The notes beneath the pieces were generated by a model, which was given only the letters and a program-made list of their open reading frames with translations, ran no database searches and was not told the origin of the DNA. Positions 1 to 64,000 of a stretch of 64,000 nucleotides of DNA are shown in pieces. The position numbers and the translations under genes were made by a program. The first letter of the stretch is position 1, and each line of letters begins with the position of its first letter. The DNA is taken from positions 57,288,001-57,352,000 of the forward strand of contig OZ286474.1 of the NCBI GenBank assembly GCA_965644265.1. Direction: 5' to 3'. Origin of the DNA: Glycera tridactyla (taxonomy: Eukaryota).

Positions 1-134
1 AGGAGAGAAAGAGAGAAAGAGAGAAAGAGAAAGAAAGGAAGAGAGAAAGACAGAGAGAGAAAGATAGGTAGATAGATAGATAGAGGGAGAGAAAGAGAGA
101 GGTGGATAGATAGAGAGAGAAAGAGATAGAGAGA

Positions 135-213
<79 letters not shown>

Positions 214-552
214 TATCCGACATCANNNNNNNNNNNNNNNNNNNNNNNNNNNNNNNNNNNNNNNNNNNNNNNNNNNNNNNNNNNNNNNNNNNNNNNNNNN
301 NNNNNNNNNNNNNNNNNNNNNNNNNNNNNNNNNNNNNNNNNNNNNNNNNNNNNNNNNNNNNNNNNNNNNNNNNNNNNNNNNNNNNNNNNNNNNNNNNNNN
401 NNNNNNNNNNNNNNNNNNNNNNNNNNNNNNNNNNNNNNNNNNNNNNNNNCATGAAATGAAGCGAAGACACAGAGAGAAAGATAGAGAGAGATAGAGAGAA
501 AGATAGAGAGAGATAGAGAGAAAGATAGAGAGAGATAGAGAGAGATAGAGAG
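1..552. repeat. (GA)n/(GATA)n microsatellite interrupted by an assembly gap
   Basis: GA and GATA runs at 1-204 and 471-552, with N-run 226-449 between them. Confidence 0.95.
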
Positions 553-1634
553 GATTGATTTATCCGATGCTTCCTGCTAATTTCTACAACTAATTATACC
601 AGTCTACCTTGTCTGCCGAGTGTCGGGTTATCCTTATTGTTCTGATTAAGCACGTTTCCTCGAATTTGATGCTGTCTAATGTCGGTGGCGTGCAAAACCA
701 TAATATCAAACATGGAAATTGTTACACGGTAACTTACACCTCCTTCAGACCTATTTCTTTCTAACATGGCTTGTTGACAATTCTGTCCATCATTTCATTA
801 TCGAATACAGTCAATCTTCACCCAAACATGAAACTATGGGATGTAGAAAATACGTGTGCTTAAAGTAAGTTCATGCTTATTACAGGCTACATATAGTGGA
901 AAATACTCTAGTGGAATGAACATAACCCTCGAACATGTCTTGCCTAGGACAAGTTCAACTGAATTCCATTTATATCGAATCTACCATATATGCTCGAATT
1001 AATGCTCGTTAAGCCATATGCATCCAGGATCGATGACCCAATAAATGATATTCAGCTCATTATAGCTCATATATCAAATATTACCACCCACCATCTATGA
1101 TTTATTCATACCAATCCTGCTCATTAGTGCATCGATCTGAAATATCATCATTCGCAATTTATGATCTGATTATATATTATTCAGCCAATTAGTAGTTCAA
1201 TGCTGGGAATGAACACCTACAATATATAATCCGGTTCGATGATATCAACCCCATTTACGCCATTGTTGAATATACTCATCCACCCTCAATGATCCAATTG
1301 GTGTCATCCAGCGCATAATTCAATCAATATGCATCATGACCACCTAACACAACTGACCCTATGATTGTTACAAAGTCTTTAAGCCTAGTGCGCCCATCAT
1401 GTACCTCTGTGATATAATATCTGATTGATGCTTTTCAAGCCATTGGTCAATCTGAATGGAATATGAGCATCTCTGATCCAATATATGCCATTCTGCACAT
1501 CAATCCTCAAATATCTTTTATGACCATCGGCAGTCTATGATCCAGACGAAACTTTCACCCGGTTAGTCAATCAATGTGATACATATGATCTTCTATCATG
1601 CACAACTTTTTCATGGACTAAACACTACATAAGA

Positions 1635-1811
1635 CAGTAGAATCTGTCCATGAAGGTCACCTTTGGTCACATCAAAAATTGGCCTTCTAAGATAGGTGAC
1701 CGTCATAGAGGGTTTATTCACTGTTGAAAAGGATATCACGGTCGCAGCTCAGGGTGGCTTCTACATGCAGTTTTTCATATGGAGTTGGTCTCTAGAGCAG
1801 GTTCAACTTTA
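1635..1811. mobile_element. Possible degenerate Tc1/pogo-like MITE remnant
   Basis: CAGTAGAATCTGTC at 1635 pairs imperfectly with GAGCAGGTTCAACTTT at ~1796-1810. There is also an internal inverted pair GGTCACCT (~1655) / AGGTGACC (~1694). Heavily diverged, with no clean TA TSD. Confidence 0.3.
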
Positions 1812-2022
1812 ATATGGAACACATCCATTTGTCAAGCGCAGGGTTCCATCAATGATATGCGGAGATTCCCCGCTCGTCCTATCGGGATCATGGAACATAT
1901 ATCCGCGCTAATGCTGCGGTCAAAGTCTGCAGCTTCCGGGATTGTCTGCTATCGATGAAAAAAGGAAGGTGCACGGAAATAGATATTACTTACACATATT
2001 ATATTCCAGGTAAAATGCTTTT

Positions 2023-2145
2023 TAGTCCGGTGGCTTATGTAGCATATTTGGGTCCCGTGTGCTTGGAATGTTAATTTTATCCAACTTATATGGTTGCATC
2101 AAGCATACTCTGGAGAACATAAAAATGGTTGTTGGAAATTTTTTC
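2023..2145 (+). repeat. Left TIR of the AcademX element
   Basis: 20 bp perfect, then imperfect blocks matching the right end: GTCCCGTGTGCTTGGAATGTTAATTTTATCC and AAAAATGGTTGTTGGAAATTTTT. Confidence 0.88.
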
Positions 2146-2747
2146 AATGAATTTTTCATTGAGAAAAATGATATCAAAGTTGCAGGATTTGGGAAAAAAT
2201 TGTAATGTGTGGTGGGCTCTCCATACTCCCCGAATATGTAAGCGACCACACTAATCGACTTAACAGATGGGCAATCCGACACCCTGGTATGGTGGTTGGG
2301 TGATTAAGGAGGGGGAAATCCCTCTCACCCCCACCCCTCACTCACATTCCCCGACAATATTATCACCTAGAAGAGCATGCAGCCTTGTGTAACACCAGTC
2401 ACAAAATCACACGAGTATTGGACAATTTGAGCTTCAGGATTCACCATTTATCTGGTAAGTTTGATATATTCTTTTCTCAGTATTTTCTCATGCTGATTGT
2501 TTCTTTTGAGTGGAAAAAAATCTCAGTCAATTCATGTATTTTGGCTCTTAGTGTGATTCACCCATTAACAGAAGTCTTCTCTTCATTGATAGACATGAAA
2601 GTGCCTGCAGATATTTTGCCTCTATAGATGTGTTTATACCATTTCCGTCACAGGATAAAGAACAGGGATATACAGAAAATATCAAATGTTGTTTGTTTCA
2701 TCAAATCCATTGAAAGCAGGATGAATGGTGCCTTGCACTGAACATAT

Positions 2748-2876
2748 GCATGCACACATATACACACACACATACATACAAACATATGCATGTATGCACA
2801 CACATGTATGTACACATACACACATGCATGCTCACACTCACACATGTGCACATATACATATGAACACACATACATA
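2748..2876. repeat. Compound (CA)/(TA)/CATG microsatellite inside the AcademX 5' non-coding region
   Basis: Degenerate CACA/CATA/CATG array. Confidence 0.9.
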
Positions 2877-3425
2877 AAAAATGGACTGGTACATGTGGTT
2901 TAATGTAATCAATGAATATTGATAGACAAAATAATCCGGGGCAATTTTAACATATGTGATGCAGAAGTACCCACCTCCCTTGACCTATTTATGGCTTCTG
3001 TAGCCTCGTTCCTCAATATGGCTGACGCCTACTGTGGTCAGGCAGTAATGTAACCAAGTGACGGGCCTTCTCCACCCACGGTGAATGTATATATGGCAAG
3101 CCAGATTCCCGNNNNNNNNNNNNNNNNNNNNNNNNNNNNNNNNNNNNNNNNNNNNNNNNNNNNNNNNNNNNNNNNNNNNNNNNNNNNNNNNNNNNNNNNN
3201 NNNNNNNNNNNNNNNNNNNNNNNNNNNNNNNNNNNNNNNNNNNNNNNNNNNNNNNNNNNNNNNNNNNNNNNNNNNNNNNNNNNNNNNNNNNNNNNNNNNN
3301 NNNNNNNNNNNNNNNNNNNNNNNNGACTAAATTATTTGTGGAACTGTTTCAGGGGTTTTGGCTGTAGTCAAGTCGTCCGGATGTGGTGAAGAGAGTCTTT
3401 CCATCCATCTTGAAACAGCGAAGCG

Positions 3426-6400
3426 ATGGATGAAGAGGATCACCCGCCAACCAAGATCCGCAAAGAAACTGACTTCAGCCTCTGCGTCATATGTCAGCTA
3501 CCAGGAAACTTGATCAACACCCCTGCAGAAAAATCTTACCAGACCCTTCTCACATATGTTAGAGGACGTGCTGAATATGGGGAAGGAAGTTATCCCAGTA
3601 TTTCTGCAAGGCTGCAGCAGGAAACTGCAGACTCTCTCATAGTGAAAAAGGCGACTTGGCATCGAACATGCTACTCTGACACTTGCCACAAGAAGCATTT
3701 TGATGCAGCTAAAAAATGTTTTGAAAAAGCACTGCATGCTGGAACAAGTGCTCTGAATCAAAAAGTGGGACGCCCATCTCTTGCATCAGAATGTAGTGAT
3801 GGTGCTGCAAGTGATTCAGCAATTCCTTTCACGCGTTCTTCTTCTAGCCGATTCAATTCCAGCCTGTGTTTTTTCTGCCAGACTACCAGTAGCAGTAAAT
3901 TGCATGAAGTCTCATCTTTCAATGCAGGGACTAAGCTAAGAAATGCTGTTCAGAACTCGGGTAATGACTATTTGAAGGTACGACTGAATGAGGCATTGAA
4001 TCCCGTTGATGCACGTGCTATCGATGTGAAATATCATTTGAAATGTTGGGTGAAGAATGTTGAAAGAGCAAAACCTTCGGATGAAGTTGTATCAAAGTCT
4101 GATGATGTATTAAATGATGAAAACTATAGATGTGTAGCAAGTGACATTGAGTTTTTCAGCTTTGTGAATGATATGTTAGCTGATGGGTCAGTACTAAGCA
4201 TGGCAGCACTTCAGAATATGTATGAGAAGATACAGTGTTCAAATGGTGTTTCAGATATTGGAATTGATCGACGAGTACTGAAGAATAAACTGGCCAATCA
4301 CAATTCCGACATTGAATTCTCTAAACCAGTGAGAAAAAATGAATCGGAAAGAGTGTTTAAGAAAGCAGTACGTGATAAAGCAATACATAACACTGTTGAG
4401 GCATCACATGATCCTGAGGGAGATATGCTACTAGTGTTCAAATGTGCAAGACTTCTTCGTCAGACAATTTCAACTCATATGAAAAAGGGGTGGGTTTTCG
4501 AAGGAAAACTTAATGATCCACATATTGGGGACCATGTACCACCAGAATTATTCTCATTTCTTCGTTGGTTGATCATAGGACCCTCCTCTAAATTTGGTAC
4601 AGAATTGGATGGCATGACTAATGTCCAGATCACCAATATTGCTGATGTTATTTTACAATCTTTCAAGACAGATAGACAGGTATGTTACCATGAGGGCAAA
4701 GGAGAAGTTCACTTCCGTTCAAAGCATGACTGGCCTCTCCAGTTGGCCATAGCCATTGCAGTTCATCAGTCAACAAGAAGCAAACAACTGATCGATCTTT
4801 TGCATGGATTTGGATTGAGTGTTGATTACAATAGATTGCTTCAGCTAGAAAACCAACTGGCAAATGCGATCACTGCAGAAATTGAAGAGTTGGGTGTGTA
4901 TATTCCACCAGCTCTTGTGAAAGGAAGATTCATCTTTTTTGCCATAGATAACTCTGATTTTTCTGAAGACACGCCAGATGGTAAAGGCACAACCCATGCC
5001 ACGGCTACTGCCATCTTTCAACAGGTATATGAAGGTGAAACTGTGCCAGTTATCAAACCATCACCGAATAGTGGGAAAGAGTTTCTTGACCACTACAAAG
5101 ATAAACAAATTTTGCAGTGTCATGTAAGTTGCAATGCGAAACCAACTTTGCCTGTCTCCACGACATTTGTTCCAGGTGAAGATGAAACACTACTCCAAGA
5201 AACAAAACTTCATGATGTTGCATGGATAATGTCCAAAACTGTTCCTTTAGATGATGATTCTAATGATGGTACTAATGAGAAACCAAACGAAATCCCAACC
5301 TGGTCAGCATACAATTCAGTTTTAACCAAACCAAAACCAATCACTAGTGTCTCAGTTCTTCCACTTGTCGCTGCACCAGCTACTGATTGGGGGACTCTTT
5401 TAACGGTTCTGAAACAGGCTCAACACATCAATGCTGTTGTTGTTGGACCAGAAAGAAAAACTGTCATCACTCTCGATCTTCAGCTATATGAGAAAGCCAA
5501 ATGCTTAGAGATGACAAGAGAAGACTGTGCTGGAAAATGGGTTCTTCGTCTTGGTGAACTTCACACTTTGATGGCAGCTTTACGAACTGTTGGTTCAGCC
5601 ATTGAAGGCAGTGGGATTGATGATGCTTGGGTAGAGTCTAATATCTATGGACCTACAACTGGAAGACAGATCCTTGAATGCAAGCATATGAAACGTTCCC
5701 TGAATGCTCATGTGATTACACTGCTTGCTTTGTATTCTCTCTATCAAGATGCATTTTTTAAGGATAGGCCTGAATTGAAACAAGTATGTGAGCCAGCCCT
5801 TCAAGCAATTAGAGACCTGTGGAAAGGCAAAGATATGGTGAGTGAATCCCATCTACATGTGACAAGTACCCTCAAAGACAAGGTTCTCCCTCAACTGCAA
5901 GACTTTAATGAGAAAAACCGCCAGAAACCCATGTTCACTGTTTTCTATGAGTATATGGATATGGTTTTACTGATCTTGGCTTTTGTTCGAGCAACTCGTG
6001 ATGGTGATTGGGATTTGCACTTGGCTTCTACTGAAGGGCTAGCCAAATACTTCTTTGCACATGACAAATTGAAATATGCACGGATGGTGCCACTCTATGT
6101 CTCAGATATGCACTCACTCAAGAATACAAATCCAGAAATCTGGGCTGAGTTTCAGGCTGGAAACTTTGTTGTGAACAAAAACAAAGTTCCATTCTGTGCA
6201 ATAGGACCAGATCATGGCATTGAACATGAGAATCGATGGATGAAAGTTGCGGGTGGCTTAGTGGGCATAACACTGAATGAGAGTGCCTCTACCAGGTTAT
6301 TTCTTATCACACCTGAGCTTGCCCGTCTTGCTGAAGAGAGCAGGTCACTTGCTGGGATTAATAATTCCATTCAGGCACAACACCATGAATTGTCATCAAC

Positions 6401-6683
6401 ATTCACTGCGAGACAGCATGATCAAGTTGATAAATTGAGATCAGTTTTCCTCCAGTACAACAATCCTTTCATGTATGAGGGAGATGAGCTGCTGAGTTTA
6501 CTCAGTTCAGCTGTCATGCCACCACGAGTTGTTTCTGATCTTTGCAATCAGAAAAGCATTGGCACCAATCTCTATATGCAGTTTGTGTCCGAGAGGGTGA
6601 TCTCCAATTCTGTCAATTTCTGGGCTCCAATGAGAAAGGCAAATCTGAATGTTTGGAAAAGTGCCTCCAAGTACGGACAATGA
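3426..6683 (+). CDS. Academ transposase (5' part of a frameshift-split ORF), 1085 aa
   Basis: Uninterrupted 1085-codon ORF. Two N-terminal CxxC...HxxC motifs (CVICQ...WHRTC; CFFCQ...YHLKC). Academ-type core motifs FAIDNSDFSEDTPDGKGTTH, TVITLDLQLYEKA, LRLGELHTLM, RATRDGDWDLHL and DHGIEHENRWMKVAGGLVGIT. Lies between Academ-type TIRs. Confidence 0.85.
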   Translation: MDEEDHPPTKIRKETDFSLCVICQLPGNLINTPAEKSYQTLLTYVRGRAEYGEGSYPSISARLQQETADSLIVKKATWHRTCYSDTCHKKHFDAAKKCFEKALHAGTSALNQKVGRPSLASECSDGAASDSAIPFTRSSSSRFNSSLCFFCQTTSSSKLHEVSSFNAGTKLRNAVQNSGNDYLKVRLNEALNPVDARAIDVKYHLKCWVKNVERAKPSDEVVSKSDDVLNDENYRCVASDIEFFSFVNDMLADGSVLSMAALQNMYEKIQCSNGVSDIGIDRRVLKNKLANHNSDIEFSKPVRKNESERVFKKAVRDKAIHNTVEASHDPEGDMLLVFKCARLLRQTISTHMKKGWVFEGKLNDPHIGDHVPPELFSFLRWLIIGPSSKFGTELDGMTNVQITNIADVILQSFKTDRQVCYHEGKGEVHFRSKHDWPLQLAIAIAVHQSTRSKQLIDLLHGFGLSVDYNRLLQLENQLANAITAEIEELGVYIPPALVKGRFIFFAIDNSDFSEDTPDGKGTTHATATAIFQQVYEGETVPVIKPSPNSGKEFLDHYKDKQILQCHVSCNAKPTLPVSTTFVPGEDETLLQETKLHDVAWIMSKTVPLDDDSNDGTNEKPNEIPTWSAYNSVLTKPKPITSVSVLPLVAAPATDWGTLLTVLKQAQHINAVVVGPERKTVITLDLQLYEKAKCLEMTREDCAGKWVLRLGELHTLMAALRTVGSAIEGSGIDDAWVESNIYGPTTGRQILECKHMKRSLNAHVITLLALYSLYQDAFFKDRPELKQVCEPALQAIRDLWKGKDMVSESHLHVTSTLKDKVLPQLQDFNEKNRQKPMFTVFYEYMDMVLLILAFVRATRDGDWDLHLASTEGLAKYFFAHDKLKYARMVPLYVSDMHSLKNTNPEIWAEFQAGNFVVNKNKVPFCAIGPDHGIEHENRWMKVAGGLVGITLNESASTRLFLITPELARLAEESRSLAGINNSIQAQHHELSSTFTARQHDQVDKLRSVFLQYNNPFMYEGDELLSLLSSAVMPPRVVSDLCNQKSIGTNLYMQFVSERVISNSVNFWAPMRKANLNVWKSASKYGQ

Positions 6684-8227
6684 ACCAGACATCACAATTG
6701 AAAGAAGAACGTGCTCTGTTTGCTCGATGCCTGATTGTCGCAAGATCACGACCAGAAATTGATGTAAAGTCTGCACTTGGGGTTCATGAATTTTCTAAAT
6801 ATCCCCGAGCTTTGTTCTCATCAACTGGAGAAGTTCTTCCCTGCTTGGACGAGAGCAAATTGATGGTGGCATTGGAAAACCTTCCAAGTGAAGGCAACAT
6901 GACATCAACTGAGCCTATTGAAATTGGAAATAAAGCTACAATCATAATTGATGCCATGGGTGTTGTCCAAGGAATGGGAAAACCTTCATGGGTGAGAACA
7001 TGCAAAGATATTGCTGATCATTTCTGTAGTATTATTGAACACAGGTCAATGCCATATAGTGAGGTTCACTTGATTTTCGATCGTTATGATATCCCAATGT
7101 CACTGAAGAATGTCACCAAAACACACCAACGAAGTAAAGGGGCAGGTATCATTTATGACATCTCTGACAACACCTTAATCACCAGTGTATCATTGAAACG
7201 TTTGCTCTCAGAAACATTGACAAAGGACTACCTTACTGCATATCTGGCTGAAAAAGTCCTTGCAAAATTTCATGAGTCAAATAAAAGCTTTGTTGTCGCA
7301 TACAGAGATATGGCTATCTCTAATCGAATAGATGTTCAACATCTGAGAAGCACGCATGAGGAGGCTGACACCAAAATACTTCTTCATGCAGTTGATGCAG
7401 TGAAGCGTGGGACAACAGATCTGGACATTCAGTCATCAGATACTGATGTTTTAGTCCTTACCCTTCATCGGTTCTCTGAACTATGCACAAACACACGGTT
7501 TTTAACTGGTGCAGGTTCAGGTAAGCGTGCTATCATGTTAGCACCAATCCATGAAGCTCTAGGTGAGACTAAATGTCAGGCACTCCTGGGGTTCCATGCA
7601 ATGTCAGGATGTGATTTGACTGGGAGATTTGCTGGCAGGAGTAAGCTAGCCTGGTTCAAGGGATTTCTGAAAGCAGACAAGGCTATGCTCAATGCTTTAA
7701 CTGATTTAGCAGATGTCAGTTCACCATTGCTCTCAATTTCTGAGGCATTAGAACAATTTGTGTGTCAGGTGTACCAACCAGGGACTGCTTTTCACAGCAC
7801 ATCTGAACTCAGGTGGCACTTCTTCAGCAAGAAACAAGCTGAAGGTGAAAAACTTCCCCCAACAAAAGGAGCTCTGTTTCAGCACTTTCTTAGAGCAAAG
7901 TACCAGGCAGTAGTTTGGAATTCCGATACTGTGGCAACGCCAGAATCACCTGACCCTCAGGAGTATGGCTGGAGCATGAATTCTGGTTCATTTAGTCCCA
8001 TTCCCAGTCTTGTTCCTCCAGCCCCTCTAGCAATTACTGAGCTCATCAAGTGCAGCTGCAGTAAGACACAATGTTCTTCACGATGCTCCTGCAAAAAGCA
8101 TGGGCTGCTCTGCACAGACATGTGTCAGTGTGGTGCTGATGACGGCCTTTGTCAGAATATCATCGAGTTCAATCTACCACAGTTGTTTGATGAAATGACT
8201 GGAGATGATGATGAGCTTGTTGAATAG
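6542..8227 (+). CDS. XPG/FEN1-like (PIN-fold) nuclease plus C-terminal CXC-like Cys cluster; 3' part of the Academ ORF (the homologous part probably begins at ~6671)
   Basis: Acidic motifs IIIDAMG, HLIFDRYD, HEEADTKILLHA, SSDTDVLVL and an H2TH/H3TH-like SGCDLTGRFAGRSK. C-terminal CSCSKTQCSSRCSCKKHGLLCTDMCQCGADDGLC. Frame is -1 relative to the upstream ORF. Confidence 0.85.
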   Translation: MQSEKHWHQSLYAVCVREGDLQFCQFLGSNEKGKSECLEKCLQVRTMNQTSQLKEERALFARCLIVARSRPEIDVKSALGVHEFSKYPRALFSSTGEVLPCLDESKLMVALENLPSEGNMTSTEPIEIGNKATIIIDAMGVVQGMGKPSWVRTCKDIADHFCSIIEHRSMPYSEVHLIFDRYDIPMSLKNVTKTHQRSKGAGIIYDISDNTLITSVSLKRLLSETLTKDYLTAYLAEKVLAKFHESNKSFVVAYRDMAISNRIDVQHLRSTHEEADTKILLHAVDAVKRGTTDLDIQSSDTDVLVLTLHRFSELCTNTRFLTGAGSGKRAIMLAPIHEALGETKCQALLGFHAMSGCDLTGRFAGRSKLAWFKGFLKADKAMLNALTDLADVSSPLLSISEALEQFVCQVYQPGTAFHSTSELRWHFFSKKQAEGEKLPPTKGALFQHFLRAKYQAVVWNSDTVATPESPDPQEYGWSMNSGSFSPIPSLVPPAPLAITELIKCSCSKTQCSSRCSCKKHGLLCTDMCQCGADDGLCQNIIEFNLPQLFDEMTGDDDELVE

Positions 8228-9067
8228 GCATGTTGATGTATGACAATTCACGAGCATTACACTTAATCACTGAGGATAATGATAAGATGACAGGTTAAAG
8301 TATCATAATTGATCAGCATCACAATCAATCGTCGCCATGAATCAAGTTATGAAATATTGTAGCACTTTACAGATATATCACTTACTTCACTTGTGATAGA
8401 ATATTGACTCGAAAAAAAGATCAGAATATTTGGTAGGTTATGCTGTTGAACCTTTGTTAGCAAAGTTCACCATAAGCAATGATTTCACTGGAAATGAACT
8501 ATGAAGGATCTCTGAATATATCTGCTTAGAAAGACCAATGTTCATGCCAAAAGGTGGTTTTTGTTGACATGTTTGACTATACAGTAATAGAATATGATGA
8601 TGAAGACAACACATCTGAAATCCTTTTACCAGAAGTTATTTTCACTTTAGTAGATGTTATTCAGAGAGTCATGGTGTGTTGATATTGCATGCATACAGAC
8701 GTGTGTGTGACACCAGCCATGCATTCATCCGTACCAAATCATTTTTTGCATATTTTCCATTTCAAAATAGGACTAGTTCAAAAAGGTGCTGATTATTCAA
8801 TATTTCCAGCTGTGCTCTGTGACTTGCTGAGGCAAATTTCAGTTATTGAAATGGAGCTAGGATAATTCATGATATGATGCATTTCATTTGTCTATTTTTT
8901 TCATGATTATTTGTATAATAACTGTATGATATTGTTTTCTACTGATTCTGTAAACTGTAAATACCCTTTTTCAATATTAAACTATGTTCATTTGTATAAG
9001 AGCATGTTTTTATTTAAATTCAAAATAAAATTTCATGGAGATTTGCCCTATTTTTGTTGGTTCCTCC

Positions 9068-9110
9068 GGACCTGACCTGGCGTGACCTTTGACCTTTGAC
9101 CTTTGACCCT
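9068..9110 (+). repeat. Subterminal TGACCTT heptamer array
   Basis: TGACCTT x3 plus TGACCCT at 9083-9110, preceded by GGACCT and TGACCT, directly inside the right TIR. Confidence 0.85.
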
Positions 9111-9121
9111 TAGGCCCAAAA

Positions 9122-9233
9122 GAAAAATTTCCAACAATCATTTTTGAAAAGCCTGGACCTCATAGATCATTGCTGGGTATGTGGGATAAAATTAACATTC
9201 CATGCACACGGGACTACATAAGCCACCGGACTA
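9122..9233 (-). repeat. Right TIR of the AcademX element
   Basis: Reverse complement of 2023-2145, with a perfect terminal 20 bp. Confidence 0.88.
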
Positions 9234-11539
9234 TTTCGATGATGATGAGTGATTTTACATATCAGGATTCTTATAAATGGCTCTCGCAGTACGCATAGAA
9301 AACCAGAAAAAAGGTCAATGGCGCAAATAAGACATCTAGACAAATGCATTCTTGTGAAAGTCTCATAAGTTAGAATCAGTAGTAAATGGACCTGCCTTGA
9401 TATACTCATCTCTTTCGACGTCCTGTTATTATTCGGGTGGTCATGGTTTTTATTGAACACTTTTTTCGGATGTCTTGAAAAGAAATTGGCGTGTCTGAAG
9501 AATAGACATCATCAGGCATTCCGGCTCAGTTGGAAAAGTCCGAATATCTCTTTCAGCTTTTGAAGTTGTGTTACCATTCGTCTGTCTGGCTGTCTGTCGG
9601 TGAGTGTGGCTTTCAATTTGCCTCAATTGTCTTTTCTCTGTCTCTTCCCTCGTTTCCTCTACGCTCTCTTCTCCTCGCCGTCTCTTGGTCCGTTGATGAA
9701 AAAGCTAACACCCAAACATGTCTTGTGGAGAAACACAAGACGAAATGTTTTTCAATCTTCGCGAGTTACCTCCATCGTGCCAAAAGTTGAGCCATACGGC
9801 CATTTTTAGGGACGTTTCCCTATTTTACGACACTGAACCTATAATGTCACGAATTTCTCCATTTCTGACTGTCTACAAGGTGCTATTTTAGAATATATTC
9901 GTGAAACTACGAGCCATACATATTAGTTCACATGACCCAACAACATGCTCCAAGCCACACAGCCTCGATCACATTCGGCTGCATCGTTTCAGACATATGA
10001 AATAAATAAATGTGGTCATCTATATCGAACATAATGTGTGTTGACTTCGTACTATCACTTATCTACATGTTACGCAACCAGCACAGAGAATGTATGTACA
10101 ATGTAATGTTATGAATGAAATGTCATACAATTTGATCAGAGATAGAGTTCCACGAGCGTCTGATCATGTATGATTTGCATGACTCGAATTGTCGAAGATA
10201 TGGTATTGTTATCTACTGATGTTGTCCCCACACATGTTCATGTTCACTGTGTAAGGCAGTCGCCAAACAAAACTGACCTGTTGGATGGTATGTGAACCAA
10301 TCACATGCTCACAGGGTAAACACTGTGATTGACAGTCTGTGAATTCCTTAACATTTCACTTTCGTTGAAGACCCCGAACAATGAGTCTTGAATGATCCTA
10401 CCCATGCCCATCGCACAACCAACCAACCATCAACCTGCACGTATTATGCTAGATGCGGCACATTATCTGATCTACTTAAACTAGATTGGTCATTGATTGA
10501 TTATGCCACATGGAAGTGTGTGGTCATGCGGAAATACTCATGGAATTCTGCTAAAACACTGCATAGTTTCCCATATTCCAGCTGAACGTTGAGTTCACAC
10601 CTGCCATGTTCCCATGATTCCATCGCCCAACATATCCCCCTACCTTCCGATAGAATTCCCCAATCCCAACTATGACCTAATATACCATTGTTTTTCAGAG
10701 CGCTTCATATTTGTAGTATTGTTGGTGACAAGAGCGCTCCCAAATCTGGTAAGTGAGTGGCTCTATGCAGATGATTGAGCACCTGGCTGCTTTACCAGCT
10801 TAGTGAGCGGATGTCATGGAAAGGATTGGGCATCGATCGATAGCTTGCACAACTAATCTGGTTATGGCTTGGATCCAAAGCCTCCTCCGACATTGAAGGT
10901 CTATTCGCAAGTATGGAATGGCGCACGTTCGGCATCATGCCAAATTTCTGTGACATATCCCATAGCATTCTTTGTGATATGTAGGGCTGGTGATAGGCCG
11001 GAACAACGTTAAGAATCATCTCCAAATACTCATCATGCTTGCATCGATTAGATGATATTCGAAACCCATGCCCTTTAGAACTATCATCGGCAGTACTTTT
11101 GAATGACCAACGTGAACGTTGGCATCATGTCAATTTTGAATGAAATGAAAGTAGCATGTCCATATGTCATCATCGCTGATGTATATCATAAAATCGCGAA
11201 AAAATGATACGATCCTTCATCAGAAATTGTCAAGGGAGGCGGGAAGTTGCAGTATGTGAGTGGTCGTATTTGTGGAGGGATATAGGAGAACGAAAAAAAA
11301 AGATTCATGCCATTTCCTTTTTGTTAAACATAAGTCAAAATCCGTCCAATCAGACTTGTTTCAGTTAAAAGTGCAGAATATCAAAATGGACCAGTTCATG
11401 GCGTCAACGTCCGTCAACAATGGTCACGTTCACTGTCTGGTTAGGAAAGACATTAGGAATCTGATCATGTGCAAAGCATACACAGGTTGACAGCGTGCAT
11501 GTCATCTATGACATGGTGGAGTCTGGTAGCCTGGAGTCA

Positions 11540-11900
11540 TAAAAAGAGGGAGAAAGAGTGAGATAAAGGCCAAAGGAGCTGGAGAGAAAGAGAGAGAGAG
11601 CAGCTGAGAGATAGATAAGAAAACACAGAAAGACCGCGACATACATAGACACACATGCACAGGCAGACACATTGACAAACACACATACGGACTCATATAT
11701 AGATGGACAATAACACACAGAGCAGGCAGTCTAATTGAACGGAGATTTTGACATAGAATAGGAAGAGATGGGGGGAAGAAGAGGATTTGATGAGGGTAGA
11801 CAGGAAAGAAACGAGCGAGGGTGACAGGGAGGAAATGGGCGAGATATAGATGAAAAGAGATAGGAAGTACAAACGTGGGAATAGGGGAAGGACGACCATT
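11540..11900. repeat. Degenerate purine-rich (GA/GACA) low-complexity tract
   Basis: GAGA/GACA/GGAA-rich composition; overlapping ORFs are low-complexity. Confidence 0.75.
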
Positions 11901-12257
11901 CATGTGATCAGGTTATATGTGACTGCAAATGGTGGCAGTTGAGAAGCGTCCAGTCAGTAATCATGTCCCCATAGTGTATCTGAACATTACCATATCATCT
12001 ATTGCATATGATCTGAGAACACTATGTCCGACTCTACCATGAACTGTTAGACTGTCTCGCCTGGTAGTAAACTCGAGCCCGGCAAAATCAATCAACGGAC
12101 ATGCATAAATAGTCCATTTTCAATCCTGAATCTTCTGTTGTTGCAAGTTATCTCTCCTCTGATGGTGTAATCTTCGCAAATATCTGGAAAATAATATTTG
12201 TTCATGCGACAGTTTAAGAGAAAAATATGGAGGTCTTTTCCCAATTTTGTGATTATC

Positions 12258-12465
12258 CACTGTCAAACATTTTGAAAAGTCACTGATGAGGCTTTTGGAC
12301 ATACTGTCTCTCCACACTGTTTCTTCTTCGCCCCGAGCGTACCGAAAGATAGCAATTTCAAACACTGTCAAACATTTTAAAAAGTCACCGATGAGGCTTT
12401 TTGGACGTACTGTCCCTCAACACTGTTTCATCTTCGCTCCCTAGCATACCGAAAAATAGCAATTT
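12258..12465. repeat. Tandem duplication, 2 x ~105 bp
   Basis: CACTGTCAAACATTTT...TAGCAATTT at 12258-12358 and again at 12363-12465, with scattered substitutions. Confidence 0.9.
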
Positions 12466-12835
12466 GCCAGAAAGAACACCAGATCCCAGGGTATATTTGT
12501 CTGTTTTTTCCATACGCACTGCAAGCGAACAGGTTGAATGTCATTGAATAGAAGCATGGGGTGCGCTAATGTTTCTTCTGATGGCCCCAGAGATGCCAAT
12601 CGGAAGTGTAGCATTTAGATTTATTCAGCCACAGTCGTTCTGCACTGAGGCATGTGGTGGCGATGGTGGTAGTGACAAGGATATGATGACACCTGGTCGC
12701 GTATAGGCGATGGTATCTAGTGGTTTTGGAAGTATTGGTGTGATGGGAACTTTCATGTTCATGGATTTGATGGTCCCTATACGTATGATGGTTTGATCAG
12801 ACATGTTGTTTCTGTCGTCGTCATTGTCATCACTG

Positions 12836-12855
12836 CCGCCGCCGCCGCCGATGAA

Positions 12856-12906
<51 letters not shown>

Positions 12907-12945
12907 AATAATGATGATAATAAGGATGATGATAATGGGGATGAT
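12836..12945. repeat. (GCC)4 + (ATG)n trinucleotide microsatellite
   Basis: Direct read. It explains the poly-M/I/S ORFs in the track. Confidence 0.95.
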
Positions 12946-15900
12946 GAAGTGGCCAGGGCCCAAGTCCTGTGAATATATATCCTTGGACCTAGAATAAACA
13001 TACAAATGAGAACGGTTGGTGACGTGGCGGGGTCTCATCGGCATATTGACAATGTTATTTTTGCTCTCCGAGCACCTTGATGTCCAAGGGCTGTACACCA
13101 AATAGGCTCATATATACGAACCATACCATAAGCACTCTCACAGATATCCTCAAACGAATGCATACAAAACACATAGTATAAAGCTGACGTATTCCAATTT
13201 TGTCATATAACACATATGACTCCCAAGCTTCATGCCCACTATTACATGAAATTGATCGGGATTGTGGAGTACTCGGAATATTATTACATACAATGCAAAT
13301 GGGCTCTCGCCATATTGCATCGTGATACTTGCTATGCATTCATGCTTATCAGATGAATATGGAGATGTAAGGTGATGTAGCCTCATGAAGCCCTGTGCCT
13401 TCTTTTCCCATTTGAGATAAGGTATACTATATATCTCTGAAACACTGATGTTTGAGTTGAGAGCATTTCAATCATCCTATTCGATCTCGATCAATGCATG
13501 TATGTTGAAACTATAATCATGAGAAATGATGACAGCTCATAACTGGGAGCTTTTTATGTGATTGACCGATTGATTTATGAATATGTTCAAGCTGCTTTGA
13601 ATTCTTGAAGATTGGTATTGATTCCCTATTAATTCCCGGGTCACATAGTATCCGATCTGCTTTTACAATATTCGACTATGGTATATAAGAACGTTACCAA
13701 CCTGTCGGCTGATCAATGGCCTGACCTATGGAATATAGAGGATACATATATAAACACGTTATAATGCAACTCGATTATACCTACTTGTCCTGTGTTTGTC
13801 CAGCCATGTGCTAATATAAAATGACGACTGGAGTTACTAGAGCAATTACTCAACATGCAGATATGGATTCCAACGTAATTGATTGTTCGACTTTCAATAC
13901 ACTATCGTCGAAATAAACGGTATTAAAAAAGATCTCTGCAGCCAATTGATATGTCATGATCAGGGTAGTCGAGTAGCTAATGGCACGAAACTATTGCTCG
14001 ATTTGTATGTTTCAGTAGACACGTAAAATGCTCATTAATCCTGGATTTTTGTTGAGATCTCTACAAGAATCGATTGCGTGGAGATTTTTCCCCCTGCTAA
14101 CTGTCACAAAGAACGAGTCTTCAATCGAATGCCATTAGGCTAGCTACTTAACCAGGTTCAAATTACGTTCCCACTCGCATTTATTACCAACCCCCACTAC
14201 AAACTGTGCACTTTGCCAGTGATATAACTTCGTCATTCTCTTATTGCCCCGATTGGTCTCGACATAATTGCTTCACTGATTGCACTCGGAAATCGTTTCT
14301 CATTATCTCGTCAATATAAGATGCTTACTACAATTTACCACACCATATCGCCGCCTTCATAGCCCTATGCCACGTCAAGTCTATCGAGTGTTTGAATCTC
14401 TCAAAATCTAACCTTCCCTCATGTAGATGGTAGGGCTTCTGAATAATCCAATTCCCTGTCCTACCATAGAAATACACAGGTCGTAGCTTTGCGGTATCGA
14501 AATAACGAGTGACTACAAACCGCCATCACGGACAGAGGAAGAGAGGTCAGGATCCTGTGAAAGAGCTCCGTCAAGATTGGTCATCGCATACCAAAAAACT
14601 ATAACATCAGTTTCTGTGTGTGATTAGATGAAATGAAATGCATCATTAAGAATGAGTAATGATTGATGAATTTACCAGAAGTGAAATTATCATGCTCATC
14701 AACATCACTGCTTTGCTGCTGTTTTCATCGCGGATACATCTACTGTTTTCCAAACGAACAAAATCAGATAATCATCATTGTCAGTGATTTGTCTGAAGGT
14801 TTCATTCCTCTCCACAGATGCTGATCGATATAGAATGGTGAATTAAAGTCACACCCTGCATTCCTCCGACCACTGACATTGAATCTGTGGCAGAAATGTG
14901 TCAAATTACAGAATATGCTGACATCAACACATTTATACAATAGATAGGATCTCCATTCGATACATGTCAATTTCGATACTCATCACATCCTGCGAAATTG
15001 GGATCAATTCCCGTATTGACTTTCTGAGCAAATCAATGACTTTGTTGATTATGTAAGCCAGTGGCTTTGTTTAGTTTCTCTGGCTTTGACGAGAGTAGAT
15101 ACAGGCCTGGTAAAGTTGGTTTCAAGATAGCATCTATTCTTCACTGAAGTTGTAGGTCAGATTTCATCTACCGATTGCATGTTCTCTCATTGAACTTCCA
15201 TATATCTTCCGAATTGCACTGAGTAGCCTGTTCGTTCCAAGTGGAATAGCACTGAAGATGGACGCCTAGCAACGCCAGGTATTTCCTGTTCTTTCTGCGA
15301 GGAATGATTCGATCAAAGTCGTCAAGTGCGAATGATATTTGATACCAAGATTGAATTCAATGGTAGGACAGATAAACCTCATAAGAATGCGTATTGCTGC
15401 AAACACTCACATCAAAATATATCTCACATTATGATGTGAGGAAGCTGTACGGATACTCTCACTCAAATGTGATTTTTTCACCCAAGTCTGATATCTGAAT
15501 ATCAACAACAAACTAATGTGAATCAATATCGAACTGGTTTCACCTGCCTGCATTTTTCAAGAAGTCCCCAAATCCCATGCTCGTATAATCCCGCAGTGCA
15601 TGTACATAATACTTCTCTTCTATCCTCTATCTAGCCTTTGTTCTTTATATGGAGTGTGTATGCTCGAAGGATCAGCGTGCAGGTTTGATACCATGAAGGT
15701 ATCTCGCTTGAGTAACGGTAAATGAGAGATATTCATTGAACAATGATACAGCCTTGTTCTATGAGCCGTCTGGACATAATACACGATATAATGATCACGA
15801 TCATGAGCAAAATATCCACTATCTGCGTGATGGTAATCTGAAGCATTCGAATAATTTGAATCGGGAGAAAGGTCCAGATTCGGAGCAATGAAATGGTATA

Positions 15901-18900
15901 TCTTGAATATTTCTGTGTTATGTCTTTTTTACTCGTCTGAAACAAATCATCACTATCTACTCGCAAGATAGAACTGTATCTATGATTGATGGATTAGCAA
16001 TGAATTGTTGGTATCAGTTATTCAGTGGTTGATACCGCCCCGGCAGGCAGCCTCATGAGGTGATTACCAGATGCTACGTATTATTGCAGCCTATGATGGA
16101 AAGGTAAACAACGAAACGGTGAAAGAACCTTAGATAAATATTAGTATAGCTGTGGGTATGAATGCGAGCTTAACGGTTATTGTGTTATTCTGAGTAGTGC
16201 AACTCTTTCGTTGATTAAATCCTGCTAACGGCTTATATCTGTGGGGAATTACTGTCAAATAAGGTGCAATTATATCCACGAGAATTCCTACTCATGTCCT
16301 CATACGATAGTGTGTGCATCTCACGAACGAAACAGGTGCAGCCACTATGTATCTTATATGATGATGGACATGATTCATTCACAGATCGGAGACCTGGACC
16401 ATTACGTTGATTTATCTGTGTTTTCTTGCAAGAGCCACCTCAGTGTGGGGGTAATTGTGCAAAAATCTCTGTACCCTACCATCCTCCTCAACTCAGGCGA
16501 GTGGATGTGAGAATATGTCTCTGTAATGGGGGCCAACATCTCCAATCATCAGCCATTATGAAGCTATTGGTCCTTGCAGGTAAGTCATGGATGTGGGATG
16601 TATATCACCCAGGAAGTTGAGGAAGCCTCATAGCTGGATATGCCATTCAAAGTATGCGATAATGTATGCATGGAGACCAGAATTCTGCACTTTCTAACCC
16701 AATTACTCGCTCAAACCGGCACGAACTATGATGGTGAATACAAATGTTTGTCTTCCATGCAAGCAAGCAGATCCGTATGCTCTGAGCCGGTTCCCCTTTG
16801 TCGAACCTTCCATTTACACAAGGAACATTGAGAGTCTTAATCTGCCAGGATGAGATACCAGTATTATCAGGCTGACATCCACTCAAGCGTAGCAATTATC
16901 GTTTGCCCGACGCAGTGAAGAAGAAGCTAAGCCTCAGTTCGGCAAAAAACCTTCTAACCTCGCAAAATAAAGCCCACTGGGGTTCCTTGAAAATTCTAGA
17001 TAGGCCAGAAGTCATCCTCGTATCGAGATGAATAGCATACACGGATACCGGAACCTTTGCTGAAATTGGTTGACCAAATGCACGAAGCTTCCTCTGTTAG
17101 TATTATTTTGAGACTAATGTGTAAAGCATTTTATCCTCATTGCATAATCGTGCCACTATTAGTCTTTTACGCCGCAGTGATCAATAAGGCAATCTCATTT
17201 GTACAGTGGCAAGAAGTCATACTGGTATAGGATATATATCAACACCCGCACGAATTGAGTGTCACGAAATCATTACGTATTGAGGTCTCCTGGTATCACC
17301 TGAGCTCCAGTACGCCCACATTCTTCGCTGATGGCCCAATCGGATGTATATGACATGGTGGCTTGCTACGGCTTCGTGGCTCAGAACATGTACAATGTAA
17401 TTGAGATTCACCTTTGTATCTATAGAAAGGGACATTTCACAACAATCCCCTGGCACCGAGCATTTCTCTACACTATTGATAACAACCGAAAGCTAGCTCT
17501 TCTTATATAATTTATAGATATGCATGATAGAATTAGATGTTGGTTCCTTGGCATTCAACGAGCACCATTAAAGACGCCCATGAAATGGGCATGAATCGGT
17601 TCATTCCAGACTACTTTTGCTTCTCACATGATAGCTGGAAATCCATGAACGTCACAGATTCTCAACGTGTCACTTTTGAGCAAAGAATACTCCACTTGTT
17701 ATTGGGAATATGTTGATGAAGATACTTATATCGCTTTCTTGCAAGCGAGTTATCATTGACGGTATTGTTAGTTGCAATAATGATTCAATTATCATTGTAC
17801 TCATGCTCGGTTTAATTCTCTTTCTGTTGTAGGTGTGTATACCATTACGAGTAGTGCAGATGCTGAAGGTGGTGAGATTGTGCGATATGCATCTCACCAT
17901 ATGGGTCAGGTAGACTGGTTCGGTTCATGTTTGCTTGCATGTATCACCCAGAAGAATTACGCCTGCCATGTGTTCATTGTCATTTGAATTTTGAATTTGA
18001 ATGCAAGCCAGGTGTCTAATATCCGGCAGACATCACTTTCATTACCCTCAACACAAGATGAAGAGGGACTTCGAATTATCTCAATCAGAAGAAGCTGACA
18101 GTTAAAACAGCCCTATTCATATCTGACATGGGCATTCTGAATGGCATATCCTATTATATGACTGGCCGGCAGCTGGTAGAAAAATATACTAATGATGAAG
18201 TGGTGTTAAACTTGAAAAGAATTTGAGTCACGCCCTTGCTTGTGATAACAATACCAGAGTCAATGTTGACTTGGTTGTAGCATAGTTGTTATTTCAAAAC
18301 AATAACATCAGTTATGTAGTGACATCGGTAAAGGGAGTGAATCCATCAATTGACTTATCATCTCCATCATCCTATTGACTAATCATCCTGATGCCGATGA
18401 CGATGGACTTTCGGTATTCCGGAAGTCAGGCATTCATGATCCACGAATTCCGTAGTATTTCATCTACTTGGAAAGTGATAATTCGAGTCTGGTGCGAGTG
18501 ATTTAGCAAGAAGCGAGGGTTATTGAGGTACTTGATGACTATTTATCTCCAGTGATATGATGTTTACAAAGACATGTGCAAGCAGGCTCGTGAATGTGTG
18601 TGGGGTGGGGCTCTAATTAATAAGTCGTGCAATGTATTTGAGATACAATACCCACATTCCACGCTATTTGCCAAGCCATGTATACCACGGTTTACTCTTT
18701 TGATTGGCACAGAAAACACTCTGATATTGGCGTCAGTCCCAGAACACCATAGTCATATCTTGCCTTTTCGTTTTGGTATTGCTGAATCCCTCCTATCTTT
18801 GTATTTGATGCAGCCGAGTATGTGTATGAATTGACAGATACTCACTATCTAGAATCATTGCATTGATGTCACAATGATGGAGTTCTCATTGATGAGGAGC

Positions 18901-21900
18901 ACAGTGAATGCTGAATTTGACAGATGCCATCAAATTCCAACCTATCAATCAAACATGCAAGAAACCAGATCTCCCTACCTTCTCCACTCATATTCTCAAT
19001 TCTCGCTGCAACTCCTAACCTTTCTCGGCCCGTCTTACCATGTCATCATAATAGAGACAGGAACCGGTCACATTCCATCTTTCCCAAAGAACAACTGCAA
19101 AACGGTTTGTTACTTGCTCACAATTCCGACACTGAAGACATTGCTAACAGTGTCAACGAGGGATCTGCCGTGCCGCAACCAGCTGGAACTCGGCAGAGAC
19201 GATGCCAAATCCTGGACCCGTCTGCACAATCATTTTGTGGTCTAATGTCATGACCAATTCAGAGAATATCGATTGACGTTTCAATCCCCGCTACAAGAAA
19301 AATTAGCAGAGAGTCATAAAAATTAATTGAATCCATGCCATCATATTGATCCACATTAGCTTTCAGGTTTATAGTAGTTGCCCTCAATTTTATCATCCAT
19401 TATGGACCTAGTTGTGGTTGGATAAGTTTCAGGTTAACTTGCTTATGAACATCGCGTTGATGTCACAATAAAGCTTTATCGGGCATGAGACCACCTACGG
19501 CCGGAAGTAACTGGCCATGATGAACGTAGCCATGGAACCTTTGCATCAGCGTCTCAGCATAGCCAAGTTCGTTCTAACGACAAATTGAACAAAAGCCAGC
19601 CACTATGTGCCAACCTGATTCCTGGTGTACGACTAGGATGAATATTTCTTTCCCAAACACAAAGTTGGTCATGTAAAAACTAATTATCGTTGCCATGATA
19701 CCGATAAGAATAGTTCAGATACCTGAGATATTTCCTTACGATCTCCTTTCCATAGCGCATGTATGTCAGCATAGCCTGGGAAAAAATTGTGTTTGGTAGA
19801 ATATATAAGCTGACATTATCTCCATTCATGGTAGTAAAGACATTGAAAGTGGGACTGAGCTCCATCTGGAAATAGGTCAAGCAGACTCGGCAGGCAGAGA
19901 AGATCTGGAATACTCCATGCTCAGCAATTCTCTTAAGCATAACAAACATACTGAAGTGTGAAATTCCCACAAAAATCACCCATCGATATCGAGTAGCACA
20001 TATGATTGCTGTAAATTGACAATTTTCAGCTGCATAGGAAATTGTAAAGCTATATAGTGACCCATAGTATGGGATATACACGGATCTGTAAGAGTCGTGG
20101 GCATATTGACACAGACTTATTACTCTTCTCTGCGTATACACACGCACGTCTGTAGTACTCGGGGAATATTAGCCCTTCTGTAGACTCGGCCCTCTGATGA
20201 GTTTGCTCAGAAGCCTCTCCGAAAAACACATCTCATTCACTCACTGACTCTAACATCCCCATATCAAACAACCACTTGTTCTCACATGTATTACATATTT
20301 CTGCATCCGTAGTAGGTCAAGCTACGTAAAGGCAATGAGAATCAGCAAAGGTCTTTCAAGCATGACCGGTGCTTGGCGCGCAAGGAGAAGAAAACCTAGA
20401 TGGGAATTATACAAGTGAAGGAGAAGTTGGATGCGATAAAGTGTTAATGTGCGTTAAAACTAGTGAGACAGGATATGAGGAATGAGAAAAAAACAGTTGC
20501 TCCATATAAACACGGGATAACACTTAACAGTCTCCATAGTCATCGTTCCGACGTGAGTCACCTTCAGATCGGTGGCCCAGTTTCTCTGAAGATCATCATC
20601 AGGAGCGGTGTTTGTCTATTCGTAGACAATATAACTTCAAGGTGAATCGCTTCACCTCCAGCGCTAACCCGAACCCATAAGTGGTAATGCCTGTTGTGTA
20701 CTTGTTGAGGTATATATAAACCGACTAAGGTGTTATTTCTGGTGGAAACCATATGAAATCAGGTAGCGTAGTGGACAATCCGATGACATGAAAAATCATA
20801 GAAATACCAGGTCGAGCAATCGCTGCCAACTGGGCAATGCTAATATGCACTCGATGGATCAAGACAGGTTCTCGGATACCATCTACTTTTCACAATAATT
20901 CAATACCCCCTCCCGTTAACAGCTGAACATCGTGAGATCCCATGAAAGTACCTCTTCAGCTCTGGTCAATGTTTTCCACAAGACAATATCCCACAAGGTA
21001 ATTCCTCTAGACTCCAACCATATACCATTCAGCACATCATCAAATGGTCCTGGAAAACCGTATTCATGCAATGTCTTAGGTGGTCTGGTTGAAGATATTT
21101 TGAACAAACTCACCCTGCTGCCAGCGTGCAGCCTGCCAGCGGTGATTTTGATAAAAGATGCGTCAAGTCTATTACCACAATAGACGTGTTGTAAGTGACA
21201 GCTGTCAGGCGGAGATAATTGATTTATTGGATACCCGGTGACTGAGCTATCCCACTAATTCTTCTAATCAGCATCATCTTGTCAGAATGACGATGCTGAC
21301 GCTGCACTGGTATACATTCAGAATACATTTACCGCATCTGAACCTGTCTATCCACCAGGATATACTCGAACAAAAGCGGGAAGCACTAAATATATCGCAG
21401 AACGTTACCATCCCAAATCGACACAATTTGAAAAAGTGTAAATAACAGAAATGACACCTTGAGTGTTCGGGAAATTCACTCAAAGTTACCTCCGTTGAGA
21501 CGTAGTCTTGAATGATCTTACTCATTCCTATTTCATCGGCGTTCAGATATTGCTCACAAGACGTCAAACAACTATAGTCTTCTCACGAGGAAATCTGTCG
21601 ATGACGAAGAGCGACGGTTGAGTGGTTTATGATTGCTTAGCGACAATTTAATCTAGTAGAACTCAAAATTGAATCTAGAACATGGGGCTTAGTTTGATAT
21701 GTCTCATACGATATTCTCATGTCTCATGAATTCCTGCATATCATCGTGGAAAATGCTATTCATTCGATAGCCAGAATAGTTATACAGCTTCTTTGAAGCA
21801 TATTCTCAATGCAGATTCGATCTATGTGTCAATACAGAGCGGGTAAGCCAGACTGTGAGCTACGGGTGTAGTAATGATTCGTGTATGCAACTGGAGACAA

Positions 21901-22640
21901 GCTTGTTAAGTCTGCCTACATCACTATTATGTAGCGGGTATGGGCTGATAATTGCAGGGTTATATATGAGCCAACCTCAAGCCAGACAACGCCTCCATCA
22001 TCACATCACATTAGATCAAATGCCTACACAGATCACTGAAGATGCCCCTACCACTTCTCCGCTTTTTTTCTGGTGACAGAATTCAGTATAATTGCACATC
22101 ACTTCAACTTTATGTTTTCTGTGAGGCATATGACCCTCAACTGCTCTTTATTACCTGCTAAATATAAGATATTTTTAGCTAAAATATAAGATATTTTTTA
22201 GCTAGAATATCCTGGATGCAATACCCAGTTCTGCCCGGATGAAGACAAACACTATTCTAGCATCAAGTGTCTGTGATTGCTGAAACCAGAGTGGTTGACC
22301 ATGCAGTTTATTTCTTTTGAGCATTTGTCAATCAATGTGATATTTTATCACGGGGCCATGTTGCGTGGTATGATATCTGAGAATAGCACGACCTGGCTGG
22401 CTCATATGTGAATGCAGTTGATAGGTATTCGTGATAGCCCATTGGAGTGGGATCTGCCAAGTCTGACTCGGGACCGCGATGTCAAACTTACATGAGACCG
22501 TTAAAACCTGAGATAATATAAATTGTCACGCCTCAATCCGTTCTGTATCCTACCAGTGTCTCTATGATTACTCCAAGTGAGATGCTCAGTCAAACGCAGC
22601 ATCCATTAATTGGCCTTGAGTAGGTTCCAATGGAATGGGC

Positions 22641-22880
22641 AATAATGATAACGATAATGATGATGATAATGATAATAATAGTGATGATGATAATATTAAT
22701 GATAATGAGGAGGAGAAGGATAATGATAGGGATAAGAATAATCATAGTAATAATCATAAATATGATACAAATAGTGATAATGATAATCATCATTATCTTT
22801 ATCATCAGTATATTTTTATTGAAACCATCCTCATTATAGTTATTTCTATTATTTCTGTTATTATCATCATTATTTTCATC
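22641..22880. repeat. Degenerate (AAT/GAT)n tract
   Basis: Direct read. Confidence 0.9.
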
Positions 22881-36588: not shown

Positions 36589-37520
36589 AACGCCAACTAT
36601 ATCTGCATTTGTAAGGTGTATGATCGATTCTTTATCGGCGCGTGAATCTCTACCCCAGCCTTGTAAGTTCCATGATGCGATATGTTTTCAGGTATGAGGA
36701 ATCCAATTGTCATATACTTTTGAAGATTTTCAGGGTTTCAAGCAGTGGAAATTCAAAATGGTTATCTAAACTGTGACATAAGACAGTGACATAAAATTCT
36801 CGGCATCCTGATCAGCCTCAAGCTTCATGTGCATGGCTATACATAGACTGCAGTAATCATTTGAGAGAAAATATGGGTGCCTGTGAATCTCTCAGATGAG
36901 GAAGGTCTCTGGATGTGCTGGTGCCGTTTGGTATTAGCGATGATTCATTTCGTGCACATGACCACTGCATTGTAGTACATGCATGCTAATGCCGGCTTTA
37001 TATTCTTTCTGATGCATCATGAATGCACAGATAATAGCTTCACTACAGTTTTTGGTCATCTTTATCTTTCTGTGAACAGGTTCCTTTTTCTGTCTGGGGT
37101 TCGACCGCATGAATCAACCCAGAGAATTTTGTATGCCATGTGTTCTCAGTCAATGAAAGCTAGATGTCCTTTCCTCTGCAGACAGCACTTACACAATCCC
37201 TGAACACAAGATAATGGGGAACCTGAAAGTTTGTCAAGTGGAAGTAGCTGAAAGTTCAGGCACATCTTTGTGAACTAGAAGTTCTATGTGTTTGGACACA
37301 AACCTGTACGAAGATGGAAGTTCTCTGTTCGGTATGTGATGAGTTGATTCCATGACTTCGATGACATATTTACTGCATGACAGGGCAATCGGATTGGTAG
37401 CACATAGTTGAATCAGACATGTATCTTTCTGAGAGATTCACAGGCACCCATATTTTCTCTCAAATGATACCTGCAGTCTATGTATAGCCATGCACATGAA
37501 GCTTGAGGCTGATCAGGATG

Positions 37521-37698
37521 GTTGGCTGGTTGCTTGGTTGATTCTGGTTTAACGTCACGTCAGCACCATCTGGGCTATATTGTGACACCCATGCAATGGG
37601 CATGGGTGGGATCTTCCAAGACTCCTCCTTCTGGGTCCCCAGCAGAAAGGTGAAACGATATGAAAATCACGGACACACAATATGCCATTTCAGAGACC
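37521..37698 (-). mobile_element. 5'-truncated SINE/LINE 3' fragment (178 bp) with an 11-bp TSD
   Basis: TGATCAGGATG is duplicated at 37510-37520 and 37699-37709, and the partner arm has a single copy (CATCCTGATCA at ~36804). The minus strand ends GACGTTAAACC followed by a CAAC-type tail (CAACCAAGCAACCAGCCAAC). Confidence 0.8.
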
Positions 37699-40600
37699 TG
37701 ATCAGGATGCCGAGAATTGTATGTCACTGTCTTATGTCACAGTTTAGATAACCATTTTGAATTTTCACTGCTTAAAACCCTGAAAATCTTCAAAATTATA
37801 TGACATTTAGATTCCCCATACCTGAAAACATATATCTAGACACCAGAATCACTTAGCTATCATAATTAGTTCTTGAGATATATTCTGAAAACTAATTCCC
37901 TTACCTCGGCAGCCATCTTGGCGGCCATCTCGGATTTCTCAAAAAGCTCCAGGGTGAGATTTCAACACCCACTCGATTCTGAATCTGGGTACCCTAGAGA
38001 TAAAGAAAAGGCATTATTCACTATCCTAAGTTCAGTAGTCCAAAAATTATGAGGCATAATGTGAAAAAAAGCCGGAAATTGACGGCCATTTTGGATTTTG
38101 ACAGCCATTTTGAATTCTTTTCATCTCACACCTTGACACTCGAACTAAAATTGTTCTATAAACCATTACCTTTGAATCGGCACTGAAATACAAACTTTTG
38201 CATCAATCTGAAATGAAAACAATAAATTATACATGGATGGCCCCCACTATTACAGAGATGAGTCATTTACCTTTTAATCATCCTGCACCCAGGGAATGTA
38301 CAATTCATGACACTTTTCAACACACACCTGTTATCATGAATTCATATCATTATTATGGCTGAACGTTCGGATACATCCAACTGGTGGCTGATGGAGAACT
38401 GATGGCTAGTAGTTCCTGTGGATAATGTGTGTCCCTTCCGGTCATCGACTTTCTATATTGATGACCGAATCAATAGGCTGTTTACTGTTCGATCCTCAGC
38501 CTTGGACTATAGACAAGATGCACACAAAACTGAATAAGTCTCACTCGCGTTATATCCTGTTTTGCGCATTTGGATGCAATCAAATTGCCTGTTGTGATCA
38601 GTTCAGAATTGATAGAGTGTGGAACAGATGATGACGAATTTATGAATATCACGCTTTGAGAAACAAGTTATATCGACCATTGTTGGAAGTCCCCAGCCAG
38701 ATTTGAACAATCGACGGCAACATGCGGATGGGTGGAGGCATGATGTATATCTAGATCAGCAGTTGTTATCAGGAAACAAAGGATGGCAGTTAGACGCATA
38801 TCGGATGCATGGCGCCCTCTATTCAGTCGTTAATCACCTAACATCGCCCAACCAACACTACCGGTAATTGGTCCAAAATGACAGATGGAGGCCTGTCATC
38901 AAAACAAGCTTAGACACAATATCATCAATGTAGAACTGCGCCTTGTTCCTCTTTACACAAATGTGATTCACCTCATCAGGCCTTCCTCGACTAACACCAA
39001 CACATCCCTTTGACAAAGGGGAACTTGTCGCAGATAGAACATTTAGACCACTCTATTCACTCAAATGTCATCATCTCATACCAACAAATTTGGTATTTCC
39101 GATAATCAGAATTTGATCAAGCATGTTTTGCCATATCCAGGGTGAAATTACAGGCCGTTTGTTGGTAACATATCCTGTATTTTTTTCACTGAGAGGGACA
39201 TGATAACGATAATACTATTCTCTTGATTGGGTCGAAACCCTCATCCTTTGATCGAATGCCAACACATTCGTTCATTTCTGAATATCGAGGGAGACGTATT
39301 TGCTCAACAATATGATGAGACTCCATCATTACACCGACATATTTCTGCGTTTCCGTTTAACAGCATTTTGTTGAGCCACTTTTTCGAAAAACCGCGAGAT
39401 AAGTGTCGGCAGCCTATTCATATAGAATTCTGGTTGCATTTACCATTTAGCATGGCGATGTAGTTCATGGTGAAAGAAAGGAATTCCAGCGCTATCCACT
39501 TGAGATGATCAGCTGCCTGTTTCCTGCCTCGAAATTGGAAGCTGGGCTACATTGAGAAACCTATGAAATCGACATGTGTATTTTCAATCAAGACTCCTTC
39601 TCAGAGTCATAGGCGCAGATATGGATATTGGCCTCGGTGAATTACGGTACATTTTCTAGTAGGATACAATGAGTTGGCTATGACTCTCAAACGCTTGATT
39701 CAGCACCTGCATCATCATCAGCTCCATAATCTTTCAGTGATTACATGTAAAAACCTGTCCTGATTTGGCTCTCTGGAAAAAGTGGTCCACTATTTCGTCA
39801 GTGATGCAGTTTTGATATCTGGTATAAGAAAAAACCTTGACTATTACTTTATCAGTGAATATTTTCATGCACATCCCTTGAAATATGAGAACATTAACTG
39901 CGGATGACGTTGAACATAGCTCTGGAGTCATGAGTGGACAACGTAGACAAAACAGATAATGATATCAGAACGAAAAAGGATATCACAGAAGAAAATTGGG
40001 ACCTTCTTTTGCGAATACTCTTTCGGCTTTGAAGAAACCCAAGTTCATAATTTCTAGTAAACTATCCCTAAAATTTAGGAAACCATATTCCTTGAGGGGA
40101 ACTTGTGACTGCTGAAATGGGAGAAATAAGACAAATAATTTTATTTCAATGCTGCATATCGTCGCCAGGCGATAAGAAAGGCCTAAGTGACACTGGTGCT
40201 ATCGTGATATTATACAAGCTGTTGACAAACCAACCAATACAAATGTGTCCGATAACATGTTTCCACTGAACTGCCTCACCCCATTTCTGTTTTATATAGT
40301 AGTTAAACACTAGATATATCAATCATACAAATAATATGAACCTGTAGGCACCACTCATAATGTTCTGTCGGAGAGATGCCTCTTTTATCCTATCCATCAT
40401 TAAAACTCAAGATCTGCTCCTTCCCCATAATATTGGTACAGGAAGATCGTGAAATTTTGAAGATTTCGAAAGTGTCACTACAGATCAGTCATACTCGCAT
40501 AGGCTTCATGTGGGAACGGGTCAAATCCATGCCATTCAAGACAACGCCTATCCAGTCTCAAAAATGAGATATCGTTTTTCTGGTTGGATGTTCGAGTTAC

Positions 40601-43600
40601 AATTGAGTATTCGGCATTGACCATGAAAAAAATACCGATCAGCAGTGCCGGAGATCAAAACGATCTGTAGGACTCTGAAAGTAGTTCACATGTCTGTCGA
40701 TGAAATGCGTATCTGTCGTTGATAGGTCGAGAAGCAACAGGGGTTGAATGTGCTATTACCGCTTACCCTTGGTAAAAAAAGACAAACATATGGTGACCGT
40801 AAAATAGATATCAGGCAGTTACTCTCTGATAATCGTTACGGCCCAGGCGGGATGATCTCATCTGATCGCCTCGCCGCACACGGCCCCTATCATGCACCAC
40901 GTATGGGCAGGCCAAGGACAACACACNNNNNNNNNNNNNNNNNNNNNNNNNNNNNNNNNNNNNNNNNNNNNNNNNNNNNNNNNNNNNNNNNNNNNNNNNN
41001 NNNNNNNNNNNNNNNNNNNNNNNNNNNNNNNNNNNNNNNNNNNNNNNNNNNNNNNNNNATCTATCTTTCGATCTATCAATCCATCTATCCACCTATCCAC
41101 CTATCCGGCTGTCTGTTTGTCTGAAATGTGGGGAGCTTAGATAACCTTCGACTCACGCCAGACCAGCGGACATTTGTCGAGGCAGCATGTCTGATTTCCT
41201 GGTAAACAACTTGTCCTAATCATATGACCCATACCAGCCTACTACTAATATCGCCTGGAGCCTAACCTCCCAGACACAGCCGATTTATCATCGATTTTGC
41301 CGACCAGGCCAACCATATTCGTATGCATAGTAATATGGATTTAGCTCAATTTATGGTCATCCTATAAGCAATAAAATAGTGCATGGTATTGTCTCACGTT
41401 CCGGTGCCATACCGAGCTCATCAGAACACATTGAATGTTGTATTGGCGATTGATACTCCGTGAATCTTTCAAAGAGCAGAGGTGATGAATTTGGATCCTT
41501 ACTTGAAATTAGGAGTATACGTGGGCAGTGTCACAACATGCCTGTCAGATTGGAGTCATTTCCACTCATTTAGGAACGATACCAGGAGATCACTTTCATG
41601 CCTCTCGGATTCCAACTTCTGAAAAAGGCCAGCGCTTCTCATGACATGTGCCCAGCACACGGATTCTCGATACTCACGTGATTCAGATCATGAATGGCAA
41701 AAATAGAATGCCATTGTTGTGTTTCAGCAGAAACATGTTTGCTTCTGCTGACAAAAAGCTATCAAACTGATCAAACATTCGTGAAAGCGTCGACTGATGT
41801 TCGCCTTAATGTAGGACAGTTTCCATCCAGCTTTGGCGTCAGATCACGGACTGGGTTGAGTCATGTTTAATCTGAAAGCGAAGTGTGGTAAACAACATGA
41901 AATTGATCTGCAGTAACGCCCCCGGATATAATAACTAGACGTTTTATCTGGCAAATATGGAGCAGCACATCTGTTTCAGTTTGTACGCGCTCATGCTCAG
42001 TTGCAATGGCGAGCACAGCTCCTACTTTGGTCAGTGACCTGGCTTTTTGGGATCAGGATCTCAACATTATTTTTGCTACACTTGCTTGATTTTCTATGTG
42101 ATAATGTGGTATGTGATATCATTTGAGATTCTCCCGAACTGGGGAGTAATGCCTGGACTCGAGTCGCCAATAGGTAGATTACAGATCTTTTGAGAGACGT
42201 ACTGAGAAGATAGGGGTTATATTGTTTTGAGGCGATGAATGCACACGTTTTACTCTGGGGCCATAGGTCTAGGGTATATAATCTCTAATCAATTACCCAC
42301 TAGCCATTGTTCAAGTGATAGCTGCATCTGAGCTCCATATCATCTTTGGGATGTGGTTCTGTTATTCATCAAAGCCTGGATGTAATTACCTCAACAGCCG
42401 TCACATGCTCTACGTCGAAGCCTCAATGTTTTTTGTAATATCGAATACAATTCAAGTTCATGATGTACGATAATCCGGAAAAAAATTTAAAAGTTTGATG
42501 TACCAATTGAAACGCAAATGGAAGATATCATAATTCACTCAACTCTCGACAAATGACGTCGCGTCTATATTTTTTTCACATGTAAGATTGGCAAAATAAT
42601 CAGAAGTATGGATTTCAAGGACCTGTTCCTTACAGGCCCTCCAGAGGGGGCTCTTGCAGCTCTACCTAAATACTGATATACTGTCTCTCGGTAGAAGGTT
42701 CCATTCACGTATGGTCCTGGGAAAGTATGAATTCATGTAGGCTTGGGTATTTGTGATGGTATGCCTATAGGTAACGGTTTGTCGTGTTATTATCTCGTAG
42801 TGGTAACCCCAACAAAAACTATAAAGCAGTTTCATTGAACTACACTACCAGCCACCCTCTACCTATGACCTCTTACACACTCCGCATTTCATCTCTGCCA
42901 CCCCCTGCATTTTCCCCTGCATATGGGCGACCAGTCTTCTTCTTGAAGACATTTCTTGTTTTCGTTGAGTTAAACCAATATCAAAGCCGTTTGGTATTAG
43001 CCAATCATGCTCGGCTATCACAGAGACATTCGAGGAGGCATTCAAACCATCACATCGGATTGCTTTAATGGTTCAAAATTCAATTTACCTATCAAAATAT
43101 CTGGAGGGGTTGATATCCAAATCATTTGCCTCTTTCATTCTCTTCCTACTTTGGTCTTGGTTGCTTTCGGCCGAAAATGAAACGCATGGTGCCTCGGGTC
43201 TGCAGTTCTAACGTCCCTGATTTCCAGACGGGAGTGACCGCCGATGGAGAGACAGCATAGTGTCATCAATATTGTTTGCTCCGGGCGCCTAATTGAGTCA
43301 TAACTGATAATAATCACCATGGCAACGCATGACCTATTACGCAATGTGCCTTCAGTGAGTGTCTGCCATCGAAGTTAGGGGCGCATCTCACTAAAACGTG
43401 GGTACAGTATGCAGGTTTCGCACCCGTCTTGGACACTGAGTAGCTCTAAACGCTACGTGAATGCGTCAGAGGGAGCCTATCCCTGATGACGCAATACTGG
43501 TGCGTGACGTCACCGTCAAATAGCGGATCGTAACATGGGGAGAAGAGTGTTCTCACACGATGACAACGTTGGCTGGTCGAATACAATCCAATGTCATATG

Positions 43601-46600
43601 AGCCACGTGATTGATGTATTGTAGGACCCTTGTGATGGGCCTGGGTGGTGCTATTCGAGGCTGTTTCTCCCATGTCACAGATTGAAGATGAACTAATATT
43701 AATGGCAGGACGTCAAAGATAAAAAGTCACAAACATGAGTGATTATATACAGCTCAGATAGGTCAACAATTGCAACACACGTTTCAGGGTGGTGGTGAAG
43801 TTCCTTATGATAGTTTGAATCATTATTTCCAAATTGGTTACATCAATATTGGAGCATATGAAATATAAAAAAAGATCTTCCTAATTCAACAACATGGCAT
43901 ACCCTCTTGCATGGGAAGGATACAGATATGTTCCGTTGAAGATGTCTTCTGGCATACCCGTCGAGAAAAAACAGTGTATCATTTACAATGTTTGGAACAT
44001 ACGTTTTAAGTAATATATGTCTCCAGCAAGAGCAGTGACAACCAACACTACATTATTACGGGCTTCGTCCCAGTGACACATACAAACCTAGTCACACTAG
44101 ATAGACGGTGGATGATGTTTTTTCCTAAAAAATCTCAACATTTCAAATTCGACTTTCATTCTTTGAACCCCATCTCTCTTTACGGTATGCCACATCTTGC
44201 TGAAAGATGTTTCTGTGTGCAACCCTGTCGGTGTTATTCAGCCCTTCCCTACGCCAGTGGCTCATGATGTATGAACGTAATAACGCCAAATCCTATGACG
44301 TCATTACTCAGCGATTATTGGTTATTAACTCTTGCCAACCAACCCCAGCACCTACTTTTGACAATCTGTTGAACTTTCCATAGTCCTGAATAAAAAAAAA
44401 ATGTAAGGCGTCATTATAGTCCTGTTCAACATTCTTTTGCAAAGATTCGATGTGATTGATTTGATATATACTACAAATAGCACCCAAACATATCTATCCT
44501 TTAGCTGAAATATCACATGCCCACAGAGACTATCACTGTTTCGAACGGAGAAGGTCCATATCATTACATGTGCATGCAGATAATATGAATCATATTAACA
44601 TATTCACTAGTTCGAAATCATCAAATCAGTTACTAGTCTGAAAAATGAAAATAGAATGTTTGCCTCGCCGAAAAAAAGAAATTATCAAGNNNNNNNNNNN
44701 NNNNNNNNNNNNNNNNNNNNNNNNNNNNNNNNNNNNNNNNNNNNNNNNNNNNNNNNNNNNNNNNNNNNNNNNNNNNNNNNNNNNNNNNNNNNNNNNNNNN
44801 NNNNNNNNNNNNNNNNNNNNNNNNNNNNNNNNNNNNNNNNNNNNNNNNNTCAGGTGAGTGCCCATGTGACTTTTATAGTTGTTACAAGACACTGTGAATT
44901 TTTACCAAGGCAAGTACCAAACTTTCTTCAGACACCTACTAACGTTCTTCAACGATCCATGGTACGAGGAATTCCTGGATGCTGCGCCAAAGGGCAGCAA
45001 CAATAACCATTAGTCTTTGCAGCAAACAAAGGTTTTGATCATCGATGTCAGTTCAAGCCTATATTTAGCATCAATTATCAGATGTAATTGTCCTTTATCA
45101 CTCATTTACCGATATCGCCGCAACTGGTCAATTTGAGTTGTGATTATTGCCGCCAGCATCACTATAATTAGGTGGGAGCTATTCCCATTATTTGCATATA
45201 TCGTCTCGATAAGAGCTTCACATTTGATATGATACCACGCTCGGGTGTCATCATAAATATAGTGATATTTCTTCTGTTAGTCAACAAAGCTGTCCCACAC
45301 GCCAGGATCATGGTTCGTTTCAGCTCTCGATCTCGGTTCCTCTCCCTCTCTGCTCCTCATTTTTTTGTGGTCGTGCTCTCATGCTTTATCGCCACCCCTT
45401 CTCTGCTCTGCGTCATTCTTTTCTCTCGAGAAGATCCGCAAGGCGTGCACATCCCTGTGGATTGATACGAGCCGATAAAGGCAAATCACACAATCATAAA
45501 ATCAGAGAATGATTCAAAAAGACAAAAAATCGATTGATGGACCAAAAAATCGAGCAATTTTTAAAGTAGCTGTTTCGTGTGAAGTAAGAGGAATGTTCGA
45601 AGTCACTGGTTATATAGAGAACGTTGAAATGGAGAACAACTCAGTAAGTAGACTGCATCAGTGGCTTGGCGTGAGCGGCAGGGGAATCTTCCGGATTAGA
45701 TCATGCTAACAAAGCTGAATAATGTGAATATAAACTTAAATATTCACATTATTGCTTAGAGACGACTCTGTCCAATGGAGAAAACCAGAGATACTTTCGT
45801 TAGAAAATATCTCCTTCGCAGCGACTATACAGTGTCCTGGCGGTGTAATCTCAACGAATTTCGTTGCGCTCCTCAGTTTTGTTGCAGTCCTATTTGCATA
45901 TCGTCCTAGGTAGTATCCAATAGGACGGCGGACACCATCTTATGAATATGCAAAAGGCTGCTGAAGCGCTGCGGCTGTTTTCTTTACGAAAGCCGGACTA
46001 TAGTCTGTTCATTCATATTTGTGAGTCACTTGACTACACGAAAAATTGATTGATCCACATCTCCACTACCTTCTCCTTCTTTTCCCCACAATGTTCAATC
46101 TATATTATCTCACTCAGCATATCTGGCTGGACTTCTTGAGGGTTCATATTCTCTACAGGATCTCAAGTCCCGTCAAAATGGATGAAAGACAATCTCAAGA
46201 GATGTCATCAGAAGTCCATTGTACAGGCACCTTATGATAGTACTCTTCCGGCTGATGTCGGACTGAACTACAAAAAAGAACGTGATTCCCGGCATCCGCT
46301 TCCACCCAAAATTTACATGATTTTTCATCATGCATTATTAGACATCTTTTCCAGCGCGCACTTACCCATAAGTTTCCCACTCTCAACCTCTTTTCCCTTC
46401 ATGTCCACATTCCATTCTCAAACGCAAACTGGCACTGAAAATTCTTTAATTTTTGCACACCATCATCATGAGTATATATGAAAACGATGCGAATACGAAG
46501 AGGTACTCCATCTCAGAACGTTGAACAAAGGTTATTTGTTGATGATCATCTTTCCACTTCATGTTTGTGAGCTGATCGATACTTTACGGCCTCTCCAATT

Positions 46601-49600
46601 ATTACTGTAGCAATATATCATGTTTCCATGTCAGTAACCTTCCACATCATCAATCACCATCTCTAGTCCTATGCATGCAGCCACCGACCCACCTACGTTG
46701 GTCTCAGTTTTCAATGTGGTTTCGCTTGTGGCTGATGTGTGTGGACTCGATATAGAAGTTTCAGGTTATGTAGGTGTGGCCCACGCCCACAATGACAGGG
46801 AACCGATTAGGAATTTCATACATGACGACTCATGGTCGTTAACATGATGTCCACATTGATCGATTGATTACCAGGGCAATAATCAACTTATCATCGTCCC
46901 AGACAGCATGATATGAGACAAGAAGGATAGGTCGATTCTCAGATATATTTTGAAAACAATCCACGTGCTGTGAGACACTATATCACATGTGCTTTAATTC
47001 ATGTTCTGTTGCTACCGCTTCTGTCTTGGTTGTGTGGTCCTGCTGTGGAGGAAGGCTGGCGTCGGACAAAATGGGCATTCATGTGAAAGAGGTCTTCCCC
47101 CACTTTTTTTCTCGTGAAATCCCAGACTGGGTATTTTCTCCGCACGTGACAAACCTAACTTTTTTGCGGGACCTGGTGTAGGACTAAATTTTCATGGCCA
47201 ATCATATATGACAGAAATAGATCGTCACATCGGTGAGATTTGGGCATATCCCAGGGTGTAGTGCCCAATGCTACAATGTTCTATAAGAATAAATACAGGG
47301 TTTTAGGGTTCCACCTGACTTCAACAAACTGTAGACATATATTATCCTGTGCGATATGCAGTAGCTAGTCGCGTGAAACTCATCAAACTATACAGGGTGG
47401 TATTAGACTTGTCGGAAGTCATATCATGAAGATGTTGGGGGGGGGGCATTCCGTGAGAACATCTTCATTTGAGACCATGCAGGTGATACATCAATGGATA
47501 GAGACCATTTTGGCAGATGAAAATTTACGGAGCATTCCTATGTGTATAAATTATTGAGAACGCGAGAAAGGGCACCCGAGGAAAAGGTGGTGGATTTGTC
47601 CATATCACAGTATGTATCATGTATTATCGACTCTTCAGCTTGTCATATACTATAACTGATGTCCACTGGGCCTCATTCTGACACACTTAGAGTGTCACAA
47701 ATGGCAGACATGTTTCACACCAGCCACCTATTCGTGAACCTTTTCCTGATTCGTTATTCCGAATAGCTACTTCAACATGCCTGAGGCATGTACATTCTTC
47801 GCCAGGCATGAATAGCTACTACCCGGTTGATAGAGAACCTCGATACTGATTGGAGACCGATGCTGTTATTCCACAGAAAATTCATCTTGCCTCGAGTATG
47901 AAGCCCCCTGAGTTTGGGTTCATGAAATTCTCCACGAACATCATTTTTCGGCTGTAGCCCTGGTTTGGATGAAAGATTAGGAAATGGAAAAAACACTGGA
48001 CATTTGCGAAATTCCAGCTATCATATCGAATGCAATAATAATTAGTAACACAGCATCATGACCTATCCGACCAATCTTCGATTATCCATCATTATGAAGC
48101 AAGAAGAGGGGCCAAAATTTATCAGTCCTCATCCTGATGTTTGTGATATAAGTACAATTGCATCATACAATCGAACGCAATTAGGAACAAGTAAAGTACT
48201 ATGTCTTTGATATTGAATCTGCAGTGAGTTTTTCGCCTGTTAGATACAGCAAGAATCAAGCTTGCATATGCATACACACAATACAAGCACAGACAATCGC
48301 AATTGCATGCACACACACATTGGGAAGAGTCTTGAGTTGTGCAGCACATCCTAACACCATCATTCATTATTTTGTACTGATGAGCATTTATATGATCCGT
48401 AAGATATGACTCACAGACATCAAGTTAGATGAGACCAGCATATGTGAGAGCCGACAGTGAAATATGTGCAATGCTGATCTGGTGTTTAATCAGAATAGCT
48501 ACAATTTCTCCTCAAATCGTAGCGTGATAATTGGGATTGGTCCAATGGATGGATTTTGTCAGACCAAAGAATTTTTCGATCTGCCGCTGTAGCTCACTGA
48601 TCAAGATTGGCATGCATGCCTGATTCCATTGGGTTGGATTAATGACACTAGTTTGTTCTGCTCTAATCTTCAACCTTTCACTCCGCTCAACAGTAGAATA
48701 TGATTATTCCAGGCAGCAGCAATAGAACCACAAATATATATATGGAAGTGCATCAGATGAAGAATAATGAAAGAACGACGTTAGATGTTGGTTGCCATTC
48801 CTCTTTTCCTATATGAAAGAGATAAAAGGATTGATGAGATTGAGAAATAACTTGATGGCTAGGGAGATGACCGGATGGAAACATGGATCGGTTGGATCGA
48901 TTGAAGGGATTGAGGGATGGGTAAAAGGTCACATGGGTGGATATATAGAAGGACAGATGGACAGATTGACGGAAAGACTGACAGACAGACAGACATACAG
49001 ATTGATAAAGAGAANNNNNNNNNNNNNNNNNNNNNNNNNNNNNNNNNNNNNNNNNNNNNNNNNNNNNNNNNNNNNNNNNNNNNNNNNNNNNNNNNNNNNN
49101 NNNNNNNNNNNNNNNNNNNNNNNNNNNNNNNNNNNNNNNNNNNNNNNNNNNNNNNNNNNNNNNNNNNNNNNNNNNNNTAGAAAGATAGAGAAATATATAG
49201 GCATATATGGATAGTGCTCTCAAGTTGTGAATAAGATCGTGCCCCACCTCCGAGTAAGCCGGCACAGCGCACTTGCTCTCGAGGACTATATCCATATAGA
49301 TAGCCCAATGAGAAAGTATGTTAGTTGTCCGGATAATGAAAATATGTTTCACTAAGTACATAGGTCAACTCCGAAATCCATCAAATTGTTCGGCCTCCAA
49401 AATGATCGATACCGATGACATATCCTCTCCTCGAAAGATCCTGAATCCGTTCCCCGGAAGTCACTGGTGCATAGCCGTCATGAAATCGGTGAATACCGGT
49501 ATTTTGTGGTAATGCAACCTGATATACGAATCAGATATAGCCAATGAATTCTCACAAACTTGGCAAAGTAAGTGATATGACTCACCCATCAGAATATTGA

Positions 49601-52600
49601 TAGATCCGTTCCCTGAATGGAGGTATCGGATCAACGAGCAAATCTCAATTTGATGAGGCAGCGTCCCATATGACAACAGGTTATTGGTTTCCAATCGCAG
49701 GAAAGAACATGATAATGCCAGAAATGACAACCTGTCGTTCATCTCGAGGGGTCAATAATAGTTCCTACCTACCACCATATTACCACCCCATTGAAGCATT
49801 ACCCCATATCTCTCAGCTTGACTTTTCGTGATCTTTCCGCATCTGGCTATGATACAATCAGGCATCTATGCGCCTCTTCATCAATCCTCGCATCCATGCC
49901 TCTAACCACCATGTTATTTATTGATTATATGATATGATGAAATCTCACTATCGCCACTTCAAAAGATACTTATTTTTGTTGGATATGTGAAAACTTGGAT
50001 TCTATGTGTCATCGAAATGAATAGGCTATCAAAAATATAGGCATTGATTTATACGATGAGTGTCCATAGCTTCCGCTATGTGACATAATGTGATGTGATT
50101 TGCATACACGTGAATGCATGGTATAGCTACATGCTCGTATAATCATAGCTTAACATCAAGAATATCATCATCGACCCTTCTCTCCTAGAGATTCAATGGG
50201 GGTTGCCTTGGTGAAAGTTTTCCGTTACTCATCATTTGAATTGCTGGACTGATGATCACAACACCCTAGAGTATTAAAAGAATTCCATTGGTGGTGGGTC
50301 TAATGGAGGCCCATGAATTAGGCAGGTAGCCAAGCATAGCAAGCCATTAGTCAGACATTTGGCAGCCATTATTGCTCCGATTGGATCACTAGCCAGCCCG
50401 CGTACTACTCATGTATCCCAATGCAATCTATTGTAGGTAATCCTTCCCCCGTGATTGGATTTGAATAGCTGGCAGGTCAAAGGGCAACTATTCATATGCG
50501 GAATGGAATGAGTTTCTTGATGGCCAGTAAAAAAACGACAGCCCCAGCGCCTGCTGAGGTGCTATTAATGATGGTGAGTAGTGTTAGGTTGAGAAGTAAG
50601 AGAGGAAGAAGGAAGGGGCAACGACAAATATAAGGGAGGGGGTTGGCGGAGAGGAGCAACGGACGACGACGGCGACAACTAAAAGTATGACAACGATGGT
50701 GGAGGTGGTGGTGATGGTGGATATGTGGTGATTCCGGTGCTTGTGATCAAAATGTACAGAGAGTCGCATCAAGATATCAGACCAAGAACCATGAGTATCA
50801 CGGAAGATTGTGTGCGTGATCTTCGTAGGCCTGACAGTACTGACAACGTGAGATGTGCAAGATAGCCTACCATACATATCGGTGGCTTGCGTGATAGGTC
50901 ATTCGCTACAACTACAACGTTCAAAGTAACAGCCTCCAGGAGATTAAACATGATACGGCAGAAAAGCAGAAAAAAATCTCGTAATGATCCGCATCATGAT
51001 CGTATCAATGTTCAGGAATCACTGTGAAGTCTCATGTAACCCAGCGGCTTCGGGGTTTTCGCCAAAACGTAAGAATAACAACATGTAGAAACGCGGCTTG
51101 TGAGCCACAAATAATCAGTCGCAAGAGATAGTGAGAAAGGATCACACCGACAGACCGACTGACACAGACGGACAGAAAGGACGAACTGAAATGGATTCCC
51201 CCTGGCTTCAATTTTTCACTATTTGTCGAACATCGGCTTGAATCAAACCAATGTCCATCCATACCAATTCAAAATGCTCTGAACGACAGATGCAGACAAA
51301 CGCCTTCCCTTTTCCATCTAATGTCAAGTTTCAGCCAATAATTCGGAATGATTTTAGAGTATACAGTATCGGAGTCGAGTATCTTTATCTAGTAGTGGGA
51401 CAAACAAAGATATGTGACGCATATTGCTTTTATCACATGCGTATGCAACGATGCAACAGGTAGTATACAGGATTGGAAGGCATGCATGGTATGGGTGAAA
51501 TACAAAGACGTTTAATGGTGATATTGGCAGCATCCATGAAGGCTCGCTAAGGGCCAAGACGGTCACCATGGAATCCTCTGAGGATTCCTCGTTCATGACA
51601 TACCAGTATAGTATAATAGTCATGATGATTTCCTCAGATTCATGAAAAATATCTGTGTATGTTTCCTGCAAAGATCGTACGTTGAACATGGAATTTTTTT
51701 TTTCAGATCACTTCTATGTACTCATCATTTCATTTCAAGCATTATGTCTGACTTAGTGCGATTATAACATAACTATAATGATAGAGGTGTAGAGTAGTCA
51801 CGCCCTTGGGTCTCCTTCTCTTTCTATGTTGCTGGTTGGAAAGTATGCATTTGGGAGGGATCTTTGTTTGAGGATGCAGGAATTTGTCACGTGAAATAAA
51901 TGACCTTCTCTCTCCTGACAATACCTTCTACTCATTAAGATGCATTTGTTCTCTTTAAAAGGAAATGAGAGTCTATTTTTGCCTCCCTCGTGTATTATCT
52001 CTGGTGCTTTGAGAATAACACCAGATCACGATACAGCTCGGTGTGAAAAGATAACATATTCTGCTTTCCATAACGAGCGTTTGGTTTGGAATGGATTCTG
52101 TGATGATAGTCTTCACAAAATCAGTTTTGAGTATAAGATTTTCTTGTCATCATTCATGATAGTGATGGTGCCGTGGCTACTTCATTTGCATCCCATTGAA
52201 TGAGATATATATTTGCTATGCATTTTCGAACAAAGGTGATTGTTTTCCATGAAATTCTCATTACACGCTAATGACACATTGTACATCTGAGATGGACCGG
52301 ATGAAAGTCACTCCTAACCACGGCTGAAGATTGCACTGAACCATCAGCAGTCATCGAGTCATTGTCGTCCAAATATTTGGATCTTGCTACCCTAGCATCC
52401 CTACTCCTATCTAATATAGTTCAGATATAAATGTAACACATGTGATGTGTAAAACTAAATTCATATCCCTGAATTAGATGTTCTGTCACCACTACTTATT
52501 TTCATGACTTTGATCATTCGGCATGCCTTCTCCATCCCTCTAACCCAAATTGTTGGGGTATTCAGAAGTTGCCACCTTCAACATGACCCATATTTTCATC

Positions 52601-53825
52601 AGACGGTTTTCATCAAATCTGATGAGCATTATCATAATTCTCCTGGGTTTTCCATAAGTCGAAATGCTGGTCACGTGTACTGATTCTCGTAACATAGAAA
52701 TCCATACTATTGGCATATTCGTCTCTTTTTTTGTGCTAATTTCATGTTCAGCAATTTTGAGTATGTCTGTCGGAACACATATCATGACCCCATATTGTCA
52801 ATGCTTCGTGCATGTTTAGATAATCTTCTAAATTCTACATATATTATGGTGATGGCGATAATAAAGGGCTCAGAAAATACGAGATCCTGGAAGGTCCAAG
52901 CACTGCAGCTCAGCAACCAACCACTTATCATCTTTGAAAGTCACGGTTATTTGAATCATTCACGATGGATAATGGGCATGTCATCGAAGATATGCCAAAC
53001 ATTGTGGTGAAATTCATATGTTTCGATGAAGTCTCATCACTGAGAGAACGTCAAGAAAAGGCTTATTTGGAAACAATACAGTTGCCAATCTCTGCAGTCC
53101 TAAAGAGAACAAGAGACGTAGCGAACTGGTTCTACTCCTACAGCTTCTCTCAGTGACATGTACTTGGTTGTATGGTGCCACTAGTTGATTGATTCCATTT
53201 GTGCTAAGCCTACTTTGCCTGACAGTGTGATATTGATGCTACTTTGAGACATCTCTTGTCATGCGGACATGATACCACTCAGAACAAAGCCGCTATTCCC
53301 AACATTGGCAAACAATCTACAGTTGCGGGGAGATTTTCCGTTCATCAATACGCACAGACAATCTCAAATGATGAATTACAAATTCAATTATTAGTACGAT
53401 GGCTTTCCACATATCCACCAGATATTTTTCCGCAGAGGTAAAGGTTTTTGCTCACTATATTATCTATACTCATGACTAGGCTTAGACTGCAATGAAATGG
53501 CGTCGGAGAAGTGGATGGCTTCCTCTTCTTCGGGGAAGCAGTGGGTGTGCGCTGACTTGCTAGGGAGGAAAAGGGTGGCATTTGAATACAGGCATCGTGT
53601 GACATCTCATGGGACTGGCAGCTGTCAATGAAATATTCGATATATTGATGATTGCTTCCCGGTGGACATTCCTATATATATGGGAGGCCGCACATAGCAT
53701 GCGAATGATATCACATCTCTGGTCAATGCTTCCTTACACCTGACTCCATCAGTGCAACCGTCATCACTACTTCCGGTAAAAACACGACAACCTCCATCGT
53801 CACCAGGTATCGCTATCACAACCAC

Positions 53826-53829
53826 CGCA

Positions 53830-53864
<35 letters not shown>

Positions 53865-54180
53865 CACTGTCAAAGCTACTACTACTACTATTTCTACTGC
53901 TATTACTACTCCGTCTACTACTACTTCCATCACTACTATCCTTGCTGCAAATACTACTGCCACAACGACTATCACTCTTACCACCAATGCTGAAAACTGC
54001 TTCCAACGCCATCACTACCTTGTACCACCTACATCACCTCCACCACTACAACTGCTGATTTGGCTACCACCACTAGCTCTCCTTCTTTCTCCCCTTCTCC
54101 TCCAAAAACTACTACTATTGCTATTTCACTACTATAAGTTCCACTACTGCATCTACTACTAATACACCCACTACTAAAAC
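53826..54180. repeat. (ACT)n microsatellite with degenerate flanks
   Basis: Direct read. It explains the poly-T/V/S ORFs. Confidence 0.92.
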
Positions 54181-56482
54181 TAGTAGCATCACTCGCTCGA
54201 CTACCATTACTTCAATGTTTTTGACTACGTCAAACTCTTTTCAAACCCCTGCTACTGCTACAGTGCGGTCGGGTGTCTGTCAATGGTGTCTATTGGTGTC
54301 TGCCATTGAGTACTGAGGGAAGGGGTATCCCGCTTGCTGTGTGTATTGGCGTCTAAATAAGTCTGATAAATTGGATCATATGATGAACACGTGTACGTTT
54401 CCCTTCTTCGTTCGGAGCAGACATGTTTAGACAATGAGGCATTTTTCCTAATCATGTTTTGCATGCTCGAATGTGAGTTGTCGAGCTATGGCCATATGGT
54501 TCATGGCTGCCTGTCATATCACCGTAACTCACCATTACCGTTGTCATTTCACTCGACACATGTCGTCGAATCAACACCGTATGAATGTTTAATGTCAGCC
54601 CCGGATAGACAACCCCTTCCCCTCTGCACTTGTAAAACACCGAACCGCCTCTCACACGATTGCATCAATTGAATATCATTTGGCTCTGAGCCTTATGAGG
54701 CATACACCATTTCATTGATTTCCAGATACTGAATCATATAAACGCAATCCTTATAAAGCACACATCATTTCGTTGAATTTACATATCGAACATCACGGAG
54801 ACTTATGAGATAAATCAACTTGGAGGATCTGCTTATATTCTTCCATCTACCATGGACCCAGCATGGGGTACCATGGATAAAACCTGTCCAATCTATAGTA
54901 TATATATTTCGATACGCTCACCAGATGGAGAACAACCAACCAATGGGTTCCATATACGTTATACGATAGGTATACTCATCTCTCATAGTAGCGGGCTGGT
55001 TGAGCGCGATGGAGGTATTTTTCTGGTTACCGACATAAACTATGAATCTCTAGATGGTACTTAGTGAGTGTATCATGGATCCAAGATTGGCCTTTCATGT
55101 TTTCCTTTCATGACCTGCCCTGATCTTCAGGCGTTGTCTCTTTGACCATCCAGATTCTCTTATTTGACATATCACGCAATGGGTACGATTTGTAACGCGA
55201 GCTCGGTTGCGTCTGCCGCCCTTGTGTGTCTCAACGAAAGCAATAAAGACAGGCCTCTCACGTGTCCAATCTATTCCGTTTGTGCCGTCCACGCACTGAC
55301 CTGTGGTCACCCATCTGAATGCCTTCGAGTAACAGGACGCCATTATGCAACCATTTGAAGTAGATAGTGATACTAGCGCAGCTCCGGGTGTATTTCAACA
55401 TGTTATAAGCAGATTAATGTATGAATGTCAGCAGAATCATTGGATCAATCAGGGGTCCAAAGTTCATAATGTACCCACGACCTGTCAAATCTCAATCCGC
55501 CTGCCCCACGATGATCCTAATCGTCCATTTGTATTTCGTGGGCGCCACCATATTTAAAGATGTTTCAGTTCAGCTCCATGTTGGAGAACTTTCGATGGCT
55601 ACACACACCCATTATCTCTAGCTGGTCATGAGTTTTGCATATTACTTTTTTGTTCTTCATTACTGTGAGTTCAGCCATCACATGGTTCTGTCTACACATA
55701 CATGAATGGGAAAGTGAATATGATCGATGCCTCATTATGTCTGTTCGAATACATATATTATCGAACAGTCACGGATTCGATTGACAATGACACCGGTGCA
55801 ATCCACGCCTGGTGATCGATCAATAAATATGATGACCACGTTCAGAATCGCGTACTTTTCTGTTATAATCAGCCAGGAATCATACAATGAAGGACCAATC
55901 AGAGCAATCTGGATCCTACAGACGCGGAGCATCATTGCGTAATATACAGGCTTTACTATGGCACACAACAATCGCTGCTATTGTCTGACTAGCAAGTGAT
56001 GCGGCCAGATTCGAGATGTATACTAGATGATGATCGGTTTCCATGGAGATGCTGGCAAGCGCCAAGTGTTCTCACTAGGGGGCTGTTACGTGACGTCACA
56101 AGAGACTGGCGTTTGCCAATCTGACCCTCAATCAATTGATGACGTATTCTCATAATTCATTACGTCATGATTCCGATCTCCGTGAGTGAGCCAACCCTTC
56201 ATACTGGGATCTGGAACGGGATCTTGAATTGGGTCTGGGATAGGATCTTCAATGGAGTCTCCCTGCAATGCAGAGTCAATTCATCAACCCATAGCTAATT
56301 TTTGTTGCCCTTTCTATGATATGAAATGTTGCGAGCAATTGAGCCCCCTCCTTGCCCATTACGCGTATCAATATAGCCGAAAGTGAAAGTTGCCAGTCGA
56401 ACATGACAGGAAAGGAAGTATCAGATTTGGCGTACCCACTGATAATGCATCATATGGGAGGCAGTTGGATTTTAGAGAAAGA

Positions 56483-56640
56483 TAATGATGATGACGATTA
56501 TGTTGGTAGTGACGACATTCATGATAATTATCGATGGTAATGATAATGATAATATCAATGATGATAAAATTATGATGACGGTGATGGCGTCATCAAAGAT
56601 CAAAATGAAAATGATGATATTGATGAGAATAATGAAATAC
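56483..56640. repeat. Degenerate (GAT/AAT)n tract
   Basis: Direct read. Confidence 0.88.
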
Positions 56641-59212
56641 TTCGAAATACCACTTTCTCTTCTCATCATTCCATCATCTTGTTATGTTTTGTTTCGTCTT
56701 TTGCGACACACACACACCTGCAATTACCAATGCCAGCCATTGCCGGAAGGCATTACTAGACTGATGGAAATTTTGGCAACAGCAAATGACTGCTGCAACA
56801 AATGTTAGTTGTTTCCAGCAGGCGAGTAAATGGCTTTGAGGTTTTACGTCAGTTTTTTCGATATTCGGTCCGAAACTCATTTCTCAACTGGGCATAATTT
56901 ATTGATGAAAATGGCGGGCTAATATTGAGGCTCGAGTATGAAACCAGCAGGTATGGATGTGTGCCGGGAGGCACAAAGCTTGCAATATATCAACGCGGCT
57001 AAGCGTGAATCAGTGAGAAATACCCCGGAGGTCCATCATATATTAATGCAGAAGGCAGTGATACGTCTCATGCAAGCATCATCTGGCAGCTGCTGACGTC
57101 GGCCATGATACCTACATCCCATCCATCATCATCAAACTAATTGGCATATATGCTATCCACCCGGTAGCTATACCGAGGTTCTGTGCGCACATCTGCCACA
57201 TCATCCATGACTATTCTTCCTAAACCGGAGAACATTGTTTACCGGAAATGATGAAGATGACAATCAGTGCTGTTATAGATTGACTGGATATTCCAGGCCG
57301 GCAAGGTGTACTCGACTGACGACATTCAGAAAAGCTATGCGTACTATTGATTGATTTATTGATCGGACAATTGATTGATGAATCCATTGACTGAATGATC
57401 TAGCCCAGTCATGCCCTATGCAATCTGGATTAGTCTCTTCTTAAGTTCCTCTGGTTCTGATGCGTTTGAATTCGATGCAGTGAGACTTATGTACAAATAA
57501 TATGATCGGTCTCGTTCGAGGTATTCCTGTGGATAGACAACTCAATATGTAATCAAATATCACAGTCACCCGGTGAATTATCATTTGTTGGCAGTCCATC
57601 CGCACTGTCAAAAGCCTTGTAGGCCCTGACCTGTGCCAGTGGTATAGCCCTTCTTGGTTTGGAGGTCTAATCATGGTAGAGCACAAGCCTATTATACCTT
57701 TGATACAATTTTGTTATGTTGGGAGAGGCTGTTTTGTAAGCACTTACGATTGTATCACCTCTGACTTGGGAGCATTGATCTCACATCCAACACATATGTC
57801 CAGCCTATCATTCAGACCCAGTAGTAAGTAGCTCGGTGAAACTGGAAACCTGTGAAAACAAACCTTTTTTCCGCAAAGGTGCAAAGACTATAGAGAGTCG
57901 TGTAACTTTTGGACGACGGATTCTGAATGATAATGCCAAAATACCCATTGCGAATTACAACTTTTGGTACTAGATCACATAAAAGTGGGAAATTGAAAAC
58001 CAAAGTAGCAAAGAGGTACCTGGTATAATCTTCTTCTACCCTGAGATTAGCTCATTTATACACTAGAGCATACGAACCTCTAAAGCATGTTGCAAACTTG
58101 ACTTTGCTTTTGAGGGGCTTTCTTTAGCAATGGCATCTATTATACTTCACCTCCTATCATCTGGACTTGGAAAGTGACATCAAAGCCAATTCCAGGCGTG
58201 GTATATCCAATCTACTACAGGTATTGGTGGGCTTTTAGCTGGTCATGGAGCATAACTGCTTCCCATATAGTGGCTTTGTTGTGAGTGGAAACCCTTGTAA
58301 TGGGCCATCAGTATAATGCATGCAGCTCGATCGACACATCAAGACCAGAAAATGGTATTATTGGGCCAAGATTCAATATTCATTTGGTACTATACACTCA
58401 CTGTAGCTGCTGCAAGATGGTGCACACAATGAATTAGGTACGAGCATCTGCGTTTCACTATATTATAACATATGAATATGAGCTTCACGAAAATACGCGA
58501 GGGAGAGAAAAAACCTCGAGGACTACACTGCATCATGATTGAAGACTTCACAATATTTCCTGCCTGGTTTGGTCCGGTTGATCATTCCATGGTCAATTTA
58601 TACATCATTCTTAACCGAATTCGGTAATATTCTTCACACATAATGTCAGCAGAGGACTGGCAAATTCAATGATCATGTGTGCAATATTCGATGAAAAAGT
58701 AATCACGAAGGGCTCATCTTACGCCACGACATAACTCTCATTTTGTGTGCTATATTGCTTTTTTCGTCCATTATTTGTATTCACTATTCCATGGCCATCC
58801 ACATGCAAAGGCCGTGCTGAGTGATGACTGTGATATTATATGAAACATCAAGCAACATCACTTGGGGCTACTTTTCTACACAGTATTCGGGTGTGAGCAA
58901 AGATGGCCTTCGTAGGATGGCTTTTGTAGTGAACATCTACTGTAAGTGGAAGCGTCGATCCCTCCTTGCAGCTTTGATATTCAGTTGACGTCCATCGGGT
59001 CAAATTTATGAAGAAACGAGTCAGTCAATAAGATCCCTGCATGTGCAGCCAGTGATAAGTAAACTTTGAATGTAAATGTAGTGGTTTAGAGTCTTGTTTT
59101 CTTTGCAAGTTCATCTGACTCCACAATTACATTCATTGGCAGGCCTGTTTGAGCATGAGCCTTTTTCATCTCACTGGGTAGTATACAACTGCAGGCTCAA
59201 AAGTAACTGCAT

Positions 59213-59475
59213 GGGCTAAGCACTTTACAATCATTATCTGTGCCTAGTGGCCAAGTACCCATTCACACCATGGTGAAGTGAAGTCGCGGAGTACAGAGGT
59301 TCCCCTCAGTTACCTCCGCACAGAAGTGCCTTCTTAGTGAGTAGCTCAGATCACATAGATCTGTGTGATGGTGCATGTTCGGTATGGTATGGTGAACCTT
59401 ATCCATGGTGGTCACCCATCCGAGGAGAAGCCCTACTCACTAATTGAAACAGTGCTGCTCAGTTGTGAACCAGAG
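59213..59475 (-). mobile_element. Probable decayed SINE with a 5S-like head
   Basis: Order on the minus strand: GGATGGGTGACCACC (59421-59407, resembling the 5S box C region), a hairpin-rich body, CTTCACCATGGTGTGAATGGGTAC (~59278-59255) and TGTAAAGTGCTT (59229-59218). The last two resemble core and tail motifs of invertebrate SINEs. Confidence 0.4.
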
Positions 59476-61314
59476 TGTCTGCACAGTCAAGAGGCGAATG
59501 CATCCACCAACAGGTGGTGGGAACTGCGATAACTTCATCTATTTTAGTCTCTTTCAGTCTTTAAGGTTCGAGCAAACGAGAGGCGATTGTCAGGCATGGA
59601 AGATTCAAAATTTGACTGTGGAGGGTCGTCATTCTACTGTAATAGGATATTCTCGGCAACAGTGGATTCCATAAATTGGTATCTCAATCTAGTCCTGGTT
59701 GTGTGGATGGGAAAATACAAATAACTGACCGACTGACATCCTGAAGAATCCGAAGCTCCGCATGATCAAGCTGCTCGCGTCAGTCTGCCAGGGATGGGAG
59801 TGTCACTGAACAAATACTGGATAGGACGTGTCTGCAATAAAGTGATGTATTTCTGGAACGTCTGTCTATGTTCCATCTCGAAATCTGAAAATCGTAAAAG
59901 ATATCAATCATATGATGCACACCATTCTTCATAACCAACCCTAATGCAGAGCACTCCTTCTTTTCCTATCTTCCGGAACATCTTACACTTATTCATCAAT
60001 GAACTGCTATGATTAACTTATTGAAACAGTTGTGAGAGCGTGAAGGTCTATGGATGATTATGGGAATATGATTTTGATCGACCCATTCTTGTTGATTTCG
60101 CAACCTACTCACATTCTTGGAAGTGCACAGTAGCTATTATCTGCTGTATTATGCTCAGCCATCCTGATGATCCCCATCCAGTAAACAACACATGAGACTT
60201 GTAAGCAGGTCTTACCGAACTTGAATTAGCACATTATTCCACAAACACCTATGATACTGGTCTCAAAGTCGACTCATATATGCCCTTTTTCTCTTATTCC
60301 CACAGATTGCCTGGCATTGTTCATGTACGGCTACAGCCGAGAAGACGCCAACTTGATACTCACTTGCAAGATGAATATACTTGAGTCTACACAATGACTT
60401 TTGTTATTCACTGCTCCGCCATTGTGTCTGTTCACAAGAGAATCTAGAGCATGTTCTAGTAATCGTGTCCAAATTGAAAACATTGTTATGAAAATTGAAA
60501 GAAGTGAATGCGTTCAAAGGAGTGGGAAGATCTGATATGGATTATCCGATTACGAATGCTCTGGGTGGTTAATAAAGTTCCGACAACCCACATGATTTCG
60601 ATACAGTATCACATGTTCAGCTTGTGAACATGGTTTGAGATGAGTTGAAACTTTGCGAGATGATTCCATGTGCGTCAAGTGTGGTAATGCCCTTCTATAA
60701 ATCAGCATTATGACTGTCATGCCTCGTCAGGAGGCGGGATTAATGGAATTTCGCAATCAACATTGCATGCATTTTTCATCGGAATACAACAGTGATGTGA
60801 GAGATTAACCGACTTCCCGGGATGTTATTACGAGTGGTTGAGACCAATCAAGATTTGCGCGAATTCAGTTATGTCCTAGCTTATTTCCAGGTGATAAAAT
60901 TCAAGGAGAGTATCTGCTACTTGGATTCAAACAATGGTGATTCCAAAGCCAACTTCAGTAACAAACCCTTCAGTATCAGCAATAGCAGACATATACAGAG
61001 GATAAGGTTCTCAGAGATGATATTTCAGATTTTTAAATCTAAATCATCCCAAACAACACTTTGAGATTCGGATGCTGGCCGGAAGGGCAGGTTTGAATGT
61101 ATTTAATGCCGATTGCACTGTTATCAAATATGGGAATCACATATCAGGTGTATTCAGTAATGGGAAAGATTGTCAATCATAACCGACAGACGGGATCAAT
61201 GGATCGTCCTAATATGTATTGTCCCAATATATTGTCCCAATACCATGGCAACGGTTGCAATGGCAACCGAGCTACCAATAGTTCACTCAAAATCACACAT
61301 TTTGACCTGGGGCC

Positions 61315-62019
61315 ATATCTCTTTCATGAAGGAACAGTTTCCATGCAACATCAATTGTGTAACCTTTTCAATCTTCGGCTAATTACATCCGGATTGCATT
61401 TTCAAGTCAAACGAATTCAGAAAAATACATGCAGCAACCGGCTACAATCTATATTCATACCCTACTATCTCCTCTTCATAATCCCGCCATGGCACCATGA
61501 TGATACTAAGCTTTCGCACTGCTCTGTATCGATGAGAATTCATGCATTGACAAATATCGGATTCTTCAGTCAAATTGATTCTTGATTATCCCAGATCTCA
61601 TACATTCTTCCTTGTCAAAACAAGAGTGAATACTTTCTCAATAATATGTTCAAGATTGCCGTATTTCGTATATCTCTTTCATGAAGGAACAGTTTCCATG
61701 CAACATCAATTGTGTAACTTTTTCAATCTTCGGCTAATTTCATCCGGATTGCATTTTCAAGTCGAAAGAATTCAGAAAAATACATGCAGCAACCGGCTAA
61801 TATCTATATTCATACCCTACTATCTCCTCTTCATAATCCCGCCATGGCACCATGATGATACTAAGCTCTCGCTCTGTATCGATGAGAATTCATGCATTGA
61901 CAGATATCGGATTCTTCAGTTGGATTGATTCTTGATTCTCCCAGATCTCATACATTCTTCCTTGTCAAAACAAGAGTGAATACTTTCTCAATAATATGTT
62001 CAAGATTGCCGTATTTCGT
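61315..62019. repeat. Recent tandem duplication, 355 bp + 350 bp
   Basis: ATATCTCTTTCATGAAGG...GATTGCCGTATTTCGT at 61315-61669 and 61670-62019. The copies differ by about ten substitutions and one 5-bp indel (read by eye). Confidence 0.95.
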
Positions 62020-64000
62020 TGAAAAAGGAGCGCTGAGTATCTGCCCTGCAGGCCGTGGACTCAATAGGGCATGCAATTCACACGCAATGATGATAAGATG
62101 AGCACATTCATGAGATGTGACATGTTGGTAATTGTGGTGGGAAACCAGATCGGTGCCACGTCACTTGCTCTACATGTCAGCATCCCCGCCCAATCCCCCA
62201 TATGTCTGTTGTGGGTAGGTCGTAGTGATGCAAATGCCTTGATGCTTTTCTAAGGTGAACACCTCTACTTCTATATTCACATTCCAGTTTTTTTAGGATG
62301 CCTGCCTTACTTGGATAACTATTGATGAGTCTATCCTTCGTGGAAATGGCTCCTACTTTTAGACATTTCTTACCAGCTCATGATCAATCTTGGCTCGCCA
62401 TCAGGTTTGACAGTGTTGATGATATGAATACTCTCTACTTTTTTCTGTTCATTTGAAACTGATGTTTCATTTTGCATTATGGGTAAATGTTGAAGCATTT
62501 CAATCTTAGGAGGCATTAAAGCGTTTGATTGTATGCATTGTGATTTATGAGGGAAATTCAAATGTTCAATGATTGGGTTTTGAGAGTAAGATATCCCCAT
62601 CCCGGCCATTTCGACACAGTGAGCAGCTGGAGGACTGGATGAATGTGGAAATTCAAATTGATTTCTCTCACACTCACCGGCAGAGGACATGTGTGTTACC
62701 AGGCATCTTTTTTTCGGCATACATGCCTAATTAGGCTATTTTGACTGGTCATTTACCTATCTTTATACCTATTTTGTCCATTGTTTTGCGGATGTCTTTA
62801 ACCTGTATGCTTTCGTATTGATTTTTTCAAATGTTTTCACTCGCACCCAACATGAACAATCTTCTCACTCTTCCATCATCGTTCAGTCGAACAATTGTCT
62901 CTCCATCGGAGAGTAGCGTCGTGCCTTTGTTGATACGACGGTTCAGACCTTTCTCAGTTTTACATAGGCTCTCCGCACGTGTTCTTGTCTCCATGCCATG
63001 TAATCGACATCAAAATTCGACCGTGTATCCAATATCTATCCCGAGAGATGAAATGTTTAATGTAATTTCCCGTGAGAATCATATCTTTTGTATTCGGCGA
63101 AATCGACATCATGATGGGAAAAGACTAATCCAGATATTGAAATACGATGAAGAACGCATTTCCTCGTACAGAATCGATATCAGGGCGACATCTGGAACGG
63201 AACCTGTCAGCGCTGTCCTCACGACACTGGCAACATTCTCCCTCAGGGCACATTCCCATGGATTTGAGGTTCTGTGTCGTCAGCAACGGATGACGTCACT
63301 AAATCGATGCCCTCCTATGAGGGTTTGTATTCCGCAAAAAAAGATGCACCGCTGCTGGGGACGCTCCCCTGCTTTTCGCAAAGAAGGGCCAAGGCTAATT
63401 CACGTGCACACAGAAAAGGCCAAAATACACGACCGGCCTCAGAGATTTCTGTCAGGATTTGAGTCATGGATGATCCCTCCCATGCTACTGTTTGTCTGTC
63501 TCCATACAAAGCATTCGATGCTGACAATAATCTACAAAAGATATGAATGAAGAAATCTAAGGAGTGGCATATTTATTTTCGATTGCAGTTTGAGTGTTTT
63601 CAAATTTCACGAGAATGGTCAATCAAATGGTGATACGATTTACATCCCACTTCCAAAGTAGGGATAGGAAGGGAGTGGAAAACCCGAACACTTTTTGCTT
63701 TCATCTGCAGTGATCAGAACTGAAATATCGGGGAGGTTGAAATCGTACTGAAAATCTGCATGCCGTATCTATCAGTCTGGTGAAGTATATTCCGTATCAG
63801 TACTGCAGTTGTATCGCTTTCATGCACCATCAGTGATTTTTTATGTCAGCAGATTCCACTTGAAAATGAATAAAATGGTCTGATCCTCGCTTGAGGTAAA
63901 TAGCACTTTGATGACAGGTTCGATGATCGTAAAAACTGTTTTACAAATCAACTGTGTCATCAAGACCCTTTTCAGATCAAACTATGGGATAACAGTGTGA

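What the first reader, a model, noticed from the sequence alone, without database searches (positions are those of the whole stretch)
2023..9233. Near-intact AcademX transposon with a catalytically complete XPG/FEN1-like nuclease
Seen: both ends, a TTT TSD and 4.8 kb of coding sequence with one lesion, which suggests a very young copy. Known: AcademX elements fuse a DDE-type transposase to an XPG-like nuclease, and I know of no demonstrated role for that nuclease. Seen: acidic residues at the FEN1-equivalent metal sites (IDAM, FDRYD, HEEAD, SDTD, GCD), a basic arch-like segment (SLKNVTKTHQRSK) and the H2TH/H3TH motif are all retained. Inference: the nuclease may trim flaps or overhangs during excision or gap repair. 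Repairing one base gives a directly testable protein.
Basis: partly seen in the sequence, partly recalled or inferred. Interest (0 to 1): 0.7.

Follow-up and report, generated by a model that had tools for sequence, protein, structure and literature searches.

The report
Broken copy of young AcademX transposon
This is one slightly damaged copy of a very recently spread jumping gene of a known but never experimentally studied kind (AcademX). Its single giant protein joins a cut-and-paste transposase to a flap-endonuclease-like second nuclease, and ten sister copies in the same genome still carry the whole gene unbroken.

Summary
The element is real and lies exactly at 2023-9233, with 20-bp perfect terminal inverted repeats and a TTT target-site duplication.

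- **Family:** The genome holds 12 other full-length copies at about 99.9% identity. Eleven have both flanks readable, and each of those carries its own 3-bp duplication.
- **Lesion:** The window copy is broken by a private 10-bp deletion after 6669, not by one base. It also has six private missense changes.
- **Intact copies:** Ten of the 12 other full-length copies keep one uninterrupted ORF of 1,602-1,603 aa, so no repair is needed to obtain the protein.
- **Protein:** Its parts are two CCHC zinc modules, a DDE RNase H-like transposase, a FEN/EXO1/XPG-fold 5' nuclease, and a CXC-like Cys cluster.
- **Nuclease fold:** The model has pLDDT 87. Its 17 best PDB matches are all 5'-nuclease superfamily members (Z 10-14), and the next match scores Z 6.4.
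- **Nuclease residues:** Seven acidic residues and a Lys are invariant across 35 homologues. Pfam XPG models do not detect the domain.
- **Selection:** Against a divergent sister family, the nuclease (omega about 0.12) is as constrained as the transposase (about 0.11).
- **N run:** 3112-3324 lies upstream of the conserved ATG, and its length fits the other copies.
- **Classification:** It matches published AcademX traits (3-4-bp duplications, a nuclease), but no Repbase or Dfam profile could be run.

The nuclease's role, 5'-strand cutting or trimming, remains inference. The scan had already noted a decayed AcademX on another piece of this genome. Verdict: a new member of a known kind, and a good specimen.

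The parts
2020..2022 (.). left target-site duplication TTT
   Evidence: the 11 other full-length copies with both flanks readable, and one internally deleted copy, each have their own matching 3-bp duplication
2023..2143 (+). 5' terminal inverted repeat: perfect 20 nt at 2023-2042, a 9-nt insert absent from the right end, then imperfect repeats to 2143
3112..3324 (.). run of N (213) in the 5' non-coding part; its letters were not read or looked up
   Evidence: the same interval is 209-219 bp in other copies, and stops lie between it and the ATG
3426..6669 (+). coding sequence, part 1 (residues 1-1081 of the 1,603-aa protein) up to the deletion point
3483..4046 (+). two CCHC zinc-type modules (C20, C23, H79, C82 and C148, C151, H204, C207), the putative DNA-binding region
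   Evidence: (invariant or at least 90% conserved in 28 sequences)
4947..6224 (+). DDE RNase H-like catalytic core with a helical insertion domain: D508 (4947), D684 (5475), E933 (6222); D511 and D929 are also invariant
   Evidence: Pfam DUF6589 scores E 3e-5 here and matches 13 of 32 homologues
6669..6670 (+). site of the private 10-bp deletion (codon 1082), which shifts the frame; the out-of-frame reading stops at 6681-6683
6670..8227 (+). coding sequence, part 2 (residues about 1086-1603 of the intact protein) in the shifted frame, stop at 8225-8227
6848..7972 (+). FEN/EXO1/XPG-fold 5'-nuclease domain (PIN-like core, arch, H3TH). Acidic residues at 6950 (D), 7079 (D), 7358-7361 (EE), 7367 (D), 7439 (D), 7445 (D), 7613 (D); arch S/K at 7100/7106
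8051..8152 (+). CXC-like cysteine cluster (six Cys conserved in at least 90%), followed by an acidic tail
   Evidence: weak matches to Pfam TCR (E 0.021) and LIN54 (E 0.026)
9123..9233 (-). 3' terminal inverted repeat (perfect 20 nt at 9214-9233)
9234..9236 (.). right target-site duplication TTT

Best explanation
Window 2023-9233 is a defective copy of a very young autonomous DNA transposon family of the AcademX type, possibly still active.

Shown here: the family spread by cut-and-paste-type integration that makes 3-bp target duplications. Its intact copies encode one intronless 1,603-aa protein. That protein has two CCHC zinc modules, a DDE RNase H-like transposase with a helical insertion domain, a 5'-nuclease domain of the FEN/EXO1/XPG fold with a full set of metal-binding residues, and a CXC-like Cys cluster. 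The window copy is inactivated by a private 10-bp deletion in the linker between transposase and nuclease.

Inferred mechanism: the zinc modules, and perhaps the CXC cluster, bind the terminal repeats. The DDE site makes the 3'-OH ends and joins them to target strands 3 bp apart. The FEN-like domain is the element's own structure-specific nuclease for the 5' strand. It either cuts the non-transferred strand at the melted transposon end during excision, a division of labour like TnsA/TnsB of Tn7 (my estimate about 0.35). Or it removes 5' flaps at the 3-nt gaps after strand transfer (about 0.3).
For: - Ends and duplication.
- Copies: 12 other full-length copies at about 99.9% identity in unrelated flanks. 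Eleven have both flanks readable, each with its own 3-bp duplication.
- ORFs: 10 of the 12 have an uninterrupted ORF of 1,602-1,603 aa. The deletion is private to the window copy. A public-run contig carries the 10 bases.
- Homologues: 42 homologues at 24-47% identity, most about 1,600 aa and collinear end to end.
- Nuclease model: pLDDT 87, pTM 0.84. Its 17 best PDB matches all belong to the 5'-nuclease superfamily: EXO1 Z 14.0 (rmsd 4.0, 260 aligned), XRN1 13.0, T5 exonuclease 12.3, XPG 12.1, FEN1 12.1, GEN1 11.7. The next, unrelated match scores 6.4. Foldseek gives the same set.
- Nuclease residues: D94, D137, E231, D233, D257, D259, D315, S144 and K146 are invariant; E230, R150 and R153 are at least 90% conserved. 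A profile alignment places FD137 on EXO1 D78 and GxD315 on EXO1 D225.
- Transposase model: pLDDT 88. Best matches are P element transposase Z 9.1, Hermes 8.1, retroviral integrase 8.1 and Tn5 8.0. D508, D684 and E933 are invariant.
- Selection: omega between families is 0.11 for the transposase and 0.125 for the nuclease.
- Literature: AcademX makes 3-4-bp duplications and encodes a nuclease (PMC10045372).
Against: - No Academ reference sequence or profile could be compared, so superfamily membership rests on architecture, duplication length and a sub-threshold Pfam DUF6589 match.
- Pfam XPG_N and XPG_I do not detect the domain even at E 10. A six-frame XPG_I scan of the genome finds only three host loci.
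- The arch Arg conserved in at least 90% of homologues (R153) is Gln in this family, with an Arg one residue later.
- The domain has no free N-terminus, unlike FEN1, EXO1 and XPG, whose first residues sit at the active site.
- Transcription is not shown. The public runs that hold the element are of unknown kind and cover non-coding ends too.
- No biochemical data exist for any Academ nuclease, and nothing here tells excision-stage cutting from post-integration trimming.
- dS between the two families is near saturation, so omega is approximate.
Confidence: 0.85

Rival explanations
1. The nuclease works as an EXO1-like 5'-to-3' resection enzyme on the donor break left by excision. This would bias repair toward homologous recombination from the sister chromatid, so the element is restored at the donor site and gains copies.
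For: EXO1 is the single best structural match (Z 14.0). The only sequence-level PDB matches to a nuclease are to EXO1 (E 0.09). The family shows a burst of near-identical copies.
Against: Z values for EXO1, XRN1, T5 exonuclease, XPG and FEN1 lie within 2 units and cannot separate the sub-families. A burst of copies is expected of any active transposon. No data bear on the substrate.
Confidence: 0.12
2. The domain acts on RNA as an XRN-like 5'-to-3' exoribonuclease, for example to degrade host small-RNA precursors or to process the element's own transcript, rather than on transposition intermediates.
For: Foldseek's lowest E-values are to XRN2/Rat1 (8e-6 to 1e-5). XRN1 gives the longest structural alignments (309-325 residues, Z 12-13).
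Against: The H3TH GxD motif aligns by sequence with EXO1, a DNA enzyme. The domain is permanently fused to a DNA transposase and to a CXC-like module of a DNA-binding type. The sister lineage AcademH carries a helicase in its place, which also points to DNA work.
Confidence: 0.06
3. The FEN-like domain is catalytically dispensable, serving as a structural or DNA-binding module retained for transpososome assembly.
For: The family has Gln at the arch position where at least 90% of homologues have Arg. Pfam XPG models do not recognise the domain.
Against: All seven acidic metal ligands and the arch Lys are invariant in 35 sequences down to 24% identity. The PIN core has omega about 0.10. Such conservation of the metal site is not expected of a purely structural module.
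Confidence: 0.05
4. It is not a mobile element but a multi-copy host gene or a segmental duplication.
For: The ORFs are long and intact.
Against: There are 13 copies on nine different contigs with unrelated flanks, precise shared termini and copy-specific 3-bp duplications. The immediate flanks are single-copy. A non-autonomous family shares the ends.
Confidence: 0.01

Closest known systems
AcademX lineage of the Academ superfamily of eukaryotic DNA transposons (Kapitonov and Jurka 2010, Repbase Reports; Kojima 2020, Mob DNA 11:15; cited in PMC10045372)
   Same: Terminal inverted repeats, 3-bp target duplications (the literature gives 3-4 bp), and one large protein joining a DDE transposase to an XPG-type nuclease. 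Element length is 7.2 kb, in the range of long Academ elements (mean 5.6 kb in bivalves, PMC10294476).
   Different: No tested feature differs. No direct comparison with reference Academ sequences was possible. This family is unusually young, with about 0.08% private divergence per copy and 10 intact ORFs. The nearest protein in the 5.8-billion-sequence collection is 49% identical over its full length and 47% over the nuclease domain.
FEN1/EXO1/XPG/GEN1 structure-specific 5' nucleases (Rad2/XPG family) and their bacterial and phage relatives (T5 exonuclease, T4 RNase H, Pol I 5' nuclease)
   Same: PIN-like core plus H3TH fold (Z 10-14). Seven acidic metal ligands in the same order and similar spacing. 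A Lys/Arg-bearing segment after the second Asp. A GxD motif in the H3TH.
   Different: Sequence identity is 10-15%, below Pfam detection. The domain is embedded at residues about 1145-1520 of a 1,603-aa protein, so it has no free N-terminus. A conserved 60-residue N-terminal extension precedes it. The arch region is about 20 residues longer. A CXC-like Cys cluster follows it.
Tn7 TnsA/TnsB
   Same: As an analogy only: a DDE enzyme for the 3' ends is paired with a second, unrelated nuclease for the 5' strand.
   Different: TnsA has a restriction-enzyme fold and is a separate protein. Here the second nuclease has a FEN fold and is fused. The division of labour is inferred here, not shown.
P element and hAT (Hermes) transposases
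   Same: RNase H-like DDE core interrupted by a large helical insertion domain between the second Asp and the Glu. These are the best structural matches of the core (Z 9.1 and 8.1).
   Different: Z is only moderate and there is no sequence similarity. P makes 8-bp duplications and binds GTP, and hAT makes 8-bp duplications, against 3 bp here. Neither carries a second nuclease.

Membership tests
AcademX (Academ superfamily) | 3-4-bp target-site duplications | tested here: met
   The window copy, 11 other full-length copies and one internally deleted copy each have a matching 3-bp duplication: TTT x2, TAT x5, AAA, ATT, TTA, ATG, TTG. Four non-autonomous relatives have one as well. The criterion comes from PMC10045372.
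AcademX (Academ superfamily) | one protein joining a DDE transposase to an XPG-type nuclease | tested here: met
   A single 1,603-aa ORF in 9 copies and a 1,602-aa ORF in one. Fold matches for both domains. The architecture is collinear in about 30 full-length homologues.
AcademX (Academ superfamily) | significant similarity of the transposase core to reference Academ transposases (Repbase, or the Yuan and Wessler profile) | not testable with these tools
   No Repbase or Dfam here, and Kojima 2020 and Yuan and Wessler 2011 are not held. The only indirect sign is Pfam DUF6589: E 3e-5, below the cut-off here, and matched by 13 of 32 homologues with best E 4e-10.
FEN/XPG 5'-nuclease superfamily | PIN-like core with H3TH fold | tested here: met
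   The top 17 of 48,161 PDB representatives are all family members, Z 10.3-14.0, and the next match scores Z 6.4. Foldseek E values go down to 8e-6.
FEN/XPG 5'-nuclease superfamily | seven conserved acidic metal-binding residues | tested here: met
   D94, D137, E231, D233, D257, D259 and D315 are invariant in 35 sequences and all present in the window copy. Two are placed on EXO1 D78 and D225 by the HMMER alignment. The others are matched by order and spacing only, which is inference.
FEN/XPG 5'-nuclease superfamily | arch Lys and Arg (FEN1 K93/R100, EXO1 K85/R92) | tested here: inconclusive
   K146 is invariant and R153 is at least 90% conserved, 7 residues apart as in FEN1 and EXO1. This family has Q153 followed by R154. 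The arch is modelled at pLDDT 59-74.
FEN/XPG 5'-nuclease superfamily | match to Pfam XPG_N or XPG_I above the curated cut-off | tested here: not met
   No hit even at E 10. The genome-wide XPG_I scan finds three host loci only. Profile against a host XPG exon gives E 0.42. It is therefore a divergent branch of the superfamily, not a member of the Pfam XPG families as defined.
DDE/RNase H-like transposases | RNase H-like fold carrying an invariant D, D, E triad | tested here: met
   D508, D684 and E933 are invariant in 32 sequences. Structural matches are almost all DDE transposases and integrases, led by P element at Z 9.1 with 368 residues aligned. Foldseek is weak (E 0.07, Hermes).
Tesmin/TSO1 CXC domain | match to the CXC profile | tested here: inconclusive
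   Pfam TCR scores E 0.021, 15.6 bits against a cut-off of 23.5. LIN54 scores E 0.026. Six Cys are at least 90% conserved.

The most novel reading that the evidence does not exclude
The family is transposing now. Its FEN-like domain is the dedicated cutter of the non-transferred 5' strand, making AcademX the first eukaryotic cut-and-paste transposon shown to split the two strand cleavages between a DDE site and a second, structure-specific nuclease in one polypeptide. The naturally intact copies would make this directly testable.
Probability: 0.25. Interest if true: 0.7.

Novelty: new member of a known kind. Interest (0 to 1): 0.4.

Why it matters
To my knowledge, no Academ element has been studied at the bench, and the role of its second nuclease is an open question in transposition mechanisms. 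This genome offers what such a study needs:

- a family with ten naturally intact 1,603-aa ORFs
- defined ends
- clear 3-bp duplications
- a matching non-autonomous family
- a high-confidence structural model that names the residues to change

For genome annotation, the result is ordinary: a young AcademX family, with the window copy a dead member of it.

Tried and rejected
- **Pfam on both ORF pieces:** only a sub-threshold DUF6589 match and a weak TCR match, with no XPG family.
- **phmmer of the nuclease piece against PDB:** nothing.
- **hhalign of the nuclease profile against a host XPG_I exon:** not significant.
- **Papers:** Kojima 2020 and Yuan and Wessler 2011 are not held. A search for Academ + Kolobok + XPG gave no paper. 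DUF6589 appears in one unrelated paper.
- **Empty site:** the immediate flanks are single-copy, so no paralogous empty site exists in this assembly.
- **Expression:** the public runs that hold the element are contig sets of unknown kind. They also cover the non-coding ends, so they show presence, not transcription. No splice joints were seen.
- **dN/dS within the family:** rejected as a test, because all differences are post-insertion singletons with a neutral N:S ratio.
- **Intron or programmed frameshift:** I considered that the two-frame layout might reflect one of these. It does not, because the 10-bp gap is private to this copy.
- **Big representative-protein search:** not used, because the family scans and folds had settled the protein.
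- **N run:** its letters were neither read nor inferred; only interval lengths in other copies were compared.
Full report
**Observation**

A perfect 20-nt inverted repeat, TAGTCCGGTGGCTTATGTAG, lies at 2023-2042 and 9214-9233. It is followed inward by two more imperfect inverted repeats. The left arm carries a 9-nt insert that the right arm lacks. The 20-mer occurs nowhere else in the window, with none expected by chance. TTT flanks both ends. Between the ends, two long overlapping frames, 3426-6683 and 6542-8227, together span 4,802 nt.

**The N run (tested first, as asked)**

- The run 3112-3324 lies upstream of the ATG at 3426.
- The reading frame of the ORF has two stops between the run and the ATG.
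- The initiator Met is invariant in 28 homologues. The run is therefore not in the coding sequence.
Using coordinates only, the interval between the homologues of window 3111 and 3325 is 209-219 bp in the 12 other full-length copies, in steps of 2. Here it is 213 N.
- The two sides are therefore continuous parts of one element, and nothing large is missing.

**Copies in the genome**

The assembly is 2.04 Gb in 207 contigs.

- The first 278 bp of the element occur at 100% identity at 14 other places.
- The stretch 3325-9233 occurs full-length at 12 other places at 99-100% identity. There is also one internally deleted copy and one truncated copy.
- Eleven full-length copies and the internally deleted copy have both flanks readable. 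Each sits in unrelated flanks and has its own matching 3-bp duplication: AAA, TAT (five times), TTT, ATT, TTA, ATG, TTG.
- This is direct evidence of transposition with 3-bp staggered target cuts and a preference for A/T-rich targets.
- The window insertion's immediate flanks are single-copy, so no paralogous empty site is available.

**The lesion**

- Aligning the 13 full-length copies shows that the window copy lacks 10 bases after position 6669 that all 12 others have.
- Ten of the 12 have one uninterrupted ORF (1,603 aa in nine, 1,602 aa in one with a 3-bp deletion). The two broken ones have a 1-bp insertion and a 17-bp deletion.
- The two-frame layout is therefore a private frameshift at codon 1082, in the linker between the two enzyme domains. 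It is not an intron or a programmed shift.
- The window copy also has 8 private substitutions. Six are missense: R98C, I403T, G420C, R693C, Q1034R and K1146E. K1146E falls at a Lys kept in at least 90% of homologues.
- Contigs of public runs carry the majority letter at all eight sites and the 10 bases.

**Age**

Every difference among the 13 copies is a singleton. There are about 4-5 substitutions per 5.9 kb copy (about 0.08%). In the coding sequence they split 31 non-synonymous to 11 synonymous, which is the neutral expectation. This is the pattern of a recent burst from one master sequence followed by neutral decay. It also means that dN/dS among these copies cannot test constraint.

**The protein**

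A word search with the nuclease part of an intact copy found 42 proteins at 24-47% identity. Most are about 1,600 aa and align from end to end. None has an informative name; two are from a sea anemone and a butterfly. Three domain alignments were built.

- **N-terminus (A3).** Two CCHC modules, C20/C23/H79/C82 and C148/C151/H204/C207.
- **Core (A2).** Invariant D508, D511, D684, D929 and E933 in motifs DNxDF, TLD and DHxxE. Pfam DUF6589 matches 13 of 32 members.
  - The AlphaFold model has pLDDT 88 and pTM 0.89.
  - Its best PDB matches are P element transposase (Z 9.1, 368 residues aligned), Hermes, retroviral integrase cores, Tn5, ISCth4, and further down RAG1 and Transib.
  - Foldseek alone is weak. 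The Z values are moderate, but the list consists almost wholly of RNase H-fold DDE enzymes.
  - The aligned range spans D508 to E933, with a helical insertion domain between the second Asp and the Glu.
- **Nuclease (A1).** Invariant D94, D137, S144, K146, E231, D233, D257, D259 and D315. E230, R150 and R153 are at least 90% conserved.
  - Add 1085 to these numbers for positions in the full protein.
  - The model has pLDDT 87 and pTM 0.84.
  - Its 17 best matches among 48,161 PDB representatives are all 5'-nuclease superfamily members: EXO1 (Z 14.0), XRN1 (13.0), T5 exonuclease (12.3), XPG (12.1), FEN1 (12.1), GEN1 (11.7), bacterial flap endonucleases and T4 RNase H. The score then drops to 6.4. 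Foldseek agrees.
  - A profile search of PDB sequences gives only weak EXO1 hits (E 0.09). Their alignments place FD137 on EXO1 D78 and GxD315 on EXO1 D225.
  - Pfam XPG_N and XPG_I do not detect the domain. A genome-wide XPG_I scan finds only three host loci.
  - The domain is therefore a divergent branch of the FEN superfamily. 'XPG/FEN1-like' is right at the level of fold and active site but not at the level of Pfam family. The data cannot say which sub-family it is nearest to.
- **C-terminus.** Six conserved Cys give weak matches to the Tesmin/TSO1 CXC domain.

**Differences from canonical FEN enzymes**

- The domain has no free N-terminus.
- A conserved 60-residue extension precedes it.
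- The arch region is about 20 residues longer.
- In this family, the arch position that is Arg in at least 90% of homologues is Gln, with Arg one residue later.

**Constraint**

A divergent, decayed relative in the same genome (L045, 69% amino-acid identity, with an internal partial duplication) allows a comparison between families. By the Nei-Gojobori method, omega is:

| Region | Omega |
|---|---|
| Transposase core | 0.11 |
| Nuclease region | 0.125 |
| PIN core | 0.10 |
| CXC tail | 0.13 |

Here pN is 0.17-0.20 against pS of 0.67-0.72. dS is close to saturation, so the ratios are approximate. Even so, the nuclease is clearly as constrained as the transposase.

**Mechanism**

Shown here:
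- mobility
- 3-bp duplications
- the domain set
- the intact active-site residues
- purifying selection on both enzymes

Inferred:
- The zinc modules bind the terminal repeats.
- The DDE site generates and joins the 3'-OH ends.
- The FEN-like domain handles the 5' strand. It may cut the non-transferred strand at a melted end, as TnsA does for Tn7 (about 0.35).

Rivals, each needing biochemistry to settle:
- EXO1-like resection of the donor break (about 0.12)
- XRN-like action on RNA (about 0.06)
- a non-catalytic role (about 0.05)

The literature notes that the sister lineage AcademH carries a helicase instead and makes 9-10-bp duplications. It suggests that the accessory enzyme is tied to duplication length (PMC10045372).

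**Comparison with what is known**

Terminal repeats, 3-bp duplications and a single transposase-nuclease protein are the published traits of AcademX. From my own recollection, the Kojima 2020 abstract says the same. Academ elements are abundant and long in bivalves (PMC10294476).

I could not run Repbase or Dfam profiles, so formal membership is not tested. No tested feature speaks against it. An earlier follow-up of this scan described a decayed AcademX with a FEN-like nuclease on another piece of the same genome (s1-320757), so the kind had already been seen here. What is new is the state of this family: 13 near-identical full-length copies, ten with intact ORFs.

**Expression**

Four public runs hold the element at 99% identity or more. 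They are contig sets of unknown kind that also cover the non-coding 3' end, and no splice joints were seen. They show presence in other samples, not transcription.

**What I left out**

I built no consensus and no mended version of the broken copy. All protein work used the window's own pieces or unchanged ORFs of other natural copies. I name no copy as the one to use.

**Verdict**

- Observation: confirmed, with the lesion corrected to a 10-bp deletion.
- Interpretation: partly supported.
- Novelty: a new member of a known kind.
- Interest: moderate. It is a good, possibly active specimen for the first bench study of an Academ nuclease.

Noticed in passing
L049-L052 (G000:C51:14967380-14970730, C10:55522510-55525880, C32:63716780-63719980, C26:99123660-99126980): A non-autonomous family of about 3.2 kb whose ends (TAGTAGAGGRGCTTATGTAG...) are 77-85% like those of this element. 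It has the same 9-nt insert in the left arm only. Its 3-bp duplications are GTA, ACA, TCA and CCT. At least 25 copies appear. It is probably mobilised by this transposase or a related one.
   Followed up: partly
L045 (G000:C17:13908800-13917000, minus strand): A divergent autonomous relative (69% amino-acid identity) with a partial internal duplication of the transposase region and broken frames. It was used here for the dN/dS comparison between families.
   Followed up: partly
window 3112-3324: The run of N is 213 long. The same interval in 12 other copies measures 209-219 bp in steps of 2, as a dinucleotide repeat of variable length would give. Only lengths were compared; the letters were not read.
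   Followed up: partly
A 5'-TAGT terminus plus a 3-bp duplication is thus shared with the element studied here, although the 20-mer itself is not (no match within 3 mismatches).
   Followed up: partly
window 9075-9100: Three tandem TGACCTTT units lie just inside the 3' repeat. One genomic copy (L041) and one public-run contig lack 7 bases there.
   Followed up: no
window 2735-2870: A CA/TG-rich, microsatellite-like stretch lies in the 5' non-coding part of the element. It produces a spurious Cys/His-rich minus-strand ORF (2648-2875).
   Followed up: no
window 1-500: Very low G+C (0.23) with extreme GC and AT skews (0.85 and 0.75) marks a purine-rich simple repeat at the window's start.
   Followed up: no
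window 1723-1812: The left flank holds about 90 bp of an unrelated repeat, with at least 40 copies at 77-81% identity.
   Followed up: no
ESM Atlas clusters: Stand-alone eukaryotic proteins of 460-812 aa, mostly from arthropods, have the same nuclease-plus-CXC shape (TM 0.73-0.78). They may be fragments of Academ genes or domesticated copies.
   Followed up: no
public runs X2, X3, X5 (organism B): Runs filed under a second organism label hold parts of the element at 99% identity or more. Whether this is a sister species, a synonym or horizontal spread was not examined.
   Followed up: no
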